A stretch of 64,000 nt of DNA from Escherichia phage naam. How positions within the stretch are numbered: position 1 is the stretch's first letter; every line of letters starts with the position of its first letter. Positions 1 to 64,000 of this stretch are shown here, piece by piece. Under the pieces are notes generated by a model that made no database searches, was not told the origin of the DNA, and saw nothing but the letters and a program-made list of their open reading frames with translations. The position numbers and the translations under genes are program-made. The DNA lies in sequence record MN850630.1. The stretch is one strand, 5' to 3'.

Positions 1-165
1 ATTACCGATGTGCATGTTTACCACAACGGTGAAGAGGTGGACTTCCACAAACTGCCAAACGATATGCGCCACTCAATTTACAAACGTGCAGCCCGTGAAC
101 TAGAGTCCTATCTTGATGCAGCGACGACAGCAGCTGCATTTGCCGAAGAAGTGGGAGGTTTCTGA
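1..165 (+). CDS. hypothetical protein (3' fragment, gene starts left of window)
   Basis: Open frame from window edge to TGA at 163-165; stop overlaps next ATG (ATGA). Confidence 0.4.
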   Translation: MTDVHVYHNGEEVDFHKLPNDMRHSIYKRAARELESYLDAATTAAAFAEEVGGF

Positions 166-560
166 TGATTACAGGTGTGAAGATTATCCAATACCACTTA
201 ACCAAGTTGGAAGATGCTGAGAAAGAGCTTGCAGAAGTTCTGAACAGTGGATATACTTTGCTATCATGCGCCTGTTCAGACACCTACGCTGTGTGGACAC
301 TTATCCGGAAGGAAGAGCCTGCAGGGATCTTGGTGCCAAACCCTAAGATTATTAGTGAGGTGGATGACTACCCCCAAGACGGCCTGCCAGAAGGCTGGGA
401 AGTATGGGAAGGTGGTGAAAACCCTGCACCAGGTAAGTGGGTAAAATACAAACTACGTAGTGGTGCACAGTACGCTGACTACTCTGATGACCTAGACTGG
501 AGTCATTCTTCACCAGGATCGTCTGCAAGTTCATATGATATCGTTGCTTTTCAGGAATAA
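165..560 (+). CDS. hypothetical protein
   Basis: 131-aa ORF, GGGAGG RBS upstream, same strand as neighbours. Confidence 0.55.
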   Translation: MITGVKIIQYHLTKLEDAEKELAEVLNSGYTLLSCACSDTYAVWTLIRKEEPAGILVPNPKIISEVDDYPQDGLPEGWEVWEGGENPAPGKWVKYKLRSGAQYADYSDDLDWSHSSPGSSASSYDIVAFQE

Positions 561-572
561 GGAGAGAGTACT

Positions 573-1055
573 ATGTCAGATTTTATGTGGAAAGTAGGCT
601 ATGCCACTCCTGAAATGTGCGAGGCTTGCTTTGTGAAAATAGGCCGCGAGGATATCGACAAAGTGATCCTTAAGTTTCGTGATGTGGCTGTGATCGGCAA
701 CCGGGTGCTTAAGCACTTAAAGAATCTGAAGCTCACTAAAAAGAAGTTCTTCGGACTTTTCGAAGAGAAAGTTGATGCTTGGACCCATTGCATTCAGGAA
801 GCTAAATCTCACTACAGTGCTATCGTTACTCCAGAACGGGTAGCTAAGATGGAAGGATTCATCAACAGCACAGAATTTGAGTGTCTGAAAGCTGCACTTG
901 ATAGTTATCCGAAATGCCTCAAGCACTTGGACAAGTATGCAGAAAAGGATGGGGAAATGTATCTAACCCTGGACGCATATTATGAGATGCAAGAAATTTT
1001 AAATTTAGATTTGACATTGGTATCCACCGAGTACACAATAGGTATCCGGGTTTAA
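573..1055 (+). CDS. hypothetical protein
   Basis: 160-aa ORF, GGAGAG RBS upstream; followed by terminator hairpin. Confidence 0.55.
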   Translation: MSDFMWKVGYATPEMCEACFVKIGREDIDKVILKFRDVAVIGNRVLKHLKNLKLTKKKFFGLFEEKVDAWTHCIQEAKSHYSAIVTPERVAKMEGFINSTEFECLKAALDSYPKCLKHLDKYAEKDGEMYLTLDAYYEMQEILNLDLTLVSTEYTIGIRV

Positions 1056-1060
1056 CACTA

Positions 1061-1089
1061 GGCCCTGCCCGAAAGGGTGGGGCTTTTTG
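1061..1089 (+). terminator. rho-independent terminator (GAAA-loop hairpin + T-tract)
   Basis: GCCCTGCCC-GAAA-GGGTGGGGC followed by TTTTT; near-identical copy at 11197. Confidence 0.6.
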
Positions 1090-1106
1090 CATTAGGAGAC
1101 AGCAAA

Positions 1107-1871
1107 TTGAAATTTATCTACAAAGAACACTACCATAAAGGTGTTGTGTGGAGTCTATTTGACGGGTCTGGTGGTGCAGTCATTGACTGGGCAAAAGCTG
1201 GGTACCTGTGCCTGTGCTTTAATGCAGAAGGCGCTGATCACGGCAGTTATGCAGAGGTGATCACCGATCATCCCAACATTCACTATGTGGACTATTGGAT
1301 TGACCCGTGGTTCCCTCAGGAAACTTTTTGCATGTATCCGGCTCCAGACTTTATTCTTGCATTTCCTCCGTGCACGCATTTAGCGGTATCAGGTGCTGCA
1401 CATTTTAAGAAAAAGCTGGCTAAGGACCCCATGATCCAAATTAATGCTGTAAAGGATGCTCGGGTTGCGGAAGAGCTGGGAGAGATTTACGATTGCCCGT
1501 GGCATGTAGAGAATCCTGTGGGTGTTATGTCCACACTGTGGCGCAAACCTGATTACCGTTTTCACCCTTCGGATTATGGCGGGTATTTACCGGAAGATGA
1601 TGTAAACCCATGGTTTCCTGAATTTATAGCTCCACGTGATGCCTATCCAAAAATAACTTGCGGCTGGATAGGTAATGGATTTATAATCCCAGCCACAAAA
1701 CCTGTCCCGCAAATAGTTGACGCGGTTAGCGGGTATTCCATGCAACACGCCAAGCTGGGTGGAAAGAGTGCAAGAACGAAGATGATTCGAAGCCTCACAC
1801 CACGTGGCTGGGCAAAAGCCGTATTCCTAGCAAACGAGCCTGTAGTAAGGAGCAGAATTAATGGGAAGTAA
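1107..1871 (+). CDS. DNA (cytosine-5)-methyltransferase-like protein
   Basis: Motifs LFDGSGG (motif I), PPCTHLAVSG (PCQ-like, Q to T), HVENPVG (ENV); TTG start 1107 after AGGAGA RBS assumed, longest frame from 1077. Confidence 0.5.
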   Translation: MKFIYKEHYHKGVVWSLFDGSGGAVIDWAKAGYLCLCFNAEGADHGSYAEVITDHPNIHYVDYWIDPWFPQETFCMYPAPDFILAFPPCTHLAVSGAAHFKKKLAKDPMIQINAVKDARVAEELGEIYDCPWHVENPVGVMSTLWRKPDYRFHPSDYGGYLPEDDVNPWFPEFIAPRDAYPKITCGWIGNGFIIPATKPVPQIVDAVSGYSMQHAKLGGKSARTKMIRSLTPRGWAKAVFLANEPVVRSRINGK

Positions 1872-3939
1872 ATTTATGGCATCTGCATACAACCGTTTCG
1901 GTGAGCCAAACCCGAAAGCAACTAAGTATAAAAGTGGGGGAAGTGTGAAACGAGACTATCGTGATGAAAAAGAAGTTGAAACTGTAGAGACTGTTTTAGA
2001 AAATACTAAAATTGTCCCTGTCCCACAACAAAATATCGGTCTGATGGCTGCACAATATTTTGGTGTGCGATCAGCATTGTCACAAGAAGACGGTGTGACA
2101 GTCACTGCAACATATTTCCCATATTACGACCGCTACGGAAATCTGTCCGGTTTCAAAAAGCGTGACTGGACTATTCCTAAAGAACAAAGGGGCCACTTCT
2201 CCGTTGTTGGCATCGTAAAGGCCAACTCCCAGATGTTTGGTCAAAAGCTGTGTGCATCTTCCAACAACCGTAAGCAGATTAACGTTTGTGAGGGAGAAGG
2301 TGATGTTATTGCAGCATGGCAGGCTGCATATCAGATACAAGTAAAAGGGATTCTCACCAACGCTAAAGCCCCGGCAAAGGTGAAGCAGTGGGCTAAAGAG
2401 GTCCAGGACGGGATCGACGCAGTTATCAACGGTGGTGATCTGGCAGGAAAACCCTGCCTGCCTTTTGTTGGAATTAACTGTGGATGTGCAAACGCAGTAG
2501 ATACTTTTGCAAACAATGAGAAGTTTATCCGTAGCTATGGAACAGTTGTGCTGGCAATGGATAACGATGCAGCTAACGAGGTAGAGAAGCAAAAACACGT
2601 CATTAAAGGTGTCGAGGCCACGCACAATATCGCAGCATTTTTGATGGCTGATAACGTTTACCACGTAGAATACCCTGGTGAAGTAAACGACCCTGACGGT
2701 GTAAAAGATATCCGAGACATGCTGAAGGCTAAAAAGCTGGAAGATATTGTCAACATGTTCCGGCATCCTGTTAAATATGTGCCTGATGCTGTGTCGGATT
2801 TAGAAGACTTCTCTATCGAGTCTTTGCGGAAAAAGACTTCCAACGGGGTAGATATCAGCGCAGAGTTCCCAAAACTGCAAAAAATGCTAAAAGGCTTGCA
2901 CAAAGGTACACTCGTAATGCTTACAGGCCCATCAGGTGGCGGTAAAACAACCGTAGCTAAAAAACTGGAACACTGTATTGCAAGATACCTAATGGACCCG
3001 ACATGCCCGAAGGCTGATGACTATGAAGAGGATGATCGTCTATGTATGATCCATCTTGAGGAGGACCCAGAGGAAGCAATTAACTCCTTGTATGCAAACC
3101 AGTTAGGGTTTGATGTTAAAGAGTTTGTTGAAGATCCTAGCCAGTTTTTAACTGATCAAGAACACGCAGAGATTCATCAGTCATGGGCAAAAGCTGGAAA
3201 AATCAAAGTGTTCAAACATTTCGGGTCTATTCCGGTGGATGAGTTGATTACCAAGCTTAAGCAAATGGTTTGCCTGTACCATTGCCGTTATATTGTGCTG
3301 GATCACCTGTCCATGGTAATTTCAGGGCTTAATGTTAAGGATGAGCGAAAAGAACTGGACATGGCTATGACCCAACTGGCTGCGTTTTGTAAGCAGTTTA
3401 ATGTGTTTATCTTGGTGATCGCTCACCTCAAACGTACAGAGATTGTGCCTCCTAAGGACAAGGATGGTAACCCGTTACCTTTCTGGTATCCTGTGCGAAA
3501 AGAGAATTTGCGAGGATCGGCGGGGCTTGAACAGTTGAGTTGGGTAGTCATAGGTGTCGAGGCCGAAGAAATGGTGGATCGTTCTCGTGGGCGTGTCCGT
3601 CTGGTAGGTCTTAAAAACCGTCCAGCAAAAACTTTAGGTATTGCTGACACTTTAGTTATGGACCCGCACACAGGTAAGTTCCATGATGCCAGTAACTGGT
3701 ACTGGGACAAAGAAATGCAAATGTTTACAGACGGAGAAGGTGGGGAGGTTGTTTGGAGACCTCAGGCTATGTTTGAGGATCAGGAGCATGCAGTTGTAGA
3801 AACACCTATGGGCAAGGTTGTGGCTGATAAGGTTGTAACTCCTACTGTTAAGCCTGTTGACACGCAGGAAGACCTCCAGTACGATGATCCGTCCTCTGAC
3901 CATGTTCCTGGTTTTGAGGATGATGAAACACCTTTTTAA
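1861..3939 (+). CDS. fused DNA primase-helicase (TOPRIM + DnaB-like)
   Basis: TOPRIM-like EGEGD and MDNDAANE; Walker A GPSGGGKTT; Walker B IVLDHL; acidic C-terminus EDDETPF. Confidence 0.85.
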   Translation: MGSKFMASAYNRFGEPNPKATKYKSGGSVKRDYRDEKEVETVETVLENTKIVPVPQQNIGLMAAQYFGVRSALSQEDGVTVTATYFPYYDRYGNLSGFKKRDWTIPKEQRGHFSVVGIVKANSQMFGQKLCASSNNRKQINVCEGEGDVIAAWQAAYQIQVKGILTNAKAPAKVKQWAKEVQDGIDAVINGGDLAGKPCLPFVGINCGCANAVDTFANNEKFIRSYGTVVLAMDNDAANEVEKQKHVIKGVEATHNIAAFLMADNVYHVEYPGEVNDPDGVKDIRDMLKAKKLEDIVNMFRHPVKYVPDAVSDLEDFSIESLRKKTSNGVDISAEFPKLQKMLKGLHKGTLVMLTGPSGGGKTTVAKKLEHCIARYLMDPTCPKADDYEEDDRLCMIHLEEDPEEAINSLYANQLGFDVKEFVEDPSQFLTDQEHAEIHQSWAKAGKIKVFKHFGSIPVDELITKLKQMVCLYHCRYIVLDHLSMVISGLNVKDERKELDMAMTQLAAFCKQFNVFILVIAHLKRTEIVPPKDKDGNPLPFWYPVRKENLRGSAGLEQLSWVVIGVEAEEMVDRSRGRVRLVGLKNRPAKTLGIADTLVMDPHTGKFHDASNWYWDKEMQMFTDGEGGEVVWRPQAMFEDQEHAVVETPMGKVVADKVVTPTVKPVDTQEDLQYDDPSSDHVPGFEDDETPF

Positions 3940-3997
3940 TGTTTAACAAAGAGTGGGAGGGGTAGTACAACCGCCTCCCCTTTAAGGAGAACTGTAT

Positions 3998-6775
3998 ATG
4001 AGCATGTGGTCGTTCGATTTTGAGTCATCCGGTTTGCTGGAAGACCCAGATCTTTATTATCACTGCGGCCTGTTTAAAGAGCTGAATAAGAACCGTTTTA
4101 TGCTGTTCCTTCCTCTGAATGACCGCACACACTACTCCGAGGAGGATATAGAGAAGGCCAAGAACTTTATTCTGGCAAAGAAAACTCTTTATAAGGATTT
4201 TGAAGTTCGCATAGCAGATTTTTCGGAGTTGGAAGGTTGGCTTACAGGAAATTCCGACTGGTCACCAACAGCTTTGAACTGCCATAACTGCTACAGTTAT
4301 GACTTTATGCTGATGGAGAGATTATCCGGTATTCATTTTGATATGTTCCGTGATCCTAAATGTATGGGGACTATCAACGACCACCAGGTTAACCTGTTTG
4401 ATACGTTGGCGATGAGCCGAATCTTGTGGCCTGATCGCCCTTTACCAAAAGGTTGTCCGGACTCCGTATTCAACCCGGTTACTAAGAAAATGCAGCCTGT
4501 TGGTCCTCACGGCCTTATGGCATGGGGCTACGCCCTTGGTAACCAGAAAGTTCAAATTGATGACTGGCGCGATCTTCCGTTGTGGAAGTATGTGGATCGT
4601 GTATTCGAGGACGTTATCATCCAGGAGCTACTCTGGAAAGAGCTGGTAGCGGAATCAAAAGGTGTATTCTACGGCAAATCTGACATGCAGAACTTTATGT
4701 ACGATCCTGCCAAAGAGAAGCCGAAAGGGTTCAAGAAGATCACCTGGAAGAACGCATTGCGCCGGGGTATGCTGCAACACTTCCTGATGGAGCTGCAGGC
4801 CCGTCAGGGTGTGTATTTTGACATAGATGGGGCTATTGCTTTACGTGACCGTTGCGATGCTTGGATGAAAGAAATCGCTGATCGTGTTGAACCACAACTA
4901 CCTTTAAAAGAGCTGTCAATGTCTCAGCGGCCCAAGTTCCCTGAAAAGCCGTTTAACCAAGATGGGACAATCTCCAATAATGGTTGGAAATGGTTAAAAG
5001 ATAAGCTTGGCTATCCTGTGGACATGAGTGCTTTAGAGTTCAAGGCCCCGCCTAAGCGAGCATTTACCTCTACAGGAGATGTCAGTAAGATGGGGATAAA
5101 ATGGTGTGAAGAGATGGGCTGCAAAGACCCAGATAAGATGGCTGATTTCTTGAGAGGCTATATTAAGGGCACCTCCACACCACAACCTTTGCCTAAAGAG
5201 CTAATGGATCAGGCAATAAGTGATCTACAGCAGAAGCGAATGCCGGACTGCAAGATACCTATGAAAATCAGCAACCAGGACGACATTAAGCGATACCTGA
5301 TCAGTGCTGGTTGGCTTCCGACAATGTGGAGAACTAAGGATGTAACTAAAGACAGCAAGAAGAAAGCTCTACCTGATGCAGATGTTGATGCACGAGTATA
5401 TGCATATATGGACGAGCTTTTAGAGTCAGAGTATTGTGACCTGATTATCAACTTCTGGAACAAAACTGATGCTAAGTTCCAGACAACCGTGCACAAGTTC
5501 CGAAGCTTTCCTAACTCCGAAAGGATTAAAAAGGAAGTATTCGGGAAAATACGTAGAAAAGCTAGGGCACTTATTACTTCTCCGCAACTGAAAGATACTT
5601 TTGGACACCTATGTCCAAATCTTGAAAAATTGAACGGAGAGATGGCTAAAGATATCGTCTTGTGGTTATCATTGCGAAACCGCAGATCGGTCCTTGATCC
5701 AATCAAGGAGGATAAGGTTGATACTGGTCTTCTTAATCACCCACGTTTGAAGATTGACCATAAGCTTCCTGCTAAAAGCTCTGGATTAACAAACACTTCC
5801 CGACAGAAACACAGTATTTGTGCAAACATGCCTAAACCATCTCCTAAAGTGGTTATGGGTAAAGAGATGCGTAGTCTGTGGGGTGTTCCTCCAGGATACT
5901 TTGAGATCGGTATTGACGGGTCCAACTTAGAGCAGCTTATCGGGGCTTGGGGTGCCTTTGAGTTCGACAACGGCTTGTATTATGATGTTGTAAGTAACGG
6001 AGACGCACACCAAAACAACGCCGAGGCATATACAAAAGTAGCAGGCAGAGAGGTATCTCGTAACGACGGTAAACCTATCACGTATGGGGTTATGTACGGG
6101 GCACAAAAAGACAAAGTTGCAGACATGCTGGATATCTCCCCAGAGTTGGGACAAAGGGTAATTGATGCACTTTGGGATGCCAACCCTGGTCTTAAGGGGC
6201 GTAAAGAAGATCTGGAGAAATTCTGGGAAGCAACGGGTAAGAAGTTTATCTACTCTTTTGATGGTCATGCTATCTGGACCCGATCTAAACACTCTTTACT
6301 TAATGCATACCAACAGAATGGTGGTGCATCGTTGTGTGACTTAGTTGGGATACTCATGCACCACCAAATGGTGAAGCGTGGGTGGTACGATGAAGGTGTT
6401 CGTCGTATTATTTATTACCATGACGAATATCAGCTTCAAGTCCCTGACACACCTAAGTATAAGACTGTGTACACCTTCGACACAATTGAAGAACTGGAAG
6501 CATTTAAGGCAGAGCAGGAGTCCAAACTTCATGTGTTCGACGGTCATAAGTACAAAAAGGCACGCAAGGATGAGGACGGAAACGAAGTGGTTGACAGAGA
6601 CGGAAACACGGTGTACGATCCTATCCTGAACGATGACGGAAAGCTTGAACTTATCTGGAGCCCTGTGGGTGAAATGGTGGTGCATTGCTTCTGGCAAGCT
6701 TCTAAAATGATGGGCGTCCCGTTTCAGATCACAGGTGAATACCTGTGTGGTCGTAATTGGGGTGATTGTCACTAA
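3998..6775 (+). CDS. DNA polymerase, family A, with 3'-5' exonuclease domain
   Basis: 925 aa; exo motif FDFESSG; PolA motif B K..YGVMYGAQ; motif C YYHDEYQL; AAGGAG RBS. Confidence 0.9.
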   Translation: MSMWSFDFESSGLLEDPDLYYHCGLFKELNKNRFMLFLPLNDRTHYSEEDIEKAKNFILAKKTLYKDFEVRIADFSELEGWLTGNSDWSPTALNCHNCYSYDFMLMERLSGIHFDMFRDPKCMGTINDHQVNLFDTLAMSRILWPDRPLPKGCPDSVFNPVTKKMQPVGPHGLMAWGYALGNQKVQIDDWRDLPLWKYVDRVFEDVIIQELLWKELVAESKGVFYGKSDMQNFMYDPAKEKPKGFKKITWKNALRRGMLQHFLMELQARQGVYFDIDGAIALRDRCDAWMKEIADRVEPQLPLKELSMSQRPKFPEKPFNQDGTISNNGWKWLKDKLGYPVDMSALEFKAPPKRAFTSTGDVSKMGIKWCEEMGCKDPDKMADFLRGYIKGTSTPQPLPKELMDQAISDLQQKRMPDCKIPMKISNQDDIKRYLISAGWLPTMWRTKDVTKDSKKKALPDADVDARVYAYMDELLESEYCDLIINFWNKTDAKFQTTVHKFRSFPNSERIKKEVFGKIRRKARALITSPQLKDTFGHLCPNLEKLNGEMAKDIVLWLSLRNRRSVLDPIKEDKVDTGLLNHPRLKIDHKLPAKSSGLTNTSRQKHSICANMPKPSPKVVMGKEMRSLWGVPPGYFEIGIDGSNLEQLIGAWGAFEFDNGLYYDVVSNGDAHQNNAEAYTKVAGREVSRNDGKPITYGVMYGAQKDKVADMLDISPELGQRVIDALWDANPGLKGRKEDLEKFWEATGKKFIYSFDGHAIWTRSKHSLLNAYQQNGGASLCDLVGILMHHQMVKRGWYDEGVRRIIYYHDEYQLQVPDTPKYKTVYTFDTIEELEAFKAEQESKLHVFDGHKYKKARKDEDGNEVVDRDGNTVYDPILNDDGKLELIWSPVGEMVVHCFWQASKMMGVPFQITGEYLCGRNWGDCH

Positions 6776-6824
6776 TGTAAACTATCAACACATGGAAGTG
6801 TTGTTGAGCAAAGAGGAGACTTTT

Positions 6825-7109
6825 ATGGTAGTAGAACCAACAAAAACATTTACATCCATGACTATCCCTGTTATTATGCAGGTGGAGTGTGTTCAGGTAT
6901 CTCAAGTGTGGCCAGGCACTAAAATCCCAACAGGGCCTGATTTCTTTCAGGTTGGGAAAGTGTACAATGTCTGGAAGGCACCAGATTGTCACCCTTTCAT
7001 CAAAGATGACCGTGGAATGCTGTGGTATCTTGGAAATGATTTGACACTGCACCTTGGGAATGCTATTATTGCAGTATTCAGACTTAACAAGAAGGAGACT
7101 GATCAATGA
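6825..7109 (+). CDS. hypothetical protein
   Basis: ATG at 6825 six nt after AGAGGAG; longest frame (6735) overlaps polymerase 3' end. Confidence 0.5.
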   Translation: MVVEPTKTFTSMTIPVIMQVECVQVSQVWPGTKIPTGPDFFQVGKVYNVWKAPDCHPFIKDDRGMLWYLGNDLTLHLGNAIIAVFRLNKKETDQ

Positions 7110-7333
7110 CGACTTTGGTTAAAGCTACCTTTGTAGAAGAAAAGATGACAGACCTGTCATTCTTTAAAGAAGGAAAGACCTACGAGGTTTATTACGATAA
7201 AGCTCGTGCAAACAAGATGATTAAAGACGAGGAAGGGATTGCCTGGTTTATCTCCCATCTGGCAAACGGTGAGTATCATATCTACGGAACCACCCTGCTT
7301 GCCAAGTTTGTAGCTGTTGAAGAGGACCTATGA
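7106..7333 (+). CDS. hypothetical protein
   Basis: 75-aa ORF, AAGGAG RBS, ATGA overlap with upstream gene. Confidence 0.55.
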   Translation: MTTLVKATFVEEKMTDLSFFKEGKTYEVYYDKARANKMIKDEEGIAWFISHLANGEYHIYGTTLLAKFVAVEEDL

Positions 7334-7524
7334 AAGTAAAGTATCTGGCTGAGGGTATGAGTAGGTATTTCACCCTTGGTGAAGAATATTGGCCCTTTAC
7401 AAGCAACGGCGATGTCTACGTGAAAGATAATTTCGGCACGCCGTGGTTTCTGCACCCTAATGGGCTGGGATACTCCATTTACTGCGGTGCAGTGAACAAC
7501 ACAACACTTGCAGAGTTTGTATAG
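7330..7524 (+). CDS. hypothetical protein
   Basis: 64-aa ORF, start overlaps upstream stop; weak RBS. Confidence 0.45.
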   Translation: MKVKYLAEGMSRYFTLGEEYWPFTSNGDVYVKDNFGTPWFLHPNGLGYSIYCGAVNNTTLAEFV

Positions 7525-7534
7525 AGGAGGTAGA

Positions 7535-7906
7535 ATGTTAGTAAAAGGTACCCACACAGTCAAACAACGTATTGAAGTTGAGATTGATGACTGCGAGCTG
7601 AAGCATATTTTACGGTCATGCTCCAACGTTTTGCTCCTTAGCATTCTTCAGGAGCGAGCAGAGAACGAGTTCTTAAATGCACTGGCAGGCCGTCCTGGTG
7701 ACTTCTGTGTGCGTAAGCGTGGTGACAACAAGTCATGGCTGTGGGAGATAGACGCAGAATGGGATTACCACAAAAATGAGGGTATAGATGAGCCTATTCG
7801 TGAATTGACAGACAAAGAGGTTCAGATGTACAATGAAGTTTGTCATTGGGCAACACGCCAACAAATTTACCTCGACCCCGTGTGGCTGATTGAAAATAGT
7901 CATTGA
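7535..7906 (+). CDS. hypothetical protein
   Basis: ATG 7535 after GAGGAGG RBS, in frame with track ORF 7508. Confidence 0.5.
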   Translation: MLVKGTHTVKQRIEVEIDDCELKHILRSCSNVLLLSILQERAENEFLNALAGRPGDFCVRKRGDNKSWLWEIDAEWDYHKNEGIDEPIRELTDKEVQMYNEVCHWATRQQIYLDPVWLIENSH

Positions 7907-7930
7907 CAAGAAGTAAGATTAGATATAAGA
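7903..7930 (+). promoter_or_regulatory. sigma70-type promoter (TTGACA / TATAAG)
   Basis: TTGACA then about 16 nt then TATAAG, upstream of 7983 gene. Confidence 0.5.
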
Positions 7931-7982
7931 TGCTTCACACAAACAGAGCGTTGATTTTTAAATAACTAAGGAGACTGCTAAG

Positions 7983-8237
7983 ATGAAAATTACTTTGAAG
8001 TCAGAATGCGTTGCAAATGACCGAGCTTTTAAAGATTGCACAGTCGGTGCAATTTATGAAGCAGAGTTTTGTGAGAACCCTCTGGTAAAAGCCCTCCTGG
8101 AAGAAGGGGCCCCTTTATCACAAGAAGAGATCGATGAGCTGGAAAACTCAGCACAGTGCCTTACCTTTAAAGATGATGAAGGAGACTCTGTCTGGTGCAC
8201 TGTTAATGAAGTAGTTTTTGTAAAACCTGAACATTAA
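7983..8237 (+). CDS. hypothetical protein, tandem paralog 1 (AF(K/R)DCT family)
   Basis: 84 aa; AAGGAG RBS; shares DRAFKDCT and GDSVWCT motifs with 8301..8561. Confidence 0.55.
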   Translation: MKITLKSECVANDRAFKDCTVGAIYEAEFCENPLVKALLEEGAPLSQEEIDELENSAQCLTFKDDEGDSVWCTVNEVVFVKPEH

Positions 8238-8240
8238 TAC

Positions 8241-8269
8241 TTGACAACAGTGATGGGGCCTAATATAAT
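8241..8269 (+). promoter_or_regulatory. sigma70 consensus promoter (TTGACA-17-TATAAT)
   Basis: TTGACAacagtgatggggcctaaTATAAT directly read. Confidence 0.65.
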
Positions 8270-8300
8270 GGCCCTATCAAAACGAAAGGGGACCACAGCA

Positions 8301-8561
8301 ATGACCAAACAATATCAACGAATTAAAGCCAAGGTTAAGCCAGACTATCTGGAGAAAGACTCTGCTTTTCGGGACTGCACAGCCGACAAAGTTTACACAG
8401 GGGCTGTCCTGTTGAACGATAAGCTTGAAGTAGATGTGCTGGGTAAAGAGGCCGTTATCGAGGATGACAACGGTGACTGTGTTTTCTGCACCACACGGGA
8501 GCTAGAAGTCTTAGAATACTTCGGTGAAATCTTCAACTCCTTAGACGACGAGGAAGCGTGA
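8301..8561 (+). CDS. hypothetical protein, tandem paralog 2 (AF(K/R)DCT family)
   Basis: ATG 8301 after AAAGGGG RBS and downstream of promoter; DSAFRDCT and GDCVFCT motifs. Confidence 0.55.
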   Translation: MTKQYQRIKAKVKPDYLEKDSAFRDCTADKVYTGAVLLNDKLEVDVLGKEAVIEDDNGDCVFCTTRELEVLEYFGEIFNSLDDEEA

Positions 8562-8950
8562 TGAAAAATATTTGGGATATTGATATCTTTGAAGCCTCTA
8601 AGCTTGACGGTGCTGATGGAGTTATTATGGTGTCTGATGGCAAGGCAACACTAACTTCCGGAGATATCATCTATGCCTTGGACGAGCTGGCGCTTCTGAA
8701 ATCTACCGGTAACACTTTAGAGGAGCGTCTTCAAGGCTTCGCCTTCAAAGAAGGCACAAATACCGCCATGATGTGCACCACACGGACAGTTCAGGTTGGT
8801 AACGGTGTCTATATGATCATTGCTGTGTGTCCTAAATTCAGCAACGTCAACAAAGATGATGCTGACGCTGTCAACGATGTGGTTGTTCTCTTCGTGGGTG
8901 ACGCTATGGCAGACCTGATGAATGCAGGAGAAGCGGCAAATGAAGACTGA
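8558..8950 (+). CDS. hypothetical protein
   Basis: 130 aa, GAGGAAG RBS, ATGA overlap. Confidence 0.5.
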   Translation: MMKNIWDIDIFEASKLDGADGVIMVSDGKATLTSGDIIYALDELALLKSTGNTLEERLQGFAFKEGTNTAMMCTTRTVQVGNGVYMIIAVCPKFSNVNKDDADAVNDVVVLFVGDAMADLMNAGEAANED

Positions 8951-9242
8951 AAACATTACCCCAGCAGGGTTCTTAAAAGTATACCGTGAACTGCTATATA
9001 CTACAGAGGACAGTGTTCTAGAGTATCCAGAATATCTTTTGCTGTATAAGTATCTACAGGAAGCTGGTGAAAATCTGCCAGTTAGTGCAGAAGGCGGTCC
9101 GAACTGGGTATACAGCGCATGGAGAAAGGTTGACATTCTCCCAGATCCAGGTAAAGATATGGTAGTTTGGCAGCTTATCAACAACATCGGGATTCCAATC
9201 TTTGATGAAGCTGTTAAAATCTATTTTGAACTTGACGATTAA
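8940..9242 (+). CDS. hypothetical protein
   Basis: ATG 8940 after AGGAGAAG RBS, in frame with track ORF 8922. Confidence 0.5.
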   Translation: MKTENITPAGFLKVYRELLYTTEDSVLEYPEYLLLYKYLQEAGENLPVSAEGGPNWVYSAWRKVDILPDPGKDMVVWQLINNIGIPIFDEAVKIYFELDD

Positions 9243-9259
9243 TATCAGGAGACCTTAAG

Positions 9260-9505
9260 ATGACTGAAGTAGTTGCTCGCGCAGGACAGAAAGTACGTTG
9301 TGTTGAAGTAGGTTTTGGTGGCAAAGGGTGTCAAAACTTGACTCAAGGTAAGGAATACGCTGTTATTTCTGGTGGTGGCGACGAAAGTATTGTGTTCGAG
9401 GGCCACATCCTGGATGCTGAAAACTTTGAAATCTTTGACGACGATGGGGATCCGATCACCTGCCTGCTGGACGGGAATTGGGGAACTTTTGAAGTGATTG
9501 GCTAA
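9260..9505 (+). CDS. hypothetical protein
   Basis: 81 aa, CAGGAGA RBS. Confidence 0.55.
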   Translation: MTEVVARAGQKVRCVEVGFGGKGCQNLTQGKEYAVISGGGDESIVFEGHILDAENFEIFDDDGDPITCLLDGNWGTFEVIG

Positions 9506-9588
9506 CAAATATCTATTGTAATTTACAGAAGGGGATGCTAAAATAGTGTCTCCTTCTATGTTGTTCAAATAAAATCGGAGATTCCATA

Positions 9589-9954
9589 ATGGAACAAATG
9601 AACGATCAAGCGTCGGTTGCGATGAACGAGCAAGAACAACCTCAAGAATTTTTCTTAGGGTTAAGTAAAGATCAAGTGTCTCTTCTGCTAGTGCTTTCTT
9701 CTTTCATGGGAAGACTTCAGGAGCTTACACAACAGCCAGAGGCTGAACAATTATTCCAGGCTCTGCGTGAAGAAGAAAAATATCGTCGTTTGGACTATGC
9801 CTTAGGTTGGGTAGCTCAACAACGGGATATGCTGATGGCCCTCTCTGGGACCACAAGTTTTGCAATGGGCCTGCTGGCTCAAGTTCAGGACAAATTAATT
9901 CAAGCAGGGTTTGCACACACGGCAAACACTAACGAAGAACAAGGAGACAAATAA
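9589..9954 (+). CDS. hypothetical protein
   Basis: 121 aa, coiled-coil-like, GGAGA RBS. Confidence 0.5.
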   Translation: MEQMNDQASVAMNEQEQPQEFFLGLSKDQVSLLLVLSSFMGRLQELTQQPEAEQLFQALREEEKYRRLDYALGWVAQQRDMLMALSGTTSFAMGLLAQVQDKLIQAGFAHTANTNEEQGDK

Positions 9955-11180
9955 TGAGCGTTATCCAACAATTCGCTAACCCGATGAATCCGCGTGAAAC
10001 TGTTTTACTGGCTCACGGCATGATTAAACGTGTCAGCATCAAGCCTATCAAAGGTGCTGATCCTACAACAGGTATTAAAACCACTGTGTGGCAAGGTAAG
10101 AAAATTGAATCCAGCCACACCATCTCTTTACTGATTTCTGAACTGGATTCCTCTGATAACCTGCTTCAAGGTGGTGAAGAAGTCTGGATCAGCATGGGTG
10201 ATAAACTGCTTAAACCGGGTCATCAAGACTCTGTCTCTGTTAAGATTGATGACAAGTGGGAAACCGTAACGCCAGGATGGATCGTAAATATCCCTTTGAA
10301 GGCAAACGAGCATAACGGTAAGACCTATTACAAAGGCTCACTGGCTAAGATGGTTAAGCTGGGTGCAGGAGAGGCTCCAGCAGCGGCTCAGCAGCAAAAA
10401 CAGCAACAAGGTGCACAATCACAAGGCCAGAAGCAGAAACCTCAGCAGAATGCCAATCAGGACGTTTTACGCATCTATGGTGATGTGACTCAGATTGTTG
10501 GCAACGTGGTTACTGTTAATGACCACAAGATTGGCGAAGGTGCTATGGTTGTCACTGATGAGCAGCTTAAAGACCTGGTGGTAGGTGGTCGTGTTGCAGC
10601 CATTGTTGACAAAGACACCGGAAACATTATCAGTGGTTTCAAGGCCTATCCTCCTAAGGCAGAGAACGGCACTCAAGGCTCTGGTGGCAAGCGTAAATCC
10701 TCTTACGACCCTATCGGTGTGGAGACGGGACATAGCATCAATGCGTTGCAGATCATCCTGGATCGCGGGTTTAAGGTGGACGACCCACTAGGCGTGGCTA
10801 AAACACTGCACGTAGTCACCATTGAGCTTAAGAAAGAGTATGCTCAAGCCACCAACCGAACTGAAGATGAAGTAGGTGCCAGTGTCGGCAATGCGGTGTT
10901 GAACGCTTGTCGCCGTATTGACAAGAAAACGAAAGTTGATGATTTTGCAGCGGCAATTACTGCAGAAGCAAAAGATGTCTTGACTAATCTGGCTGAGCCG
11001 TTGTACGATTGGATCAAGAACGGTGCTGGGTCCACTGACCATCAAGAACCTCAAGCTGCCAAACAGGAAGCAGCTCCACAGCAAAACACTGTAGACGCTC
11101 CTCCTGTAAATGACGAGGAAGATGACCCGATGGATCAGAATCCAGCACAGTACGCCTTTGATGATGACATCCCATTCTAA
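9954..11180 (+). CDS. single-stranded DNA-binding protein-like (acidic C-terminal tail DDDIPF)
   Basis: C-terminus ends DDDIPF as in bacterial SSB; Q-rich linker; AAGGAGA RBS; replication neighbourhood. Confidence 0.5.
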   Translation: MSVIQQFANPMNPRETVLLAHGMIKRVSIKPIKGADPTTGIKTTVWQGKKIESSHTISLLISELDSSDNLLQGGEEVWISMGDKLLKPGHQDSVSVKIDDKWETVTPGWIVNIPLKANEHNGKTYYKGSLAKMVKLGAGEAPAAAQQQKQQQGAQSQGQKQKPQQNANQDVLRIYGDVTQIVGNVVTVNDHKIGEGAMVVTDEQLKDLVVGGRVAAIVDKDTGNIISGFKAYPPKAENGTQGSGGKRKSSYDPIGVETGHSINALQIILDRGFKVDDPLGVAKTLHVVTIELKKEYAQATNRTEDEVGASVGNAVLNACRRIDKKTKVDDFAAAITAEAKDVLTNLAEPLYDWIKNGAGSTDHQEPQAAKQEAAPQQNTVDAPPVNDEEDDPMDQNPAQYAFDDDIPF

Positions 11181-11196
11181 CATCTAGTTAACATAG

Positions 11197-11225
11197 CCCT
11201 GCCCGAAAGGGTGGGGCATTTTTGT
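11197..11225 (+). terminator. rho-independent terminator (same cassette as 1061)
   Basis: GCCCTGCCC-GAAA-GGGTGGGGC + ATTTTT after SSB-like gene. Confidence 0.6.
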
Positions 11226-11242
11226 ATAAGGAGATCTGAAAA

Positions 11243-11659
11243 ATGACATTAGAAGATATCATTGTTAAACCTGAGAACTATGACCAATACAACCTGTCAA
11301 CTCAATCTGTAGACCTTGGATGCGCCACGGTCAGTGCGTGGATGGTTAACGGAAAAGAGCTGGATAAATGCTTAGAAGCTCACATGTCTATTAACAAGTT
11401 TCTGGATGAAAATACTCACTGGCTTGAGGGTGCAGGTGTGTATGCTTCATGGTTGGAGAGTATGGGATTCGACTACCAATCTGAAGAGGGGTGGTGGAGC
11501 TATTTAGCTATCTGCCCAGAGACGCTGCAATGCTTCATGAAATATTCTGAAGATTTGGAGTACCGGGCGGTGGTTGATAGTGCTATTGCCCGTTATAGCC
11601 GTAAACCTTTTTCCCACGACATTAAAACTGTGGAAGAATTTGTTGAAGTTTTCTGTTGA
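11243..11659 (+). CDS. hypothetical protein
   Basis: 138 aa, TAAGGAGA RBS. Confidence 0.55.
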   Translation: MTLEDIIVKPENYDQYNLSTQSVDLGCATVSAWMVNGKELDKCLEAHMSINKFLDENTHWLEGAGVYASWLESMGFDYQSEEGWWSYLAICPETLQCFMKYSEDLEYRAVVDSAIARYSRKPFSHDIKTVEEFVEVFC

Positions 11660-11755
11660 CACAAGTTGAAAGGTGTGCAATTATAACTTCATAGAACGGG
11701 AGGACGTGATGAACGAAGAAAACTGGGATGTATAACTAACAGGAGGCCACTGCCC

Positions 11756-11953
11756 ATGATTTATCGAATCCGTGTAAGAGAAGATGCACCAGGCTGTTAC
11801 TTTGACTGGCGTGGGTGGTGGTTTCTCCACCCGATGGATGGACTCACAGATAGAATGCTGGATGCTGCCCTTTATACAGATACCGATATAGAATATAATC
11901 TCTATCTGAAGGATGGTATAGATAACGGTCTATTTGAAGCAATTCCTGTGTAA
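11756..11953 (+). CDS. hypothetical protein
   Basis: 65 aa, CAGGAGG RBS. Confidence 0.5.
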   Translation: MIYRIRVREDAPGCYFDWRGWWFLHPMDGLTDRMLDAALYTDTDIEYNLYLKDGIDNGLFEAIPV

Positions 11954-12021
11954 GAAACTGTGATAGCCATGTTTTATGATCTTCCTGTAGCACCACCACC
12001 TGTTGAACCCGGAGAACTAAG

Positions 12022-12447
12022 ATGATCTATGAAATGCCAAAACTGATTCGTGACGATGCCCAAAACGCTCACACCATTATTATGGGCAAACGAATGGATA
12101 TTATTTGTCATAAAGATTTCTGGGAAGGAAGTTACTTCACAGAGTATTTTGGTAAACTGGACAATGGTCTGCTGATCCAGTTCTACACCGATGCGGAAAA
12201 CAACATTCACTGGGAGTTCGAAACTGAAGATATCCATAAACTTTTCACCTTCCTCGATATTAAGGTTGAGGCCAAGTTTGAAGAAGGTGAGTGCGACGAT
12301 TGTGGATTCTATGAGGTAACAGATTTCTATCTCCCGAGTGGTGAGAACCTTTACTATGAAAGCCACTTCGGTAACTCCAATATGCCACAGTGCTGGACTG
12401 AGTTTTTTGAAATTGCGGAAGAGGAGCTGGCATACCGTGATTATTGA
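12022..12447 (+). CDS. hypothetical acidic protein
   Basis: 141 aa, GGAGAA RBS; preferred over antisense ORF 11974..12498. Confidence 0.55.
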   Translation: MIYEMPKLIRDDAQNAHTIIMGKRMDIICHKDFWEGSYFTEYFGKLDNGLLIQFYTDAENNIHWEFETEDIHKLFTFLDIKVEAKFEEGECDDCGFYEVTDFYLPSGENLYYESHFGNSNMPQCWTEFFEIAEEELAYRDY

Positions 12448-12895
12448 TACTGTAGAGGGAGATCTAATCTCCATTTTCAAGAAAGGGTCAGGCCACATGA
12501 TCCACGGTTGTAACTGCTTTCACACAATGGGTGCAGGTATAGCGAAAGATATTGCCCGTGAGTTCCCTCAAGCACTGGCAGCCGACAAAGAGACTGCTTA
12601 TGGTAATCTAGACAAGTTGGGTATGTTTTCTTGTTGGGAGCATTTTGCCAAGAACAGGGTCGTATATGGAATCAACCTGTATACCCAGTTCTACCCAGGG
12701 CCCAATGCTGAATACTTCTCAATCATGAAAGGTTTTGAGCGAGTCAACGAGGTATTCAAAGGTGTGTCATTGCCGTTCTACATTCCTAAAATCGGATGCG
12801 GTATTGGCGGTCTAAAGTGGGAACATGTAGAAGATGTAATTAATCTTGCAACCACAGATATTGATGTGGTTGTGGTAGAGTACAAAAAGTGTTGA
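12437..12895 (+). CDS. macro-domain-like protein (putative ADP-ribose binding/processing)
   Basis: GDLISIF...HGCNCFHTMGAGIAKDI resembles macro-domain GDIT...NAAN..GGGV..AI motif; GTG start 12437 after GAGGAG. Confidence 0.45.
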   Translation: MIIDTVEGDLISIFKKGSGHMIHGCNCFHTMGAGIAKDIAREFPQALAADKETAYGNLDKLGMFSCWEHFAKNRVVYGINLYTQFYPGPNAEYFSIMKGFERVNEVFKGVSLPFYIPKIGCGIGGLKWEHVEDVINLATTDIDVVVVEYKKC

Positions 12896-12920
12896 CGACC
12901 ATCTTCTGAGGTGATATAGT
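12892..12920 (+). promoter_or_regulatory. sigma70-type promoter (TTGACG-17-TATAGT)
   Basis: Hexamers with 17-nt spacer read directly. Confidence 0.5.
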
Positions 12921-12949
12921 TCCCACAACAGCTAAGAGAGGAGAGCACT

Positions 12950-13120
12950 GTGGAGACTAAAATCTTAATTCTTGCTGTGGTAGATACAACCGAAGGAGCT
13001 ATATTCGAATCTGCAGGAGGGTATTTCTACCTACCATACGGAAAAAGAACTTCCGAGCCAAGTAAAGATTCAATCCTCAAAGTGTTCCCGTGTGCTTTCT
13101 GGCTGGAGATTTTGGTATAA
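12950..13120 (+). CDS. small hypothetical protein (56 aa)
   Basis: GTG start after AGAGGAGAG RBS, downstream of promoter; not in ORF track (under 60 aa). Confidence 0.35.
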   Translation: METKILILAVVDTTEGAIFESAGGYFYLPYGKRTSEPSKDSILKVFPCAFWLEILV

Positions 13121-13146
13121 GATTGCAGAGGATTTGGGAGAGAATT

Positions 13147-13341
13147 ATGAGAAACAAGAAAGAGCTTTACTCTGGTGAGTGGATCAACGATCAACAGGTG
13201 GGAGAGGTAACCTGCTTCAGATGTTTTACCAGGTACAATCTTAAAACTGCACCAAAAAGTGTTCCAAAGACTGATGGTTATTACATAAAAGAACCTCATT
13301 GCCCAAAATGTAAATGCCGATTGTGCTGGAGCAATCTGTAA
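13147..13341 (+). CDS. small Cys-rich (zinc-ribbon-like) protein
   Basis: CFRCF ... CPKCKCRLC cysteine pairs; ATG 13147 after GGGAGAG. Confidence 0.45.
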   Translation: MRNKKELYSGEWINDQQVGEVTCFRCFTRYNLKTAPKSVPKTDGYYIKEPHCPKCKCRLCWSNL

Positions 13342-13345
13342 GAGG

Positions 13346-13373
13346 TTGACATCTGAAAACTGCAGTGTATAAT
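13346..13373 (+). promoter_or_regulatory. sigma70 consensus promoter (TTGACA-16-TATAAT)
   Basis: Read directly upstream of 13405 gene. Confidence 0.65.
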
Positions 13374-13404
13374 ATACGCATAAACTAACAGAGAGCGATG
13401 CATT

Positions 13405-13596
13405 ATGGTAATTTTTAACCGGGATGGTATCATAGTTAGACAGCACCCGTTCCTTGAATACTATCAAATTGAGCAATGGTGCTACGGGGATTGCAGTCAC
13501 TCCTATGGGCAAAGTTGGGGATATCGTACAGTTTTTGAATCAACAGATCTTGACAAAGTAAGACAGAAAGTTTTAGAACTTATTAACAACAAGTGA
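13405..13596 (+). CDS. hypothetical protein
   Basis: 63 aa downstream of consensus promoter. Confidence 0.5.
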   Translation: MVIFNRDGIIVRQHPFLEYYQIEQWCYGDCSHSYGQSWGYRTVFESTDLDKVRQKVLELINNK

Positions 13597-13603
13597 GTAT
13601 GAT

Positions 13604-13939
13604 ATGGTAACATTAGAAAGACGTAAAGCTATCGCCGCCACACTGGCAGACATCTTTTGGGAGTGCAATTTAAAAGATACCCGATATTGTGGCGCATCTG
13701 TAGATGCATTATTCCCACGGCCCACTATTGTTGCAATGGGAAACCTGTCAAACGTGGTGTATGGAGCATGGGACAAAGAAGGTGGATTTTATATCTGGCA
13801 ACCTGACTACGGGACCTGGAAAGAGGTAAGGGGTGCGGATGACTTTGGGCCTGCAGTTGCCAAAACGATGGATGGCTGGCAAATTTATGTTGGAAATGAC
13901 ATGAAGCTGAAAGGCGAGATTGTTTACTGGTTACCTTAA
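13604..13939 (+). CDS. hypothetical protein
   Basis: 111 aa, GTGAG RBS. Confidence 0.55.
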   Translation: MVTLERRKAIAATLADIFWECNLKDTRYCGASVDALFPRPTIVAMGNLSNVVYGAWDKEGGFYIWQPDYGTWKEVRGADDFGPAVAKTMDGWQIYVGNDMKLKGEIVYWLP

Positions 13940-13959
13940 GAAAGTGCAGGAGATAAAGT

Positions 13960-14205
13960 ATGAACAAAGGGTGGACATTTGTAGACGGCGTTGAAAACAT
14001 GCCTCTAGGAAAGTATATTGTAGCCATGGCAGATGAGAATGGCAAGGTTGATTTCGGAGCTTGCGAGATTGTTCTTGCAGGATCTGGTGACCATGTGCAC
14101 AAAACTGGGATAATTAACGGTCATTTCTACTTTGATTACAACCCTGTTGTGGCGTATATGGCTATGCCAGAGTTAGAGCTCCCAAAGGAGGGTGCAGATG
14201 TTTAA
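13960..14205 (+). CDS. hypothetical protein
   Basis: 81 aa, CAGGAGA RBS. Confidence 0.55.
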   Translation: MNKGWTFVDGVENMPLGKYIVAMADENGKVDFGACEIVLAGSGDHVHKTGIINGHFYFDYNPVVAYMAMPELELPKEGADV

Positions 14206-14395
14206 GCTTAAATCTGCATGGAACATCGCTGTGGGGGACGAGATCCGCATCCCAGGTGGAAAGACCATTATGAAGATATCACGTATCGAGTATGAAGGTG
14301 ATCGTGTATTTCATATCTTTGCAGAAGATGGTCGAGAAATTTATATACAGGCAGGCTCTCATATCTATATCCATAAGAAAGGGGACGACAAATGA
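14192..14395 (+). CDS. hypothetical protein
   Basis: 67 aa, GGAGGG RBS. Confidence 0.55.
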   Translation: MQMFKLKSAWNIAVGDEIRIPGGKTIMKISRIEYEGDRVFHIFAEDGREIYIQAGSHIYIHKKGDDK

Positions 14396-14724
14396 CAGAG
14401 ATCATCGTTTCAACTGCAGGGTATGTATTCCTGACAATCATTGCGTTGGCTATTCTGGTGGCGGTGTATGGATTTGTTATCCTGCCTATTCTTGAGACAT
14501 TTAGCTTGTGTCGGTGTTGGAGAAAAGCTTACGGACCACAACCGTGGAAAGACTGGTTTCATTTGGTGCGTATAGCGTTCTCTTATGCCTATGATCACTC
14601 CAGCAGTGCATGCGTAACCGGGTACCATGCCTACAACTGGAACTGGGAAGGGCTGGGGAGATGGACTGTTACAAAAACTATACCCTTACGGTTGTATAAA
14701 GGAAAGAACACACTGGGAGCCTGA
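14392..14724 (+). CDS. putative membrane protein
   Basis: 110 aa, hydrophobic N-terminal helix, AAGGGG RBS, ATGA overlap. Confidence 0.5.
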   Translation: MTEIIVSTAGYVFLTIIALAILVAVYGFVILPILETFSLCRCWRKAYGPQPWKDWFHLVRIAFSYAYDHSSSACVTGYHAYNWNWEGLGRWTVTKTIPLRLYKGKNTLGA

Positions 14725-14759
14725 TATTTTAAGTTATCAGGTTGCCAGAGATCAGGAGG

Positions 14760-15260
14760 ATTTCTAAAATGGATTTCCTCCTTTTGATATTTTACCTACC
14801 AGGATATTTTAAAATCCTTAGAAAATCAGAAAATGGATCGAAAACTAAAATGGATTTTTCAGAGCAGGCACGACGAGATGAACCACTCATCCTATCGTCT
14901 GCACCATATTCCAGACCACCATTACAGATTTCCCGCACATGCTCACACCCTTCTACTAGAACTTCCCCCACTTACCCTTGACCTTTTATAGTAATAATCC
15001 AACCACTACCTTGAAGTTGTGGCGCAGCTTTCCAAGTACTCGATCTGTTTTTCGTTTCAAAGATTGAATTTTCTGAAAATTTTTCTCGATAAATTTCTCA
15101 GTACTCGATCTGTTTTTCGTTTTCTGAATCGGATTTTCTGGAAATCGTTCCGGCTCTCGACCTGAAATTTTTGGGGACGAAATCGATTTTTCGTTTTCAG
15201 AAATGGATTTTTAAAATTTCTATATGGGAATATTTTAGTGGATACTATTTTATAGGAAAT
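14760..15260. repeat. AT-rich non-coding region with iteron-like direct repeats and palindromes
   Basis: AAATGGAT(T/C) four times; 23-nt direct repeat AGTACTCGATCTGTTTTTCGTTT at 15038 and 15100; palindromes ATTTTCTGAAAAT, AGGATATTTTAAAATCCT. Confidence 0.6.
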
Positions 15261-15358
15261 TGTTACGGAGGGTAATTAGCGTGCTAATTAAATTTATTAA
15301 ATGCGAGGAGTTCTCATTTAGAATTTTGAATGATAATCATTCTCGTTTGCAGAATAAC

Positions 15359-15400
15359 GGGCAGGCCCGGTGATTGTCTCCCGGCCCCTGTTGCCCCGGC
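15359..15400. repeat. GC-rich conserved hairpin element, copy 1
   Basis: GGCAGGCCCGGTGATTGTCTCCCGGCCCCTGTT; conserved core GGTG(A/G)TTGTCTCCC. Confidence 0.55.
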
Positions 15401-15498
15401 TTGTTATTATAGTATCACACAGGACAAAGAAGGCAAGGATTTTTTGCATAAATTTTTAAATGATAATGATAACCGTTCTCATTTTATGCAGCGCCCAT

Positions 15499-15535
15499 CC
15501 CCGGTGGTTGTCTCCCCCGTCACCGGTGCCTGCCG
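15499..15535. repeat. GC-rich conserved hairpin element, copy 2
   Basis: CCGGTGGTTGTCTCCCCCGTCACCGGTGCCTGCC; stem CCGGTG/CACCGG around TTGTCTCCC. Confidence 0.55.
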
Positions 15536-15737
15536 TCCTTTCGATAGGTATATTGTGCCACCTGGCGGGGCCGCTGTCAACACCTTTTCAAAAAATTTTT
15601 CTAACCTGATGCGCTAACCGTTGCAACCTGGCGGGGCCAGCCTGGCAGGACCTAACTGACCAGGTGGGAGAGGGTGAAATCTTGCAAACCTGGTAGGCCC
15701 ATGCTGTAGGGTAAACAATTGAAGAGGAGGTACAAAA

Positions 15738-15980
15738 ATGAAAGGTAATGCTACTCACCTGGGAAATGTAGCGATTAATGACGCTGAGGCTATCACCCTG
15801 GTTGAAAAGGCTATGGCGGGAGCGTTGGAACATAAAGAAGAGTACGAAAAAATGATGGTTAACCTGGCAGGGGCGGCGGCTGGAGAATTCTGCCCAAAAA
15901 ATAATTCTAACCAATGGTTGACAGCTCGGATAGTTCTGTTATTCTTATCCTCGCAAGGTGAACAACACCACACTAATTAA
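15738..15980 (+). CDS. hypothetical protein
   Basis: 80 aa, GAGGAGG RBS. Confidence 0.55.
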   Translation: MKGNATHLGNVAINDAEAITLVEKAMAGALEHKEEYEKMMVNLAGAAAGEFCPKNNSNQWLTARIVLLFLSSQGEQHHTN

Positions 15981-15997
15981 CAGAGAGGATAAAAATC

Positions 15998-16195
15998 ATG
16001 AACGCCTACGGAATTAAAGTACGTCGCAACACTCGCCAGGCCGTCACCGATCAAATGGTTTGCCAGGTGGACGTAACCATCAACAACGGGCAAGGCCTTT
16101 ATAAATTCCGTCGCGGTCAGAGCTATACCCGGCAACAGCTTAATCGTTGCGCCCTGACAAAAGGCCAGATCAACCACTGGTTTAATAAAAAATAA
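15998..16195 (+). CDS. small basic protein
   Basis: 65 aa, R/K-rich, AGAGGA RBS. Confidence 0.5.
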   Translation: MNAYGIKVRRNTRQAVTDQMVCQVDVTINNGQGLYKFRRGQSYTRQQLNRCALTKGQINHWFNKK

Positions 16196-16198
16196 GTA

Positions 16199-16227
16199 TT
16201 GACATATAGTCCGACACCAAATACACT
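16199..16227 (+). promoter_or_regulatory. sigma70-type promoter (TTGACA-17-TACACT)
   Basis: Read directly upstream of 16260 gene. Confidence 0.5.
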
Positions 16228-16259
16228 AAAAGCACAAAAGACACTAAGAGGATAAAATC

Positions 16260-16658
16260 ATGAAAACCACTACCTTTAATTTTGATAATGCGGACTTTTC
16301 TTTTTCTGATGTCAAGAACTGCCGCCGTGATCGTGGATTCTACAAGGCTTATAATCTGGTTGGCCTGGACGATGACAATAATTTGCACGAAGTAGCTGAG
16401 ATCCGGTATTATGCCGCCGCCAGCGGGAACACTCACTACTGCGTGTTTTGGATTCACGACAACAAGAACAATAAGTACGGTTATACTGGCGGCAAGGCGA
16501 GCGGTCACGGTTACGATAAAGCTAACGCAGCACTTGAGAGCGCATTAAATGCTATGGGGATCACTGCCGACGGCTGGATCTACGAAGAAGAGTTTTTGTC
16601 GGCACTTGCTGACCACCTGGGCTATAAAAAACACATTGTAACATGCGCCCACGAATAA
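16260..16658 (+). CDS. hypothetical protein
   Basis: 132 aa, AAGAGGA RBS. Confidence 0.6.
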   Translation: MKTTTFNFDNADFSFSDVKNCRRDRGFYKAYNLVGLDDDNNLHEVAEIRYYAAASGNTHYCVFWIHDNKNNKYGYTGGKASGHGYDKANAALESALNAMGITADGWIYEEEFLSALADHLGYKKHIVTCAHE

Positions 16659-16664
16659 AAATCA

Positions 16665-16692
16665 TTGACACGCTGCAAAATTTAAGTAAACT
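16665..16692 (+). promoter_or_regulatory. sigma70-type promoter (TTGACA / TAAACT)
   Basis: Read directly upstream of 16741 gene. Confidence 0.5.
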
Positions 16693-16740
16693 AGACACAA
16701 AAGGCGGGAATGTTTCCCGCCAGCACAAAGGAAAAAGATC

Positions 16741-17136
16741 ATGAATAAGAACGTACGCCGCATCATGAACGAACTGGCAAACGATGAAAAAATTATTGAT
16801 ATGCATTTGGTCAACATTTGCCGCCGTTGTGTAACATATAACAACCGCGCCGCAAAAGCGCGTGAGATGAACGCAAAAGGCACCTTAAAGCCCTTTCAGG
16901 TGGTTGTAAAATCTATAACTAGCGCAGCAGGCCAGGCGCAGGACCACAACAACGAGAGCGCTAATATTGATCCGTCTTACGTAATGAAACGGATCCGGAC
17001 TTGCAAGAATAAAGAGCAGGTATATAACGTCATAGATTGGCTGGACTCCCTGGGCGATGTGGTTTACAATAGGTTTTCTGCAGCTATCGAGATCCAGCTT
17101 GACAGATTGGACGGGAAAGTACTAAAAACTTATTGA
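16741..17136 (+). CDS. hypothetical protein
   Basis: 131 aa, AAAGGAAA RBS. Confidence 0.6.
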   Translation: MNKNVRRIMNELANDEKIIDMHLVNICRRCVTYNNRAAKAREMNAKGTLKPFQVVVKSITSAAGQAQDHNNESANIDPSYVMKRIRTCKNKEQVYNVIDWLDSLGDVVYNRFSAAIEIQLDRLDGKVLKTY

Positions 17137-17138
17137 GT

Positions 17139-17184
17139 TTATTTTTAGATGGCCTTGACACCAGGGCCATCAATAAAGTAAACT
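17139..17184 (+). promoter_or_regulatory. hairpin-embedded promoter element, copy a
   Basis: TTATTTTTA-GATGGCC-TTGACACCAG-GGCCATC-AATAAAGTAAACT; -35 TTGACA inside a 10-bp stem, TAAACT -10-like. Confidence 0.5.
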
Positions 17185-17216
17185 AACCACAGTTGAGCGG
17201 AAAAGGAGGCTTAAAG

Positions 17217-17336
17217 ATGAGCACTACACGCCAGCACACAAAGGTAACCATCATCGTTTGCATCATTGGGTACATCCTGGCGCAAATGTTGATGGGTAGC
17301 GCCAACGGTGTCGCAAAATTTTTCTTAAACTTTTAA
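17217..17336 (+). CDS. small membrane peptide (39 aa)
   Basis: AAAGGAGG RBS 6 nt before ATG; hydrophobic core; under track length cutoff. Confidence 0.4.
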   Translation: MSTTRQHTKVTIIVCIIGYILAQMLMGSANGVAKFFLNF

Positions 17337-17364
17337 TTGACAAGCTAACTTAAATCGATATAAT
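17337..17364 (+). promoter_or_regulatory. sigma70 consensus promoter (TTGACA-16-TATAAT)
   Basis: Read directly upstream of 17416 gene. Confidence 0.65.
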
Positions 17365-17415
17365 AAGCACATAAACGGGAAAACTTCCCAGAACACACAA
17401 AAGGAGAAAAACACC

Positions 17416-17757
17416 ATGACTACTATGACCGCCTCAGAAAAAGCTATGCAGATCGCTGAACTGAAAAAACAGATCGCAGACCTTGAGAATAAGATCGATA
17501 ACTTTGAAATCGACGAGGACAAGTACGACGAAAACTATGATGAATGGTTAGACGAGATCTACGGCGAAATTATGATCGGAAACATTTCTTTTCTTCCGTC
17601 GCGTATCCTCAAGGAGCTAGATCCTATCGCTTACCGCTGCGGATTTAGCGACTACATCGACAGCCTGGATATTGAGGACGATGAAGAATACCAGGAATTA
17701 CAGACAGAGTTAGAAGAAGCAAAAGAAGAGCTTGCGGAGCTGGAAGAAAACGAGTAA
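17416..17757 (+). CDS. hypothetical acidic coiled-coil protein
   Basis: 113 aa, AAGGAGAA RBS. Confidence 0.6.
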   Translation: MTTMTASEKAMQIAELKKQIADLENKIDNFEIDEDKYDENYDEWLDEIYGEIMIGNISFLPSRILKELDPIAYRCGFSDYIDSLDIEDDEEYQELQTELEEAKEELAELEENE

Positions 17758-17759
17758 GC

Positions 17760-17805
17760 TTATTTTTAGATGGCCTTGACACCAGGGCCATCAATAAAGT
17801 AAACT
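17760..17805 (+). promoter_or_regulatory. hairpin-embedded promoter element, copy b
   Basis: Identical 45-nt element to copy a. Confidence 0.5.
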
Positions 17806-17846
17806 TTATACTGTTAACACTGAACTAATGCATAGGAGTTAAAACC

Positions 17847-18092
17847 ATGGCAGCACTAATCACCAAATATTATGCCCCTACCAACACCAAAAGCGCCCGT
17901 ATCATGGTAAAAGGCTTCGGACGTAAAAAGGTGTACACCTGGGATTATGCCTTAGACACGGAAGACAACTACACCAACGCGATGACCGATTTTATTAATG
18001 ATCTGAACACGCGGATCTTGACAAATTATAAAATTACCGATATTGCCTATATAGGGGAAGGCGGGATCTGTTTTGTCGGTATCGTCAAATAA
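17847..18092 (+). CDS. hypothetical protein
   Basis: 81 aa, TAGGAG RBS. Confidence 0.55.
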   Translation: MAALITKYYAPTNTKSARIMVKGFGRKKVYTWDYALDTEDNYTNAMTDFINDLNTRILTNYKITDIAYIGEGGICFVGIVK

Positions 18093-18103
18093 GCTGTTTT
18101 TTC

Positions 18104-18127
18104 GGTGGTCCTGGTAGCAGGGCCATC
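18104..18127 (+). promoter_or_regulatory. degenerate copy of hairpin element
   Basis: GGTGGTCCTGGTAGCAGGGCCATC preceded by T-tract, followed by TATAAAGATAG. Confidence 0.3.
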
Positions 18128-18167
18128 TATAAAGATAGTTTATCAATACAATGAAAGGAGAAAGTAC

Positions 18168-18521
18168 ATGATCAGCGGGGCAAGTTTTATTATTGGCGCT
18201 ATTGCTACGGCTTTAATTGTAAACAAGATCCAATCTAAAAACGAAAAAGATAGCAACGCCCTTACAGAATACCCGTTTTGGGTATTCAACGACAATGAAG
18301 ACTATATTATCAAGTACAAGAATGAGAAGGGCGACCAGGTAACACCGCGACCGATCCCGGCTTACAAGATGCAAGAAACACTATACCGCCTAAAGGCTGG
18401 AGGCGCAAAAATCGTAGACTTTTGGGGATACGATCACACAGATCAGGAAGTTATAAAGCGCCGTATCCGGGCTATTCAGGCCAATATTGAAGTTAGCAAG
18501 GGGGGAATATATGAAGATTAA
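18168..18521 (+). CDS. putative membrane-anchored protein
   Basis: ATG 18168 after AAAGGAG; N-terminal hydrophobic helix. Confidence 0.55.
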   Translation: MISGASFIIGAIATALIVNKIQSKNEKDSNALTEYPFWVFNDNEDYIIKYKNEKGDQVTPRPIPAYKMQETLYRLKAGGAKIVDFWGYDHTDQEVIKRRIRAIQANIEVSKGGIYED

Positions 18522-18708
18522 TTTTGAGAAGATTGTAAAGCGATCTCATGATTCCGAAGAGCTGCCGGAACGCCGCCAGCGCAACAATAAACTGAATAAG
18601 CCAAAAAGATTTGGGAAGATCTGGCGGAATCATTATGATCGCAAATTACCGGGCCTGCTTTTGGAACGTGAACGACAGGCGGAACGATACCGCCACAAAG
18701 GCAAATAA
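18511..18708 (+). CDS. small basic protein
   Basis: ATG 18511 after AAGGGGGG; R/K-rich 65 aa. Confidence 0.5.
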   Translation: MKINFEKIVKRSHDSEELPERRQRNNKLNKPKRFGKIWRNHYDRKLPGLLLERERQAERYRHKGK

Positions 18709-18716
18709 CAACCAAC

Positions 18717-18742
18717 GCCCCGCCATTGTGCGGGGCTTTTTA
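18717..18742 (+). terminator. rho-independent terminator
   Basis: GCCCCGC-cattgt-GCGGGGC + TTTTT. Confidence 0.65.
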
Positions 18743-18879
18743 TTTCTATCCTACGAATAGCGCCCCTGGTTGGCCCTGTAAGCGCCAAAAAGGCCCCACC
18801 TATACAATCGCCCCCCTTTAACCTGAAAACATCGCTTAGGGCCGTTTTATGGCGTTAAAAATATCATTGACAGTGATTT

Positions 18880-18907
18880 TATTTAAAGCTTGACATCTTA
18901 AACAGGT
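18880..18907 (+). promoter_or_regulatory. sigma70-type promoter (TTGACA / TATACT), second TTGACA 23 nt upstream
   Basis: Read directly upstream of 18950 gene. Confidence 0.5.
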
Positions 18908-18949
18908 TAGCTATACTAACCACATCAAAGAGAGAAAGGAGTAAACGCC

Positions 18950-19210
18950 ATGCGTAAATTAAAAAATTTTGATAAAGTTGATGTTGTCCTGAATAATTTT
19001 TACTACTGCAACAACAAGGCCATTTGGTGGCGTGATAGTTCCACCGATAAAGTTAAAGCTCGCTTTCTCCAAGGGCACTGGCAAGGCCGTCCAGTGATTA
19101 AAATACTGGGGCAACTGGTAGCGTTTAAAAATTGCCGCCGTGTTGATGACGTTGAAGAGATCTTGAACATTTTACGCCACAATAATTTAAAAAATAGTGT
19201 TGACAAGTAA
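18950..19210 (+). CDS. hypothetical protein
   Basis: 86 aa, AAAGGAG RBS. Confidence 0.55.
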   Translation: MRKLKNFDKVDVVLNNFYYCNNKAIWWRDSSTDKVKARFLQGHWQGRPVIKILGQLVAFKNCRRVDDVEEILNILRHNNLKNSVDK

Positions 19211-19227
19211 ATCTCGATAAGTATACT
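19200..19227 (+). promoter_or_regulatory. sigma70-type promoter (TTGACA-16-TATACT)
   Basis: Read directly upstream of 19285 gene. Confidence 0.55.
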
Positions 19228-19284
19228 TAAACACACAGGCGGGAAAACTTCCCGCCACTAACAAAGAAAATAGGAGAAAATATC

Positions 19285-19908
19285 ATGACCACCGTTAACA
19301 TTACCACAGGTTACAATTTATCTTTCGACGTGCTGACCGACGAACAAAAAGAAAAAGCTATTGAAATGGTCCGCGAAAGAGAAGAACACAGCGGGGATAA
19401 TTTTTTTGCAGAAAGTGTAATTGAACACTATAAAGAATATGTCTTTCCAGAGTACGGCCTTGAAGATACCGAAGTACGTTGGTCCGGCTTTTGGTGTCAA
19501 GGCGATGGCGCGTCAATCAGTGCTGAAAACGTGGATTTAGAAAAATTCTTGCGTAAAGTAAAGGCCCTGACCAAGTTCCGATCAATTCGTCACTTGTTCG
19601 GCACAATGCACGATGGCGAGTTATCAGCCAGTGTTGAACGTATCCCGTTTAGCCATTATCATCACGAAAACACAATAGGAGGGTGCATCGATACTAATTG
19701 GCTAGACCTGACCACCAAGCAAGAGGACAAAGTTGAAGAGCTGGAAGAGCTGATCACCGAGACGGTACGGGAGCTATCACGCAAGGTTTACGTAGACCTG
19801 GAGGAGGCCTATCTTGAACAGTTTACTACCGAAAACCTGATCGGCCTTATTGAAGCCAATGATTGGCGGTTTGATGTGGATGAATATGGGGAGATGAGTT
19901 TTTCATAA
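19285..19908 (+). CDS. hypothetical protein
   Basis: 207 aa, TAGGAGAA RBS. Confidence 0.6.
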   Translation: MTTVNITTGYNLSFDVLTDEQKEKAIEMVREREEHSGDNFFAESVIEHYKEYVFPEYGLEDTEVRWSGFWCQGDGASISAENVDLEKFLRKVKALTKFRSIRHLFGTMHDGELSASVERIPFSHYHHENTIGGCIDTNWLDLTTKQEDKVEELEELITETVRELSRKVYVDLEEAYLEQFTTENLIGLIEANDWRFDVDEYGEMSFS

Positions 19909-19998
19909 ATAAAGTGTTGCAATAATCTAAAAACCTGCTATATTAAAAACTCAAGGGGCGAGATGACTTGCCCCCCACAAAACAAAGAGGAAAACATC

Positions 19999-20379
19999 AT
20001 GAAAAACACTACTAAAGCTATTGACACCGTTATGTTTAACCTGGTTACATTCCGTGAAGATATGAAAGATCTTCCACGTGAAACAGTGTGCGACCATATC
20101 GAAAACTATCGCAAACTAATCAAAGAGTTGCCTTTAAAACGTGACCAGTACGCGGCTAACGCTATGCTTAACGCCATGATCAAAAAGATGATCCAGTGTG
20201 ATTTAACTCTGGCCTATGATTATGCAGGCGGTCGTTTTGCAGTATACAATCAGCCCGTGCCCGGTATGAGCACCACCGAAGAATTGCACGCGTTAAATCT
20301 GAAACAAGATGTATGGGATAACATGCCCCGCGTGGTGGTGTGGGCAGAAAGCGGAAAGATTTACGGCGATAATTTTTAA
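19999..20379 (+). CDS. hypothetical protein
   Basis: ATG 19999 after AAAGAGGAAAA, in frame with track ORF 19963. Confidence 0.55.
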   Translation: MKNTTKAIDTVMFNLVTFREDMKDLPRETVCDHIENYRKLIKELPLKRDQYAANAMLNAMIKKMIQCDLTLAYDYAGGRFAVYNQPVPGMSTTEELHALNLKQDVWDNMPRVVVWAESGKIYGDNF

Positions 20380-20389
20380 TCAGGTAACA

Positions 20390-20415
20390 GGCGGCATATT
20401 TGCCGCCTTATTGTT
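20390..20415 (+). terminator. rho-independent terminator
   Basis: GGCGGC-atattt-GCCGCC + TTATTGTT. Confidence 0.5.
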
Positions 20416-20443
20416 AAACAGAACTGCAAAAGAGGTACATAGA

Positions 20444-20815
20444 ATGGAATTTATTATTTTGGCTGTAGTAGTTGCCTTGTTCAACGCCTGGATCGCTGGC
20501 AAGATGGGTAGATCCGCCTTTTTATGGTTTATTATATCTATTTTCCTGGGGGTGGTTGCAACTATTGTACTTGTTATCCTTGCAATTGTTGACAAGGGGA
20601 ATAATAGAAAGGGTAAAGTATTTTCAGACCTGTACGACGCTCAAACATTTGTCAACGCCTACTACAGCGATCTTCCAGTCTCCCTACGTTGCAGCCTTGC
20701 ACAACAGGTTTTCGATGAAGCTAAAACCAGAGATCACGCCCATGAGATTTGTTTAACTGAGGCGGATCGCCTATTTGAGAGGAATAGAAAATATGTGGAC
20801 CAGCCGTTTAAATAA
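20444..20815 (+). CDS. putative membrane protein
   Basis: ATG 20444 after AAGAGG; two predicted hydrophobic helices. Confidence 0.55.
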   Translation: MEFIILAVVVALFNAWIAGKMGRSAFLWFIISIFLGVVATIVLVILAIVDKGNNRKGKVFSDLYDAQTFVNAYYSDLPVSLRCSLAQQVFDEAKTRDHAHEICLTEADRLFERNRKYVDQPFK

Positions 20816-20925
20816 TGCCACGTTAATTAACCCCTTTAGTGAAGATTTGAAGCCAGCCGCCTGGCGGGATGGATTCAATAACGAAAGCTTTATTTTCAGG
20901 CCTGATCTTAAGGAATTTTATAACA

Positions 20926-21051
20926 ATGGATCGAACAACGACAGAGATAATTTTTCTTGTAATGTGCGTGGTGATAATACTCCTGGGGGCCATTGCAAAC
21001 CACGTCACTGCTAACAGGAGGAAAGGGGGAGACGATGACACCCAAGGATAA
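20926..21051 (+). CDS. small membrane peptide (41 aa)
   Basis: Hydrophobic helix then charged tail; AAGGA RBS about 11 nt upstream; alternative frame 20775..21014 not favoured. Confidence 0.35.
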   Translation: MDRTTTEIIFLVMCVVIILLGAIANHVTANRRKGGDDDTQG

Positions 21052-21154
21052 GCCCCGCACCGATAAGGCGCGCCGTGTTATGGTATGGCTTGAGATCATC
21101 GCCCTTGAAATATTGTTAGGCGTAGGGATGTATTTTATCGCTGTAAGTAACTGA
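21035..21154 (+). CDS. small membrane peptide (39 aa)
   Basis: CAGGAGGAAAGGGGG RBS; basic N-terminus then hydrophobic helix; followed by terminator. Confidence 0.4.
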   Translation: MTPKDKPRTDKARRVMVWLEIIALEILLGVGMYFIAVSN

Positions 21155-21168
21155 TAACGGCCCCGATC

Positions 21169-21200
21169 CCTGGGGCCTAACTTTTCAAATTTTTTTCTCC
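21169..21200 (+). terminator. rho-independent terminator
   Basis: GGCCCC-gatccct-GGGGCC followed by T-rich tract. Confidence 0.5.
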
Positions 21201-21294
21201 CTGAGTGTTGCAATCCGATCCAGAATATGGATAATAACAATCAACGGGGAGACACTCCCCACCGCATAGACAAAGTTCCAAAAGGAGAAACAAA

Positions 21295-21495
21295 ATGAGC
21301 AACAATATCCGCGTTATTAACTTCAAAAAAGAAGAAAAAATTGCCGTGCTGATTGACGGTCAAGAAATCTTTAAAGGTGATTATGAAGATCATCAAACGG
21401 CGATTAGTATCACTCGCGTGATTGGTTACCATAATTTTTACCCTCAAGGCGCTGAGGCAGCAGTAAAACGAATTAAAGAGATTGTAGGCCTGTAA
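21295..21495 (+). CDS. hypothetical protein
   Basis: 66 aa, AAAGGAGAA RBS. Confidence 0.55.
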   Translation: MSNNIRVINFKKEEKIAVLIDGQEIFKGDYEDHQTAISITRVIGYHNFYPQGAEAAVKRIKEIVGL

Positions 21496-21498
21496 AAT

Positions 21499-21544
21499 TT
21501 ATTTTTAGATGGCCTTGACTCCAGGGCCATCAATAAAGTAAATT
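21499..21544 (+). promoter_or_regulatory. hairpin-embedded promoter element, copy c
   Basis: Same element, TTGACT variant in loop. Confidence 0.5.
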
Positions 21545-21586
21545 TAAACCCTGTTAAAATAATCAGTGCAAAAAGGAGTAATGATC

Positions 21587-21886
21587 ATGTTTATCCAGGC
21601 TAATAATCTTTATTTCTTTGATGGTCAGATCGTAGACGGCGTGGAGGTGGAAATAACCGGGTGCCCTGGCGGTCAGGTTATGACTTTTCGGAATAATGCC
21701 TTTGATGATTCTCATATCGTTATGAGAATGGAAGTTAGTAAGCTGGATGACAAGAAAACACTTATCGACTATTCCGTCAAAGATCATCCAGACTACCACA
21801 TGATCTATGGTGATTTGTGCATTGTTGACCGTGACAAGGTGAACGGCATTGTTATAGCCATTGTGAACGATGTTTTCTCTGAATAA
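21587..21886 (+). CDS. hypothetical protein
   Basis: ATG 21587 eight nt after AAGGAG. Confidence 0.55.
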   Translation: MFIQANNLYFFDGQIVDGVEVEITGCPGGQVMTFRNNAFDDSHIVMRMEVSKLDDKKTLIDYSVKDHPDYHMIYGDLCIVDRDKVNGIVIAIVNDVFSE

Positions 21887-22110
21887 TTCCGGCAAATGAT
21901 GCAAAATAAGGCCCCTAGCAGGGCCTGCAGCGATATAATCACATAAAGGCTATGCGGTTGCATGGCCTTTATTATTTTAGCGTTACAGCGGCCCCAAGGC
22001 GCTTAAAAAATTTTTAAAGAAGTACTTGCATCAAGTCCTACAATATGGATAATAGGACGTGTCAGGGGGGCGGCCCCCAATCATTAACCGGATAGATAGG
22101 AGTTAAAATC

Positions 22111-22395
22111 ATGGCTATTGTCACCGTTGGCGATGTAGTGGAAATGGAAGCAAAATACTTAAAAGCGGGTATGCATATCCTACGGAATGATCAAGAATTG
22201 TTATTAACGATGGTAGACTATAATCCCGGCCAGGATTATCCAAGCATCGACTACTTTTTTGAGTATGTTGATGAAGAATTGAAAGAGGATGAGACTTATC
22301 AGGGTGAATTCTGCAATTTCTTTTGCCCTGATGAGGTTGTAAAAGTTATCTATCAACCTGGCGTACCTTTCCCGCTGCACGCTATCAATAAATAA
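22111..22395 (+). CDS. hypothetical protein
   Basis: 94 aa, TAGGAG RBS; GC hairpin after stop. Confidence 0.55.
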   Translation: MAIVTVGDVVEMEAKYLKAGMHILRNDQELLLTMVDYNPGQDYPSIDYFFEYVDEELKEDETYQGEFCNFFCPDEVVKVIYQPGVPFPLHAINK

Positions 22396-22457
22396 ACCTG
22401 GCGGGGCCGAAAAGGCCCCCGCCTGAAATTATGAAAAATAAAAAGAGGCAAACTATC

Positions 22458-22688
22458 ATGATGGAACAAATTAAACGCGCTGAGGCTATTAATGGCAATG
22501 TGATCTATTTTGTCAGCAATAACGAAAAAGGCGTACCATATGCGGCGGTAATAGTACAGCCTGACGGCAATTATTGGTTTACTGTATACGGATCTTATTC
22601 TTTCGGGCGTCCGGTGCATGATAGAATTTTAAAAGTAGCGAACCCAACCGGGAAGAATATCACAGCAGAAAAATTTTTTGAAAAATAG
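22458..22688 (+). CDS. hypothetical protein
   Basis: ATG 22458 after AAGAGG. Confidence 0.5.
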   Translation: MMEQIKRAEAINGNVIYFVSNNEKGVPYAAVIVQPDGNYWFTVYGSYSFGRPVHDRILKVANPTGKNITAEKFFEK

Positions 22689-22716
22689 TTGACATGGCCT
22701 TATAAGACTGTAGAAT
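22689..22716 (+). promoter_or_regulatory. sigma70-type promoter (TTGACA-16-TAGAAT)
   Basis: Read directly upstream of 22764 gene. Confidence 0.55.
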
Positions 22717-22763
22717 ATAAATCAAAGGGGCAAGCCCCATCAACGGCAAAGAGGATAAAAATC

Positions 22764-22943
22764 ATGGCTATTATTGCAAAGACTGAGATCGTAGGCTTAG
22801 ATTCTATTCTCCTCGCATATGAGGAAGCTATAGAAATGTATGTGGTTTCCTATGGTGAGTATATCCGTGAATATAAATCTATTGATCTGGCTTTTGAATG
22901 TTATATTCGCCAGGTTAATAAAGCGTACGATGATTATCGTTAA
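22764..22943 (+). CDS. hypothetical protein (59 aa)
   Basis: ATG 22764 after AAGAGGATAAAA, downstream of promoter. Confidence 0.45.
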   Translation: MAIIAKTEIVGLDSILLAYEEAIEMYVVSYGEYIREYKSIDLAFECYIRQVNKAYDDYR

Positions 22944-23034
22944 AATAGTTTGACAACAAACAACCATCTAACAAAGCATAACACATAAGGTGGTAGAATG
23001 ATCCGCCACCTGGAACAAAGAAGAGGTAAACACC

Positions 23035-23280
23035 ATGAAAAGCAATAAAGGTTATAACGGTTACAAAAACAAAACTCATTGGAATGTAAGCCTTTGGATT
23101 AATAACGATGAGTCCTTGTACCGGTTGGCCCAAGGCTTTATTAACGCTAATGCTAATCGTAATGATGCGGCGCGGGATATGATGCTTTTTCTGGAGCTAA
23201 CCGGACAAGATAAGACCCCGGACGGCTTCAAGTACAGCACTACGGCGATCCGTGCCGCGATGGTTGGAATGAAACACTAA
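23035..23280 (+). CDS. hypothetical protein
   Basis: 81 aa, AAGAGG RBS. Confidence 0.55.
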   Translation: MKSNKGYNGYKNKTHWNVSLWINNDESLYRLAQGFINANANRNDAARDMMLFLELTGQDKTPDGFKYSTTAIRAAMVGMKH

Positions 23281-23357
23281 AAGCACATAGCCGCCTTACC
23301 CTGGGGCTGTAGTAGCGGTCCCATGAATAAGGTTACTAACAGAAGAGAATAAACACC

Positions 23358-23462
23358 ATGAAACAGAAATTAATTGATGCGGTGATCCTGGTTATTGCCC
23401 TGGGTATTGGCCTGATTGCAACCATGGCTAATGTGATCTTGTCTTCCAACGGTATCGGGTGA
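23358..23462 (+). CDS. small membrane peptide (34 aa)
   Basis: AGAAGAGAA RBS; single hydrophobic helix. Confidence 0.4.
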   Translation: MKQKLIDAVILVIALGIGLIATMANVILSSNGIG

Positions 23463-23471
23463 GGTTGGCAA

Positions 23472-23687
23472 ATGATCACTAACAAAACAGGCAAAACGGA
23501 ATTTTTACGCAACTTACAGATCGGCAAGCCTGAGATCTGGTATTGCACTAAAACACCACGTGACGAAATGAAAGACTTCACCGCCACGCTGCAACGGGTA
23601 AAGATATCCATCACGCAGAAAAAGGCCTTATTAGTGGTGGAAGGTGAGATCCCCCAAACCGTTGTTATAGTTGAACGTACAGCATAG
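23472..23687 (+). CDS. hypothetical protein
   Basis: 71 aa, GAGG RBS. Confidence 0.45.
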   Translation: MITNKTGKTEFLRNLQIGKPEIWYCTKTPRDEMKDFTATLQRVKISITQKKALLVVEGEIPQTVVIVERTA

Positions 23688-23778
23688 TTTAATTTATACC
23701 GATACCTGAAAATTAACCAACAAGGCATAAACAGGCTGTTACCGCCGCCTTAAACGTAGCAGAAAGAGGATAGACACA

Positions 23779-24063
23779 ATGAAAAAGATGATCGCAGTGG
23801 TTGCCCTGGTTGTTGGACTTAATGCGCCTGTAATGGCTAAAGAGCTGGCAAAAGAGGTTAATCTAACGGATATTCATGCCGTCAATCGAATCGGGGTTAC
23901 TTATCGCTTATGCCTTGCCGCTAAAACTTTTAAGGACGGCACGACAGAGTACTACGGATTCGAGGGTGTCCGGTGCGGTGAACTTGCTCGCGACCTTAAG
24001 GAAGATCCAGACCTGGAGGATCTGCCCATCACCGTAAACGGGAAAACTTACGTAAACCGTTAA
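23779..24063 (+). CDS. putative secreted protein (signal peptide)
   Basis: N-terminus MKKMIAVVALVVGLNAPVMA signal-peptide-like; AAAGAGGA RBS. Confidence 0.55.
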   Translation: MKKMIAVVALVVGLNAPVMAKELAKEVNLTDIHAVNRIGVTYRLCLAAKTFKDGTTEYYGFEGVRCGELARDLKEDPDLEDLPITVNGKTYVNR

Positions 24064-24065
24064 CC

Positions 24066-24200
24066 ATGAGAAAGATAATTATTACCATGGGGATCGTGGC
24101 GGCAATGTTGGCGATCTTTCCCTTTATGGTTAGGTATGTGCTGATTAATGTTGTCCTGGTAGTCAGCGATCTGGTGTTATATATTAACTCATTGTTTTAG
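24066..24200 (+). CDS. small membrane peptide (44 aa)
   Basis: Hydrophobic; weak RBS. Confidence 0.3.
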   Translation: MRKIIITMGIVAAMLAIFPFMVRYVLINVVLVVSDLVLYINSLF

Positions 24201-24208
24201 GCGCGATA

Positions 24209-24400
24209 ATGACAGCGGAAGAAGTTAAAAAAGTACTGGCGGTACTGCGTTATCATAATCATTGCAAGGTGAAGAATGATCCTGATTATCTTGATTCATC
24301 CCTTGAAGAGGATACACTACAAGCCATAAGCAACATGCAAGAATTGCTTAAGCGTATGACAGAGAAAAACCGACCGGACTACATAGGGGGTAAAATATGA
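24209..24400 (+). CDS. hypothetical protein
   Basis: 63 aa ORF; weak RBS. Confidence 0.45.
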   Translation: MTAEEVKKVLAVLRYHNHCKVKNDPDYLDSSLEEDTLQAISNMQELLKRMTEKNRPDYIGGKI

Positions 24401-24708
24401 TCGCTATTACGCCAACCGTTTTAGATTGGTATCGGCAACGCATAGCGCCTCCGCTGGCTATCTTCAAAGATGCGGAAGCAAAACAACGCCGGATCTCAAT
24501 ACATGAGATCATCAACCTTAACGCTGGAGGCACACCATACCGCCCAGGACCTGGCCGTGAGATGGACAATACGTTAGCGATCCTGAAGATACGCCGTAAA
24601 CGGTCCTCCCTTACGCTGGACTCATTACACACAATGCAGCCTCCGTTCCAGGTGACCGGGAAACGGATCGCCAGGTCCTGGACAAAGGCCAATGATCGGA
24701 CCGTATAA
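24397..24708 (+). CDS. hypothetical protein
   Basis: 103 aa, ATGA overlap, GGGGG RBS. Confidence 0.5.
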   Translation: MIAITPTVLDWYRQRIAPPLAIFKDAEAKQRRISIHEIINLNAGGTPYRPGPGREMDNTLAILKIRRKRSSLTLDSLHTMQPPFQVTGKRIARSWTKANDRTV

Positions 24709-24794
24709 ATAAAAGTGTTTTGGTACTGATTTTGGGGTTGACTTGTTCGGCCCCTTTTGCTATTCTTATTAAACGGGCGGCACTTGGGAACAGG

Positions 24795-24817
24795 GGGAGA
24801 CAATCACCAGGCCTGCC
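24795..24817. repeat. GC-rich conserved element, copy 3 (inverted relative to copies 1-2)
   Basis: GGGAGACAATCACCAGGCCTGCC is reverse complement of copy-1 core with one mismatch. Confidence 0.55.
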
Positions 24818-24842
24818 TGTCATATAAGAACTATAAAAACCG

Positions 24843-24871
24843 TTGACATCTGCCATGGGGTGAGGTAACAT
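24843..24871 (+). promoter_or_regulatory. sigma70-type promoter (TTGACA-17-TAACAT)
   Basis: Read directly upstream of 24926 gene. Confidence 0.5.
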
Positions 24872-24925
24872 TTATCTTGAAGGGGCAAAAGTGCCCACAC
24901 AACAACCAGAAGAGAGGAAAACATT

Positions 24926-25198
24926 ATGTCAAGCTGGATTAATCAAGAAGTCGAATCACGTTTTAATGCTATTTGGGATCTCATCGAAAAAGAGGACGGA
25001 ACATCAAGCCCTTATCTCAATAATCTTGAATTCCATTTCGTGGAAGCGATGAACGCAGAACATGATCACGAAGGTGGTGCGGATGAATTCGCTAAAGGAT
25101 ATGGCTTCAACAATGCCAACGAAATGATCGAGGCGGTTGTACTCCAGGCTGAGGAAGATTATCAATTAAAAACGCTTGAATTCTGCCGCCGTAAGTAA
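24926..25198 (+). CDS. hypothetical acidic protein
   Basis: 90 aa, AGAGAGGAAAA RBS. Confidence 0.55.
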   Translation: MSSWINQEVESRFNAIWDLIEKEDGTSSPYLNNLEFHFVEAMNAEHDHEGGADEFAKGYGFNNANEMIEAVVLQAEEDYQLKTLEFCRRK

Positions 25199-25260
25199 TA
25201 AGATAATGACACGGGCCAAAAGGCCCACTAAACAAAAACCACATAAAGAGGAAAAACATC

Positions 25261-25524
25261 ATGAAACGCCTTGATCAGCTCAAATTAGTTCAATATATGG
25301 CTTATCGTGTTCTTGAAGTCCAGAAAGGTAGCAAAAAAGAGGTTTGCGAGAAAGCTTATAAGATCTTCACTCGCAAAAAAGATGACTGGATGCTACGCCA
25401 GACCAAAAAGGCTGACATCTTGGGGTACCTGGAAGAAGAGATCCGCCTTGAAGAGCAAGAAGAGATCCGCCGTAGTGAGGCAGATTATCAGGCAGCTTGG
25501 GAAAACTGGATGAGCAACAAATAA
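25261..25524 (+). CDS. hypothetical protein
   Basis: 87 aa, AAAGAGGAAAAA RBS. Confidence 0.55.
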   Translation: MKRLDQLKLVQYMAYRVLEVQKGSKKEVCEKAYKIFTRKKDDWMLRQTKKADILGYLEEEIRLEEQEEIRRSEADYQAAWENWMSNK

Positions 25525-25590
25525 TACAACAAGTTACGGTCAGGGGGGTAATAAAGCCCCTTGATCGCATAAAAATTATGCCATCTCTGG

Positions 25591-25619
25591 TTGACAGGGA
25601 TCGGCAGTTTTGCTATATT
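25591..25619 (+). promoter_or_regulatory. sigma70-type promoter (TTGACA-17-TATATT)
   Basis: Read directly upstream of 25669 gene. Confidence 0.55.
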
Positions 25620-25668
25620 CTTTTTTGAAGGGAAGTTGTAAGAAAATTAACTAAGAGGTAAAAACACC

Positions 25669-26088
25669 ATGAACATTAAATCTAATAATCCGGCATATAG
25701 CTTTGATAACGCTTTTTGTCACGGTCCGGCGGCGAAAGGATTCGAAATCGATGGTAAACTAATTATTGTCAATGTTGACGGGGAAGAGGTTGCAGTATAT
25801 CCGGTGGCAGACGTAAAAAGCCGTTTACAATGCCGCATGGATGTTACCGCCTATCAGCTTGATCCGGTCCGCATAGTTGCCCTGGTCCTGGAAGAAGAAA
25901 TTAAAGCCATGCACCATAGCAACAGATTTATTGGTGACGCGCAGGATAATATGAAAGTATGCCGCCATAAAGTTAATGAAGTGCTTAAAGAGTACGGCTA
26001 TAAAGATCTTATGATCAAACGTGAGGAAAAATTCCGCTACCGTAACGACCTGGCAAATCGGATTTTTGAAATATACGAATCATTATAA
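25669..26088 (+). CDS. hypothetical protein
   Basis: 139 aa, AAGAGG RBS; last gene of plus-strand block. Confidence 0.6.
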   Translation: MNIKSNNPAYSFDNAFCHGPAAKGFEIDGKLIIVNVDGEEVAVYPVADVKSRLQCRMDVTAYQLDPVRIVALVLEEEIKAMHHSNRFIGDAQDNMKVCRHKVNEVLKEYGYKDLMIKREEKFRYRNDLANRIFEIYESL

Positions 26089-26106
26089 TTTTTTAACTGA
26101 ATTATC

Positions 26107-26132
26107 AAGGGGCTTAGGCCCCTTTCTTTTTG
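26107..26132 (+). terminator. rho-independent terminator
   Basis: AAGGGGC-ttag-GCCCCTT + TCTTTTTG. Confidence 0.65.
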
Positions 26133-26135
26133 TCT

Positions 26136-28580
26136 GCTCTTCCCCCTACCATAAACGGCCCTACCTGGCAAGTGGAATAATTGACGAGCCATCAATCCTA
26201 CACACTGTACAAACATACATGTAAAATAGCTATTGCATAACCTTTCATTGTGTGGTAGCGGTGCTATTTTTTACCAGTTTTCCTTCCAAAATTGCACGTA
26301 ATGCCGCTATTGCACAAATTTTAACCTGATGCACATCTCCAATATCTTGTCAACAACTAAAAATCTTTATAAGTCATACACTTACACAGCATCGAAAGCG
26401 TGTTCTACGCGAAAAATCGAGTATAACTATAGCCGCCAGATCTCAGAATTCACGTACGCACGCCATTCTATAGCCTGCAAAGTATTTATTCCAACCACAG
26501 AATAACGGAATAGTCAATACCTGCATAAAATAATTATTAGTGTAAACTGCATAACATAAATCAGCTCAGGTGTCAACATTTTTCGTAAACAGTCCGAAAT
26601 TATCACGATGAGTTATCATAAACAGAGAAATCTTTAGTCGTCTAATGTTTACTGTACATTACTATACTGACTGGAATCATTAGATGACTAAGAGAAAGAT
26701 AAGAAATAATTAATAATGTAATTGTTTTACCTGTAACAATAAGGCAACTATGCAAACGAATGGCATGGCGCGACGGAGTCGCGACATAATATAAAAGCAG
26801 TAACCATCACCCCCGTGATAGTTTGTCTGCAATCTATTAATCAGATCATAGTTGCCTTGTATTCAGTTAATCATGACATGATAAGCAAGGCAACTATAGA
26901 TCTTCTAATAGTTGCCCTGCTTTTATATTATGTCATAGAAACACCCGAAGGGGTGACCAAAGGTCACCTGGCATAGCCAGTGAAAGATTATTAACTTGCT
27001 AATAGTTATCATGCAAACGAATGGCATGGCTGATTATCGGTGTGTAAACAGTCAATCATGTAAATGGTTAGCATGTGAACAATCAGAAATGTAAACAATC
27101 CAGTGTGTAAACTAATAGGTGTGTAAAAGTGTCATGTTGTGTCAGTTAGGTCACATTATGTCAGACAAGTTTTTCTCCTCTTTGTCAAGTGCTGCATGAA
27201 AAATTTACAAGCTTGTATGGTAGCATTTTTGCGGCCCTGTTTACATTCAGTGTTGTATGTATAATCCTTGTTGTGTGGGCGTTTAGACGTCTGGACGGTC
27301 AGAAGTCTGCAGGTTAATATCTAATCTATCGGCTGCTAACTATATCCCACACAAATAGTAAGAAATATAATTGTTATGTGCGTAAACAGTAACCCATGTT
27401 ATCAATCCCTGTATGTATCGCCAGTGGTGCGCATAATGGGTATTATGTTAAATTGCCCGTAATGATAACAGTTCTCACAATGATAGGTATTCTCATTCAC
27501 CCCCACAAGATAGGTTGCAAATGTTGTGCCACTGTGTGAACGGCCTGGCCTATTAATTTGCCTCACTGCCTTGATATTTGAGAATTATTATAAGAATGAG
27601 AAGTATTCCCATTTCGTCCGCCTGGCAGCACTCCTGTAGGTCAGGTCAAAATCGTGGTAGAACTAGACCTATCCGGATATTTCTGGCTGACTCTTCAGGT
27701 CTGTGTGGGAAAAGCCAACCTCTCCGGCGGGGCAGGGGGAGGTCAATTAAAAAATTTACGTGGTGTATGAAGCGCTCTTCAGGTAAGGCAGGTATTATGG
27801 GATGAAACCCGCTTCAGGCAATGATATTTGTGGGTGTGATATTTGCTGGAAGGCCAGATATGACGGGACTCCCGGCGGGGCAGGGGTAGTACAGACAGGG
27901 AAAATATGGGGATGTAGTTGGGGAAATTGATCAGACAGGTAGAGTATGGAATATGTTACAGGTATGTTAAATATGGAGGTTGAATATCTGTAGGATTTGT
28001 GTGTAAAATCAAAGACTTAAGGGGTGTTGTGGTATTTTCTATAAATAATTCAAGTTTAATAGGCAATATTTGTCTCTATCCGCTTTGTGTGGTAAACAGA
28101 TTCAGATGAGATTGGTTTACAAGTGTATACATAATATACAAATTAAAGATACAAGAAACCCCCCTCCCCCTTCGGCTACCATTCACCTTTTCCTCTGACT
28201 GGTACTTAAACACTTATTCAGACTCTTCAGGTTATCACCCATATATCATATGGCAGTGACTGGTGTCCTCCGGCCCCTCTTTCGTCACCCGTCCGCTTCG
28301 CCATGCTAATGCCATAGCTAATGGTTCGGTTGTTCACCCTGTTCACTCAGGTGTATCTCTATACCCCTTCAAACCGAAGAGAACAGAAAACCCGAATTAC
28401 TCGGTAAAAGAAAAGAGAAGAACTTAATTTTATCAGGATAGGCAAGAATGTCAAGGCATGACTGCTCACTAAACAAGCAAACAGTCATGTGTGGGAGGTA
28501 AGTGATTGTGGTGGTAGGAAATTTAGTTGAAAGATGTGTTATAGGTGCTTCCAGCACTTTAGCCGGGCAGCTAATTGTGT
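26136..28580. other. repeat-dense non-coding region between convergent gene blocks
   Basis: No convincing ORF; direct and inverted repeats, GTGTAAAC-like motif cluster, GC-rich direct repeats. Confidence 0.6.
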
Positions 28581-28581
28581 G

Positions 28582-28797
28582 TCAGTCCAGCGGTTCATCC
28601 TCTACTTCACTGAAATCAATGTTCATGGTCTCTTCCCAACCATCGATCTCAGCACAAGAGTGGAGTTCTTTAGGGTTTACTCCCAAAGCCTCAGCAACAG
28701 AGTCTATATTTAACACCTCTGGCAGGTATGATTCATCGAATTCAAGGTAAATCAGGCCACGAGTGTTGTCAGCTCCACCAAATATCTCTATCTTCAT
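28582..28797 (-). CDS. small acidic protein
   Basis: 71 aa, GAGGAG RBS. Confidence 0.5.
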   Translation of the reverse strand: MKIEIFGGADNTRGLIYLEFDESYLPEVLNIDSVAEALGVNPKELHSCAEIDGWEETMNIDFSEVEDEPLD

Positions 28798-28918
28798 AAA
28801 ATCTCCTCTGGGAATGAGAGTGTGAACAGGGTTTTATACGTTCCAATACGCTGGAATTATGCACGTTTGCCTCTTCAGGCCATGCTTTAGCATGAGGAAC
28901 CTGTGTGGGCTCGGTGCT

Positions 28919-29131
28919 TCATAGTCTACCACCTCTGAACTCTTCGTGCTCAGGCATAATAGAGAACCAGATATCTACGATGTCCTCCCACGTCAGGTCA
29001 TCAGCCTCAGGATCTGTCTGGGACGAAGATGAAGAGTCCTCAGAATCTAAGTTTTCCTCTTTAACTGGCTCATCCAAGGGACATATGGTCACTCCTTTGG
29101 ATGTCTCTTCAGATGCATGTGTGTTGATCAT
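28919..29131 (-). CDS. small acidic Ser-rich protein
   Basis: 70 aa, AGGTGGG RBS. Confidence 0.5.
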   Translation of the reverse strand: MINTHASEETSKGVTICPLDEPVKEENLDSEDSSSSSQTDPEADDLTWEDIVDIWFSIMPEHEEFRGGRL

Positions 29132-29229
29132 GTCCCACCTGTGAGTATTCCGGCAACAGCCGCTATGGACGTAATGATCATCAGGATCACCACTAAAACT
29201 TCGGACAATGTTCTCATTGTGTATTCCAT
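29128..29229 (-). CDS. small membrane peptide (33 aa)
   Basis: Hydrophobic; stop overlaps next ATG (ATGA); weak RBS. Confidence 0.35.
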   Translation of the reverse strand: MEYTMRTLSEVLVVILMIITSIAAVAGILTGGT

Positions 29230-29249
29230 ATTCTACAAACTATGTGTGG

Positions 29250-29278
29250 ATACTATCACGAGAGCGGTAATGTGTCAA
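29250..29278 (-). promoter_or_regulatory. sigma70-type promoter (TTGACA-17-TAGTAT)
   Basis: Hexamers on minus strand with 17-nt spacer. Confidence 0.5.
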
Positions 29279-29440
29279 CAGAAACGCCGCGAGGGTTTGG
29301 TTAAAATCCGAGCGTATGGTGATTTGGGTCAAAACGGACGTGCGTTCTCGCTACGCTCGAAAGAGAGATTTGTTTGTAGGAAGCTCTTAAACGCTCTGTA
29401 ATGAGATTATCTGTCCAAGGTATGCAATCGTGCACCAGAT

Positions 29441-29466
29441 AAAGAAAAGGACGCCACAGAGCGTCC
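29441..29466 (-). terminator. rho-independent terminator
   Basis: GGACGC-tctgtg-GCGTCC + TTTTCTTT on minus strand. Confidence 0.55.
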
Positions 29467-29491
29467 TAGGTGTCTTAAATTTGATATTTTG

Positions 29492-29803
29492 CTATACCCA
29501 TGAGGGCTTATCAAGGTTGGAGTAGCTGAAAGGTGTCAAAAGGTGACTGTCAAAATCTCTCAAACTATCTAAATCTTTTTCCTCGTCCTGACACCATCTG
29601 TGCCTACATTTATTGTTGTAGTGCATAGAATGCATAGCGTTCTGCAATTTAACAGGCACAAGTGATTCAGGAGTAGATAGTATTGTTGGGTATGCCAGAA
29701 CCACCTCAAACAGTGGAAACACATCGAAACTAAAGTCTACCTCTGCAGAGGTTGATGGCATGTAAGAGTATTTAGCCGCCTTTGTAGACATAATCCACCT
29801 CAC
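29492..29803 (-). CDS. hypothetical protein
   Basis: 103 aa ORF, start overlaps upstream stop. Confidence 0.5.
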   Translation of the reverse strand: MRWIMSTKAAKYSYMPSTSAEVDFSFDVFPLFEVVLAYPTILSTPESLVPVKLQNAMHSMHYNNKCRHRWCQDEEKDLDSLRDFDSHLLTPFSYSNLDKPSWV

Positions 29804-30126
29804 ACAGGTTTGATAATACCTTTACCGAATAACTCTTCGTATCTAATCTTATCCGGATCCCACTCCTGGATAATTTCGAAGACAATATCCAACCCTGGGA
29901 TAATCACTTCTCCAGTGTCGAGCTTAGCAAGAACAAAACCGGAAGGTTGAATGGTTTCCCAGTTGCGCCGATTGGAATAGAAGACCTCGAAAATATCGCC
30001 GACCTTTATCTGTTGATCAAGATGTTCAAGATTCTCTTTCATATAGACGCAGCGGATTTTTCGTGCAGGCCATAGACCACCTGCATCACGTTCATTTAGC
30101 TCTTTTACAGTAATCGGTATACCCAT
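29800..30126 (-). CDS. hypothetical protein
   Basis: 108 aa, GAAGGAGA RBS. Confidence 0.55.
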   Translation of the reverse strand: MGIPITVKELNERDAGGLWPARKIRCVYMKENLEHLDQQIKVGDIFEVFYSNRRNWETIQPSGFVLAKLDTGEVIIPGLDIVFEIIQEWDPDKIRYEELFGKGIIKPV

Positions 30127-30147
30127 CTCAAATCTCCTTCATAGATA

Positions 30148-30176
30148 GTAAAAAGAGGGGCCCAAGCCCCCCTCTT
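30148..30176 (-). terminator. rho-independent terminator
   Basis: AGAGGGGGC-ttgg-GCCCCTCT + TTTT on minus strand. Confidence 0.6.
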
Positions 30177-30181
30177 TGTCA

Positions 30182-30487
30182 TTATTCTACAGAGCGTTTG
30201 AACAGAATGTCTGCCTCAGACATGTGCTCAACCTCTTCTTCGATTTTAGCGCGACGTTTTTCAGCCTCATAGCGGATATCGAACTCGGTAGCCACCAGAG
30301 ATTTGATGAATTTAGGAGAATACAGGTGATCCTGCTTCTCAACGAGAATGATATCCTTAATGGCATCTTTCAGATCTTTAATCTGAAGTTGGAGTTCCAC
30401 CAGTTCTTCGATTGTTTTGCGAAGGCGATCACGCTCTGCAGTGTCAGAAGGAAGAGAGGTGAACAGTTCAACTTTAGATTTAGCCAT
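30182..30487 (-). CDS. hypothetical coiled-coil protein
   Basis: 101 aa, AAGGAGA RBS. Confidence 0.55.
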   Translation of the reverse strand: MAKSKVELFTSLPSDTAERDRLRKTIEELVELQLQIKDLKDAIKDIILVEKQDHLYSPKFIKSLVATEFDIRYEAEKRRAKIEEEVEHMSEADILFKRSVE

Positions 30488-30515
30488 AGTAAGAGTCTCC
30501 TTATGTTGTTTTAAA

Positions 30516-30767
30516 TTAGCGTTCTACAAAAATACCGTTCAGTTCAATAACCAGGAATTTCTGGTCTTCACTATCGTCTCGTGCCAGCACCTCACAGACG
30601 TATCGGTCATCCCCATCATCATCGCAGTCAAATACAAGACTGAGGACTTTATCATTATAAACCTTCGCCACTACCGCCTCGTAAGTATTGCCGATTGTGA
30701 ATCCAAGATAATCTCCGATGCATTTGACAACAACATGGTCGCCAGCATTCAAGTCAATCTTCGTCAT
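30516..30767 (-). CDS. small acidic protein
   Basis: ATG at 30767 after AAGGAGCG; D/E-rich. Confidence 0.5.
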   Translation of the reverse strand: MTKIDLNAGDHVVVKCIGDYLGFTIGNTYEAVVAKVYNDKVLSLVFDCDDDGDDRYVCEVLARDDSEDQKFLVIELNGIFVER

Positions 30768-30894
30768 TACTGCGCTCCTTGGGTAATAATACTGTATGTA
30801 AAACTTTAACCAGAGATGTGAATAACGCCCCAAAACACACCGATAGCGCTAAAACAGACAAGGCCATCATCAAAGCTTCAGTAAAATCAGTCAT
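30754..30894 (-). CDS. small membrane peptide (46 aa)
   Basis: GAGGTGAGGA RBS; hydrophobic helix; overlaps next start by 14 nt. Confidence 0.35.
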   Translation of the reverse strand: MTDFTEALMMALSVLALSVCFGALFTSLVKVLHTVLLPKERSNDED

Positions 30895-30913
30895 TCCTCA
30901 CCTCTTGTTAGTC

Positions 30914-30942
30914 ACTATACTATCATTTATCCTTGCCGTCAA
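30914..30942 (-). promoter_or_regulatory. sigma70-type promoter (TTGACG-17-TATAGT)
   Basis: Hexamers on minus strand. Confidence 0.5.
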
Positions 30943-31186
30943 GAACTTTTTTAAATCTTTCAGGGATATCCCCCGTTCTTAGATAGTTCATGACCTCACA
31001 AGGTTCCCACTTGAATTTCTTACAGAGCAGGGCGGCTGAGATTGTTTCATTGCGAAAAGAAAGGATATTAATATCCCACTCTGAGAACCCCAACTTCCGA
31101 AGGGTAGCTACAGAAATCCTCACCGCAACCCAGCAGCAAAAACATGCAACAAACGCCACTGCTACAACCCACATCAGGATGTTCAT
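30923..31186 (-). CDS. putative membrane-anchored protein
   Basis: 87 aa, N-terminal hydrophobic helix, AAGGTG RBS. Confidence 0.5.
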   Translation of the reverse strand: MNILMWVVAVAFVACFCCWVAVRISVATLRKLGFSEWDINILSFRNETISAALLCKKFKWEPCEVMNYLRTGDIPERFKKVLDGKDK

Positions 31187-31275
31187 ATAAGCACCTTACT
31201 GAAATACAAGACACAGTGTTAAGGTTACTGACCAGCAAATAATTAGCAGGACCATTGCAACCTTGGCAAGATTTA

Positions 31276-31563
31276 TCATAGTGCCTCTAAGATTTCATAT
31301 CCTTCAGGTCGAAATACAAGCCACTCCGTGGCTCCGTTTGGTCGATACGCTTTATACAGAACAACCTGATCTCGGCACATGCACATGGCTACATAGTTTT
31401 CATCCACACCTGCAGCCTGCATTGCATCTTCTTCTCCGGCAACTGCTTTGCTTACAACTTCCTTGGTAGGCAGGTGTGCGATCAGCTCGTCACCATCATT
31501 AATTCCAAAATGACTGAGTTCTCCATTGGTATCTTTAATCTTAATCTTAACCAGATCTTTCAT
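31276..31563 (-). CDS. small acidic protein
   Basis: 95 aa; in tightly packed array with stop-start overlaps. Confidence 0.5.
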   Translation of the reverse strand: MKDLVKIKIKDTNGELSHFGINDGDELIAHLPTKEVVSKAVAGEEDAMQAAGVDENYVAMCMCRDQVVLYKAYRPNGATEWLVFRPEGYEILEAL

Positions 31564-31892
31564 TAGTCTTTCTCCAGGTTCAAAGGTCCTAAGATTTCAT
31601 ATGCCAGATTAGAAGTTACCAGAGGGTCTTCTGCATCTTTAGTATTGTACCACCCGTGAATAACCAGAGTCCCACTTTGTTTCATATCCAACTGGAACTG
31701 TTCTGCAGTTTCCTCATCCATCTCTAAGATCTCCATGAGGTATTTGATGTTAGGAAGGTATGCAGCTGTTACAGTTCCCTCTACCAAACCTTCGGGCCAA
31801 CCTACATCCGGATGACAAGTAGGAACCAGATTAGTCAGCTTAATAGTGTACGCTTTTTCTGCACGAGCCTTCAGTAACGGGTCAATCTTCAT
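31563..31892 (-). CDS. small acidic protein
   Basis: 109 aa. Confidence 0.5.
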   Translation of the reverse strand: MKIDPLLKARAEKAYTIKLTNLVPTCHPDVGWPEGLVEGTVTAAYLPNIKYLMEILEMDEETAEQFQLDMKQSGTLVIHGWYNTKDAEDPLVTSNLAYEILGPLNLEKD

Positions 31893-32242
31893 TATTCGTC
31901 CTCCTCTTCGGTGCCTGCTTCCAGTAATAAGTTAAGAATATCTTCTGCACAAGGTTCATAGAACTCTTGGCCTTCATTATCGATGATTTTGTAGTCATCT
32001 CCACGAATAATCAGGGGATCACTCTCAAAATTATCGAGACCTTTAACAACGACAACACGATCGATTGCCATCATTGTAAGAACTTTATCGACATCTTCCT
32101 CTGCTACACCATACTGCAGCAGAATGTCTTTGGTAGGAGGAACAGCATCCACCACAACGCCGTTACCAAAACCTTCTGGGAGTTTAGCTAAAATATCTTC
32201 CGGAACCACATTCACATCAAAACCGGTAATTTCTACTTTCAT
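31892..32242 (-). CDS. small highly acidic protein (paralog family C)
   Basis: 116 aa, very D/E-rich; similar to 32243..32503 and 33667..33936. Confidence 0.55.
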   Translation of the reverse strand: MKVEITGFDVNVVPEDILAKLPEGFGNGVVVDAVPPTKDILLQYGVAEEDVDKVLTMMAIDRVVVVKGLDNFESDPLIIRGDDYKIIDNEGQEFYEPCAEDILNLLLEAGTEEEDE

Positions 32243-32503
32243 TTACAGCACCTCTTCGTCAACTACTTCATAAAAATGGCCTGGGATTGCAATAGCGTTC
32301 TCACCTTCACCTACAAACACAGTTCCGTCAAGAATCAACATCATAAGAATTTCTGTAATATCCTCTTCCGGAACGTTGCCAAAACCTTTAATCAGCTCGT
32401 AGGTTGGAATATTTACCTCTAAGATGTCACCATCTTTAGAACGGAAATCAACACCGTCCTGAATCTCTGCCGTTTCAAGGTTTTTCAATTTAATCTTCAT
32501 CAA
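32243..32503 (-). CDS. small acidic protein (paralog family C)
   Basis: 86 aa. Confidence 0.55.
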   Translation of the reverse strand: MMKIKLKNLETAEIQDGVDFRSKDGDILEVNIPTYELIKGFGNVPEEDITEILMMLILDGTVFVGEGENAIAIPGHFYEVVDEEVL

Positions 32504-32579
32504 TCGGTCTCCTGTCTTGTTAAGATGAAGGTATTATTTCACACAGGGTTGGCGTTGTCAACACCTGTGTGCAAGAAAA

Positions 32580-32975
32580 TTACTGAAACAGTGCGGATAA
32601 ATTACCTTCTGGTGGGAACTTATCTGCCAAAAACGGTGTTAGCACAGTAGCCTTCTGAAGATCTGGGGTCCACTCGTTGTTCAGAACATCCCAGTAGTAC
32701 GCAATGTTGCTGTGTGGGTGCCGCATTACGAACTTTTTTCCTTCGTAGTCATCTGAAACCTCTACAGAAGAAATAACAACAGAATCTTCAAGGGTTTCTT
32801 CATAGAAAGATCCGCCTTCAAATTTCCAACGAGATGCAAGAGCCCCTGCCTTGAACGCTGCAGATAACGGACTGTCGGCAAGAACATACATTTCTTGCAC
32901 TCTGTCGCTGCGATCTTTGCTTCTTACGTTGTATACAGTATCTGAGCTATACTCAACACGGTATAGGCTTACCAT
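32580..32975 (-). CDS. hypothetical protein (paralog family B)
   Basis: 131 aa; shares HP..YW..W-TP motif region with 34782..35180. Confidence 0.55.
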   Translation of the reverse strand: MVSLYRVEYSSDTVYNVRSKDRSDRVQEMYVLADSPLSAAFKAGALASRWKFEGGSFYEETLEDSVVISSVEVSDDYEGKKFVMRHPHSNIAYYWDVLNNEWTPDLQKATVLTPFLADKFPPEGNLSALFQ

Positions 32976-33307
32976 TACCGCACCTCCTCAATAACTTCCA
33001 CATCTGAACCTACCACAAATGCAAAAGGACAGGTTTCATGAAAGACATCCGGATCGCCGCCAAGCTTGCTAACAATCTCTCCACCACTAATAAACACAAG
33101 CTCACCGATATTCATCAGATTGCTGAAATAGTACCCATAATGATTAAAGAATGCAGCAGGGTCAGGTAGACTAGTAGCCTCAAGCACTACATCAGTTGAG
33201 GTTACTTTCTTATCATAACCTCTCGCCTTTTGAGATGCAAGATCTGCAGAATCCTCAGGCGACCGGAGATGCACAGGAATTGTTTCACCAATAAAGCGTA
33301 CTTTCAT
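32975..33307 (-). CDS. small acidic protein (family A-like)
   Basis: ATG at 33307 (MKVRFIGE...), track start 33334 is TTG. Confidence 0.5.
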   Translation of the reverse strand: MKVRFIGETIPVHLRSPEDSADLASQKARGYDKKVTSTDVVLEATSLPDPAAFFNHYGYYFSNLMNIGELVFISGGEIVSKLGGDPDVFHETCPFAFVVGSDVEVIEEVR

Positions 33308-33311
33308 ATTA

Positions 33312-33575
33312 TCACCCAACAACCATAGCTTCAAAAGGGGTCATGAACGAATAAACGGCATCATCATCTGCTTCAGGGAATGCTCCCAAAGACTTCATGT
33401 CTGAGCCCTTGACAAATACAAGGTTTTGATCAAAAGCTTCTTGAGGATCAATCCGATACATATTTCGTAGAATATCGCCTACCTCCTCATCAAGAGGTGA
33501 GTATGCTGTGCACGTTTTTCCGATCAAGCTTTGAGAATCAGGGTATCCACCTGAAGTTTTAAAATAAACAATCAT
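33312..33575 (-). CDS. small acidic protein (family A-like)
   Basis: 87 aa. Confidence 0.5.
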   Translation of the reverse strand: MIVYFKTSGGYPDSQSLIGKTCTAYSPLDEEVGDILRNMYRIDPQEAFDQNLVFVKGSDMKSLGAFPEADDDAVYSFMTPFEAMVVG

Positions 33576-33666
33576 ATAGTATCACCTCTGGTAAGAGATT
33601 GGGATTCCTTTCCCACAAATAATTACAAACCTTCCTTATCGAGGAAGTATGCTAATCCAAGCAGGA

Positions 33667-33936
33667 TTATTCCTCTACAATCTCATACACATCCGGAGTT
33701 ACAATCAACTCTTCTCCGTTACCCGGTGCAACAAACACCACCATGCCTTCAGGTGTGTGCTTTTTAGCCATCTCGATAACATCTTCTCGCAGAGCTGGCT
33801 CCATCAGATCAAAACCTTCACCCAGGGCATCACGAACCACCTTCATATAGTCAACTGGTTGTGCTTCGACAATCATACCTTCAACCAGTTCACAGTTTTT
33901 GTCTGCCAGCTCAGTTTTGAATAATTTAATTTTCAT
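33667..33936 (-). CDS. small acidic protein (paralog family C)
   Basis: 89 aa. Confidence 0.55.
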   Translation of the reverse strand: MKIKLFKTELADKNCELVEGMIVEAQPVDYMKVVRDALGEGFDLMEPALREDVIEMAKKHTPEGMVVFVAPGNGEELIVTPDVYEIVEE

Positions 33937-33962
33937 TTAGAGGTCTCCTCAATTATTTGATA

Positions 33963-34064
33963 TTAATAGCCGTAACCTAACACATTAACTACAACTGCGA
34001 TTGCAAACATAATTTCAAAGCATGCAATCTCTACATTTGGGACTAATTTCTTGATCACACCCAT
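33963..34064 (-). CDS. small membrane peptide (33 aa)
   Basis: GAGGTG RBS; hydrophobic. Confidence 0.35.
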   Translation of the reverse strand: MGVIKKLVPNVEIACFEIMFAIAVVVNVLGYGY

Positions 34065-34073
34065 TGTAGCACC

Positions 34074-34391
34074 TCATTCTCTAAAGTCAATCTTTACTTT
34101 GCCTTTCCCCTTACCTTTCTTTCCACCGCATTTAGCCAGTTGACGTGCTGCAACATCTACCATACGGTCAGTTGCCTCGTAAGCATCACTGCCTTTAGCT
34201 TTGGCAATAACTTCTTTTCCAGAATTGTCAAAAATGAACGCCATAACTTCCTGGTGATCATTTTCAACTTTTACACTCACACGTGCATAGTTGGCAGAGG
34301 GATGCAAACGCTCCAGCTTAGACATTTTGTGGGAAATGAAAGACACCATACCTTCAGTGATTTCTACGTTGCCAGTGATTTCAATTTGCAT
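34074..34391 (-). CDS. hpf: ribosome hibernation promoting factor / RaiA-like protein
   Basis: N-terminus MQIEITGNVEITEG matches HPF/YfiA MQLNITG..VEIT; KLER and ARQLAK motifs; 105 aa with Lys-rich tail. Confidence 0.75.
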   Translation of the reverse strand: MQIEITGNVEITEGMVSFISHKMSKLERLHPSANYARVSVKVENDHQEVMAFIFDNSGKEVIAKAKGSDAYEATDRMVDVAARQLAKCGGKKGKGKGKVKIDFRE

Positions 34392-34473
34392 AACGTGTTC
34401 CTTTTAAAGAAGAGGGAACCAAACCCTCTTTGAAAACAATGATACTAAATCTGAAGCGTTGTGTCAACAGTTT

Positions 34474-34764
34474 TTACAGATTGTTGTCGATAGTTTTTAA
34501 AATATCCACAGCAAGATCTGCCATTTTTCGAACATACTCTGCAAACTCAACAGGATCCTTGATCAAAGAATTCACAGGGTCGTACCCTAGAGCGTTCAAA
34601 ATGGCTGCAGCATCTACAACCTTCTCATCATTTGCGAAGATCTCTCCATCAAACTTGTAGGTCCATTTTGAGTCAATCTTGGCAGGGAATGATTGGTCAA
34701 CGCTTGTTACACCATCCTTTTTAAACGCTCCGGTGTTATCAGTGTCTAGAACTAAATCCATCAT
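34474..34764 (-). CDS. small acidic protein
   Basis: 96 aa. Confidence 0.5.
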   Translation of the reverse strand: MMDLVLDTDNTGAFKKDGVTSVDQSFPAKIDSKWTYKFDGEIFANDEKVVDAAAILNALGYDPVNSLIKDPVEFAEYVRKMADLAVDILKTIDNNL

Positions 34765-34781
34765 GTTAGTACCTCACCGTT

Positions 34782-35180
34782 TCAGTTTAGCTTTTCTTCA
34801 ACAACCCCATAGCTCGGGACAGAGTCAAGAGCTTTCTGGTTTAAAAGTGGTGTAGCAGAATCTGCAAACGGTGTCCAAGTTTTTGTTCTGGCATTCCAGT
34901 AATGCTTCACTCTGGAATCTGGATGCACTATAACAAAAACTTTTTCACTTGTCAACACATTAATTTCTTCTACACCCTTGCTGATAATTTCTCCGTCATA
35001 GCCACCAGTCTGGTATCCTTCGTACCAGGTTCTTGCATATGCATAGCCAGCCTGCCAGCATGCAGCCTCCTCCGAGGTGGAGACTACGTAGAAGTCTTTC
35101 TCAAATTCTGGGATACGCCCTTGCTTTACGCTCCAAGCTCCGCGAATTTTCATTGTAACTTTGAACAGTTTATTTTTCAC
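34782..35180 (-). CDS. hypothetical protein (paralog family B)
   Basis: 132 aa, paralog of 32580..32975. Confidence 0.55.
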   Translation of the reverse strand: MKNKLFKVTMKIRGAWSVKQGRIPEFEKDFYVVSTSEEAACWQAGYAYARTWYEGYQTGGYDGEIISKGVEEINVLTSEKVFVIVHPDSRVKHYWNARTKTWTPFADSATPLLNQKALDSVPSYGVVEEKLN

Positions 35181-35192
35181 AACGGTTACCCA

Positions 35193-35447
35193 TCACAGCT
35201 CTACAATCTCTGCATCTGACCCTGCCCCAAAGGCATAATAGGATTCTTCCCCGAAATAATATTCCGGTGCACCAGCAGCGATCAGGTCTGATCCCAAGAT
35301 AAACACCACGTTGTGGCCTACATAACTGTGATGTTGCCGCACAGGATCATCCCACGGCAACCCTTCAAAGTATACCGCAGGAACGACCTTTCCCTTCAGG
35401 AAGGATTGTCCCAAGTAGACGTTAGAATCAAGAATTTTAACCTTCAT
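35193..35447 (-). CDS. small acidic protein (paralog family A)
   Basis: MKVKILDSNVYLGQ...GKV N-terminus shared with 35437..35664 and 39075..39308. Confidence 0.55.
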   Translation of the reverse strand: MKVKILDSNVYLGQSFLKGKVVPAVYFEGLPWDDPVRQHHSYVGHNVVFILGSDLIAAGAPEYYFGEESYYAFGAGSDAEIVEL

Positions 35448-35664
35448 TCTCGTCCTCCACTATCTCTACATCCTCACCAAGGGCAAAGTTGTAGGTCCAC
35501 TGGCTGTCAAAGCAGTCCTGAGATGCACCAGCGGAAATAAGATCTGCACCTTTTATTTTTAAAAGGTCAGGATAATCTTCGTTAGGGATAGCGGTAAACA
35601 CTTTCCCCACTAAGGGCTCCTGACCAATATAGAAGCTTGAATCTAAAACTTTAACTTTCATCAA
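35437..35664 (-). CDS. small acidic protein (paralog family A)
   Basis: MKVKVLDSSFYIGQ...GKV. Confidence 0.55.
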   Translation of the reverse strand: MMKVKVLDSSFYIGQEPLVGKVFTAIPNEDYPDLLKIKGADLISAGASQDCFDSQWTYNFALGEDVEIVEDENEG

Positions 35665-35948
35665 CGGTCTCCCTCAGGCGGTTGTGGGACGTAAACACTG
35701 TTACGAATATCGTCAGCAGTGTAGTAATAAGTGGTTCCAACCCTATCTCGGGCTGCAATGTACTCTGCTATACCAATAAGTGCCATTGATTTGGTGGCGT
35801 ATCTTCCCCACTCGTTAGCTCCCCAGTAGAATTTAGACCAGTAGGGAATAATACCGAACAAATATACCTTTTGACGAACTTCCCAGTAAGTGCCTTTTCC
35901 GACAAGTTTAAACTCTACTTCACCACTGTTAATCTTTTTCATTATCAA
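35661..35948 (-). CDS. hypothetical protein
   Basis: 95 aa, W/Y-rich. Confidence 0.5.
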   Translation of the reverse strand: MIMKKINSGEVEFKLVGKGTYWEVRQKVYLFGIIPYWSKFYWGANEWGRYATKSMALIGIAEYIAARDRVGTTYYYTADDIRNSVYVPQPPEGDR

Positions 35949-36241
35949 TCTCCCTCTACCGTGGTCGGATTGTCAGTAAGAAATTGAGCATTGGCTGGAG
36001 GCACGCCTGACATTTTCCACACAACCATAAGTTTGTAACCAGGAACTCTATTAAGTGCAGATCGAGTAGAGTTTGTGCACGTATACTTTCGCTTTCCAAA
36101 CCCGTTCTCCATCATAATCCAGTACCCAGTATCTTTGTCACCAGGTATCGGTAGACCACCTTCATCAACCCACTGAATGGACCACGGCACGATGGCTACA
36201 GCTTTATATTTAAACTTTTTAAACCACTCAAAAAGTTTCAT
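35945..36241 (-). CDS. hypothetical protein
   Basis: 98 aa. Confidence 0.5.
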   Translation of the reverse strand: MKLFEWFKKFKYKAVAIVPWSIQWVDEGGLPIPGDKDTGYWIMMENGFGKRKYTCTNSTRSALNRVPGYKLMVVWKMSGVPPANAQFLTDNPTTVEGD

Positions 36242-36244
36242 AAT

Positions 36245-36334
36245 TCAGCCTCGCATAGACATAATCACTATAAACAGGCAAACAATGAATCCGAATGCCA
36301 CGCCACCCATAAACGTTAATATTGATGCAATCAT
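36245..36334 (-). CDS. small membrane peptide (29 aa)
   Basis: Hydrophobic; fills gap between adjacent genes. Confidence 0.35.
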   Translation of the reverse strand: MIASILTFMGGVAFGFIVCLFIVIMSMRG

Positions 36335-36336
36335 AG

Positions 36337-36522
36337 TCAATCAGCCTCGCTTGGCAACTCTTCTACCTTAACATGCCGAAAAGTGTTACCGTAATGGTTG
36401 ATCCATGACATCAGCTCGCTTTCTTGCTCTTCCTCTGGGATGAACTCTCGAATGCTGACAAGTTTTAAGAAAACCCAATCACAATCTGCACCCATTCTAC
36501 CAGACAGGCAATAGTGCTTCAT
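36337..36522 (-). CDS. hypothetical protein
   Basis: ATG at 36522 after GGCGGGGG, avoids overlap with upstream gene. Confidence 0.45.
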   Translation of the reverse strand: MKHYCLSGRMGADCDWVFLKLVSIREFIPEEEQESELMSWINHYGNTFRHVKVEELPSEAD

Positions 36523-36538
36523 AAAACCCCCGCCTGGT

Positions 36539-36733
36539 TTAGAATATTGCTTCTTCCATTGCACCTGAGAGCAACAAAGAGGTGATCTGGCTAACATTCA
36601 TCTCAGACTCTACTTCCTCCCCTTTGAAAGGTTCGCGGCAGAATAGGACTGTTTCAGGACTTTTACTTCGAACAATATAATACAAATCATTCAATGTGTT
36701 GTAGTAATAAGTGTTAAAACGTAAGTTTTTCAT
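36539..36733 (-). CDS. hypothetical protein
   Basis: 64 aa. Confidence 0.45.
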   Translation of the reverse strand: MKNLRFNTYYYNTLNDLYYIVRSKSPETVLFCREPFKGEEVESEMNVSQITSLLLSGAMEEAIF

Positions 36734-37017
36734 TTTCTAGTCCCCTTCTTAGATTTTTGTGTAGAAACGCTTTCTGCAATACGAGACAAACGTTCTTCTG
36801 AAGCCTTGCCTATTCCAGGTTTTTTGAGTGGGTTATCTTTATGACCACAATCCAATTGGATATTGGATACCTCTCCAACCTTGTAAGTCAATTCTAGCAA
36901 AAGGTTGTCGTCCTTGTCAAATGTTCTTACGATAAATTTTTTATCGTTCTCCTGAACTTCGTATCGGGTACCCGCAGTATACAGCATGGTGCCATCCGCA
37001 TAGGATATCCAGATCAT
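36730..37017 (-). CDS. hypothetical protein
   Basis: 95 aa, basic C-terminus. Confidence 0.5.
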   Translation of the reverse strand: MIWISYADGTMLYTAGTRYEVQENDKKFIVRTFDKDDNLLLELTYKVGEVSNIQLDCGHKDNPLKKPGIGKASEERLSRIAESVSTQKSKKGTRK

Positions 37018-37361
37018 TGAACCTCCTTCTGCTGCAACAGCATTAACTCTTTGTTGGAGATTTTTACTGCTGTTTTTATTGTTCCATCTTCACGAAACCA
37101 CGACCAGAACTCTACAGTGTCCCCACTGTCAAGCAAAGCATACCCGTGGTAGAAGTCTTTGTCCTTAGACAGTTTCTCATCTATGTCTGCATCGACACAT
37201 TCGTGATCCATAGCATTTTGCCTGAATGCATCGGTTATACCAATGCACGCCTTGCTCTCAAGACTGGTATATCCGATATCTTTTAATTCAGTTTCCCAAG
37301 TCCAGTACCCTATAAAAGCTAAAACAGCTACCCACATTAATAACGTTTTAATCTTTGGCAT
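37014..37361 (-). CDS. putative membrane/secreted protein
   Basis: N-terminal hydrophobic segment LLMWVAVLAFIGYWTW. Confidence 0.5.
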   Translation of the reverse strand: MPKIKTLLMWVAVLAFIGYWTWETELKDIGYTSLESKACIGITDAFRQNAMDHECVDADIDEKLSKDKDFYHGYALLDSGDTVEFWSWFREDGTIKTAVKISNKELMLLQQKEVQ

Positions 37362-37423
37362 TCTCTCTACCTCTTTCTTAGTTTATTTCACTATGGCACA
37401 TCCTTTGTGCCATATCTCAACCA

Positions 37424-37885
37424 CTACTTAAATAGTAGTCCAAAATAGTGCAAAATTAACAGAAGTTGAACTACACCTAGTGCAACGGCGAGTATGTTAA
37501 TCTTAGAATCGAAAAACTTCTTAACTTTTACTCTAAAAGGTTCCTTAATGTCCTTTACGATCCTATTTATAGATGATTTCATATCCCTGATTACCATCCT
37601 AAACATTAGAGACGGATCTTCCTTCTCTGTAATAGAATCGAAAACATACTCTCTTCGGTCATAAGGACCTCCAGATCTGCGTATTAACCTCTCCACAGAG
37701 ACCTCGTACGACACACCTGTAACGTAATCATCTATGATAAGTAGTGACGGGTCTTTATCGTCCAAGGGTATTAAAGTTATCTTTCCAGATTTTGTTAAAA
37801 TTTCTCCTTTTTCAAGCAAGGTGTACCAATGCTCTCTACCAAGATTGTTGAGGCACGTTTTTACATATTTAACAAACATCGTCAC
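37424..37885 (-). CDS. putative C-terminally membrane-anchored protein
   Basis: 153 aa; C-terminal hydrophobic helix ILAVALGVVQLLLILHYFGLLF. Confidence 0.5.
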   Translation of the reverse strand: MTMFVKYVKTCLNNLGREHWYTLLEKGEILTKSGKITLIPLDDKDPSLLIIDDYVTGVSYEVSVERLIRRSGGPYDRREYVFDSITEKEDPSLMFRMVIRDMKSSINRIVKDIKEPFRVKVKKFFDSKINILAVALGVVQLLLILHYFGLLFK

Positions 37886-38067
37886 CCCTCATCGCACGTC
37901 TGATATAACCACTCTATGAAATCTTGATACCATTCGCCCTCTGAGCGCTCCGTAGGCCAATAATCTTCACCCTCTCGTGCATTAAAATCTGAGTATTCAA
38001 CTTTCCACTCCTTTACCAGCTCGTGGAGAAGGTTTTCAGCCTGCTCTAAAGATTTATTTTTTGCCAT
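37882..38067 (-). CDS. hypothetical protein
   Basis: ATG 38067 after AAAAAGGAGA; track start 38085 is TTG. Confidence 0.45.
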   Translation of the reverse strand: MAKNKSLEQAENLLHELVKEWKVEYSDFNAREGEDYWPTERSEGEWYQDFIEWLYQTCDEG

Positions 38068-38150
38068 TGCTGTCTCCTTTTTCAAGATAGTTATACATCA
38101 GAACTGCACCACCTAAGATGGCTACCAGTAACAATATCCCAGATAGCATC

Positions 38151-38303
38151 TCAATAAACATGGCTTGAAACACTGGAAGGTCTCCCTAAATTAACGCACC
38201 ATTTTAAATACATGCTCTTTTCCCATAAAGGTGCCTGGCTAAGATCTGCGTAGAACGCAATCTCTTTAAGAACAGTATAGATAGTTTTAGGTGCGGTCTC
38301 CAT
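38151..38303 (-). CDS. small hypothetical protein (50 aa)
   Basis: ATG 38303 after AGGAAGGAGAG. Confidence 0.35.
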   Translation of the reverse strand: METAPKTIYTVLKEIAFYADLSQAPLWEKSMYLKWCVNLGRPSSVSSHVY

Positions 38304-38514
38304 CCCTACTCTCCTTCCTGATATTCTTGTAGTAATCAACTAGGCACATTATTACGATGAAGATAACAACAGGCCAAAAAGGTGCAGCAGTGATGATGGT
38401 GATAAAATCATCAAACTTCACCCTTCGTCTGGACACGATGCATACACCTGTCAAGAATACCGCTGTTATAACGGACATTACCAGGTAACCTATTAGCACA
38501 ACATTTATACTCAT
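38287..38514 (-). CDS. putative membrane protein
   Basis: 75 aa, two hydrophobic segments. Confidence 0.45.
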   Translation of the reverse strand: MSINVVLIGYLVMSVITAVFLTGVCIVSRRRVKFDDFITIITAAPFWPVVIFIVIMCLVDYYKNIRKESRDGDRT

Positions 38515-38544
38515 TGGTCCTCCCTTTGTAGGTTAAATTGTATA

Positions 38545-39078
38545 CTACAAATGGTCGCTGAGGGTGTCAAGAAAATTATCCCGTTCTTTCTCAGAGTTTT
38601 CATGTGTGTAGCTGAAAAACATATCGAGAATAACCTTATTGATATATTCCAGCTCCTCTGTGTTCAGATGCTTAGCAGGATCTACAATGACATCCCAAAT
38701 ATCATACAGACCACACTCATGATACCCATAACGCCACTCAATTGTCAAGCTGAGCGGCAAATCTTTACCTTCACAAACAACCTTCCATCTACATATGTTG
38801 GTATCTGGTCGTACCTGTGCACGGTACACCTGCACAAAATCCAATTTGAATTTGAGGTACTCGTCATACAATTTAAGCACAAAGCTCTCGATTTGTGGAG
38901 ACACTTTTGCAGCAAACTGTGCGTATTTGTACTTGCACTGGATGATCTTTCTGCGTTTTGCAGTTAAATTTTTTGCCGCCAGTTGTTCTTCAGTGTATCT
39001 CCACCTACGATCAACAAACGCAACAGGGTCTTTGTCCCCATAGAGGTCTTCCCAGTTAATCAGAAGCATACCTGTCAC
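38545..39078 (-). CDS. hypothetical protein
   Basis: 177 aa. Confidence 0.55.
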   Translation of the reverse strand: MTGMLLINWEDLYGDKDPVAFVDRRWRYTEEQLAAKNLTAKRRKIIQCKYKYAQFAAKVSPQIESFVLKLYDEYLKFKLDFVQVYRAQVRPDTNICRWKVVCEGKDLPLSLTIEWRYGYHECGLYDIWDVIVDPAKHLNTEELEYINKVILDMFFSYTHENSEKERDNFLDTLSDHL

Positions 39079-39308
39079 TCCTCCACAACTTCAAGGCCTT
39101 TACCGCCTCGCTCTGGCAGATTACTTAAAGATAGGTAATACATATAATCAGGAGAGATCCTGCCAGACTCTGCACCTGCAGCTAGTAAATCCTTCCCTTT
39201 AACCAGGACAACATTCTCGTTTGCAGATAGCCGTTTTGCTTCCACAATTTTACCGACACAGTCAACCAAGGAAGGGTACCCTAAATCTGTAAGAAATTTA
39301 ACTTTCAT
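39075..39308 (-). CDS. small protein (paralog family A)
   Basis: MKVKFLTDLGYPS...GKIV; KGKDLLAAGA resembles family A. Confidence 0.5.
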   Translation of the reverse strand: MKVKFLTDLGYPSLVDCVGKIVEAKRLSANENVVLVKGKDLLAAGAESGRISPDYMYYLSLSNLPERGGKGLEVVEE

Positions 39309-39345
39309 GCTACCTCCTACCTACCGTCCCTGGTAAGATAAATTA

Positions 39346-39744
39346 TTACTGAACAGAGCGCGGTGCTGGGAAGGATAACTCTTCTAAAGAGAAGATTTCA
39401 TTTCCTACCACCCAAGTTGCTGGGTCATCTGGATCAACAGGTTGGATAATCATTACCTCATCCGCCTCGCACACACGTTTCCCACCCATAGTAGCGTCAG
39501 CCACTAACATACGCGGCTCTTCAGAAATGCACAGGTAGCCACCTCGGCCCACTGTTCCTTCCACGGGATCCTGCCCTTTGACCACAATGAATACCTTCTC
39601 TCCTGTGGCGATATTACTTTTCACACTAACAGTTTGACCAACTTTAGATGTACCGATCTTGGTGGCTTCAAACATTAAATCCCGAATTACTGTTGCATAG
39701 TTGCCGGACACTTTCTTACCTTCTTTAGTAATCTCAATCTTCAT
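39346..39744 (-). CDS. hypothetical protein
   Basis: 132 aa. Confidence 0.5.
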   Translation of the reverse strand: MKIEITKEGKKVSGNYATVIRDLMFEATKIGTSKVGQTVSVKSNIATGEKVFIVVKGQDPVEGTVGRGGYLCISEEPRMLVADATMGGKRVCEADEVMIIQPVDPDDPATWVVGNEIFSLEELSFPAPRSVQ

Positions 39745-40013
39745 AATCTAGGCTCCTTAAATGAATCTATGTAATCAATTAAATCCCAAGCATCCCTATG
39801 ACCTGTCAGAGGGTATACTTCTCCAAGAGGGATCATAGCAATAAGTCTATCAAAAACCCAATCTGGACGCAACATTTTATGGTGATACTCCCACTCACCT
39901 TCTACAGACTTTTTCTGAGTGATCAGGATCTCTGTGTAGTGTTTCGCCTGTCTTGAGTAGATTGAGAATGACTTGTACATAAATGGCCCCCTCTTGTTGA
40001 AAACAAAATACAC
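39741..40013 (-). CDS. hypothetical protein
   Basis: 90 aa. Confidence 0.5.
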   Translation of the reverse strand: MYFVFNKRGPFMYKSFSIYSRQAKHYTEILITQKKSVEGEWEYHHKMLRPDWVFDRLIAMIPLGEVYPLTGHRDAWDLIDYIDSFKEPRL

Positions 40014-40015
40014 TA

Positions 40016-40303
40016 CTACCAGGTCACTGTCAAGTAGGCAACTGTGTTATTTTTCTCCGGAGAGATGCCAACAACATCCACCTGCAGACCTCCTGCCCTC
40101 AAATCCCCAACAATGTGTGGGAAGTAGTCTGAGAGGTGTGATGGGAGATTTATCGAAAATCCACATCCCAGAAAGCCTGCTAACGCTTTATTTTGTATCT
40201 CCCCAACAATCGCATCATAAATAGAGTTAAGCTCGTCAGGAAGCGTTACAGGACGTTTTAGCGCTAACTGGTGCAACTTGTCCTTAGCACTCATTTTCAT
40301 TTC
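40016..40303 (-). CDS. hypothetical protein
   Basis: Internal ATG chosen to limit overlap with MTase gene. Confidence 0.45.
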   Translation of the reverse strand, partial: EMKMSAKDKLHQLALKRPVTLPDELNSIYDAIVGEIQNKALAGFLGCGFSINLPSHLSDYFPHIVGDLRAGGLQVDVVGISPEKNNTVAYLTVTW

Positions 40304-40830
40304 AAGTCTGCCTCTGGTGGTGCCAACCACATAAATGGCGGCAAGTCTAGACGGTTTTTCTTGTCCCATACAAAATATGCATATGCCTGCCCATCCGTTC
40401 TACCATTAGATTGGAATGACGGACGCTTAGATATTGTGATCACAGTGGTAGGTGCATTATCAAGCCACCATTCAAATCTGGCCTTGCTTTCCAGAAAATT
40501 AAGACGCAAAAGCATAATAACTACGTCGGCATCTTTCAACGCCTTGTCCACAAACTCACGAGCCAGGCTGTACGGCGGGTTGGTGATAATACAGTCAACA
40601 TGGTTGTATTCTGTATTCAGATAGTCAACACCTTCTTGGATTTCTCCCCATGCAGATCCTAACGGCATACGGGAGTAGAACACACCTGAGGCACTATTCC
40701 TGCAAGGCTCTAAGTAGGTCCAGTCTTCTGGGAACGGAATAAGGTAATACAGCCCTTCTGCACACCACTCCGGTGTCACATACTCATCGTAGGCGTTACG
40801 TTGTTCATCAGGTTTTCTAGCACAAGTCAT
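40297..40830 (-). CDS. DNA N6-adenine methyltransferase-like (small amino-MTase)
   Basis: Motif ITNPPYS (NPPY catalytic motif), YVTPEW N-terminal motif. Confidence 0.6.
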   Translation of the reverse strand: MTCARKPDEQRNAYDEYVTPEWCAEGLYYLIPFPEDWTYLEPCRNSASGVFYSRMPLGSAWGEIQEGVDYLNTEYNHVDCIITNPPYSLAREFVDKALKDADVVIMLLRLNFLESKARFEWWLDNAPTTVITISKRPSFQSNGRTDGQAYAYFVWDKKNRLDLPPFMWLAPPEADLK

Positions 40831-40844
40831 GCAAATCTCCAGAT

Positions 40845-40868
40845 CATAAAAGCCCTCCGAAGAGGGCT
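40845..40868 (-). terminator. rho-independent terminator
   Basis: AGCCCTC-ttcg-GAGGGCT + TTTTAT on minus strand after ClpP-like gene. Confidence 0.55.
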
Positions 40869-40881
40869 TTAGAATTAATGT

Positions 40882-41931
40882 TTAAGCTTCTTCGACAATT
40901 CCTGCACCCAGGATTTTTTCATTGAGCTCTTTTGCTGTTTTAATAATATTGTCCACAAGACGCTTGCGAGTCTTATCTTTCACCTTAACCTCTTCACCGC
41001 CGTTCAGAGTAGTCTTCAATTGAGACAGAATATCCTGAAGTTCAACGACAGAGAATCTCTGCAGATCTTCTGAAGTAATCTCACCCAGGGCAATTCGGAC
41101 GGTCTCGCCACTTTCCATCTGCAGATTCAGGAACACAGTGTGAACATCACCTTTCGAACCACCCGCTTTTGCAGATTCAACAGCATGAACTAACTCATCT
41201 AAAGATGTGCACTGATGAATCTCCGGAAGACCTGCTTCACCTAACACGCCTTCTTCATCACCTTTTGCCAGAAGCTTTTTCGGTTTTTGTCCGTTCTGGA
41301 TGCGTTGTATGTTGCCTTCATCCAGAATAATAGCTCCAGTGCGTGCTGCCAACTCTTCTCCGTCCAACCACACTTCGCCACCAGCTGTGATGGATGCGAT
41401 CTCATCTTCTGTCAGCACCCCACCGTAGTATTTTTCGATCAGGTGTTCAAAACGTTTTTTCCAGTAGCTGACCTGAGTATTCATGTTAACACCGTTACCA
41501 TAAGTGCCACCTTGATAGTAGTGGAACATAAATTCTGTGTCCGGAGCCACAGTACGTTCTTTGCAACCAAGCCATAAGATTGTTCCAGCAGAGCAGCACA
41601 TCCCTTCAGCATGTGCAACAACGCTTGCCTGAGACTCGCGGAATGCCTGCAGATAGGCCATTGCAATGTGCACGCAACCACCAGGGCTATTGATGATCAC
41701 ACGAATGCTTTCTTCCGGCTGCGCCATACGGATCGTCTGCAGACGAGACATATGATCCTGCAGGTCCTCCAAATCGTCGATATAAAGAACGTGGTCAACA
41801 ACAGGTGTTGGGTAGCTGTATGTTTCCATGATACCGCCCGGCATACCAAACATTTTATTACTCATAGGTTCGAAACCGTTCTGTTTTTCTTTCATGCCGT
41901 GTACCATGGTGCTGCGAGGTGTTAAATTCAT
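40882..41931 (-). CDS. ClpP-family serine protease-like protein with C-terminal extension
   Basis: INSPGG, GMCCSAGT (Ser motif), FHYYQGG (His motif) as in ClpP; about 150-aa coiled-coil-like C-terminal region. Confidence 0.7.
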   Translation of the reverse strand: MNLTPRSTMVHGMKEKQNGFEPMSNKMFGMPGGIMETYSYPTPVVDHVLYIDDLEDLQDHMSRLQTIRMAQPEESIRVIINSPGGCVHIAMAYLQAFRESQASVVAHAEGMCCSAGTILWLGCKERTVAPDTEFMFHYYQGGTYGNGVNMNTQVSYWKKRFEHLIEKYYGGVLTEDEIASITAGGEVWLDGEELAARTGAIILDEGNIQRIQNGQKPKKLLAKGDEEGVLGEAGLPEIHQCTSLDELVHAVESAKAGGSKGDVHTVFLNLQMESGETVRIALGEITSEDLQRFSVVELQDILSQLKTTLNGGEEVKVKDKTRKRLVDNIIKTAKELNEKILGAGIVEEA

Positions 41932-41991
41932 GAGAAATCCTTAATATTGGAAGTTGAAAGCTATTTATTTAAACCTGATTCACATTTACCT

Positions 41992-42426
41992 TTATTTAGC
42001 AATCACTATGGAGTACTTACGATTGTCAGAAGCATCACAACTCAATGATTGCCAATCTACCACATACCACGTATCATTGTCAACAATTACTTTATCGCCT
42101 GTTCTGTAGCAAGTGCTGCTTTCAATAATTCGAGACTCGATAAAGAATCTGTGTCGGCGCTCACGTAGCAACGCTAAGTTGATTATATTACCACCGCTGT
42201 CCTTGGTCCACACATTCTTGGATCCTTTATTTGCCAAAATTGTCTCACCGTTATAGACAAATAGGCAGTATATTTTATTCAGTTTCTCTTGTATTGTAGC
42301 CATACTGTCCTTCTCTTTGTTTTGTCCGATAATAATATCTAAAGCTTGCCTATTTGTCAACAACTGTTTTAGATATTTAAGGGTGGAATAACCACCCTTC
42401 TGTATTACTCGGAAACAGGGGTCCAA
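41992..42426 (-). CDS. hypothetical protein
   Basis: 144 aa; start uncertain. Confidence 0.45.
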   Translation of the reverse strand: MDPCFRVIQKGGYSTLKYLKQLLTNRQALDIIIGQNKEKDSMATIQEKLNKIYCLFVYNGETILANKGSKNVWTKDSGGNIINLALLRERRHRFFIESRIIESSTCYRTGDKVIVDNDTWYVVDWQSLSCDASDNRKYSIVIAK

Positions 42427-43193
42427 ATATGATTTGCACGATCCTCAATAAGATTGAGTGCGATTTGACGACCCAACCCGGAACGAACGACATCGTCTGG
42501 ACTATCAAAGCTGATCATTCCAACCTCAGGATCTGGATGACGAGTAAAGAAATCCGTCACCCATGCAAGGCCAGATTTACCAGGGATGTCACGTTGGCTA
42601 TTATCACCCATAATTACAAGGGTGGCTTGATCAGAGATCCTTGTGATAATTGACAACATTTCTTCAGGGTTAGTTTGCTGTGCCTCGTCAATCAGGACAA
42701 AGCATCGCTCATCGAAACTACGACCACGAATGCTTTCAACTTCACAAATCTCGATACGACTGTTCTGACCGTCTCCCAGCATTGCGGCAAAAGCACCTTT
42801 GCCAACACGACGACAAATCGTGTCCATCATGCTTCGAAGATAGGGCCACAGTTTCTGCATTGCATTTCCTGGTTTAAATCCTGAAGTCTTTCCTGTCTGG
42901 ACGTAAGGACGTGCAACAATGATCTTATCAATCTCGTTCTTACGCAGAAGATCACCTGCATATGCAGATGCCATAAATGTCTTACCGGATCCAAACACAC
43001 CGTTTACAATAATAATCTTACGTGACCCTAGATAATCAAGATACTTTTGCTGCTTCTTATTCATTGGTCGGAGAGCTGGAGCGGTGTGCTCTCTTTCGTC
43101 AGCAAATTTCTCAGCAGCCTTACGCAGGCGATCAGATTTGCGAGCCTCTCTAGCTTCATCACGCATGCGTTTTGTTTCTTTAGCTCGACCCAT
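42405..43193 (-). CDS. phoH: PhoH-like ATPase
   Basis: Walker A GVFGSGKT; LIDEAQQ Walker B region; 262 aa. Confidence 0.8.
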   Translation of the reverse strand: MGRAKETKRMRDEAREARKSDRLRKAAEKFADEREHTAPALRPMNKKQQKYLDYLGSRKIIIVNGVFGSGKTFMASAYAGDLLRKNEIDKIIVARPYVQTGKTSGFKPGNAMQKLWPYLRSMMDTICRRVGKGAFAAMLGDGQNSRIEICEVESIRGRSFDERCFVLIDEAQQTNPEEMLSIITRISDQATLVIMGDNSQRDIPGKSGLAWVTDFFTRHPDPEVGMISFDSPDDVVRSGLGRQIALNLIEDRANHIWTPVSE

Positions 43194-43231
43194 GTTGGGA
43201 CTCCTTTCAGATTGAGATGTGCCAAGTACTT

Positions 43232-43582
43232 TTACTGCAACAGTTTTTCAATAGCCGCTTCCATGCTGCTTGCAACAGCCTGAACTCGGATATTCATCTC
43301 TTCTTGGTGGATCAGCTCCTTAAGCTCTTTAATGGTAAATTCTTTAGAGAAACCTTCCACCATAATCTTGTGCAAGGCTTCTTGCGTGTCTACTTGCAAG
43401 AACTTTTCCAGTTTGTTGGCAGAGGCTTCTAAATCAGCCCGAATACGAGGGTCATCTGTGCGATTCAGCATTAGGCGTAAGCCATCAAGATTAGTAGAAA
43501 TAGCATCTGCATGTTGAGTAACTAACCGTGGCAAAATGAGATCTACAAACTTATTAGCCAAATCGATACGTTCTTGTGTCAC
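43232..43582 (-). CDS. hypothetical protein
   Basis: 116 aa, GTG start. Confidence 0.5.
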   Translation of the reverse strand: MTQERIDLANKFVDLILPRLVTQHADAISTNLDGLRLMLNRTDDPRIRADLEASANKLEKFLQVDTQEALHKIMVEGFSKEFTIKELKELIHQEEMNIRVQAVASSMEAAIEKLLQ

Positions 43583-43692
43583 TGTTGCACCCCCTCTTCA
43601 TCTTCATGATGTTTCTTTTCACGCTTGTGTTTTTTCTTAAGCTCAAGCGCAATCTCTTTCTTGTACGCCTTCTTCAAGGCTTTTTTAGCCAT
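43579..43692 (-). CDS. small Lys-rich protein (37 aa)
   Basis: GGAGGTG RBS; stop overlaps next start. Confidence 0.35.
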   Translation of the reverse strand: MAKKALKKAYKKEIALELKKKHKREKKHHEDEEGVQQ

Positions 43693-43754
43693 TTGGCACC
43701 TCCTCTGCTTTCATTACGACAATTATAACCGACTTAACAAAGCTTTGTCAACGA

Positions 43755-44228
43755 TTAGTCAACCTGAACCCAACCATCTGCTACCTTTTTAAACATTCTT
43801 TGGTTATCACTGCCTCTAAAGGGTTTTTTGGTGGGGTTATCTTTTTCGTACTTACCGTCCATAATGTAATCAACACTATCTTTAATGTAATCGGGGACTT
43901 CTTCAAACAAATACCCTGTGTACACCCAGATAGTTTTTGTGTTGCCGAAGTGTTCACGGATAGCGCGAATGATCGAGTACATACCATCAATATTGTAAGG
44001 CGCTAAAGGTTCGCCACCGCATAATGTAACGCCAGTAATGTGTTTCGGCTCTATAGAGTGAAGTATACTCTCAATAGTGTCATTTGTTAACGGTTCCCCT
44101 TTAGCTGGTGACCAAACACTTTTGTTTTGGCAACCGACGCAGTGATGTGGGCAACCAGAACAGAACACCGTTGTCCTAATGCCTGGGCCGTCAACCATGC
44201 TACACTCTATAATATTAACAACATTCAT
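43755..44228 (-). CDS. nrdG: anaerobic ribonucleotide reductase activating protein (radical SAM)
   Basis: DGPGIRTTVFCSGCPHHCVGCQN cysteine motif; near nrdD. Confidence 0.85.
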   Translation of the reverse strand: MNVVNIIECSMVDGPGIRTTVFCSGCPHHCVGCQNKSVWSPAKGEPLTNDTIESILHSIEPKHITGVTLCGGEPLAPYNIDGMYSIIRAIREHFGNTKTIWVYTGYLFEEVPDYIKDSVDYIMDGKYEKDNPTKKPFRGSDNQRMFKKVADGWVQVD

Positions 44229-44461
44229 TCCTTATCCTCTTTTAGGTAAGGATATTCAGGCCCACAATAAGCTCTATCCAAGAAAACAGCTTCTTCCCCT
44301 CTGGAATCAGTAGATCTATAATACCCATCACCATGGTAACTAACGAACCAGTGGCACCCATCATCGCTTTCTACTGTTGTGGCTCTGTCCGAATGAAAGA
44401 TAATTTCGTAATCCTTACCGAATGTAAACCATCTGTTAGCTTTTACACAGACACCTATCAT
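44225..44461 (-). CDS. hypothetical protein
   Basis: 78 aa, ATGA overlap with nrdG. Confidence 0.5.
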   Translation of the reverse strand: MIGVCVKANRWFTFGKDYEIIFHSDRATTVESDDGCHWFVSYHGDGYYRSTDSRGEEAVFLDRAYCGPEYPYLKEDKE

Positions 44462-44612
44462 AAGGAACCTCTCTTCTGTGATGTGCTTCTATTCAAGATA
44501 AACCTATAAAAGTCCATTTGATGAAGCCGTATAACTTTTTATACTTACGCTTCAGTGCTAACAATTTTATCTTGATTTTCTTGATAGATTTCCGCATTTC
44601 GACCCCTTATGC

Positions 44613-44729
44613 TTATAAGTACTCCGCATCGCATTCAGGGCAATGCCAAATAAAATCGTCCAGTGCCTTGCACCAACGAAGATTGCAACGACAACCACAC
44701 TTGCAAATTTTATAAATACCTGATGACAT
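44613..44729 (-). CDS. small Cys-rich peptide (38 aa, zinc-ribbon-like)
   Basis: GGAGGTG RBS; CKCGCRC ... CPEC cysteines. Confidence 0.4.
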   Translation of the reverse strand: MSSGIYKICKCGCRCNLRWCKALDDFIWHCPECDAEYL

Positions 44730-44781
44730 ACTGCACCTCCTTAGTTAATAGCATGTTTAAGATATGCATATCTTTCTACAA

Positions 44782-45714
44782 TCATTTACCACAAATCTTC
44801 TTGTATACCTCTTCTACCGTGTCAAACACTTCAGGCCTGTAGTAGAAAAACTCAGTGCTACCGTCAAATTTTACAGGAAAGTTTATTTTATACTTGCTCA
44901 AGGCCTTATGCACAGATTTTTCTAAATCTACCATGTTTTGAGTTGATCCGCTCCATGTTTTTACTACGTGAAGAGTGTGGACACCTGCGCCAGATTTACG
45001 AGCACTGTTAAGCACCTCATTTTTCCTCCTGTGCATTTTAACGCATACACCGATTTTCATAAGTGTTGGCACTTCTAAGTCATCAACCATAATGTAGAGT
45101 TTACCGTACTCATGAGATAAGAATCCATTTTGTGCGCATTTACAGCAGCCACGACCACTTTTTAGGTTATTAGGTTTAGCAGACCACTTATACCCACAAA
45201 TTTTGCACCTACATTGCACTTTTGTGTTATCATTGGCAATTTTCTCTAATATTTCTATGTCTGGGTTGGCTTTGTGGATAATTGCAGCGTGCTCCTTATG
45301 GGTTAACGCTTGACTTTGCCCACGTCTTAAGTCATAGCACTCTGGGCAGCCGTTTCTTTGGTATAAGTGGTTTTCAGGGTATTGTTCAAACACACCGTGT
45401 TCAGGGCAAACAATTTTTACAGGCGTTCTCATGTTCGCATATTTGACTAATGAGTAATCGTACTTGTCCCCATGAACAGCCATAGCCTCTTTTATGAACT
45501 CTTCAGTGTTCTTTTTCGCTGACCCACCACACCTTGGACAACCATGATTCTTGAAAGCATGTGCCACAGGGGTTTGCCAGAACTCACCGTGCTCAGGACA
45601 AATTATACACACAGGTGTCTTGTTGTTTTTATACTCCACTTTGAAGTAATCATATTTGTCACCATGTATAGTCTGAGCTTTTTCTATAAACTCTTCGGTT
45701 GTTAGTCTTCTCAT
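44782..45714 (-). CDS. T5orf172/GIY-YIG-like domain protein with repeated zinc ribbons (homing-endonuclease-like)
   Basis: Three repeats of GDKYDY...CPEHG...GCP.CG; C-terminal KIGV...TEFF resembles T5orf172 domain. Confidence 0.5.
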   Translation of the reverse strand: MRRLTTEEFIEKAQTIHGDKYDYFKVEYKNNKTPVCIICPEHGEFWQTPVAHAFKNHGCPRCGGSAKKNTEEFIKEAMAVHGDKYDYSLVKYANMRTPVKIVCPEHGVFEQYPENHLYQRNGCPECYDLRRGQSQALTHKEHAAIIHKANPDIEILEKIANDNTKVQCRCKICGYKWSAKPNNLKSGRGCCKCAQNGFLSHEYGKLYIMVDDLEVPTLMKIGVCVKMHRRKNEVLNSARKSGAGVHTLHVVKTWSGSTQNMVDLEKSVHKALSKYKINFPVKFDGSTEFFYYRPEVFDTVEEVYKKICGK

Positions 45715-45785
45715 TACCAGACCAGACCCTTCCGCTATTCACTTTATATTGCATACTATAGAAAAGAGGAATAGAAGTCAATAAA

Positions 45786-45817
45786 AACAAAAAAAAAATG
45801 AGAGCATCCTTGCTCTC
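45786..45817 (-). terminator. rho-independent terminator
   Basis: GAGAGCA-aggatg-CTCTC + 10-nt T-tract on minus strand after nrdD. Confidence 0.65.
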
Positions 45818-45828
45818 CACCTCTTTCC

Positions 45829-47967
45829 TTATTTACTCAACGGACAACAGTCTACATTCCCAACATGTTTAACACGTTCGATAACCTCTGCTTGTTTACC
45901 TGTGTTATACGGCCTACTGTTCGGGCTGGAGAGATAGCCAGACACTCTTCGGATCACTGAGATATATTGTTCATCGTGGCATCCGCACGCAGGGCAGCAG
46001 AACCCTTTAGCTGTTGCACTGAACTCACCAGAGAAACCACACTTGAGACATTTATCCACAGGTTGGTTAATACCAAAATACATAATGTGTTTATACCCGA
46101 AGTCAACAAGAGCCTCTAAAGCATCAAGGTTGTTTTTCAGGTTAGGTGTCTCTACGTATCCGATGTTGCCACCGGAGGAGATCATAGCAAAACCTTCCTC
46201 ATACTCCCACTTATCAAAAGGAGAGCTATTGATCCATACTGGCTGATGGAAACTGTTGGTGAGATATTCATGCTCGTGCTTTAACACTTCTGGATATTCA
46301 CGATCCAGACAGGTTGCAGCTTTATAGCATAGACTCTCAGAAGGAGTGCCGTACAAGCTAAATGCTAGTCTACTTTCCTTCTTGTATCGCTCACAAGCAT
46401 CTCTCATGTGCTGAAGGATTCCAAGAGCTAAAGCCTTGTCACCTTCTCTGCCCAAAATCTGACAGGTTTCATACACACCAATGTACCCAATGCTGATGGA
46501 AGCGTACCCGTCATAGAAGAGTTTATCAATACTTTCTTCAGGATCCAGGCGAGCAAGAGCGCCTTCACACCACATGATGGGGTTCTGCCCTGACTTTGTT
46601 CCTTTTAGACGGTTAACCCTTACAAGGTGAGCCTCGTATGCAAGATCCAAGTATTCGTCAAGAACTGCAAAGAAATCAACACCTTCCGTCTTAGCTTTTG
46701 CCGCAATCATTGGCAGGTTAAGGCTAACAACGCCTAAGTTAAATCTGCCAAGGTATTTCTCCTCGCCTGTTTCCAAGTCATTGTATTTGCTAAGAAAACT
46801 CCGGCAACCCATGCTCGTTACTTTGCCATCTGTCGAGCCTGTCACTTTTCTATTTAGTGGTACAGATACGAAGTCAGGATAGATACGTTCTGCACAGCAT
46901 TCCAGAGCTAATCGTTTCAAATCATAGTTAGGATCTCCAGGGTTCATGTTGACACCCTCTTCTAGGAAGAACAGCACTTTAGGGAACACAGGTGTGATCC
47001 GTTCTTCACCAAGACCCATTTTGTGGACTTTCAAGTAATTTTTGGTAATCATTCTACCAAAGACCGAGGTATCCAGTCCTAAACTTAATGTGATGAATGG
47101 AGTTTGCCCGTTGACAGAAGTTAACGTATTGATTTGATAGAGCAAAGTCTGCATGCTGTCAAATACGTCTTTATCTGTCATTTGCATTGCAACAGTCTCA
47201 GCATCTGGCAACCAATGTTCCTGGCAAAATTTAAGGTTCTTCTCATAGGTCGCTTCAGCATACTGTGCCAGATAATGATCAATATGGCTCATAGTCTGAC
47301 CCCCATATTGAGCACTAGCTACTGCACTAGAGATTTGGCTAAGGATTGTTGTTGCAACCCCTATTGACTTAGGCTTACTGACATGGGCGTTACCAATGTT
47401 GAATCCGTTTTCCAACATATCTGGATAATTTACCAAACAACAGTTTGTTAACGGACTGATCAAGTAGTCAAGATCATGCACATGGATGAAGCCTCTATTG
47501 TGCTCTTCTGAGACACGGTCTGGCAGGATCTGTGTTGATGCAAGGTGTTTGCTAAGAATACCTGCAAGCAGGTCGCGATGAGTGTGTACATGATTAGTAG
47601 GCTTATTTGCGTTTTCTTTTGTAAATTCATCACAAGTTCGATCCAAGAAGCCACTAATATCTGCAAGCAGTTTTCCACCTGCCTCTCTGTTATTATCTCT
47701 TGTCTGTCTATACTGGATGTATTCTCTGGCTGCACATTTTAAACCCATATCCATAAGAGCATCTTCAACAAGGATATGGATATTTTTTACAGAGATCGTG
47801 CACTGGTCGGTTGGTAGATTGTTAGCAACAACTTCATTAACCGCGCAGGCGATCCGGTAAGCTTCTTCTTCAGTATGCCCAGACTCAAGTAAGGCGGACT
47901 CTGCCGCCTTGATCACCTTAATTCCGTTATAGAACTCTTCTCTACCGTCCCGTTTTACAACTTTCAC
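45829..47967 (-). CDS. nrdD: anaerobic ribonucleoside-triphosphate reductase
   Basis: 712 aa; C-terminal glycyl-radical motif RVSGYL and Zn-binding CxxC pairs. Confidence 0.85.
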   Translation of the reverse strand: MKVVKRDGREEFYNGIKVIKAAESALLESGHTEEEAYRIACAVNEVVANNLPTDQCTISVKNIHILVEDALMDMGLKCAAREYIQYRQTRDNNREAGGKLLADISGFLDRTCDEFTKENANKPTNHVHTHRDLLAGILSKHLASTQILPDRVSEEHNRGFIHVHDLDYLISPLTNCCLVNYPDMLENGFNIGNAHVSKPKSIGVATTILSQISSAVASAQYGGQTMSHIDHYLAQYAEATYEKNLKFCQEHWLPDAETVAMQMTDKDVFDSMQTLLYQINTLTSVNGQTPFITLSLGLDTSVFGRMITKNYLKVHKMGLGEERITPVFPKVLFFLEEGVNMNPGDPNYDLKRLALECCAERIYPDFVSVPLNRKVTGSTDGKVTSMGCRSFLSKYNDLETGEEKYLGRFNLGVVSLNLPMIAAKAKTEGVDFFAVLDEYLDLAYEAHLVRVNRLKGTKSGQNPIMWCEGALARLDPEESIDKLFYDGYASISIGYIGVYETCQILGREGDKALALGILQHMRDACERYKKESRLAFSLYGTPSESLCYKAATCLDREYPEVLKHEHEYLTNSFHQPVWINSSPFDKWEYEEGFAMISSGGNIGYVETPNLKNNLDALEALVDFGYKHIMYFGINQPVDKCLKCGFSGEFSATAKGFCCPACGCHDEQYISVIRRVSGYLSSPNSRPYNTGKQAEVIERVKHVGNVDCCPLSK

Positions 47968-48242
47968 TTTTTCTCTCCAAAACCATTCTTAACAAAAGAG
48001 ATGAAATCGTCGGCACCGCCTATATGGACACTGTCAAGATCGCTTTCTAAGAAGATCTGCGGCAACGTTCTGGGGACAATTGGACTGCACTTCTCAATAA
48101 GCTCTTCTTTTGTGTAGCCCTCGCCAAGTGTCTTATATACAAAAGGCAGACCTTTGCTGATTGCAAATTCTTTTGCTCTGACACAATGTGGGCAGTTATC
48201 CTTACCGTAAATGATGATGAAAAAAGATTTTTCGCAGCTCAT
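47964..48242 (-). CDS. glutaredoxin/NrdH-like redoxin
   Basis: CPHC active-site motif, 92 aa, between nrdD and nrdB. Confidence 0.7.
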   Translation of the reverse strand: MSCEKSFFIIIYGKDNCPHCVRAKEFAISKGLPFVYKTLGEGYTKEELIEKCSPIVPRTLPQIFLESDLDSVHIGGADDFISFVKNGFGEKK

Positions 48243-48245
48243 ATA

Positions 48246-49334
48246 TTAAAACTCCCAAATTTCTTCTTCAGCGTCGTTAACAGTTGTGTTGACGCGGTAG
48301 TCAGTGTTCGACATTTCTTGGTTCGCCGTCTGTTGTAATGAAGGTTTCATCCACACCTGCATAAACGGTAGCGGGTCCTTTGTTGGCGGCACAAAGTCTT
48401 TGTCGATGTCGTAGTAATCATAAATCGGTGAGCAGTTATAGTCAACCCACTCTTTAAGCAACGGTGAGTTAAGACCTATAATCGCTCTTCCTTCGCTGAA
48501 AATATAGTCACTCCAACCGTACTCTTTGGTTCGTACTTCATCAAGAATCTCTTTTAACTCCCCTTTTATCTCCAGGAAGCTTTTCTCCCATGCGGGATCG
48601 TTAAGCAAGATATCAATGATGGCAAAATCACCTTTCGAATGTAGCATTTCGTCAAGCATGATTTTTTGAACAAGCTGCGCCACCTGAACAAAAATACCCT
48701 GTTCAGCTACTGCGAAAGTGCATGCAAAACTTGCAATAAACTCAATACTTTCTAGAGCTAAAAGTGCAAAAAGCGCTCTAAGAATGCATTTCCGCACAAT
48801 ATCTTCTTCAACACTAGAAGGATCCAGGCGGTATTTTGCACCAATAACCTCAAGCTCTTGCATGTATTTGACAATAACGCCGGATCTGCTCAGAACGTTT
48901 TGGTTTTCCTGAATCTCTTCTATAATCTCACGGGCATTGGGGAGGCATTGTCTAACAATCTCTGAGTAAGTTAGTGCGTGAAGAACTTCAATCTCTGACT
49001 GTTTCATCAATAGAGTGAAAAGCTCACTATTAGTGATGAATGGTGAAAAGAGGCAGATGATCGATCTTGCCGCAACGCTATCAGCCTCCCATTGCCACAT
49101 CAAGGTCTGCACCATCACGTCATAAGTTGACTTTGAGCATGTTACAAAATCTGAAATAGATTGCGACAAATCCACTTCATCCTCTGTCCAATCTTGCTCT
49201 TTTTGTTTTTTGTATAGTTCAAACAGTTGTGGATATTTTTTGTTGATAGAGTCGTACATACCCATTTGCTGTCCCAGAAACAACGGATAGTCACCAGTTT
49301 TATGAGCGGTGTTCTCAGCATTAAATACAGCCAT
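48246..49334 (-). CDS. nrdB: ribonucleotide reductase small subunit
   Basis: About 360 aa downstream of nrdA; ATG 49334 after GAGGT (longest frame overlaps nrdA). Confidence 0.75.
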   Translation of the reverse strand: MAVFNAENTAHKTGDYPLFLGQQMGMYDSINKKYPQLFELYKKQKEQDWTEDEVDLSQSISDFVTCSKSTYDVMVQTLMWQWEADSVAARSIICLFSPFITNSELFTLLMKQSEIEVLHALTYSEIVRQCLPNAREIIEEIQENQNVLSRSGVIVKYMQELEVIGAKYRLDPSSVEEDIVRKCILRALFALLALESIEFIASFACTFAVAEQGIFVQVAQLVQKIMLDEMLHSKGDFAIIDILLNDPAWEKSFLEIKGELKEILDEVRTKEYGWSDYIFSEGRAIIGLNSPLLKEWVDYNCSPIYDYYDIDKDFVPPTKDPLPFMQVWMKPSLQQTANQEMSNTDYRVNTTVNDAEEEIWEF

Positions 49335-49372
49335 TATTCTACCTCTAAAATGGGGCCGAAGCCCCTTTAAAA

Positions 49373-51688
49373 TTATAGTGCACAGCTTTCGCAATACGGA
49401 TCTTCAACTGAACTATCTGCAATCAAAGGATAGTTCTTTCTGGTTTCATCTTCAGCCTGTTTCTTGGCATGAAGTTCCTCTGCCAAGGAGTCACCAGCAC
49501 CAACCCTGGAGTTTAAATAATACCATGTCTTCATCCCGAATTTAGTGGCACGGATAAGGTACCCTAGCTGCTCCTTCATTGAAATTTTACCATCTTTCAA
49601 CTTGGTGTAGTCTATGTATAAATCCGCGCTGATTGCCTGACCTGTGAATTTTTGAATCACAGCATACATATCGATCATGTCGTTAGTATCAACGTCCCAA
49701 GCCGAGGTGTAATACTCTTTCAACTCATCATAGTCAGGAACGATAAACAGCACCTGCCCTTGTGGCGACTTTTTAAAGATAATGTGCTCACGGACAGGAT
49801 AAACCCCGTTAGTGGTGTTTGTTGCCAGCGAAGAGCTTTCATTAGGCATATATGCTTCAAGAACGCTATTACGTAGCCCACCATTTTCAATGATTTCTTT
49901 ACGTAACCCTTCCCAATCCTGTTTAAGAGAAGGATCTTTCACCACGCTATCGACCTCTTTGTTATAGGTGTCGATTGGTAACCAACCTTCTGGATATTTT
50001 GTTTTATGCATCCACTCGCAGACACCACGCTCTTTTGCCAACCGTAAACTTGCCTTATGCAAGCTGTAGCTGTGAAGTTCTGCAAGATCGTGAACGAGCT
50101 GTTTACTCTCAGGAGATCCGTAAGTAACCTTGTGGCTGGCAATAAAATGTGCAACATTGGTAAGGCCAACCCCGATGGATCTGCGTTTTTTAACTGTGCT
50201 TTCCATATTTTCATACGGATATGTCATGATTTCCATAACATTGTCAATCATAAGCACCGTATAGTATGCAACATCCTCATACTCTTCTGGAGTAACCCTT
50301 CCGGCTACAAGAGATGACAGGAAGCACAATGCAACCTCTCCATCATCAGCATCGTACTTGAAGATATTACGCATATCTGAATAGCCTTTTGTCGGGAGGG
50401 CTATTTCTGCACACAGGTTACTTGAATAGATCACATCTTTAAAAGGTGTATGTCTATTCATCTCATCTGTCCAGTATACATACAGCCTTCCCACCTCAGT
50501 ACGCTGCGTGATCAGCTCAACAGCAAGATCTCTAGCTCGGATCCATGTTTTAGGAATACTGTCATCTTTAGCGATACGATCAACCTCTGCATCAAACTCC
50601 TCCATAGACATGGTGAAGATACCCTCATGTAGTTGAGGCGCGTGCTTATAAGAAACAAGCATCCAATCTAAATTCTTAGCCACACGGTTGATAAACGACC
50701 TATTAATACCGATGGAGTAGTCCATGGTGTTGATTCTTTTTGAAGCAACAGTCATAGGGTTTCTCAAACGGATTAGCTCATCAATCTGCGGGTCTAGTGC
50801 AAGGAATGATACTGTTGCAGAACCGCCACGTGATTGTTGTCTGTTCTCCTTAACCCCAGCATCAATACCTCGATAATATGGAATCTTACCCATGTGTTTA
50901 ATAGTGTTACCACGAACACCATCACCTGCAGATCTTGATGATAAATAGTAGCCGATACCCGCTTGGTTAACCGTCATTGTGTACGCAACTTCACGTGCCA
51001 CACCAATAGATTTTGCTGTATCGTCAGCTTTTATTACACAACAAGATGCATACCCTGTCTTACCTGTGCGCAGCCCGTTTAAGTACGGTGTCGGGGCATT
51101 GATCTTTAAGTCGGACAGATAAGTGTATAATTTTACAACATCGTTGATACGACGTTCTTTCGGCATATTCTTCATGACAGCCATTGCTATCCCCATAAAC
51201 ATCATCTGGGGAGATTCAAACAGGGTGTCTTTAAGAGTATCCTTGATCCCGTATTTGTCGCGAAACTGTTTAAGGACTGCATAGCCATAACCGAGATCTT
51301 TACTGTGGTCAATAACAGCGTCTAAAGTGTTTAGCTCGGTAAAGCTATAGCCCATATTCTCCCAATACCCTTTCTCAACCATGGTATTGTAAAATGATGG
51401 TAAGGAAGGGATCTTTGTAAACCCTCCAAAAGCCTCTTTATAAATCTGACCAATAAGAACACGACCAGCCATACGGGAATGTGCTTCGTCTTTACGGCTA
51501 ACACAGGAGTCTATGATAGCTTGGTTAACTTCTTTGGTTGTACATCCATCATACAGTCGTTTGTATGCATCCAGTGCAATGTGTGACCAATTGCCGTTAC
51601 CGTCGTCACCGAAAATAGCTGCCTTATTTAAACGTTCTGGATCGAATGCCACTTCACATCCGTTGCTTTTAATTACCTTGGTGATCAA
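49373..51688 (-). CDS. nrdA: ribonucleotide reductase large subunit, class Ia
   Basis: SNLCAEIALPT active-site motif, C-terminal CESCAL; 771 aa; TTG start after GGAGG. Confidence 0.9.
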   Translation of the reverse strand: MITKVIKSNGCEVAFDPERLNKAAIFGDDGNGNWSHIALDAYKRLYDGCTTKEVNQAIIDSCVSRKDEAHSRMAGRVLIGQIYKEAFGGFTKIPSLPSFYNTMVEKGYWENMGYSFTELNTLDAVIDHSKDLGYGYAVLKQFRDKYGIKDTLKDTLFESPQMMFMGIAMAVMKNMPKERRINDVVKLYTYLSDLKINAPTPYLNGLRTGKTGYASCCVIKADDTAKSIGVAREVAYTMTVNQAGIGYYLSSRSAGDGVRGNTIKHMGKIPYYRGIDAGVKENRQQSRGGSATVSFLALDPQIDELIRLRNPMTVASKRINTMDYSIGINRSFINRVAKNLDWMLVSYKHAPQLHEGIFTMSMEEFDAEVDRIAKDDSIPKTWIRARDLAVELITQRTEVGRLYVYWTDEMNRHTPFKDVIYSSNLCAEIALPTKGYSDMRNIFKYDADDGEVALCFLSSLVAGRVTPEEYEDVAYYTVLMIDNVMEIMTYPYENMESTVKKRRSIGVGLTNVAHFIASHKVTYGSPESKQLVHDLAELHSYSLHKASLRLAKERGVCEWMHKTKYPEGWLPIDTYNKEVDSVVKDPSLKQDWEGLRKEIIENGGLRNSVLEAYMPNESSSLATNTTNGVYPVREHIIFKKSPQGQVLFIVPDYDELKEYYTSAWDVDTNDMIDMYAVIQKFTGQAISADLYIDYTKLKDGKISMKEQLGYLIRATKFGMKTWYYLNSRVGAGDSLAEELHAKKQAEDETRKNYPLIADSSVEDPYCESCAL

Positions 51689-51915
51689 TTTGCTTCCTCC
51701 ACTTCATTAACGTATTTATCAAGGCAGGTATCAGTATCTTGCTGGATAAAGGTATCCTCTTCTACAGAGATATTTATAATTTTACCTGTATACTCGTCAT
51801 AATAAACATCATCATACATTTTAATATCGTTTGTCAGGCCGTTGAACCAAAGCCAACCAACATACTCTGCCCGACTTGCAAAACCAAGATCCTTCCACTT
51901 GGAGTTATGACTCAT
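51685..51915 (-). CDS. hypothetical protein
   Basis: ATG 51915 after AAGGTGG; longest frame 51993. Confidence 0.4.
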   Translation of the reverse strand: MSHNSKWKDLGFASRAEYVGWLWFNGLTNDIKMYDDVYYDEYTGKIINISVEEDTFIQQDTDTCLDKYVNEVEEAN

Positions 51916-51925
51916 CTTCACCACC

Positions 51926-52387
51926 TTAGCTTTCAATACCGAATAATTTTTCCAGGCGATGCAGATCTTCAAAATTAAAAGGTTCATCAACAATATGAAT
52001 ATCTTCAGCCTTTTCAGATTGTTTTGTATACTTTCTTACATTAACACGATCCTCTACAGGGATATCATACGGAAGATCTTGAACAAGCATTGCCTCACCG
52101 GGTGCTTTATCTACATCTAAAATATCTACACCGTTATACATTTGCGGGTATCTAAAGTCTGCACGCATGACACCAGCAAATACATCTGCCTTTCGATAAT
52201 GTGTTGGCTTATTTTTGCATCGAACGTTTTTTCCACGAAGAACATCAATACTTTTTAAATCAAACCCTACGGCAAAGAGTGCAGCTCGGAGACCGTTTCG
52301 TGTGCGAACGTTAAACCCGGGAACGGTAGATAGGAAATCCAAAGTAACTGAAATAAATGTCTTTTTAGGAATCATAACATTACTCAT
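51926..52387 (-). CDS. hypothetical protein
   Basis: ATG 52387 after GGAGAC, downstream of consensus promoter. Confidence 0.45.
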   Translation of the reverse strand: MSNVMIPKKTFISVTLDFLSTVPGFNVRTRNGLRAALFAVGFDLKSIDVLRGKNVRCKNKPTHYRKADVFAGVMRADFRYPQMYNGVDILDVDKAPGEAMLVQDLPYDIPVEDRVNVRKYTKQSEKAEDIHIVDEPFNFEDLHRLEKLFGIES

Positions 52388-52427
52388 ATCTGTCTCCATT
52401 TCTGGCCCACTAACAAAGTGAGCCATT

Positions 52428-52456
52428 ATTATAGATTATCTAATACTATTAGTCAA
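52428..52456 (-). promoter_or_regulatory. sigma70 consensus promoter (TTGACT-17-TATAAT)
   Basis: Hexamers on minus strand between ThyX-like and next gene. Confidence 0.6.
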
Positions 52457-52485
52457 CACAAAAATTACCTATCGCTGTGATAGGA

Positions 52486-53469
52486 TTAACCTTTCACGAA
52501 GTGGTTATTAAGCAGTTGTCTGTGCTGAACCCACCCACAAAAGTTGGCAGACCAGAATTTACCATCACGATCTTGATGGGTTACACCTTCCTGCCAAGTA
52601 CTGATGTCTTGTGTGATTTCACATGAAGACAGGTAGTAGTTTAAACGTTCCATTGCGTTATCGTGATCCATAGGTGTTGCCTGGTGCTCGTAAGGGCTTG
52701 CATGAATACGATCCCCACCAATCAATTTTTTAGCCACACTGTCTGCCTTTTCAAACGTGCTGTCAATATTTCGATAAGATACTTGTGCACAGCAACTAGC
52801 ACTGATAGACAGAGCTTCTTTAGTATCGAGAATGCAGAGCTTTCCTTCTGTGTCACGTACAGCGTAGTTAAACTCCCCGTCCAAATAAACGTGCTCTACA
52901 TATGGAGTGTGCCATTGACCCGGTTTAAGGATTTCAGGAGTGCTATTCACAAGAGCCTCCCACATACAATTAGCCAACATCTGAATCGTAGGATCCGCAT
53001 CGTGCCAGCAACGGAGGTGGAAAAAATTATTCCACTCGGTGCTTGTTACAACTGTTTTCATGCGTTGAAAAGGCTCCACTAAGCGGTTACATACTTGCTT
53101 ATGGTAACCAGCAAGGGCGAACTTCTCTGCATGCCAAGCGGCGTTTTTTGCAGCTTCTTTCCAAAATTCTTCAGGAGTTAACTCCATGTCAGTGTACTCT
53201 ACACGGATCTTTTGATCGTGTTCCCCACCATCTTCCATCCCTCGCTTATTTGCACCGAAGCGAACTGGCATTGCCGGATTCTCCACAATCTGTTGCAGCA
53301 TCTTGCCGACAGGAACTGCACGGGAAGACATGGCGTTTCGGCTGAATACTCGATGCGTCATAAGCTCTGAGTGAATAATTCGAGGATACTCTAGCTCAAA
53401 AGTGGTGATGCGCTTACCTTTCTCGGAAATGCTGTCAGCAATGATCTTTGCAGTGCACAGTTTTAGCAT
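52486..53469 (-). CDS. thyX: ThyX-like protein (putative flavin-dependent thymidylate synthase)
   Basis: THRVFSRNAMSSR resembles ThyX RHRx7S motif; nucleotide-metabolism neighbourhood. Confidence 0.55.
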   Translation of the reverse strand: MLKLCTAKIIADSISEKGKRITTFELEYPRIIHSELMTHRVFSRNAMSSRAVPVGKMLQQIVENPAMPVRFGANKRGMEDGGEHDQKIRVEYTDMELTPEEFWKEAAKNAAWHAEKFALAGYHKQVCNRLVEPFQRMKTVVTSTEWNNFFHLRCWHDADPTIQMLANCMWEALVNSTPEILKPGQWHTPYVEHVYLDGEFNYAVRDTEGKLCILDTKEALSISASCCAQVSYRNIDSTFEKADSVAKKLIGGDRIHASPYEHQATPMDHDNAMERLNYYLSSCEITQDISTWQEGVTHQDRDGKFWSANFCGWVQHRQLLNNHFVKG

Positions 53470-53669
53470 TATTTAGCTCTCCTTGTTTTAATTTTGGAAA
53501 TTTCGTCTGGGTTTATGTTGGCCTTAAATGCAAGGTATCTGTTGAACATATCGGAGCACATGTCTTGGGTGATCCTGGAGGCATACACCAGCTTACCTCC
53601 CAGATCATACACCTCTAGCCAGTCACCGTATCTGACTACAGGATCGCCACCTTTAGAACATCTGCCCAT
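53469..53669 (-). CDS. hypothetical protein
   Basis: 66 aa. Confidence 0.45.
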   Translation of the reverse strand: MGRCSKGGDPVVRYGDWLEVYDLGGKLVYASRITQDMCSDMFNRYLAFKANINPDEISKIKTRRAK

Positions 53670-53670
53670 T

Positions 53671-54264
53671 TCAAATACCTTCTAAAAACTTTCCTATTTT
53701 ATACCAGCTATTAGCGGTATAGTCAACACTGACCTTTAACTCCTCGAATTGCTCATAAGGCGTATCTTTTAGGATTTTAATAACTTCAGGTCGTGAAGCG
53801 AATTGGTTCAGGTATTCATGCCTGTCGTCAATTATAACATCTACAGCCACATTTCCTTTGAAATGTGTGGCGTAGAAGCCGTGACCCTGGGTGTGATCGT
53901 CCAGATCCATAAAATCACTGGTCCAACGCTTTAAGAACCTTGATTTAGATGCAAGGTGACCTTTCTTGCATACCGAGATAAATGCAAGCTTGTGACCACG
54001 AGCCACCAAATCTTTCATAACCTCAATAGCCCCCTCTTCGGGCTTAAGAAAGTCGTAGAGGAACGGGTCACTCCAGAAATCAAAAGGCCCTATGATGTTT
54101 TCTTTGGGGCGATCAGGCCAATACTTTGACAGATCGTAATACATTAACCCATTAGAAGGTTTAGTGACTGTCTTACTGGCTGGACCATACAAACGCTCCA
54201 ACCACTCCCACCATGCTGTTCCTGAATCTACCAGTGTCAGATCTACATCAATTCCGATTAACAT
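53671..54264 (-). CDS. HAD-family phosphatase (putative 5'-deoxynucleotidase)
   Basis: N-terminal IGIDVDLTLVD (DxDxT HAD motif I). Confidence 0.55.
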   Translation of the reverse strand: MLIGIDVDLTLVDSGTAWWEWLERLYGPASKTVTKPSNGLMYYDLSKYWPDRPKENIIGPFDFWSDPFLYDFLKPEEGAIEVMKDLVARGHKLAFISVCKKGHLASKSRFLKRWTSDFMDLDDHTQGHGFYATHFKGNVAVDVIIDDRHEYLNQFASRPEVIKILKDTPYEQFEELKVSVDYTANSWYKIGKFLEGI

Positions 54265-54875
54265 TCTTCTTGGGCCTCTTTAGCATCAATATACTTGCAC
54301 ACAATCTCCGATGCACACTCCCAAGGTGCACCTTCAGGGTTTACAACATCAAACTCAACCCCTTTTATTCCGTTCTTTTCCAGACTTAGATAGGTTCTGG
54401 AATCATTTCCCCAGTCATATCCGACACGGTGAATACGGAACAACAACAGATCTCCACCTGTGCTGTATGCGTACTCACTAAGGCATGCCAGCTCCTCTTT
54501 GAATCCACCATCGGAGTAAACAACAACCCCTTTACCTTTAGGGAAATCTTTCTTCAAGGATGTGACTGCGGCCTTACCGAAAGCATCTTCACCAAAGATA
54601 GGTTTAATCAGATTTTCACTACAATGGATCATCCATTCTCGCGGAGAAACATGCTTGCCGTCTATCATTAAGAAAGGGCAAGGCTCTTCTTTGTAGTGGC
54701 GGTCATAAAGTGCATTCCAGAGTTGAGGAGTTACACCAGCTGCCTTAATTGCCACGCTGAAGAGCATCTCCTTAACCTCGCGGTGGTGTGAGTTAGGAAT
54801 AGCTTCCAACAAGAGATCTGCAATGTGATCCTTACCACTGCTGGGTGGGGCGTTAAGAACAATAATATCCATCAA
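54258..54875 (-). CDS. P-loop kinase-like protein (putative dNMP kinase)
   Basis: N-terminal LNAPPSSGKDHIADLL P-loop-like motif. Confidence 0.45.
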   Translation of the reverse strand: MMDIIVLNAPPSSGKDHIADLLLEAIPNSHHREVKEMLFSVAIKAAGVTPQLWNALYDRHYKEEPCPFLMIDGKHVSPREWMIHCSENLIKPIFGEDAFGKAAVTSLKKDFPKGKGVVVYSDGGFKEELACLSEYAYSTGGDLLLFRIHRVGYDWGNDSRTYLSLEKNGIKGVEFDVVNPEGAPWECASEIVCKYIDAKEAQEEC

Positions 54876-55075
54876 AAACCTCCGTGGTATTCTTCAACTG
54901 CATCAATAATACTTTTACACTTATCTACCAGCTCGTTAGCCACTACAGCATCGTCCTCCCAAACAGCTTCCTCAATCTGATCAAGCAATGATCGCATCTT
55001 ACCCATCATTTCTGGGATAAAGTTTTCTGAAAAACTGTCTGGAATTGTTAACTTTAGTGTCATTGTGGTCTCCAA
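54872..55075 (-). CDS. hypothetical acidic protein
   Basis: 67 aa. Confidence 0.45.
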   Translation of the reverse strand: METTMTLKLTIPDSFSENFIPEMMGKMRSLLDQIEEAVWEDDAVVANELVDKCKSIIDAVEEYHGGF

Positions 55076-55090
55076 TCATACCATGCGTTA

Positions 55091-55549
55091 TTAGAAGTTT
55101 GTTTTTACACGTCCCTTTTCATCAACTTCGTTGTTAGCTAAAAGCGTTACAAAGTCTGTGAAACGGACATGAAGAACTCTTTTCTTATCAAGGTATCCTA
55201 AAGCCACCCCTGAGAAATTTAGCATCAAAGGGGCTAAAGAAGCTCTAGCACTGAAATGCTGTTGTTCTACCCTTCCAACACCCTTAGTATAGGATGGGTT
55301 GAGATTGTAAGTTCTGAATCCAAGTTTTGTTGGGGCTTTAGAATTAAAAACAACTTTGTAGCGTTTCTTACTCAACTTATGCTCCAGGATAAGTATTCCC
55401 TTATCGCCCTTGATAAGTTGAAAATCTGTAAAGTGCTCTTTTAAGACGAAAGGTAGTGCCAGTCCCATTGCCTGCCCCCTTTGTACCGCTGTCTCACCAA
55501 AAGCTTTCGCATCAGTGAGTTCTTTGGTCAAGTCTATGCTTTTGATCAT
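55091..55549 (-). CDS. hypothetical protein
   Basis: 152 aa. Confidence 0.5.
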   Translation of the reverse strand: MIKSIDLTKELTDAKAFGETAVQRGQAMGLALPFVLKEHFTDFQLIKGDKGILILEHKLSKKRYKVVFNSKAPTKLGFRTYNLNPSYTKGVGRVEQQHFSARASLAPLMLNFSGVALGYLDKKRVLHVRFTDFVTLLANNEVDEKGRVKTNF

Positions 55550-56360
55550 ACCTGGTCTCCAAAATGTATTGTAGTTCTTTCTTACCTATACTCTTCATTC
55601 CGGCAGTCTTACCTGCTTCTTCTTGAAAAGAAGAATAGCATTCAGCAAACACTCTGTCAACACCGTCAACTAAAGATTTTATGAAATATGTCGATTCTTC
55701 AGATTTTGGGTCATCATCCTCCAATACTTTTCCAGCATTATACCCAACACGTCTTACACAGAAGTCGTAGTCATCTGGAGTGCTAAAAGAAAATAACTTA
55801 TTCTCTCCAATCTCTACAGGATCCCTATTACACGCCTTTTTCTCCCAAATTTGGAAAACACACGGCACGTCATAAGGTTTGCCATTAAGTAAAAACGAAT
55901 TCTTAGGGCACCTTTCGCTGTAGACAAGGTGCATCGACATGTCCAATTTGTTTGCAAAAAATATTTTTTCAAATGTCCGTGGCAAGATGAAGGCTATGGC
56001 CCCTCCAAGCTCTAGCAATGATGCACAATGGTTGAAGAATTTGCAAGCTAGAGATGAATTCTTGCCAAATGGTGGGTTACCTATGAAGACATCTGCCTTG
56101 GGGTGCACCTCCAAGAAGTTTGCCTGAATGCACGGTGTTGGCCCTTCAAATTCAGGATCTGGTACTAAATCGTACGACAGTATCTCTGAAAATAGTTTTG
56201 AAAAAGAACCCCTCCCAGCAGAGGGCTCAACGTATGCACAATTCCCATAGTTATCTTTTACTTTACCAACAAGATATTCTGCATACTCAGGGTTTGTGTA
56301 ATATTTGTCGTTGGACTCTTTCTTGCTCAAAGTGCCTCCAAAAGGAAAAGGGAGGCGCAA
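55512..56360 (-). CDS. DNA amino-methyltransferase (N6-adenine or N4-cytosine)
   Basis: Motif I EPSAGRGSF, motif IV GNPPFG, N-terminal YYTNPE. Confidence 0.55.
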   Translation of the reverse strand: MRLPFPFGGTLSKKESNDKYYTNPEYAEYLVGKVKDNYGNCAYVEPSAGRGSFSKLFSEILSYDLVPDPEFEGPTPCIQANFLEVHPKADVFIGNPPFGKNSSLACKFFNHCASLLELGGAIAFILPRTFEKIFFANKLDMSMHLVYSERCPKNSFLLNGKPYDVPCVFQIWEKKACNRDPVEIGENKLFSFSTPDDYDFCVRRVGYNAGKVLEDDDPKSEESTYFIKSLVDGVDRVFAECYSSFQEEAGKTAGMKSIGKKELQYILETRYDQKHRLDQRTH

Positions 56361-56375
56361 GCCTCCCTATAATTG

Positions 56376-57359
56376 TTAGATTATCTGAATCAGGGTGTTT
56401 TTCATTTCTTCTCTGGTGCGGATGTTGTTACGGTCACGAACAACAGATCCACAACCTTCGCAGCGATATGTTTTAAATGCACTCAGTTGAGTATACGCCA
56501 AAGCTTCTTCCTCGTGAAGGTGCTCTCCACCACAGCGTGGGCAACGAACTTTTGGCTCCTCATCCTGGTAGTACAATGACATGTTGGGGTGCTGCTTAGC
56601 AAACGGGCGAGCCAGCAAATACAGGCCTTCCAGAGATAGGATATCGCCAACATTGTACTCCCGCATCTGTTTAAACGCCTCAAGATCACCGTGAACACAC
56701 TTGATCCACATTTCAAATGTGTGGTCAATCAGTTTCTGTCGGGCAAGTTGGAAGTATTTGCATGCATACTCCAAAGTGTTTGCATTCAAACGGAATGCCT
56801 TCTTGATCATTTTAAGGGTGTCAACCTCTTTGTAGGGGCTTGTTGGAGGCAATCCGTGAAATGCAAATCGTTGGTTGGCCCACCCACAGTCAAAACCTGA
56901 ATTGTGGGCTACTGCGACATCACATTTATCCAGATAATACCACAAATCCTGAATCAATTCGAGATCATTGTGAATATCCTCATCCCACATTTTGTAATCA
57001 GGAAGAGCGCAGTCAACCACACTAGGACTGTCTAACCACTTACCTGCGAAAGTTAGCATGTAGGGCATAATTTCAATACCGCAGGTTTGAATGTTGGTCT
57101 TATAGTGCCCAAAGAACCAGCCGTTTGTTGGAGATGTCTCTGTATCATACACCCAAACTTTAGCACCTTTGTGCTCTTCAAGGAAGCGCTCCGTTGCTTC
57201 TCCTACAATCTCTGACATATTCTCTTGTGCACGTTTAAGCTGTAGTCGGATCCAGCTCTCACGTGACTCACGGCCTAAAAATTCACGAGCAATTTGTCTA
57301 TTAGTGTATCCCTGTTGCTTTAGTGTTAAAATTTGCTCAAGAGTTAACTTTGTCATCAT
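56376..57359 (-). CDS. DEDDy-type 3'-5' exonuclease-like protein with N-terminal HTH
   Basis: YDTETS (Exo I), AHNSGFD (Exo II), YNVGD (Exo III); C-terminal CPRCGG...CEGCG. Confidence 0.5.
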   Translation of the reverse strand: MMTKLTLEQILTLKQQGYTNRQIAREFLGRESRESWIRLQLKRAQENMSEIVGEATERFLEEHKGAKVWVYDTETSPTNGWFFGHYKTNIQTCGIEIMPYMLTFAGKWLDSPSVVDCALPDYKMWDEDIHNDLELIQDLWYYLDKCDVAVAHNSGFDCGWANQRFAFHGLPPTSPYKEVDTLKMIKKAFRLNANTLEYACKYFQLARQKLIDHTFEMWIKCVHGDLEAFKQMREYNVGDILSLEGLYLLARPFAKQHPNMSLYYQDEEPKVRCPRCGGEHLHEEEALAYTQLSAFKTYRCEGCGSVVRDRNNIRTREEMKNTLIQII

Positions 57360-57371
57360 CGTTAAGATTCC

Positions 57372-57593
57372 TTAGTAAAACTGAAGAATGTCTTTTAAAG
57401 CGAAGTCACGATATTCGCCCTTGTCTACATCGAAGGCACGCATCAACCACTGCTCTTCTTTATGATACTCTGTAGAGCCAAACCATAAATTAGGCTCAGT
57501 AACGCAGCGATCTGCAACAACACCTTTCCAGTTACGGTATTTCATCCTGATCAGGACTGAGTCGCAAGGATTGAATACCTTTTTCATCCCCAT
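57372..57593 (-). CDS. hypothetical protein
   Basis: 73 aa; start uncertain. Confidence 0.4.
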   Translation of the reverse strand: MGMKKVFNPCDSVLIRMKYRNWKGVVADRCVTEPNLWFGSTEYHKEEQWLMRAFDVDKGEYRDFALKDILQFY

Positions 57594-58137
57594 AGAAATC
57601 TCTCTCCTCAGTTTTCTTTATAAACTCCTGCATGTAGGACTCAATAGCCTCATGCTTGGTGCACTCTGGATTAATGACAAGATTGAGATCTGATTCTGCT
57701 CGTGCAATGATCGTAGCTTTAGAGCATCTCCTCAAGAACTTTGTCATATCATCTCTGTAGTTTTTGTGGAGCGGGAAGTCGCTGTAGTCTTTCTCCAAAT
57801 AGTCAGCCATCCGGCGCAACGCCTCTGATAAACTGCAATCTGTATACTCGTTACAGTATTTCATCCAGTATTTAAGCACATACCCCTCAAAGGTATTAGT
57901 GCATTGTGACAAAACACCCCTGCAACGACCAGTCAGATGGTCATGATCCAAACAAGGCTTACGAAGTGGCTCGCACAAGATCGGATCAAGACCATCCTGC
58001 TCCTCTGACAATTCTTTTCGAAAGTTGGCTATGTCCTTAGAATCTTTTAACCACCCGTTATGAACGGGGGCTTTGACAGCTTTCTTTCTTATTTTACGCT
58101 TTGCGATAATCCCTCCAGATGCGCCCTGCCTATCCAA
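57532..58137 (-). CDS. endonuclease VII-like (Holliday junction resolvase)
   Basis: CLDHDHLTGRCRGVLSQCTN matches T4 endo VII HLDHDH...RGLLCNLCN. Confidence 0.7.
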   Translation of the reverse strand: MDRQGASGGIIAKRKIRKKAVKAPVHNGWLKDSKDIANFRKELSEEQDGLDPILCEPLRKPCLDHDHLTGRCRGVLSQCTNTFEGYVLKYWMKYCNEYTDCSLSEALRRMADYLEKDYSDFPLHKNYRDDMTKFLRRCSKATIIARAESDLNLVINPECTKHEAIESYMQEFIKKTEERDFYGDEKGIQSLRLSPDQDEIP

Positions 58138-58718
58138 TAAGCATCTGCGAGATCGGCCTTACCTTGTACCAAATTGATCCCATCTAGGAACCCAGGTTCA
58201 GATACTTCGCAGGCCTTAACCATCAACTTTTTATCCATCGTAACAGGTTTCTTCACAGTATGCTCTTTACCTGTCTTTTTGTCAAGCTTTTTCTTCTCCT
58301 CGAAAGCAAGTTCCTCAGGAAGATGACTACGAGCAAACTTTTTGGCAGTTGTTGGTGTCACTGTGTGGACCTTAAACAGGCCGTCATTTTCACAATCGGC
58401 TAAGGCATCCCAAAGCATAACTTCAAGACCGTAAAACAACCCAGCCAGTTCACGTGTGGCATCCCCGCGTGATCCAAAGGAAAGCCCTTCCATAACTACG
58501 GTGTCAACGCCGTGAGTGTGGATATAATATCTGACCTGTTTGCAGATCCAGTCAATACGCTCAGCCGCTGTTGCAAAAGAAACCGTCCCTGGTTTCTTCT
58601 CTTTTGCAGATGAGCTTTGAGTTCGTAACACAACCTTATGAACAGGCTTTCCATCGTCCCATACAACGCAAGCTGTGTGTGTCAACGACTGGTCTATGGA
58701 TAATAGACGCTCTCTCAT
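58089..58718 (-). CDS. RuvC-like resolvase/nuclease
   Basis: LSIDQS..T, VVMEG, ADLADAYWIG resemble RuvC catalytic segments. Confidence 0.45.
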   Translation of the reverse strand: MRERLLSIDQSLTHTACVVWDDGKPVHKVVLRTQSSSAKEKKPGTVSFATAAERIDWICKQVRYYIHTHGVDTVVMEGLSFGSRGDATRELAGLFYGLEVMLWDALADCENDGLFKVHTVTPTTAKKFARSHLPEELAFEEKKKLDKKTGKEHTVKKPVTMDKKLMVKACEVSEPGFLDGINLVQGKADLADAYWIGRAHLEGLSQSVK

Positions 58719-59050
58719 GCTTCCTCATCCTCCTCTCCTTCATCAGGAGCATAAGCCTTATCTTTGAACAATACGAGAGAGCAAAGCTTAACATCTGTTT
58801 CCACACTGGTGAACATGCATAACCGCTCGCCCTCAATCAACTCACAATCCTCTTTTAAAACAGCAGACCATACACGGTCATCTGCGTAATCATCCGTGTA
58901 CAGGATGTATGAAATGGTGTCATCTTCATACAACCGCCACATACCTGTGGCAACAACGAATGTATTTTTTGTTTTAAGTGTCCCTGTTGTGTGATCATCC
59001 TCAAAAACAGCTTCCATAATTGCGTTATCTACAGAATTTTTAGTCATCAA
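58715..59050 (-). CDS. hypothetical acidic protein
   Basis: 111 aa. Confidence 0.5.
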   Translation of the reverse strand: MMTKNSVDNAIMEAVFEDDHTTGTLKTKNTFVVATGMWRLYEDDTISYILYTDDYADDRVWSAVLKEDCELIEGERLCMFTSVETDVKLCSLVLFKDKAYAPDEGEEDEEA

Positions 59051-60186
59051 ATTGCTCCAACATTTCTAAGAACGTTAACAAGTTTTGTTTGATCATTGAA
59101 TGTTCGCTTCATATACAAACAGTCAAAAATTATACTCATCCATTGACCTACGGAAATTCTACGATCAATACCATTGAAGTCAGTATACTTAACAACACCT
59201 TTCGGGAACCACTTCTTGTACTGATCAATAATAGCCATCCACATCTCCTTTGGAGTGCTGCACTGAGACAGTAGGTAGAATGCTGAGGCATCTCCAAACT
59301 TACCCTTACCGATAAGTCCCTGATACGGCTTGATGTTGTCAGCAGAGTCACCACACAGCATTTGGTATCCGAAGAACAGCATTCCGTAACCACCAACCTC
59401 TCCATTAGGCTTCATGAAGATGTTCCCCATACCGTTATCGATCAGCATAGGGGTTTCTCTTACAAAATCTCCCTTATCGTTTCGCATGGGATCGAACACA
59501 AGCCCCGGTAGTGTTCTTTGGTCCTTATCAATAGAGATAATAAACTTGTTGAACTTACCTGTTTTTTGGTAGTGGTTCCAACCTTCAAATTGCTGGATAG
59601 CTAACCAGTCGTCAGCCTCGATACCGTTGATCACTTGAGCATTATACTGCTTTTGGAGATACTGTCTTGCATCTCCAAGCAGCAGTGGTCGAAGAGTATT
59701 GTTACGGTTGGCTTTATATCTTTCCGGCATGGGAAGATCTAGTCTGAAATTACCTGTGCCTCCAAGTACCCCCACGCACCGATCTTCCGGAATACCGAGA
59801 TAATTAAGGACTGCATTAGCTTTACACTTAATTGTGTGCAAGCAGTTCTCTACAGGATCAGGGGTTTGGATATCCAAGACATCGAAATCTTCTCGTGTCC
59901 ACGGAATAAACTCCTTGCCAGCCTTTTTACATGCAGCTTCACGGTTGGTATTCTCAGCTTTTAACCAACCACCAACGGTGTTCTTCTGCCGCCCCCAGAA
60001 CTCTGTTCGTGTTTTAAACATCTTCTTACGTCCGGAGGCTTTGTGTGTTACCTCAATTGTCCTTTTTTCACAACTTGCTGCAGCTTGATATGCAACCTGA
60101 TCGAAGTCATAATAAACTATAGCGTCAGGTTCAAGAAGATCAGCCAGACAATCTATGGACTCAATAAGTGGATATTCTCTACTCAA
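59047..60186 (-). CDS. 5'-3' exonuclease / flap endonuclease (RNase H-like)
   Basis: RYKANR, GIEADDW, LCGDSADNI, GLIGKGKFG match PolI 5'-nuclease/FEN motifs. Confidence 0.8.
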   Translation of the reverse strand: MSREYPLIESIDCLADLLEPDAIVYYDFDQVAYQAAASCEKRTIEVTHKASGRKKMFKTRTEFWGRQKNTVGGWLKAENTNREAACKKAGKEFIPWTREDFDVLDIQTPDPVENCLHTIKCKANAVLNYLGIPEDRCVGVLGGTGNFRLDLPMPERYKANRNNTLRPLLLGDARQYLQKQYNAQVINGIEADDWLAIQQFEGWNHYQKTGKFNKFIISIDKDQRTLPGLVFDPMRNDKGDFVRETPMLIDNGMGNIFMKPNGEVGGYGMLFFGYQMLCGDSADNIKPYQGLIGKGKFGDASAFYLLSQCSTPKEMWMAIIDQYKKWFPKGVVKYTDFNGIDRRISVGQWMSIIFDCLYMKRTFNDQTKLVNVLRNVGAI

Positions 60187-60487
60187 AGACCCTCCTGTTA
60201 GTTATTCTGCAAGATGGTTGGATGCTGTAATGGAAGGCATCATCACTCTCTGCAATAAGTGACTCAACATCCCAATACTTTTCAAAAAGGAACGGATTAG
60301 ACCCCCAGTGGTGGGTTATTTTCATCAAGGAGTCTGGTATCATATAACCACAGATCTTAATTACATCGCCAGGTTGAATTGTGTTTTCATGAAGGTTGCT
60401 TGCCTTCTTCAGAATCATACCTTTATGATTCTCGTTTGCATACAACTGGACAATATCTTTATCTTCAACAATAAAAATTTTAAGCAT
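60179..60487 (-). CDS. hypothetical protein
   Basis: 102 aa. Confidence 0.5.
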   Translation of the reverse strand: MLKIFIVEDKDIVQLYANENHKGMILKKASNLHENTIQPGDVIKICGYMIPDSLMKITHHWGSNPFLFEKYWDVESLIAESDDAFHYSIQPSCRITNRRVFE

Positions 60488-60546
60488 ATCTAGTTCTCCT
60501 AGTTTATAGATATTTGACCGATAATATCAGATTAATAACACTTTTG

Positions 60547-60840
60547 TCAAGACTTTTTAGTCTTTCTTGGAGAGCTTTTTGTTGATCTTTTCCTTTTGTG
60601 GTAGATTCCAAGTGCAGCGTTTTCTTGGGCGCACGTTTTAACAGTTCTCAGACAAGAACTTTCAGCTTTAGGCAGGTTTAACTCCCACCAACCAAGCCAG
60701 TAAAGTTCTGATTCAGACAACTGCTCAGATTCAGCCTTCCGATACAAGGCTTGCATACCTCTGATGATATCGTCCAGAGGTGTATCGAATACAAAAGCTG
60801 TCTTATCGAATTTCTCTTTTACAGGTTTCTTAGCCATCAA
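60547..60840 (-). CDS. hypothetical protein, basic C-terminus
   Basis: 97 aa. Confidence 0.45.
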   Translation of the reverse strand: MMAKKPVKEKFDKTAFVFDTPLDDIIRGMQALYRKAESEQLSESELYWLGWWELNLPKAESSCLRTVKTCAQENAALGIYHKRKRSTKSSPRKTKKS

Positions 60841-61294
60841 GGTAACCCTCTATCCACGAAAAGTCAGTCTTCCACTCTGGAACTTTACTAAGCTCACGCC
60901 ACTCTGCAAAGCAGTCTCGGTAATACGCCTCTGCCATACCTTTGGTGATCTTATTCACCTTAGCCAACTGATTAACTGCCTGAGCATACTTTCCACGAAT
61001 ATTTGCTAATCCAGGATGCACCGATGTGTGACAATCTGGGCACAACGCTATCAGTCCGACAAGCCGGATCACTCCCTCTTCGAAAGTGTAAAGTTCATGA
61101 CACTCCACTGGGTGTTTGCTGCCTTTACCGCCGCACACCTCACAGGTGTAGTTGGCTTCTCTATAGCACTTCTTGCGGATCTTATCCCACTCACTCTTCT
61201 TTACAGCGTTTCGGAGGTTATTATACCAAGCTGTTTCTGGGATCAGTTGCACAATAAGCCTGCGTTCAGACTTCATTAAACGTCCGTCTTCCAC
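60830..61294 (-). CDS. putative HNH/zinc-finger nuclease-like protein
   Basis: CEVCGG...ECHE...CPDCH arrangement. Confidence 0.4.
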   Translation of the reverse strand: MEDGRLMKSERRLIVQLIPETAWYNNLRNAVKKSEWDKIRKKCYREANYTCEVCGGKGSKHPVECHELYTFEEGVIRLVGLIALCPDCHTSVHPGLANIRGKYAQAVNQLAKVNKITKGMAEAYYRDCFAEWRELSKVPEWKTDFSWIEGYLDG

Positions 61295-61303
61295 GTATCC
61301 TCC

Positions 61304-61510
61304 TCATTCAAAGAAATGGGTACGAGGGCAGGAACCTGCCTCTCCTTGTTTCACAAGTTCGTAGAGCTCACCTTGGCTTGTCTCATAAAGGCAAATACGT
61401 TTACCATTGTCCCGATATACATCGACAAGATACGCTGTTTCACCTGCAAACACTACACCACAGGCCAGACATGCCGCCATGAACAAAATTGCCAACAGAA
61501 AATCTTTCAT
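61304..61510 (-). CDS. small secreted/lipoprotein-like Cys-containing protein
   Basis: Signal-peptide-like N-terminus MKDFLLAILFMAACLACG; next to endolysin. Confidence 0.5.
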   Translation of the reverse strand: MKDFLLAILFMAACLACGVVFAGETAYLVDVYRDNGKRICLYETSQGELYELVKQGEAGSCPRTHFFE

Positions 61511-61573
61511 GGTTAAACCCTCTCAAACATTTTATGAGGTGACAATACCACGTCCGTGTGGTTATGTCAATGA

Positions 61574-62044
61574 TCAATCCAGGACAACACCGCCTGCCTT
61601 TTTAAACACCTCGATCAACTTCTCGATCTTCTGTTCATGCTGACCATATCCAGCGCCGGGTAACGAAGCCCAGCGGGAACGGCATTTGCGGATAGCTTCG
61701 TGGATACGCCCTTCGTCAATGTCGGCGAGAGCCTTGCACTCACGGATCAGTTGCAACGCAATCTTGTCCTGACTGGCATGGCCAAAATCTGGTAATCCTA
61801 ACTGTTTCATGTAGTGTTTAGCAAACTTCTCCAAAACCTGGTAACGCCCAGCAGCGGAGGAGGTAAGCTTAGCATTTAGCTTAACGTAAACACCGGGATG
61901 CTTGCTGTAATCGCTGAACAGCTTGCCTCCGACTATGACATCGTACCCTCGATCCTTGGTAGGTTGTCTACCATTATCTGTGCCTTCCGAATATGCGATC
62001 ATATCCAAGAAAGCTTTTCGTTGAACATTTTTATCAAGTTTCAT
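61574..62044 (-). CDS. endolysin, lambda R-type lytic transglycosylase
   Basis: QRKAFLDMIAYSEGTDNGRQ...GYDVIVGG nearly matches lambda R. Confidence 0.85.
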   Translation of the reverse strand: MKLDKNVQRKAFLDMIAYSEGTDNGRQPTKDRGYDVIVGGKLFSDYSKHPGVYVKLNAKLTSSAAGRYQVLEKFAKHYMKQLGLPDFGHASQDKIALQLIRECKALADIDEGRIHEAIRKCRSRWASLPGAGYGQHEQKIEKLIEVFKKAGGVVLD

Positions 62045-62168
62045 TTTTCATACTCTCCAGTTTACTAATAACTAACCCGATCAACAACACTGCATAGTGT
62101 GGTTATGCAGGTGCCAATTGAAAAACCATTATTCAATTGGCTACCGTTACCTACTGAACCTTCCTACA

Positions 62169-63452
62169 TCATTCCAGCACCTCCCAAGTGTCCGGGTTAA
62201 CATTTCGGACGCAGATACCGACAGGGAATTGGTAATTGTTGTCTTCTGTCCTTGCTTGATATTTGAAGGTGACAAACTTGCCGATCATTTCCTGCATCCT
62301 GTCATAGCTACGCTCCTCGTGCGTGCCTTTCATCTTCATTTTAACAACAACACCTTCCTTGTCAACACAGATAAGAACACCTTCATCATTCTTATCTTTC
62401 TCAACGTCAATAACTTTCACCTCTGAGTCGTTGAACTTTTTCCATTTCAATGCTTCAGATGTTCGCTGACCATACTCATATTTACCACAGAAGTTACGCA
62501 TAATGGTACCTTCATATCCCTCAGACATAAATATACCAACAGACTCTTCGCACCGATCAACTGTGTATGCAAGCTCTGCATCAACAACCTTAATATGATC
62601 AAGCATCAAAGAAGCAATAGCACCATTTGCCTCCATAAGATCCTTACAGCGTCCAGACTCTGTTTCAGGATCCCACCACACCTTATCGCTAGGAATATCG
62701 AAAATATGATACTCTAAGTCGTAGCTGCAGTACCCTCCGTAACGCAAATCATCACGAACAGGCTCAACATCAACAGGAATGTCCATCTTGTTGAAGTTTT
62801 TGTATGTTGCTAAACCTGCTTTAATCGCAGCCTGACGGCGTTTTTTATCTGCCTCGTAGTCTTTATCGATCTCGGCCTGAATTTCTTCCTGTGTGCGCCA
62901 CCGTTTAGCAAGAGACACTATTTTCTGCAGAGGCAGACCATGAATATAGAGCTCTCCGTCGAGCTGTTTAATCCCGGTGGTTAGGTGGAAAGAGCGAAGT
63001 TGCTCCAGAAGCTTCCCTTGAATAGGGTAGGACTTATTACCACGGGAAATAAATTTAGGCTCACCATTCTGGAAAACAACAAGTAGACGAAGGCCATCTA
63101 ACTTACGCAAGATCCAGCAAGGTAATTTAAGTGCCTTGCCACGCTTCAGATAGTCATGCACCAACATGGGTAGAAGATCAACACCTTGCTCACAATCTTC
63201 CATACTCTCCACGTACCCAAGTCGGACCTGTTTTTCCCACTTACTGATCGCTTCCAGCTCGGCCTGTTGCTCAGCTGTAGTTTCATTGGCGCGACCCACG
63301 TTCTTAGGTGTGCAGATCGTCTCTTTGTATTGCAGTTTACCATCAAGCTTGCCAAACTCTACGATAACCTTATCACCATCCGTGAATACTTTCCACTGTT
63401 GGTAGCTGCCATCTTTATTCAGTGCGTACAGTGTTGTTTTGATTTGATGCAT
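62169..63452 (-). CDS. ATP-dependent DNA ligase
   Basis: Adenylation motif RKLDGLR (KxDG); 427 aa. Confidence 0.75.
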   Translation of the reverse strand: MHQIKTTLYALNKDGSYQQWKVFTDGDKVIVEFGKLDGKLQYKETICTPKNVGRANETTAEQQAELEAISKWEKQVRLGYVESMEDCEQGVDLLPMLVHDYLKRGKALKLPCWILRKLDGLRLLVVFQNGEPKFISRGNKSYPIQGKLLEQLRSFHLTTGIKQLDGELYIHGLPLQKIVSLAKRWRTQEEIQAEIDKDYEADKKRRQAAIKAGLATYKNFNKMDIPVDVEPVRDDLRYGGYCSYDLEYHIFDIPSDKVWWDPETESGRCKDLMEANGAIASLMLDHIKVVDAELAYTVDRCEESVGIFMSEGYEGTIMRNFCGKYEYGQRTSEALKWKKFNDSEVKVIDVEKDKNDEGVLICVDKEGVVVKMKMKGTHEERSYDRMQEMIGKFVTFKYQARTEDNNYQFPVGICVRNVNPDTWEVLE

Positions 63453-63721
63453 TACTCGGCCTCTTCCTTAAAAATTTTAAACATCTCTTCTTTACTCATT
63501 ACCAACCAGTCTCCCATAAAGTCAACTAACCAATCTCCCTGGTACAAGACTAGGTTACCAAACGGCTCTACAAGCTCACACATGCGACGAAGATCTCTGG
63601 TCCGAACAGGTGACGATGTAAACACACCTGTATCAATCCACCGTTGCAGATCAGATACTGATGAAGAGCTTCCGTCAAACTGGTGTGCTTCTACAGGTTT
63701 AGCAAGATTAAATAACGGCAT
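63452..63721 (-). CDS. hypothetical protein
   Basis: 89 aa. Confidence 0.5.
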   Translation of the reverse strand: MPLFNLAKPVEAHQFDGSSSSVSDLQRWIDTGVFTSSPVRTRDLRRMCELVEPFGNLVLYQGDWLVDFMGDWLVMSKEEMFKIFKEEAE

Positions 63722-63980
63722 TGCAGTCCTCCTTATCTAATAGGTCTTTTATCGGGTAAACAAGCAGGTGTGGATCGTAATAATTTATAGTTTTATTCTG
63801 CCACACTATGAACTTAATTACAACTAAATTTACCACATCTTTATCTCCATGTAGTCCAACACACAGATTTGTCCATATTTTGTGGTTGAATACTTTGCTG
63901 TCGATGTAGATCTTAGTGTCAAACTTATCCTCTATCCTGCCTATGAGTTTAACCAACTCTTTCATCTGATCCCCAAACAC
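63708..63980 (-). CDS. hypothetical protein
   Basis: 90 aa; true start may lie further upstream near window edge. Confidence 0.4.
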   Translation of the reverse strand: MFGDQMKELVKLIGRIEDKFDTKIYIDSKVFNHKIWTNLCVGLHGDKDVVNLVVIKFIVWQNKTINYYDPHLLVYPIKDLLDKEDCNAVI

Positions 63981-64000
63981 AGCATCGTTTTCAAGATCTC

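Follow-up and report, generated by a model that had tools for sequence, protein, structure and literature searches.

Acidic Phe-terminated tails on the primase-helicase and an SSB-like protein in the replication module of an rV5-like Escherichia coli phage

In phage T7, the C-terminal tail of the helicase-primase gp4 docks onto the T7 polymerase. The tail of the T7 protein gp2.5 and its terminal Phe bind this polymerase as well (bioRxiv 10.64898/2026.02.22.705581). The locus described here raises the question of whether two acidic, Phe-terminated tails in another phage, one on a primase-helicase and one on an SSB-like protein, reflect the same replisome design. It lies in a stretch of 64,000 nucleotides of Escherichia phage naam (MN850630.1), referred to as the window, which was analyzed as a whole. 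The region belongs to an rV5-like Vequintavirus and is 98% identical to rV5-like phages; the window holds the replication module of this E. coli phage.

A T7-like helicase and polymerase

The core of the module consists of the following features:

1861..3939, plus strand: gp4-like primase-helicase, 692 aa, TOPRIM plus DnaB/gp4-type helicase, without N-terminal zinc-binding domain
3775..3936, plus strand: flexible C-terminal tail of the primase-helicase, residues 639-692, pLDDT < 50, with the acidic tip FEDDETPF at 3913-3936
3998..6775, plus strand: DNA polymerase of family A, T7 gp5-like, 925 aa; it has a 3'-5' exonuclease region and large insertions in the thumb region, and it ends ...NWGDCH

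Judged by sequence similarity, the helicase-primase is a true homologue of T7 gp4 (BLASTP, 25% identity over 522 aa, residues 88-605, E 2e-21). Its TOPRIM primase domain is fused to a DnaB/gp4-type hexameric helicase domain, with Pfam matches to DnaB_C and AAA_25 and a match to PHROG 239 (primase/helicase) at 7e-160. The AF2 model is confident for the core (residues 38-638), and residues 1-37 are predicted to be disordered. The N-terminal Cys4 zinc-binding domain of gp4-type proteins is needed for primer-site recognition; no Cys was found in residues 1-100 of the window's protein, compared with four in gp4.

On the same kind of evidence, the polymerase is classed as T7 gp5-like family A, with BLASTP matches to gp5 in the palm and fingers (E 2e-19) and in the exonuclease region (5e-5), a PHROG DNA polymerase match at 1e-142 and a Pfam DNA_pol_A score of 31.7, just under the cut-off of 34.3. 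The C-terminal NWGDCH aligns with NWAICH of gp5, and the ...W..CH ending is kept in related loci. The protein is 220 residues longer than its T7 counterpart. Additional sequence separates its exonuclease and palm domains and includes a basic segment (residues 501-525, net charge +7) without significant similarity to the thioredoxin-binding domain of T7 (E 18). As the original prediction had stated, this polymerase lies between the two tailed genes (1861-3939 and 9954-11180), and loci with no more than 20-30% identity retain the order of helicase, T7-like PolA and SSB-like protein. Further differences from T7 are the genome size of 137 kb and the phage's own nucleotide-metabolism genes. Ligase, RNase H and exonucleases are also encoded by the phage.

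Occurrence and conservation of the acidic tails

Both tails were found as the original prediction had described them, with regards to the ORFs as well as their ends, and they are predicted to be disordered and are conserved in distant homologues. The primase-helicase ends ...HVPGFEDDETPF, and the 408-aa SSB-like ORF (9954-11180) ends ...NPAQYAFDDDIPF, followed by TAA. Each tail has a terminal Phe and a net charge of -7 over the last 20 residues, and pLDDT values stay below 50 for residues 359-408 of the SSB-like protein. The window contains 348 ORFs of 50 aa or longer, and an acidic stretch together with a PF end occurs only in these two. Across 21 related viral loci, PF ends were present in 22 of 1,380 ORFs, and all of the acidic ones (19/19) are orthologues of either the helicase or the SSB-like protein. 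Chance alone does not account for these tails.

Each of the 58 full-length homologues of the SSB-like protein ends in [DE]x[DE][DES][IV]PF, and 107 of 146 more distant representatives still end in [IVLTS]PF. Conservation across an alignment of 115 members peaks in the final 8 residues, at 3.20 bits per position, while the helical domain reaches 1.69 and the N-terminal OB domain 1.38. The logo of the family tip reads D-[F/D]-D-D-D-[I/L/V]-P-F, with P in 110 and F in 111 of the 115 members. For the primase-helicase, an acidic run with an x-P-F end was seen in nearly all homologues among the 120 matches listed, down to approximately 43% identity. However, these tips carry Thr, Ser or Glu at the position where the SSB tips have Ile, Leu or Val, so the two tails may not share a receptor. 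One further acidic Phe-terminated ORF of the window (48246-49394, minus strand) is NrdB, and its tail is unrelated.

The SSB-like protein and its family

The gene of the SSB-like protein and its surroundings are laid out as follows:

9589..9954, plus strand: orf121, a small helical acidic protein, with a TAATG overlap with the SSB-like gene and GGAG 8 nt upstream
9954..10373, plus strand: N-terminal all-beta domain, residues 1-140, predicted OB fold and candidate ssDNA-binding domain
10374..10457, plus strand: Gln-rich disordered linker, residues 141-168, pLDDT < 50, length varying across the alignment
10461..10658, plus strand: small beta-barrel middle domain, residues 170-235, OB/IF1-like, AF2 strands at 171-232
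10701..11027, plus strand: four-helix bundle, residues 250-358, AF2 helices 253-355, pLDDT approximately 90
11028..11153, plus strand: acidic Pro- and Gln-rich disordered linker, residues 359-400, pLDDT approximately 35, low conservation
11154..11177, plus strand: C-terminal tip ...YAFDDDIPF, residues 401-408, matching the bacterial SSB-Ct motif
about 11196..11227, plus strand: intrinsic terminator after the SSB-like gene, from a terminator scan

The overlap indicates that orf121 is translationally coupled to the SSB-like gene. It matches PHROG 7310, a family of unknown function. In loci L006-L015 and L018, each long-form SSB-like gene has a homologue of orf121 as its direct upstream neighbour.

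The original prediction had suggested a T7-like replisome and had proposed profile searches against SSB and gp2.5 families as well as a structure prediction. Both were carried out. The searches gave no family match for 9954..11180: the 408-aa protein has no Pfam or NCBIfam match, and none of the 115 family members (0/115) matches PF00436, Pfam SSB or the gp2.5 family (DUF2815 / PF10991). At the sequence level, the protein is not gp2.5-like, as BLASTP against T7 gp2.5 gave only E 1.1 and the tip is not T7-like. The protein belongs to an uncatalogued family with 260 cluster representatives in long and short forms, and nearly all records list its gene as 'hypothetical'.

The structure prediction gave an OB fold, a small OB-like barrel, a four-helix bundle, a disordered linker and the tip. 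SSB is the best structural match of the predicted OB-fold domain. Foldseek aligned the middle barrel to IF1, RPA and proteasome OB domains over 65-70 columns with probabilities of 0.97-1.0, but at E values of only approximately 0.1, and this barrel is absent from the short-form members (P0056-P0059 and most representatives). The tightly packed four-helix bundle, with the motifs G-x3-G-H-A-x-N and G-A-x-x-G-x-A-V, is the best-conserved folded domain and probably serves for oligomerization, judging from the model. In an SSB, one would not usually expect such a bundle to exceed the OB fold in conservation, as it does in the 115-member alignment, and this may hint at a different activity.

A tip of the host type

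E. coli SSB (1EQQ/4MZ9) ends ...SNEPPMDFDDDIPF, which is matched by the tip of the SSB-like protein, and some family members match 13 of the last 14 E. coli SSB residues. The T7 ends differ (gp2.5 ...EADEDGDF, gp4 ...DWSNDTDF). From its sequence, the tip is therefore of the bacterial SSB C-terminal type and not of the T7 type. When the family profile was compared with PDB SSB sequences, the match was confined to the tail (E 0.028). The tip-coding DNA shows no similarity to E. coli ssb, indicating that selection acts on the peptide itself. DDDIPF is known as the SSB-Ct interaction hub for host partner proteins (PMC5872125, PMC5928155).

The comparison with bacterial SSB (PF00436) extends to the overall layout, as both share an OB fold, a disordered linker and an acidic tip with the same terminal sequence, and in the 408-aa protein this linker likewise ends in a D-D-D-[IL]-P-F tip at the free C-terminus. 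However, the sequences are not similar beyond the tail, and only the 408-aa protein has the extra OB-like barrel and the conserved four-helix bundle. Tips like that of the host are also found on classical SSBs encoded by phages such as HK620, where the C-terminal hexapeptide mediates a protein-protein interaction needed for function; in HK620, the last six residues NDYPPF recruit the phage annealase Sak4 (PMC5928155). Those proteins are PF00436-type OB-fold tetramers, whereas the 408-aa protein represents a different family.

The description of the locus as a "T7-style replisome" was thus only half right. The gp4 homologue, the gp5-like polymerase and the acidic, disordered, Phe-terminated tails stood up, but the SSB-like protein comes from an uncatalogued family without gp2.5 similarity, and its tip copies the docking peptide of the host SSB. 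Moreover, the DFDDDIPF tip is kept in distant phages whose helicases end ...EGSY, ...GAY or ...SNY, without PF, so paired tails are no general signature of this replisome type.

Relation to Bas52_0087

An April 2026 preprint (bioRxiv 10.64898/2026.04.29.721553), in its passages on this protein, has already called it SSB-like with a host-type C-tip. The orthologue described there, Bas52_0087 (QXV84166.1, Escherichia phage RudolfGeigy), is a protein of a different isolate, occupies the same genomic position and is identical to the window's protein at 405 of 408 residues. According to these passages, Phold/AlphaFold2 predicted an 'SSB-like' protein that has two OB folds and whose disordered C-terminus carries an FDDDIPF motif resembling the C-tip of E. 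coli SSB. Triggering of the DRT10 defence system requires Bas52_0087; the system is modulated by host ExoI, which is a known SSB-Ct binder, and expression of the protein alone neither harmed cells nor triggered DRT10. The reported escape mutations are D252V and Y351C; D252 and Y351 are both present in the window's protein, where they sit in the predicted four-helix bundle. The same passages contain no ssDNA-binding or tip-binding biochemistry and no discussion of the -PF tail of the primase-helicase, the family-wide distribution, or capped or endonuclease-linked variants.

Capped relatives

Such capped variants are frequent. In an estimated quarter of the rV5-like records, the ORF runs 15 residues past the Phe, which buries the terminal residue. 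Comparing the junction with DrSchubert and two further loci (L007 and L010) showed that relatives carry the 15-aa extension and an endonuclease gene at the point where, in the window, the Phe codon (11175-11177) adjoins the stop codon (11178-11180); the extension is often linked to such a mobile endonuclease gene. As extended forms include isolated and propagated phages, e.g., DrSchubert, the free tip is not essential for viability, which speaks against a strict requirement for a free Phe.

Possible roles of the two tails

On balance, we consider it probable that a T7-type core of gp4-like helicase-primase and gp5-like polymerase operates here with an SSB-like protein from a different, uncatalogued family that bears a host-type tip. 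The 408-aa protein, as modelled, would coat ssDNA at the phage fork, and by analogy with bacterial SSBs its exposed tip would plug partner pockets with the terminal Phe and the free carboxylate. Since this tip reproduces the peptide of the host itself, exonuclease I and other SSB-interacting proteins of the host would be the likeliest partners; components of the phage replisome in which the same pocket type has evolved may bind it too. The 54-residue flexible acidic tail of the helicase-primase appears homologous in position to the polymerase-docking tail of gp4. In the rV5 clade it shares the -PF dipeptide, which suggests that one class of docking site can serve both tails.

A strict T7 model, in which both tails dock onto basic patches of the phage's own polymerase and hold the replisome together, with the likeness to the host tip being incidental or convergent, seems unlikely. 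It would agree with helicase and polymerase being gp4 and gp5 homologues, with two acidic, flexible, -PF-ended tails within one phage, and with polymerase insertions in the thumb region, where T7 has its thioredoxin-binding domain, including the +7 segment. The phage's own ligase, RNase H and exonucleases would also leave little need for host replication factors. However, polymerase docking does not require a match to the host peptide over 8-14 residues, which in many members includes the non-acidic ...EPPMDF context, and the real T7 tails end in -DF. Furthermore, distant phages combine the same polymerase type and the SSB-like tip with helicases lacking PF tails, classical phage SSBs bear the same tip whatever their polymerase, and the basic segment has no significant similarity to the T7 domain.

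Less probable still is that replication is not the main task of the 408-aa protein and that it acts as a decoy or anti-host factor, the host tip at high copy titrating or redirecting ExoI, RecQ, PriA, UDG and others, and thereby protecting phage DNA ends or disabling host repair and defence. The copied tip as the most conserved element, the helical bundle conserved above the OB fold, the 'hypothetical' labels and the genetic link to the ExoI-modulated DRT10 system in the passages of the preprint would fit such a role. Against it stand the conserved gene order with helicase and polymerase, the predicted OB folds with SSB as best structural match and the full linker-plus-tip layout typical of working SSBs. 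In addition, no second SSB candidate is annotated in 114 of the 137 kb of the most liberally annotated relative, and the naturally capped variants would defeat a tip-dependent decoy.

A mainly intramolecular role, with the tails folding onto their own DNA-binding surfaces and regulating ssDNA affinity and cooperativity without a dedicated external partner, is improbable: the acidic tails of E. coli SSB, T4 gp32 and T7 gp2.5 are established to compete with ssDNA for the OB surface (discussed in PMC5928155), both tails here are strongly negative and the capped variants are viable, but electrostatic self-inhibition does not explain the near-invariant Pro-Phe and the preceding hydrophobic residue, which are hallmarks of pocket docking.

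Replication region and gene context

The 408-aa SSB-like protein is a predicted SSB of novel architecture that carries a bacterial-type tip within a T7-like module, an outcome partly anticipated by a 2026 preprint. The three ORFs named in the original prediction (primase-helicase, polymerase and SSB-like protein) were found in the sequence exactly as claimed, and the window comes from an rV5-like Vequintavirus: the 9.3-kb region has 98% identity with the Escherichia phages ECO111 5-P, DrSchubert and JeffSchatz and with about 120 other records. The matches listed for the region also hold 16 'Campylobacter phage' records, with Campylobacter jejuni as the host in 15; the Campylobacter phage record C12 (MG065635.1), among the matches listed, has 97.8% identity. 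These records are probably wrongly labelled or stem from contaminant assemblies.

Features of the replication region (orf121 is the 121-aa ORF directly ahead of the SSB-like gene)
1861–3939, plus strand: primase-helicase, 692 aa, C-terminal end ...HVPGFEDDETPF
3998–6775, plus strand: family A polymerase, 925 aa
9589–9954, plus strand: orf121, 121 aa, PHROG 7310 (function not assigned there)
9954–11180, plus strand: SSB-like protein, 408 aa, end ...NPAQYAFDDDIPF, then TAA
11196–11217, plus strand: strong intrinsic terminator, 3′ of the 408-aa ORF

The order of helicase, T7-like polymerase and SSB-like protein is retained in loci at only 20–30% identity. Within the window, orf121 and the 408-aa ORF overlap in TAATG and are thereby translationally coupled; GGAG lies 8 nt upstream. 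An orf121 homologue lies immediately 5′ of every long-form SSB-like gene in the related loci, but not of the short-form genes, whose products have no middle barrel. Searches of orf121 against PADLOC, NCBIfam and Pfam gave no match; one GenBank record labels it 'putative SSB', on no visible grounds. Within 114 of the 137 kb of the rV5-like genome with the most liberal annotation, SSB labels fall on the SSB-like gene and orf121 only, and this phage also has a ligase, an RNase H, exonucleases and a further helicase of its own. Nothing specific on rV5 replication proteins was found in the literature.

T7-like primase-helicase and polymerase

With regard to the helicase and the polymerase, the proposed T7-like replisome is supported: both are of the gp4/gp5 type. 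The primase-helicase is a true homologue of gp4, with which it shares 25% identity across 522 residues (E 2e-21) that span the TOPRIM and helicase domains. Its AlphaFold2 model, built with 33 homologues, has a confident core at residues 38–638, while residues 1–37 are predicted to be disordered and the C-terminal 54 residues (639–692), which bear the tip, are of low confidence. T7 gp4 has four cysteines in its first 100 residues, whereas the window protein has none, and the N-terminal zinc-binding domain of T7 gp4 is absent here, which puts priming-site recognition by this protein in question (1861–2160). Many homologues are about 975–1,025 aa long, compared with about 690 aa (P0065–P0067, P0106–P0154). 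A Dcm-like cytosine methyltransferase gene (1077–1871) overlaps the primase-helicase start by 11 nt, so the two genes probably form one operon with joint translation.

The polymerase matches T7 gp5 in the palm and fingers (E 2e-19), its exonuclease regions are also gp5-like, and it shares with gp5 a C-terminal ...NW..CH that recurs in all related loci. It carries about 220 extra residues, in part at the position of the T7 thioredoxin-binding domain and including a segment of charge +7 (residues 501–525); the similarity of this extra sequence to that domain is not significant. Polymerase genes of relatives come in other forms: split, assembled from two pieces, or with about 330 additional residues (L001:5138–8244, L004:2638–5691, L015:3296–7057). 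Together with the longer primase-helicase homologues, these forms suggest inteins, introns or endonuclease insertions in their replication genes. The window copies of both genes are uninterrupted.

Family and predicted fold of the SSB-like protein

The third component departs from T7. The SSB-like protein shows no sequence similarity to gp2.5 (E 1.1), and its tip is of host type. No match to the 408-aa protein was found in Pfam, NCBIfam or PADLOC, and none of 115 family members matched the SSB families of Pfam. It is a member of PHROG 4477, where no function is assigned. Against PDB sequences, the family profile found only the tail of E. coli SSB, along with faint cold-shock-domain signals. 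The T5 SSB D11 was rejected as a studied relative: the family profile does not match it, and its tail ends ...SDLDD.

The AlphaFold2 model has a mean pLDDT of 74.6, with 80–94 in the domains.

Predicted segments of the 408-aa protein (AlphaFold2)
Residues 1–140: all-beta domain
Following the all-beta domain: Gln-rich disordered linker
Residues 170–235: small beta barrel
Residues 250–358 (10701–11027): four-helix bundle
C-terminal end, 50 residues: disordered acidic tail

Foldseek returned nothing significant from the PDB; the weak matches there are OB folds, among them the SSB of lactococcal phage p2 and the gp2.5-like DUF2815, and the significant BFVD matches are uncharacterised family members only. 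Because of the predicted segments, the weak OB matches and the null family searches, an OB fold class and an SSB-like layout are supported at the level of the model, whereas membership in a known SSB family is not.

The family consists mostly of short forms of about 260–300 aa that have no middle barrel. They occur in phAPEC8-, phi92- and ESCO5-like phages and are labelled as SSB in a few records; as these are myophages and not N4-like phages, an N4-type SSB was set aside as a candidate relative of the short form. Among the folded domains, conservation is highest in the four-helix bundle and not in the OB fold: G259, G308 and G312 are near-invariant, and D252, H260 and N263 are conserved at 72–81% (D252 at 81%). 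Such motifs of small residues point to tightly packed helices or to oligomerisation, and another activity of the bundle is possible.

Acidic Phe-terminated tips

The paired acidic, Phe-terminated tails of the original prediction are confirmed and are more than chance. The window holds 348 ORFs of 50 aa or more, and of these only the primase-helicase and the 408-aa protein combine an acidic run with a PF end. A PF end occurs in 22 of the 1,380 ORFs of 21 related viral loci, and all 19 acidic cases are orthologues of these two proteins. For the 408-aa protein, each of the 58 full-length homologues carries the tip motif [DE]x[DE][DES][IV]PF. Further afield, an exhaustive profile search yielded 260 clusters at E ≤ 0.001; of 146 more distant representatives taken from it, 107 have an exact [IVLTS]PF end, the remainder being mostly fragments or one-residue variants. 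In the 115-member alignment, the last eight residues reach the highest conservation (3.20 bits per position, compared with 1.69 in the helical domain and 1.38 in the N-terminal domain) and give the logo D-[F/D]-D-D-D-[I/L/V]-P-F. Among the primase-helicase homologues listed, 120 in number and reaching as low as about 43% identity, nearly all likewise end in an acidic run and x-P-F (for example DLDSDSPF, DFDNDTPF, DFDDDTPF and EDDEPF). NrdB (48246–49394, minus strand, ...DAEEEIWEF) was discarded as a third such tail: it is the small subunit of ribonucleotide reductase (Ribonuc_red_sm in Pfam, 1.8e-30), and its end is the classical NrdA-docking peptide, an unrelated look-alike of replisome tails.

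The two tails are, however, T7-style only in part. T7 gp2.5 ends ...EADEDGDF and gp4 ...DWSNDTDF, whereas the 408-aa protein ends AFDDDIPF; E. coli SSB (1EQQ/4MZ9) ends ...SNEPPMDFDDDIPF, so that the tip is of the host type. Many relatives end ...EPPMDFDDDIPF, and in one homologue (P0056) 13 of 14 of the last residues of the host SSB are identical. DDDIPF is the well-studied hub peptide of the SSB C-terminal tip (SSB-Ct; PMC5872125, PMC5928155). Recent capture of the 3′ end of host ssb was ruled out, as a comparison of the tip-coding DNA with 5,426 E. coli genomes gave no significant match to ssb; the conserved entity is therefore the peptide and not recently captured DNA. If T7 were followed strictly, both tails would dock on the polymerase of the phage. 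This model fits the acidic, Phe-terminated ends on both proteins, but the SSB-like tip is that of the host SSB and not of T7; this less well supported alternative we consider unlikely.

As a general replisome signature, the paired tails did not hold up: distant helicases end ...EGSY, ...GAY, ...SNY or ...MKF, while the SSB-like tip in loci at 20–30% identity is still DFDDD[IV]PF. Since distant loci keep only the latter, the helicase -PF tail is restricted to the rV5 clade and phages close to it, and the SSB-like tip is universal. Position −2 also separates the tips systematically: helicases have Thr, Ser, Glu or Cys there, and SSB tips have Ile, Leu or Val. Independent lineages with both tails are few among the loci compared for tip co-variation.

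Link to DRT10 and proposed mechanism

The orthologue Bas52_0087 (QXV84166.1) of phage RudolfGeigy, identical to the window protein at 405 of 408 positions and at the same locus, is a subject of the preprint (bioRxiv 10.64898/2026.04.29.721553, 30 April 2026). Its available part describes a Phold/AlphaFold2 'SSB-like' call with two OB folds and a disordered C-terminus, and likens the FDDDIPF motif to the E. coli SSB C-tip; neither the SSB-like nature nor the host-type tip is therefore a new finding. It further reports that Bas52_0087 is required for triggering of the defence system DRT10, that DRT10 is modulated by host ExoI, an SSB-Ct binder, and that D252V and Y351C are escape mutations. Both of these positions lie inside the four-helix bundle. 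In the same part, no biochemistry on ssDNA binding or tip binding was found, nor were the helicase -PF tail, the family survey or the capped variants.

Taken together, a gp4/gp5-type module, a flexible acidic -PF helicase tail, a predicted OB-fold SSB layout and a strongly selected host-identical tip are seen or predicted. We lean slightly towards a mechanism in which the 408-aa protein would act as the replicative SSB of the phage, its tip would dock on host proteins with SSB-Ct pockets, ExoI for example, and possibly on phage proteins as well, and the helicase tail would serve gp4-like tethering and may share the docking site. A decoy role of the 408-aa protein appears improbable, and a mainly intramolecular role of the tails even more so. 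If the docking mechanism is true, the rV5-, phi92- and phAPEC8-like coliphages, which are numerous and widespread, pair a T7-type polymerase and helicase with a new SSB architecture that uses the docking language of the host. It would connect replisome assembly in big virulent phages with the tapping or perturbing of host DNA repair and with infection sensing by DRT10 and other defence systems, and would define a protein family that is 'hypothetical' in most genomes.

Capped tips and the endonuclease gene

In DrSchubert, the SSB-like ORF runs on past ...IPF with APVGLQYGKSRIHAL. Such a cap, 15 residues with the consensus AP[IV][GT]L[QP][YF]xxxx[IL][HY]x[ILM], follows ...DDD[IT]PF in three unrelated protein families, including classical OB-fold SSBs of lambdoid and Vibrio phages and gp4-like primase-helicases.

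Cap carriers and endonuclease gene (locus:coordinates; L003 and the like are related viral loci)
L032:1075–1581: SSB of mEp235, capped
L027:577–1125: SSB of Vibrio V039C, capped
L028:518–2581: primase-helicase of a Klebsiella phage, capped
L035–L077: further loci with cap
L003:2544–3167 (DrSchubert), L007:11233–11811, L010:11232–11843: endonuclease gene, 190–207 aa, Cys-rich
Window 11175–11180: endonuclease insertion point, endonuclease-free junction ...GATGATGACATCCCATTCTAA

Of about 124 rV5-like records, 52 have the endonuclease gene, placed right after the SSB-like gene; the window lacks it. The gene is annotated as 'homing endonuclease' or 'endonuclease VII' and has no match in Pfam. The junction takes two forms, a 15-aa extension of the SSB-like ORF (about 60% of the 52, from sampled rows) or a stop kept right after IPF. 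Among the Vequintavirinae of the BASEL collection, DrSchubert, EmilHeitz and MaxBurger have capped tips, HeinrichReichert and WalterGehring carry the endonuclease but keep the stop, and RudolfGeigy (Bas52) and JeffSchatz combine a free tip with absence of the endonuclease. In DrSchubert, the gene for a 207-aa putative homing endonuclease overlaps the extension, and substitutions are concentrated just upstream, a cluster that resembles a homing co-conversion tract. The view that the cap is no more than the 5′ arm of a cassette whose homing endonuclease targets DNA coding for DDDIPF is nevertheless weakened: of 43 viral contigs with the cap, only 4 have an endonuclease homologue downstream, and the SSBs of lambdoid and Vibrio phages carry the cap with the endonuclease absent. 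As 25 of the 43 are classical SSBs and only these 4 have the endonuclease, the cap is mainly a widespread C-terminal module of phage SSBs, and endonuclease-linked spread is plausible for rV5-like and Klebsiella phages alone. No description of the module was found in the literature.

The cap would bury the terminal Phe. Bacterial SSB tips require a free terminal carboxylate, and the capped phages are viable, which argues against a strict need for a free tip. We give little credence to a broader scheme in which host-type -PF tips (carried by the SSB-like protein and, among phages of the rV5 clade, by the helicase too) and the cap would regulate access to the host SSB interactome, the cap being toggled in rV5-like phages by the mobile endonuclease gene and thereby switching host partners and tip-dependent defences such as DRT10. 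The natural capped and uncapped tips represent ready test strains.

Beyond the replication genes, the GC skew of the window turns from positive to negative near 28–30 kb, which coincides with the switch from plus- to minus-strand genes.

Follow-up and report, generated by a model that had tools for sequence, protein, structure and literature searches.

A compact orphan 'Dcm-like' C5-methyltransferase gene in the replication module of an rV5-like Escherichia phage

The gene at positions 1107..1871 of the stretch of Escherichia phage naam analyzed here (64,000 nucleotides of MN850630.1, hereafter the window) encodes a protein of the C5-methyltransferase type, with a catalytic Pro-Cys, the glutamate of an ENx motif and membership in PHROG 757. 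An initial annotation of the window had proposed the C5-methyltransferase type, and the feature is confirmed as real and as correctly placed. We consider it likely that the product is an active, stand-alone, AdoMet-dependent DNA C5-methyltransferase that forms 5-methylcytosine (5mC) at a specific site in phage DNA, with narrow protection from restriction as the likely result. The gene is already known, being annotated as a 'Dcm-like C5 cytosine methyltransferase' in more than 100 near-identical phage genomes. Furthermore, the function of the family has been published (5mC formation and the triggering of retron Ec86/Eco1), so that the finding has little discovery value in itself.

The gene and its genomic setting

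The window comes from a Vequintavirus (rV5-like) genome. Over positions 1-6000 it shares 98.6% identity with Escherichia phages ECO111 5-P, rV5_ev147 and inoa, and at least 80% of this segment is covered in 112 deposited records. Sixteen 'Campylobacter phage' records with C. jejuni as the named host (for example, MG065661.1) are also about 98% identical to this E. coli rV5-like sequence; their host label looks doubtful, perhaps the result of contamination or mislabelling. The features at the start of the gene are as follows.

1060..1090, plus strand: terminator-like, GC-rich hairpin (1060-1085; 11-pair stem with 7 GC pairs) and T-run
1094..1099, plus strand: ribosome-binding site AGGAGA, 7 nt 5' of the TTG start, read directly from the sequence
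1107..1871, plus strand: compact orphan 'Dcm-like' C5-methyltransferase gene, TTG start at 1107, TAA stop at 1869-1871, 254 aa, PHROG 757

Four observations support the TTG at 1107 as the start: the AGGAGA site; the hairpin, which together with its T-run closes the upstream gene (573..1055) and which spans the alternative GTG start (1077), arguing against the use of that GTG; a homologue with 80% identity, whose first residue is at the position equivalent to 1107; and the GenBank annotation of phage MaxBurger, which gives an identical 765-bp frame. At its other end, the methyltransferase gene overlaps the ATG (1861) of a primase/helicase gene, and a DNA polymerase gene comes next, which places the methyltransferase within the replication module. 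Because of the overlap, it would share a transcript with the replication genes. The idea that it belongs to a restriction-modification system was rejected, given that the neighbors in the window are replication genes. Bacterial genomes of many phyla also encode relatives, at 293 loci in all. At the two loci inspected, the relative has RecT, an exonuclease, another methyltransferase or an integrase as its neighbor, a prophage context rather than one of restriction-modification.

The initial annotation had counted three methyltransferases in the window, and the two further genes, with NPPY and NPPF motifs, are indeed present, both on the minus strand.

40297..40830, minus strand: second methyltransferase gene, 177 aa, IITNPPYSLA; PHROG 799, E 8e-66
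55512..56360, minus strand: third methyltransferase-like gene, up to 282 aa, FIGNPPFGKN; PHROG 5172, E 2e-129

The product of 40297..40830 has weak Pfam matches to PF05869 (Dam) and PF13651 (EcoRI-methylase). The product of 55512..56360 also matches PHROG 799 (E 2.7e-13), a Pfam scan of it gave no match, and its counterpart in the MaxBurger annotation has a shorter start (273 aa). MaxBurger labels the counterparts of both genes 'putative N6 adenine methyltransferase'. In addition, MaxBurger carries a fourth methyltransferase gene, bas54_0070 (L001:4521-5846), which encodes a PHROG 799-like protein of 441 aa of the putative N6-adenine type. In close relatives a gene of this kind lies about 150 nt upstream of window position 1, and judging from these sequences, the methyltransferase genes of the source genome probably number four rather than three.

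A 327-aa thymidylate synthase of the ThyX (flavin-dependent) type is encoded at 52486-53469 on the minus strand; only its residues 23-178 match PF02511 (C-terminal two-thirds), and about 150 C-terminal residues carry no domain match. An anaerobic ribonucleotide reductase is encoded at 45829-47967, also on the minus strand, as one unbroken ORF of 712 aa. In MaxBurger a homing-endonuclease gene splits the ribonucleotide reductase gene (bas54_0178/0179) into two pieces, which the annotation joins; by comparison of the sequences, the intron and homing endonuclease seem to be absent from the gene in the window. ARAGORN, run on the whole 64 kb, found no tRNA genes.

Family membership and motifs

The gene, its motifs, its family membership and its predicted fold are observed here. 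Residues 2-251 of the protein match positions 5-226 of the 247 in the PHROG 757 'DNA methyltransferase' profile (E 5.3e-87). By tblastn, relatives occur in 1505 of 50,697 phage records, among them Vequintavirinae, Drexlerviridae, Klebsiella weberviruses, and phages of Salmonella, Vibrio and Arthrobacter; identity is at least 95% in about 115 rV5-like records and reaches 99% across many independent isolates. A collection of 5.8 billion proteins contains 3555 relatives, and a family profile finds 2054 clusters (50% identity) at E values up to 0.001. Nearly all of these are 200-260 aa in length, and the family is possibly among the most compact of the C5-methyltransferases. A few longer relatives, of 400-1400 aa (P0240, P0256, P0270 and BFVD A0A6J5SE15), are fusions in which the compact methyltransferase forms the C-terminus or is joined to a helicase-type protein.

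Within the protein, the following elements can be distinguished.

1155..1175, plus strand: motif I, LFDGSGG, residues 17-23; AdoMet-binding loop after strand beta-1 (residues 13-17)
1365..1394, plus strand: motif IV, PPCTHLAVSG, residues 87-96
1503..1523, plus strand: motif VI, HVENPVG, residues 133-139
1632..1661, plus strand: PRDAYPKITC, conserved basic element before strand beta-7, residues 176-185
1674..1769, plus strand: residues 190-221 (GFIIPATKPVPQIVDAVSGYSMQHAKLGGKS), the sole segment able to house a recognition element
1788..1811, plus strand: RSLTPRGW, near-invariant C-terminal motif, residues 228-235

The first three of these had been read in the initial annotation, in a protein of about 255 aa, and all three are found where it placed them. 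Their order, I (FDGSG, residues 18-22), IV (PPC, residues 87-89) and VI (ENP, residues 135-137), is that of C5-methyltransferases. An alignment of 31 diverse family members reveals that G20 and S21 of motif I are conserved in at least 90%, while P87, P88, C89, E135, N136, P137 and most of RSLTPRG are invariant, as are D178, Y180, K182 and T184. Cys89 (tgc, 1371-1373) is the predicted catalytic nucleophile, and Glu135 is predicted to be the general acid for cytosine N3. PRDAYPKITC is a candidate counterpart of motif VIII. RSLTPRGW resembles, by eye, either motif IX (RxLTPRE) or the motif X region of DNMT3, and RSLTPRG is present in 115 of the 120 best homologues.

Thr90 (acg, 1374-1376) takes the place of the usual Gln after the catalytic Cys, and the resulting PCT had been taken as a sign of divergence. 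It is instead the rule of the family: 118 of the 120 best homologues have PPCT (105 PPCTD, 8 PPCTH and 5 PPCTN), and nearly all have ENP. DNMT3B likewise lacks the Gln, having PCNDLS, and a profile search against solved structures aligns PPCTDLAV of the family with SPCNDLSN of DNMT3B. Thus, a residue other than Gln at this position has a well-studied active precedent.

A match to a C5-methyltransferase profile had been suggested as a check, and here the result is divided. For the window protein alone, Pfam and NCBIfam scans give no methyltransferase match, with PF00145 absent even at E 10, and a phmmer search against the PDB returns noise and a marginal match to motif I of M.HaeIII. At the level of the family, a match does appear: PF00145 is hit at E below 1 by 21 of the 31 members, three of which exceed 22 bits, the Pfam gathering cut-off, and the fold described below agrees. 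These matches are confined to profile positions 4-94, corresponding to motifs I-IV, and the motif I region of the homologues aligns from position 4. There is no profile match past PF00145 position 94 for motifs VIII (QxRxR), IX (RE) or X (GN), and a profile of the C-terminal half of the family, compared with the PDB and solved structures, finds no C5-methyltransferase.

The K42 orthologue and the role of methylation

The activity of a family member is known from work on retron Ec86. Wang et al. isolated mutants of the Drexlerviridae phage K42 that escape this retron, and every escape mutation falls in the 711-bp dcm gene (bioRxiv 10.1101/2023.08.16.553469). Expression of K42 Dcm is toxic only when the retron is present, and LC-MS detects high levels of 5mC in msDNA with the wild-type enzyme but not with the mutant C82A/E128A/K175A/K176A (bioRxiv 10.1101/2023.08.16.553469). 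Of 35 phages sensitive to Ec86, 34 encode Dcm; the gene is dispensable in K42, whose escape mutants lose it and remain viable (bioRxiv 10.1101/2023.08.16.553469). Later papers treat it as established that a phage cytosine methyltransferase methylates msDNA and so activates retron Eco1.

K42 is 95% identical to KarlJaspers/Bas06 (bioRxiv 10.1101/2023.08.16.553469). The KarlJaspers gene bas06_0055, also 711 bp and annotated 'Dcm-like C5 cytosine methyltransferase', encodes a protein 54% identical to the window protein over 235 residues (E 2e-86); residues 82, 128, 175 and 176 of the KarlJaspers protein are precisely Cys, Glu, Lys and Lys. The enzyme studied by Wang et al. is thus a PPCT orthologue of the window protein, in which Cys89 corresponds to C82, Glu135 to E128 and K182 to K175. 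Formation of 5mC and triggering of the retron were shown by others and for the orthologue only, and would hold for the window protein by analogy; its own activity, its target site and its role are what we infer.

A substitution at the fourth mutated position raises the question of whether the window copy is catalytically dead and serves instead as a DNA-binding or decoy protein. Ile183 replaces K176, a Lys chosen in K42 Dcm as a substrate-binding residue, and the lack of a PF00145 match to the window protein might be read in the same way. However, every family-invariant residue is kept, including Pro-Pro-Cys, ENP and RSLTPRG, and the 99% identity across independent isolates also makes a dead enzyme very unlikely. 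The window protein retains FPPCT, ENP, PRDAYPK, KLGGKS and RSLTPRG, together with the size typical of the family (about 210-260 aa).

An active enzyme would be expected to work as follows. The target cytosine would be flipped out, as by other C5-methyltransferases; Cys89 of PPC would attack C6, Glu135 of ENP would protonate N3, and AdoMet would donate its methyl group to C5. The loop of about 30 residues at 190-221 would read the sequence, in a layout closest to that of the DNMT3 catalytic domain. The enzyme would produce 5mC at a specific site in the DNA of the phage and, as a side effect, in that of the host. Protection from particular 5mC-sensitive restriction enzymes would be the likely benefit, and the cost would be exposure to methylation-sensing defenses such as retron Ec86/Eco1.

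The initial annotation went further, presuming that the methyltransferases confer extensive self-methylation as an anti-restriction measure. Such protection appears to be narrow at best, and a broad anti-restriction role for the window methyltransferase is doubtful. In the BASEL study, Vequintavirinae were 'exceptionally susceptible' to the restriction-modification systems tested, without effective protection, and among Drexlerviridae there was no pattern relating methyltransferase genes to restriction resistance (PMC8594841). Webervirus FZ10 reportedly has adenine and cytosine methyltransferases of its own, the cytosine enzyme belonging either to PHROG 757 or to another family, and FZ10 DNA is still cut by HaeIII, BamHI, EcoRI and EcoRV; all that these digests show is that some cytosines are left unmodified. 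The cutting indicates that methylation is site-specific and that any protection is narrow. Searches of the literature yielded no methylome or restriction-digest data specific to the DNA of Vequintavirus.

These observations also raise the possibility that cytosine is methylated in DNA for a purpose other than anti-restriction, such as marking phage DNA for packaging, for replication or for the timing of its genes, or perturbing the host. The sensitivity of Vequintavirinae despite their four methyltransferase genes speaks for such a role, as do the missing Drexlerviridae pattern (both PMC8594841) and the identity of at least 95% in about 115 rV5-like records. Yet the BASEL panel was without 5mC-sensitive enzymes at likely sites, for example EcoRII, and the K42 escape mutants remain viable after losing the gene. 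Orphan phage methyltransferases are, moreover, generally protective. A main role outside restriction is thus unlikely, though it deserves some weight, and narrow protection is preferred. Whatever the benefit, the gene may expose rV5-like therapeutic phages to retron Eco1 and to type IV restriction, which matters for predictions of host range.

Fold, target recognition and comparison with known enzymes

The structure predicted for the window protein (pLDDT 90.5) is a class I (Rossmann) methyltransferase fold, most like those of C5-methyltransferases. Foldseek ranks DNMT3A/B first, with E values of about 1e-6, and E values of 1e-21 to 1e-27 are obtained with predicted structures of viral proteins that carry the name 'site-specific DNA-cytosine methylase'. 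Comparison of the predicted structure with individual enzymes gives the following scores.

DNMT3B (194 residues aligned): 13.3
CmoX carboxymethyltransferase (8yf3): 12.6
CP-933R prophage methyltransferase (3g7u): 12.0
DNMT3A: 11.9
M.HhaI: 10.8
M.HaeIII: 10.6
DNMT1 and M.MpeI: 10.4-10.5
DNMT2: 9.3-9.7

Modification at the nucleotide level, by a dCMP methylase, was rejected because this Rossmann methyltransferase fold is not of the thymidylate-synthase type and because the thymidylate synthase of the window is of the ordinary ThyX type. The suggestion in the initial annotation that the enzyme might act on a nucleotide or make a non-canonical modification is not supported, since the 54%-identical K42 orthologue raises 5mC in msDNA by LC-MS.

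The closeness of CmoX in fold does suggest a related alternative, in which a group other than methyl is transferred, for example carboxymethyl from host Cx-SAM, to give 5-carboxymethylcytosine or further hypermodification. E. coli supplies Cx-SAM, and 5mC was the sole product assayed for the K42 orthologue. However, that assay gave a clear rise in 5mC (bioRxiv 10.1101/2023.08.16.553469), and DNMT3B, a true methyltransferase, is the better structural match. CmoX itself (Synechococcus phage S-B43, PDB 8yf3) is a protein of 333 aa that uses Cx-SAM via Arg350 and is accompanied by a phage cmoA and a ligase, and CmoX candidates are defined by the SPPC motif, by Arg350, an Arg at the position of Asn304 in M.HhaI, and by the neighboring phage cmoA and ligase. 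The family studied here has FPPC rather than the SPPC signature, and no CmoA homologue is found in the 64-kb window of the genome of about 136 kb (best tblastn E 3.3), although the host has cmoA. An Arg is also carried by the motif X region of DNMT3. Transfer of a group other than methyl is consequently given very little credence, and methylation remains the preferred reading.

The initial annotation remarked on how little room there is for a target-recognition domain, and the structure agrees: only about 30 residues, 190-221, could serve. They lie between strand beta-7 (184-189) and two C-terminal helices, without regular secondary structure and with lower pLDDT. Their entropy, 1.4-1.95, is above that of the flanking motifs; the other variable internal segment is 64-77. 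The loop occurs in two forms. G(Y/F/W)SxQ(H/Y) is found in the majority of the 120 homologues and in the window protein (GYSMQH), and (D/S/G)NPGW in about 23 of the 120. A missing recognition domain would be explained if the substrate were not duplex DNA at all, but RNA or tRNA, as for DNMT2, or else DNA that is single-stranded or folded into a hairpin, with replication intermediates and msDNA as examples. We regard a substrate of this kind as improbable, and methylation at a specific site in phage DNA as the better account.

Which site this might be cannot be read from the name. The label 'Dcm-like' implies CCWGG specificity, and nothing here supports CCWGG. Even for K42 Dcm, that specificity was assumed from the name 'Dcm' rather than mapped, and was probed only by mutation of the msDNA stem (bioRxiv 10.1101/2023.08.16.553469). 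The host in that work was the dcm-positive strain MG1655, in which msDNA is low in 5mC without the phage enzyme (bioRxiv 10.1101/2023.08.16.553469). Thus, either the host Dcm misses msDNA or the phage enzyme differs in specificity, two explanations that the paper does not separate. By hhalign, the family matches E. coli Dcm over just 26 columns around motif IV, with a probability of 0.4, a match too weak to place motifs VIII-X; with similarity confined to motif IV, the name is silent on specificity. The 131 CCWGG sites in the window (observed/expected 0.87) are neither avoided nor enriched and, like the counts of other palindromes, are uninformative in this respect.

As a separate observation, some sites are scarce in the window: RCCGGY is present 4 times where 17 are expected, GAGCTC 4 times where 12 are, and CTAG at an observed/expected ratio of 0.46. 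Counts of CCWGG, GATC and GAATTC are near expectation. The scarcity of RCCGGY, GAGCTC and CTAG may reflect restriction-site avoidance.

A tentative proposal, which we hold with less than even confidence, is that these enzymes of about 230 aa are the smallest working DNA C5-methyltransferases, that they read DNA through a minimal loop in the manner of DNMT3, that in place of CCWGG they target a motif that is shorter or otherwise different, or stem-loop DNA, and that the GYSxQH and DNPGW forms differ in specificity. If the two forms do differ, this could explain the lack of a pattern between the gene and restriction resistance, and also which phages trigger Ec86.

Comparison with characterized enzymes places the window protein apart from the classical bacterial ones. 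M.HhaI, M.HaeIII and E. coli Dcm (PF00145) have PCQ, whereas the window protein has PCT. Bacterial type II C5-methyltransferases are 320-470 aa in length with a recognition domain of 80-100 residues, in contrast to 254 aa and a loop of about 30. The catalytic domains of DNMT3A and DNMT3B, eukaryotic and of about 285 aa, have the PCNDLS that the PCT of the phage family resembles, but they are only 12-17% identical to the window protein, come linked to regulatory domains and act on CpG as oligomers. The phage enzyme possibly reads DNA as a DNMT3-like oligomer as well. The closest known system is K42/Bas06 Dcm, likewise a compact (236 versus 254 aa) orphan member of PHROG 757 from a virulent coliphage, with PPCT, ENP and RSLTPRG. 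It comes from a Drexlerviridae siphovirus rather than a Vequintavirus myovirus, lacks about 10 residues present at each end of the window protein, and has DNPGW in place of GYSMQH in the loop before KLGGKS. Because the loops are of different types, the specificity of K42 Dcm is not transferable to the window protein.

What the first reader, a model, noticed from the sequence alone, without database searches (positions are those of the whole stretch)
12437..12895. Macro-domain-like protein in the early region
GDLISIF...HGCNCFHTMGAGIAKDI resembles the N-terminal ADP-ribose-binding motif of macro domains. A phage macro domain could reverse ADP-ribosylation of DNA or protein, or degrade ADP-ribose-derived signalling molecules, as a counter-defence. 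The assignment rests on a short motif and is tentative.
Basis: inference. Interest (0 to 1): 0.45.

Follow-up and report, generated by a model that had tools for sequence, protein, structure and literature searches.

The report
Phage macro-domain ADP-ribose hydrolase (Tk.4/AdfM)
This gene of an rV5-like E. coli phage encodes a small macro-domain enzyme, the counterpart of phage T4 Tk.4/AdfM, that most likely strips ADP-ribose off phage DNA to defeat the bacterial DarTG2 defence; it is real but already annotated and largely explained.

Summary
Window 12437-12895 (+) is a 152-aa gene with a GTG start and a Shine-Dalgarno site; it overlaps the upstream gene by 11 nt. The product is a macro domain: Pfam PF01661 above threshold, PHROG 335 at E 1.7e-59, and an AlphaFold model (pLDDT 96) whose best PDB matches are TARG1, Poa1p, DarG and SCO6735.

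The window is a Vequintavirus (rV5-like). The protein is 98.7% identical to rV5 ORF209, annotated "Tk.4". It is 68% identical to the Krischvirus Tk.4, which sits in the T4-type regB-vs-tk.4-tk slot, and 39% identical to T4 Tk.4. A 2025 preprint named T4 Tk.4 AdfM, because deleting it sensitises T4 to DarTG2.

The active site has the conserved Asn (N26). It has Gln (Q84) where DarG and TARG1 have their catalytic Lys, as in SCO6735, which removes thymidine-linked ADP-ribose from DNA. There is no DarT-binding domain and no toxin gene nearby.

The main rival is an ADPR-1''-phosphate phosphatase (Adpp) serving the NARP1 NAD+ pathway. Some family members sit in such operons, but this phage type has no Adps or Namat gene. 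A bootstrapped tree does not resolve AdfM-like from Adpp-like placement.

Verdict: an ordinary, already annotated gene, with function inferred by orthology and untested in this phage.

The parts
12437..12895 (+). Coding sequence of the 152-aa single-domain macro protein (GTG start, TGA stop); orthologue of rV5 ORF209 / Bas54 bas54_0092 / T4 tk.4 (adfM)
12417..12426 (+). Shine-Dalgarno-like GGAAGAGGAG, 10 nt upstream of the GTG start
   Evidence: Read directly from the sequence
12437..12447 (+). 11-nt overlap between the end of the upstream gene and the start of the macro gene. It suggests co-transcription and possibly translational coupling (inference).
   Evidence: the same overlap is annotated in rV5, A51.2, Bas54 and 10C2
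12022..12447 (+). Upstream 141-aa gene of unknown function (phrog_8157; rV5 ORF210), probably in the same transcription unit. There is no evidence that it is a functional partner.
   Evidence: Its RB49 homologue is not adjacent to RB49 tk.4 (accession numbers in the rV5 notes).
12458..12463 (+). Codons G8-D9 (the 'GD' motif). They align with G19-D20 of TARG1's 'KGDL' motif; an adenine-contacting role is assumed from general macro-domain knowledge.
   Evidence: Alignments. Across 198 family members, position 8 is G in 191 and position 9 is D in 172 and N in 24.
12503..12544 (+). Codons H23-A36 (HGCNCFHTMGAGIA): first ADP-ribose-binding/catalytic loop, holding invariant N26 (codon 12512-12514). 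N26 is equivalent to DarG N22, SCO6735 N27 and PhiKZ AdfM N23.
   Evidence: literature PMC9411070 and PMC13309987
12674..12688 (+). Codons N80-L-Y-T-Q84, with Q84 at 12686-12688. The invariant Gln sits where DarG K80 and TARG1 K84 sit, and is equivalent to SCO6735 Q85.
   Evidence: Q in 198 of 198; PMC9411070 reports that Q85A abolishes SCO6735 activity
12785..12811 (+). Codons P117-G125 (PKIGCGIGG): second glycine-rich diphosphate-binding loop. G124 takes the place of TARG1 D125, so there is no Lys/Asp dyad.
11656..11684 (+). Sigma-70-like promoter match (TTGACA-17-AATTAT with TG), a candidate promoter for the unit 11756-12895. A terminator-like hairpin at 11196-11217 precedes it.
   Evidence: consensus scan only; not evidence of function

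Best explanation
The gene encodes a stand-alone, single-domain macro-domain ADP-ribosyl hydrolase of the ALC1-like (TARG1 / DarG / SCO6735 / Poa1p) class. It is the vequintavirus counterpart of T4 Tk.4 (AdfM).

Most likely mechanism:
1. The gene is expressed with the replication-proximal small genes.
2. The protein binds the ADP-ribose that the host toxin DarT2 attaches to thymidines of single-stranded phage DNA.
3. It hydrolyses the thymine-C1'' bond, releasing free ADP-ribose and restoring replicable DNA.
4. It therefore acts as an orphan 'antitoxin' enzyme against DarTG2-type defence.

Catalysis would use the conserved Asn26 and Gln84, the SCO6735-type site in which a water is activated and there is no catalytic Lys or Lys/Asp dyad. 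The protein has no DarT-binding domain, so it should work by erasing the modification rather than by sequestering the toxin.

What is shown here is the gene, the fold, the motifs, the family placement and the absence of NARP1 and DarT genes. The phenotype (T4 AdfM) and the chemistry (SCO6735, PhiKZ AdfM) are taken from the literature on homologues. That this particular protein does the same is inference.
For: - Macro fold and class.
- The macro half of the DarG models is matched: PADLOC DarG E 9.6e-13 over model positions 4-143 of 329, and NCBIfam antitoxin_DarG E 7e-12 over 3-144 of 338.
- Homology to T4 Tk.4 runs the full length: 39% identity, E 1e-43.
- The protein is 68% identical to the Krischvirus Tk.4, which occupies the T4-type regB-vs-tk.4-tk slot. 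The vequintavirus + Krischvirus clade has 199/200 bootstrap support.
- T4 tk.4 was the single significant hit of a transposon screen on a DarTG2 host, and its clean deletion sensitised T4 to DarTG2 (bioRxiv 10.1101/2025.11.20.689424).
- Both the T4 and Bas54 orthologues are dispensable on defence-free K-12: 45 of 46 and 31 of 31 TA sites hit. That fits an accessory counter-defence gene.
- N26 and Q84 are invariant in 198 family members.
- SCO6735, with the same Asn/Gln pair, removes thymidine-linked ADP-ribose from DNA, and its Q85A mutant is dead (PMC9411070).
- PhiKZ AdfM shows that a stand-alone phage macro domain can de-ADP-ribosylate DNA and defeat DarTG2 (PMC13309987).
- No Adps or Namat gene is present in the window or in the rest of a 98%-identical genome.
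Against: - No experiment exists on any vequintavirus protein.
- The evidence for T4 AdfM is genetic only; enzymatic removal was described there as 'likely'.
- Identity to T4 Tk.4 (39%) is only slightly above identity to NARP1-operon-linked members of the same family (37%).
- A clade joining the window protein with T4 Tk.4, to the exclusion of NARP1-linked members, was recovered in only 80 of 200 bootstraps.
- The N-terminal motif (H23, T30) also matches Poa1p H23/S30 (PDB mutant names).
- About 80 bacterial relatives are stand-alone genes with no DarT neighbour, so the family is not obviously derived from DarTG.
Confidence: 0.6

Rival explanations
1. ADPR-1''-phosphate phosphatase (Adpp / Poa1p-like). 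The enzyme would dephosphorylate the ADPR-1''-P made by RES-domain NAD+ phosphorylase defences (aRES), or as an RNA-repair by-product, yielding ADP-ribose.
For: - PHROG 335 is labelled 'phosphatase', and public records call the protein 'Poa1p-like' or 'phosphatase'.
- Purified Adpp of Vibrio phage Gary converts ADPR-1P to ADPR and lets NARP1 overcome aRES (bioRxiv 10.64898/2026.01.28.702374).
- Gary Adpp is 98.7% identical to Rocket24 gp171, which is a homologue of the window protein (33% identity, hit H63).
- Two closer family members (37% identity, same HGCNC/YTQ signature) lie between or beside Adps and Namat genes: L153 and L025.
- H23 and T30 align with Poa1p H23 and S30.
- The tree does not separate the two options.
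Against: - Adpp is useful only as a feeder for NARP1. tblastn with three Adps and three Namat proteins finds nothing significant in the window (no hit at E<=1e-3) or in the remaining 72 kb of a 98%-identical vequintavirus genome (best hit 29 bits, E 0.016-0.028).
- Only 1-3 of 80 viral loci of the family are NARP1-linked.
- The best characterised relative by score and by synteny is T4 Tk.4 (128 bits), not Adpp (64 bits).
- Poa1p F152 aligns with Gly124.
Confidence: 0.12
2. A promiscuous C1''-hydrolase with more than one physiological substrate. The same active site would remove thymine-linked ADP-ribose from DNA and also cleave small ADP-ribose conjugates such as ADPR-1''-P, O-acetyl-ADPR and possibly His-ADPR-type signals. 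One small gene would then blunt several NAD+/ADPR-based defences.
For: - Both activities are documented within one sequence family, and they share invariant N26, Q84, D50, N80 and Y82.
- The related enzymes TARG1 and SCO6735 act on both DNA and protein substrates (PMC9411070).
- Macro domains are known to process any group attached at the 1'' or 2'' position (PMC9503650).
- The family is very widespread: 2,740 phage records.
Against: - No enzyme of this family has been assayed on both substrate types.
- DarG and the NADAR enzymes are base-specific.
- This is inference only.
Confidence: 0.18
3. A protein or RNA de-ADP-ribosylase. It would reverse host ART toxins acting on proteins or mRNA, or tune modifications made by a phage-encoded ADP-ribosyltransferase, as T4 has with Alt/ModA/ModB.
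For: - The closest structural match is TARG1, a protein Glu-ADPr hydrolase.
- SCO6735 also de-modifies proteins.
- Macro domains and ARTs co-occur in many myoviruses (PMC9503650).
Against: - The TARG1 catalytic dyad is absent: K84 becomes Q84 and D125 becomes G124.
- No ART is annotated in the window's counterpart regions or found among the ten neighbouring genes.
- The T4 screen tied tk.4 specifically to DarTG2.
Confidence: 0.08

Closest known systems
Phage T4 Tk.4 = AdfM (anti-DarT factor macrodomain; bioRxiv 10.1101/2025.11.20.689424)
   Same: - Same length and single-domain architecture.
- 39% identity over the full length, E 1e-43.
- Same invariant HGCNCFHTMG and NLYTQ motifs, including Gln at the 'catalytic Lys' position.
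- Non-essential on K-12, as is the Bas54 orthologue.
- The Krischvirus Tk.4, in the same genomic slot as T4 tk.4, is 68% identical to the window protein.
   Different: - Different phage group (Vequintavirinae, not Straboviridae) and different gene neighbours.
- Tree support for a common clade that excludes NARP1-linked members is weak, 80 of 200.
- The anti-DarTG2 phenotype is untested for the vequintavirus protein.
SCO6735 of Streptomyces coelicolor (PDB 5E3B; PMC9411070)
   Same: - Stand-alone ALC1-like macro domain without a cognate DarT.
- Asn (N27) plus Gln (Q85) active site in place of the DarG/TARG1 Lys.
- The enzyme removes thymidine-linked ADP-ribose from DNA.
   Different: - Only 24% identity.
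- The window protein lacks the long 'mobile loop' insertion (KTGSKG) that typifies the SCO6735/BT1257 subclass.
- It has Gly24 where SCO6735 has Val25.
- It is acidic (pI 5.9 against 9.75).
DarG antitoxin of DarTG2 (Thermus aquaticus 5M31/5M3E, M. tuberculosis 5M3I; NCBIfam NF048014)
   Same: - Macro fold with Foldseek TM about 0.75.
- Best profile hit in PDB, E 3.6e-14.
- The Asn equivalent to N22 is conserved.
   Different: - No C-terminal DarT-binding domain: 45 bits against a 250-bit cut-off, covering only the first 144 of 338 model positions.
- No adjacent DarT gene.
- Catalytic K80 is replaced by Gln84.
PhiKZ gp104 = chimallivirus AdfM (PMC13309987)
   Same: A stand-alone phage macro domain that removes DarT2-made ADP-ribose from DNA and protects against DarTG2. 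It has the same proposed role and a similarly acidic protein.
   Different: - Only 22% identity, pairwise E 9e-5.
- It keeps the DarG-type Lys (K78) and groups with DarG in 199 of 200 bootstraps, so it is an independent lineage.
- It is imported into the phage nucleus and expressed late.
Adpp of Vibrio phage Gary (NARP1-AP pathway; bioRxiv 10.64898/2026.01.28.702374) and yeast Poa1p (PDB 6LFQ)
   Same: - Same broad family: PHROG 335, with an H-x-CNC ... G-x-G motif and Gln at the equivalent position.
- 33% identity to Adpp (hit H63).
- Poa1p is among the top structural hits.
   Different: - Adpp sits inside an Adps-Adpp-Namat operon, whereas this phage has neither Adps nor Namat.
- Adpp has a longer loop after the Gln.
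- Poa1p F152 corresponds to Gly124.
Human TARG1/OARD1 (PDB 4J5R/4J5S)
   Same: Best Foldseek match: E 4e-10, TM 0.75-0.81, 23% identity. It has the same compact, roughly 150-aa domain.
   Different: The Lys84/Asp125 catalytic dyad is absent, replaced by Gln84/Gly124.

Membership tests
Macro domain superfamily (Pfam PF01661) | Profile match above the curated threshold | tested here: met
   25.9 bits against a gathering score of 22, E 1e-5. Most homologues carry precomputed PF01661.
Macro domain superfamily (Pfam PF01661) | Three-layer alpha/beta/alpha macro fold | tested here: met
   AF2 model with pLDDT 96.3 and pTM 0.90. All 50 listed Foldseek PDB hits are macro domains or designs built on one; TM to TARG1 is 0.75-0.81.
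Macro domain superfamily (Pfam PF01661) | ADP-ribose-binding motifs: the GD motif, an Asn-containing loop with GxG, and a second Gly-rich loop | tested here: met
   G8-D9, N26...G32-A33-G34 and G120-C-G122-I-G124-G125 align with the corresponding loops of DarG, SCO6735 and TARG1 and are conserved in 198 relatives.
Macro domain superfamily (Pfam PF01661) | Actual binding or hydrolysis of ADP-ribose derivatives | not testable with these tools
   Needs biochemistry.
ALC1-like class (TARG1 / DarG / SCO6735 / Poa1p) | Closest structural and profile neighbours belong to this class rather than to the MacroD, PARG or viral Mac1 classes | tested here: met
   The top PDB profile hits (DarG, SCO6735, BT1257, TARG1, Poa1p) score E 1e-14 to 1e-11, whereas coronavirus Mac1 scores about 5e-4. 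The Foldseek order agrees.
DarG antitoxin (NCBIfam NF048014; PADLOC DarG) | Two-domain protein: N-terminal macro domain plus C-terminal DarT-binding domain, scoring above the equivalog cut-off | tested here: not met
   45.2 bits against a cut-off of 250. Only model positions 3-144 of 338 (and 4-143 of 329 in PADLOC) are matched, and the protein is 152 aa.
DarG antitoxin (NCBIfam NF048014; PADLOC DarG) | Encoded next to a DarT toxin gene | tested here: not met
   The ten flanking genes (window 9589-14205) have no Pfam or PADLOC hit to DarT or any defence protein. The host genome is a lytic phage.
DarG antitoxin (NCBIfam NF048014; PADLOC DarG) | Catalytic lysine (K80 in T. aquaticus DarG) | tested here: not met
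   Gln84 occupies that column and is invariant in the family.
T4 Tk.4 / AdfM family | Full-length sequence homology to T4 Tk.4 with shared signature motifs | tested here: met
   39% identity, E 1e-43, 150 of 152 residues aligned. HGCNCFHTMG and NLYTQ are identical.
T4 Tk.4 / AdfM family | Orthology (common descent of the gene lineage) rather than mere family membership | tested here: inconclusive
   For: 68% identity to the Krischvirus gene in the tk.4 slot, and a clade with 199 of 200 bootstraps. Against: a window + T4 clade excluding NARP1-linked members appears in only 80 of 200 bootstraps, and identity to those members is 37% against 39% to T4.
T4 Tk.4 / AdfM family | Dispensable without the defence, required on DarTG2 hosts | not testable with these tools
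   The first half is met in the literature for Bas54 bas54_0092 (31 of 31 TA sites hit, 'Non-essential'). The DarTG2 half is untested for any vequintavirus.
Adpp (NARP1-AP ADPR-1''-P phosphatase) | Macro gene embedded in or adjacent to an Adps-Namat (NARP1) operon | tested here: not met
   No Adps or Namat homologue in the window (no hit at E<=1e-3) or in the rest of a 98%-identical genome (best hit 29 bits, E 0.016-0.028). Compare Rocket24.
Adpp (NARP1-AP ADPR-1''-P phosphatase) | Close sequence relationship to the characterised Adpp | tested here: inconclusive
   33% identity and 64 bits to Rocket24/Gary Adpp; 37% and 88-98 bits to the other NARP1-linked members; 128 bits to T4 Tk.4.
SCO6735 subclass | Gln in place of the catalytic Lys, together with the conserved Asn | tested here: met
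   Q84 aligns with Q85 and N26 with N27.
SCO6735 subclass | Extended mobile loop after the Gln (stated in PMC9411070 to be characteristic of the subclass) | tested here: not met
   The 6-7-residue insertion of SCO6735 and BT1257 is absent.

The most novel reading that the evidence does not exclude
The Tk.4-type macro domain may be a broad-specificity ADP-ribose C1''-hydrolase that uses a Gln-based, lysine-free active site. A single 152-aa enzyme would then both erase DarT2 marks on DNA and destroy small ADP-ribose conjugates: ADPR-1''-P from aRES, and perhaps His-ADPR-type Thoeris signals. That would explain why one family supplies both 'AdfM' and 'Adpp' and why it occurs in thousands of phages. 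The family-specific invariant residues D50, N80 and Y82 would be part of this distinct catalytic solution.
Probability: 0.15. Interest if true: 0.55.

Novelty: already known. Interest (0 to 1): 0.22.

Why it matters
If the inference holds, rV5-like (Vequintavirus) phages, which are used for typing and biocontrol of E. coli O157, carry a ready-made enzyme against DarTG2. That helps predict host range on strains with this defence.

The useful residue from this check is a caution and a testable question. One sequence family (PHROG 335, signature HGCNC...YTQ) now holds members assigned to two different counter-defence jobs: DNA de-ADP-ribosylation (AdfM) and ADPR-1''-P dephosphorylation (Adpp). 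Sequence alone does not separate them. Genomic context, meaning the presence or absence of NARP1, is at present the only discriminator.

This family uses Gln where PhiKZ AdfM and DarG use Lys. 'AdfM' therefore names at least two independent phage lineages.

Tried and rejected
- Longer ORF from the GTG at 12338 (185 aa). Rejected: it would run through the upstream gene, whereas the homologues and the Shine-Dalgarno site support 12437.
- Minus-strand ORFs overlapping the locus (11974-12498, 12778-12948). No support; the plus-strand gene has strong homology and dN/dS of about 0.1.
- Membership in DarG proper. Rejected: no C-terminal domain, no DarT gene, no catalytic Lys.
- Search for a conserved partner gene among 80 bacterial loci. 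No neighbour cluster was present in more than 6 of 80, so these are stand-alone genes and the context is uninformative.
- Phylogeny to decide AdfM-like versus Adpp-like. The first attempt timed out and the second was spoiled by invalid distances. The corrected run left the key node unresolved at 80 of 200.
- Net charge or pI as an indicator of DNA binding. Uninformative: the window protein and T4 Tk.4 are acidic, but so is PhiKZ AdfM, which does act on DNA.
- NARP1 genes in the phage. None were found.
- Direct data on vequintaviruses versus DarTG2 in the literature. None were found. The rV5 genome paper does not mention the gene.
- Residues mutated in Adpp. They are not given in the text of the preprint, so no residue-level discrimination was possible.
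Full report
**What is there.** Window 12437-12895 (+) translates to a 152-residue protein that contains the quoted peptide. The mechanical ORF extends upstream to a GTG at 12338. The GTG at 12437 is the real start, for three reasons. A GGAAGAGGAG Shine-Dalgarno site lies 10 nt upstream. The upstream gene (12022-12447) ends 11 nt inside the macro gene, and the same arrangement is annotated in rV5, A51.2, Bas54 and 10C2. The Krischvirus homologue starts with ATG at the same residue.

**Which genome.** The window is an rV5-like Vequintavirus. Bases 11000-14500 are 96-98% identical to more than 100 such phages. The protein is 98.7% identical to rV5 ORF209, annotated in 2006 as 'Tk.4 conserved hypothetical protein'. 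Other records call it 'macro domain protein', 'Poa1p-like family protein' or 'phosphatase'.

**Is it a macro domain?** Yes.
- Pfam PF01661 passes its gathering score (25.9 against 22 bits).
- PHROG 335 matches at E 1.7e-59.
- The single sequence finds SCO6735, M. tuberculosis DarG, Poa1p and TARG1 in PDB.
- A 47-sequence profile raises these to E 1e-14 to 1e-11, far ahead of coronavirus Mac1 at about 5e-4.
- AlphaFold2 gives pLDDT 96.3 and pTM 0.90.
- Foldseek's best PDB matches are TARG1 (E 4e-10, TM 0.75-0.81), Poa1p, T. aquaticus and M. tuberculosis DarG, the T. africanus DarTG fusion, BT1257 and SCO6735.

This places the protein in the ALC1-like class. The gene is under purifying selection: dN/dS is 0.11 against the 82%-identical 10C2 allele and 0.07 against the Krischvirus gene.

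**Active site.** MAFFT and HMM alignments agree on the following.
- N26 corresponds to DarG N22, SCO6735 N27 and PhiKZ AdfM N23.
- Q84 occupies the column of the catalytic lysine of DarG (K80) and TARG1 (K84), which is also the column of SCO6735 Gln85.
- TARG1 D125 is replaced by G124.
- The long mobile loop of the SCO6735/BT1257 subclass is absent.

Among 198 relatives (phage and bacterial), N26, Q84, D50, N80 and Y82 are invariant. Positions 23-31 were partly pre-selected by the search pattern in the bacterial set; the other positions were not.

For SCO6735, the literature reports removal of thymidine-linked but not guanosine-linked ADP-ribose from DNA. It also reports loss of activity in Q85A and N27 mutants, and a proposed water-mediated mechanism with no catalytic Lys (PMC9411070).

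**Closest characterised relatives.** T4 Tk.4 is 39% identical over the full length (E 1e-43). A transposon screen found tk.4 to be the only T4 gene that becomes important on a DarTG2 host. A clean deletion sensitised T4, and the gene was named adfM. Enzymatic removal of ADP-ribose from DNA was put forward there as likely, not shown (bioRxiv 10.1101/2025.11.20.689424).

The Krischvirus (RB49-like, Straboviridae) gene lies in the regB-vs-tk.4-tk slot and is 68% identical to the window protein. The two form a clade in 199 of 200 bootstraps. That is the best argument that the vequintavirus gene belongs to the tk.4 lineage, probably through exchange between the two phage groups.

In the same preprint's supplements, T4 tk.4 (45 of 46 TA sites hit) and Bas54 bas54_0092 (31 of 31) are non-essential on K-12. 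Bas54 is 97% identical to the window over 11000-14500, and its macro protein differs from the window protein at three residues.

A second protein also called AdfM is PhiKZ gp104. It de-ADP-ribosylates DNA in vitro and protects chimalliviruses from DarTG2 (PMC13309987). It is only 22% identical to the window protein, keeps the DarG-type lysine, and groups with DarG in 199 of 200 bootstraps. It is therefore an independent lineage.

**Not a DarG.** The protein matches only the macro half of the DarG models. PADLOC covers positions 4-143 of 329. NCBIfam gives 45 bits against a cut-off of 250, covering positions 3-144 of 338. It lacks the catalytic Lys. None of its ten neighbours has any defence or DarT hit.

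Bacterial relatives (318 loci found, 80 examined, about 40% identity) are stand-alone genes of roughly 150 aa. No neighbour is conserved in more than 6 of the 80 loci.

**The serious rival.** In Vibrio phage Rocket24, the homologue gp171 sits between a PRPP-synthetase-like gene and a nicotinate-phosphoribosyltransferase-like gene. It is 98.7% identical to Gary Adpp. A January 2026 preprint shows that this macro protein dephosphorylates ADPR-1''-P, the product of the aRES NAD+ phosphorylase defence, so that NARP1 can rebuild NAD+.

Two closer family members, L153 and L025, are also NARP1-linked. They carry the same HGCNC/YTQ signature and are 37% identical to the window protein.

Pairwise bit scores rank the window protein's relatives as follows.

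| Relative | Bits |
|---|---|
| Krischvirus Tk.4 | 219 |
| T4 Tk.4 | 128 |
| L025 (NARP1-linked) | 98 |
| L153 (NARP1-linked) | 88 |
| Rocket24/Gary Adpp | 64 |
| SCO6735 | 40 |
| M. tuberculosis DarG | 38 |
| PhiKZ AdfM | 26 |

A clade holding the window protein and T4 Tk.4, but none of the NARP1-linked members, appears in only 80 of 200 bootstraps. Sequence alone does not settle the matter.

Context does help. tblastn with three Adps and three Namat proteins finds nothing in the window (no hit at E<=1e-3). It also finds nothing significant in the remaining 72 kb of a 98%-identical genome, OR844766, which abuts both ends of the window (best hit 29 bits, E 0.016-0.028). Without NARP1, an ADPR-1''-P phosphatase has no evident pay-off. 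Only 1-3 of the 80 IMG/VR loci of the family are NARP1-linked.

**Conclusion.** The finding is real and its interpretation is essentially right, but the gene is already annotated and its T4 counterpart already has a published role.

The most likely function is erasure of DarT2-made thymidine ADP-ribosylation on phage DNA. It would use a SCO6735-like Asn/Gln active site and act as an orphan antitoxin-like enzyme. I put confidence at about 0.6 for that specific role and above 0.95 for 'macro-domain ADP-ribose-processing enzyme'.

A promiscuous hydrolase that also handles small ADP-ribose conjugates is not excluded and is the most interesting open reading.

Noticed in passing
window 9954-11180 (+): This 408-aa protein has no Pfam, PADLOC or PDB sequence match (phrog_4477). 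It has a Gln-rich linker and ends in ...PMDQNPAQYAFDDDIPF, which from my own knowledge is the C-terminal tip motif of E. coli SSB (DDDIPF). It lies just downstream of the DNA polymerase block, and its Bas54 orthologue bas54_0087 is scored 'Essential' (8 of 57 TA sites hit). It may be a phage SSB-like or SSB-tail-mimicking replication protein, and it is annotated as hypothetical everywhere.
   Followed up: partly
window 13147-13341 (+); L007:2946-3140: This 64-aa zinc-binding protein (Pfam PF23903 Phage_zn_bind_2, E 9e-22) is 77% identical to the gene that directly follows, and overlaps, tk.4 in Krischvirus UPWr_E1. The macro gene and this small gene therefore seem to have moved together between RB49-like and rV5-like phages. 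T4 has an unrelated DUF7202 gene in that position. Whether it is a functional partner of the macro protein is unknown.
   Followed up: partly
window ~12500-13000 versus L006 (phage vB_EcoM_10C2_SA_NWU): Nucleotide identity between two vequintaviruses falls to 68-84% over the macro gene, while the flanks are 94-99% identical. This is a local mosaic, an allele replacement. In one search, 45 phage records fell in the 95-99% protein-identity band and 61 in the 80-90% band. dN/dS stays at about 0.1.
   Followed up: partly
window ~11180-11243; L001:4121-4744; L005:198-821: Many relatives (rV5 ORF213, bas54_0088, PMBT16) carry an endonuclease VII / homing-endonuclease gene of about 620 bp between the 408-aa gene and the next gene. 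The window, like A51.2, lacks it. This is a presence/absence polymorphism of a mobile endonuclease.
   Followed up: no
window 13346-13373 (+): A perfect sigma-70 consensus promoter (TTGACA-16-TATAAT) sits just upstream of the 63-aa gene at 13405. It matches the position of rV5's annotated promoter P205. Promoter-like sites in 9000-16000 number 23, against 13 +/- 3.5 expected from shuffles.
   Followed up: no
L088:3132-6138 (Vibrio phage Rocket24); L153:4362-6929; L025:3733-6468: These loci carry three-gene Adps-macro-Namat (NARP1-AP) operons. L025 is a contig of a Cocleimonas MAG in which the macro gene follows Namat rather than sitting between the two genes. L140 and L155 have a Namat-like gene near the macro gene but no detected Adps.
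   Followed up: partly
window protein residues D50, K60, N80, Y82 (codons 12584-12586, 12614-12616, 12674-12676, 12680-12682): D50, N80 and Y82 are invariant, and K60 nearly invariant, in 198 relatives. They have no counterpart in DarG, TARG1 or SCO6735.
   Followed up: no
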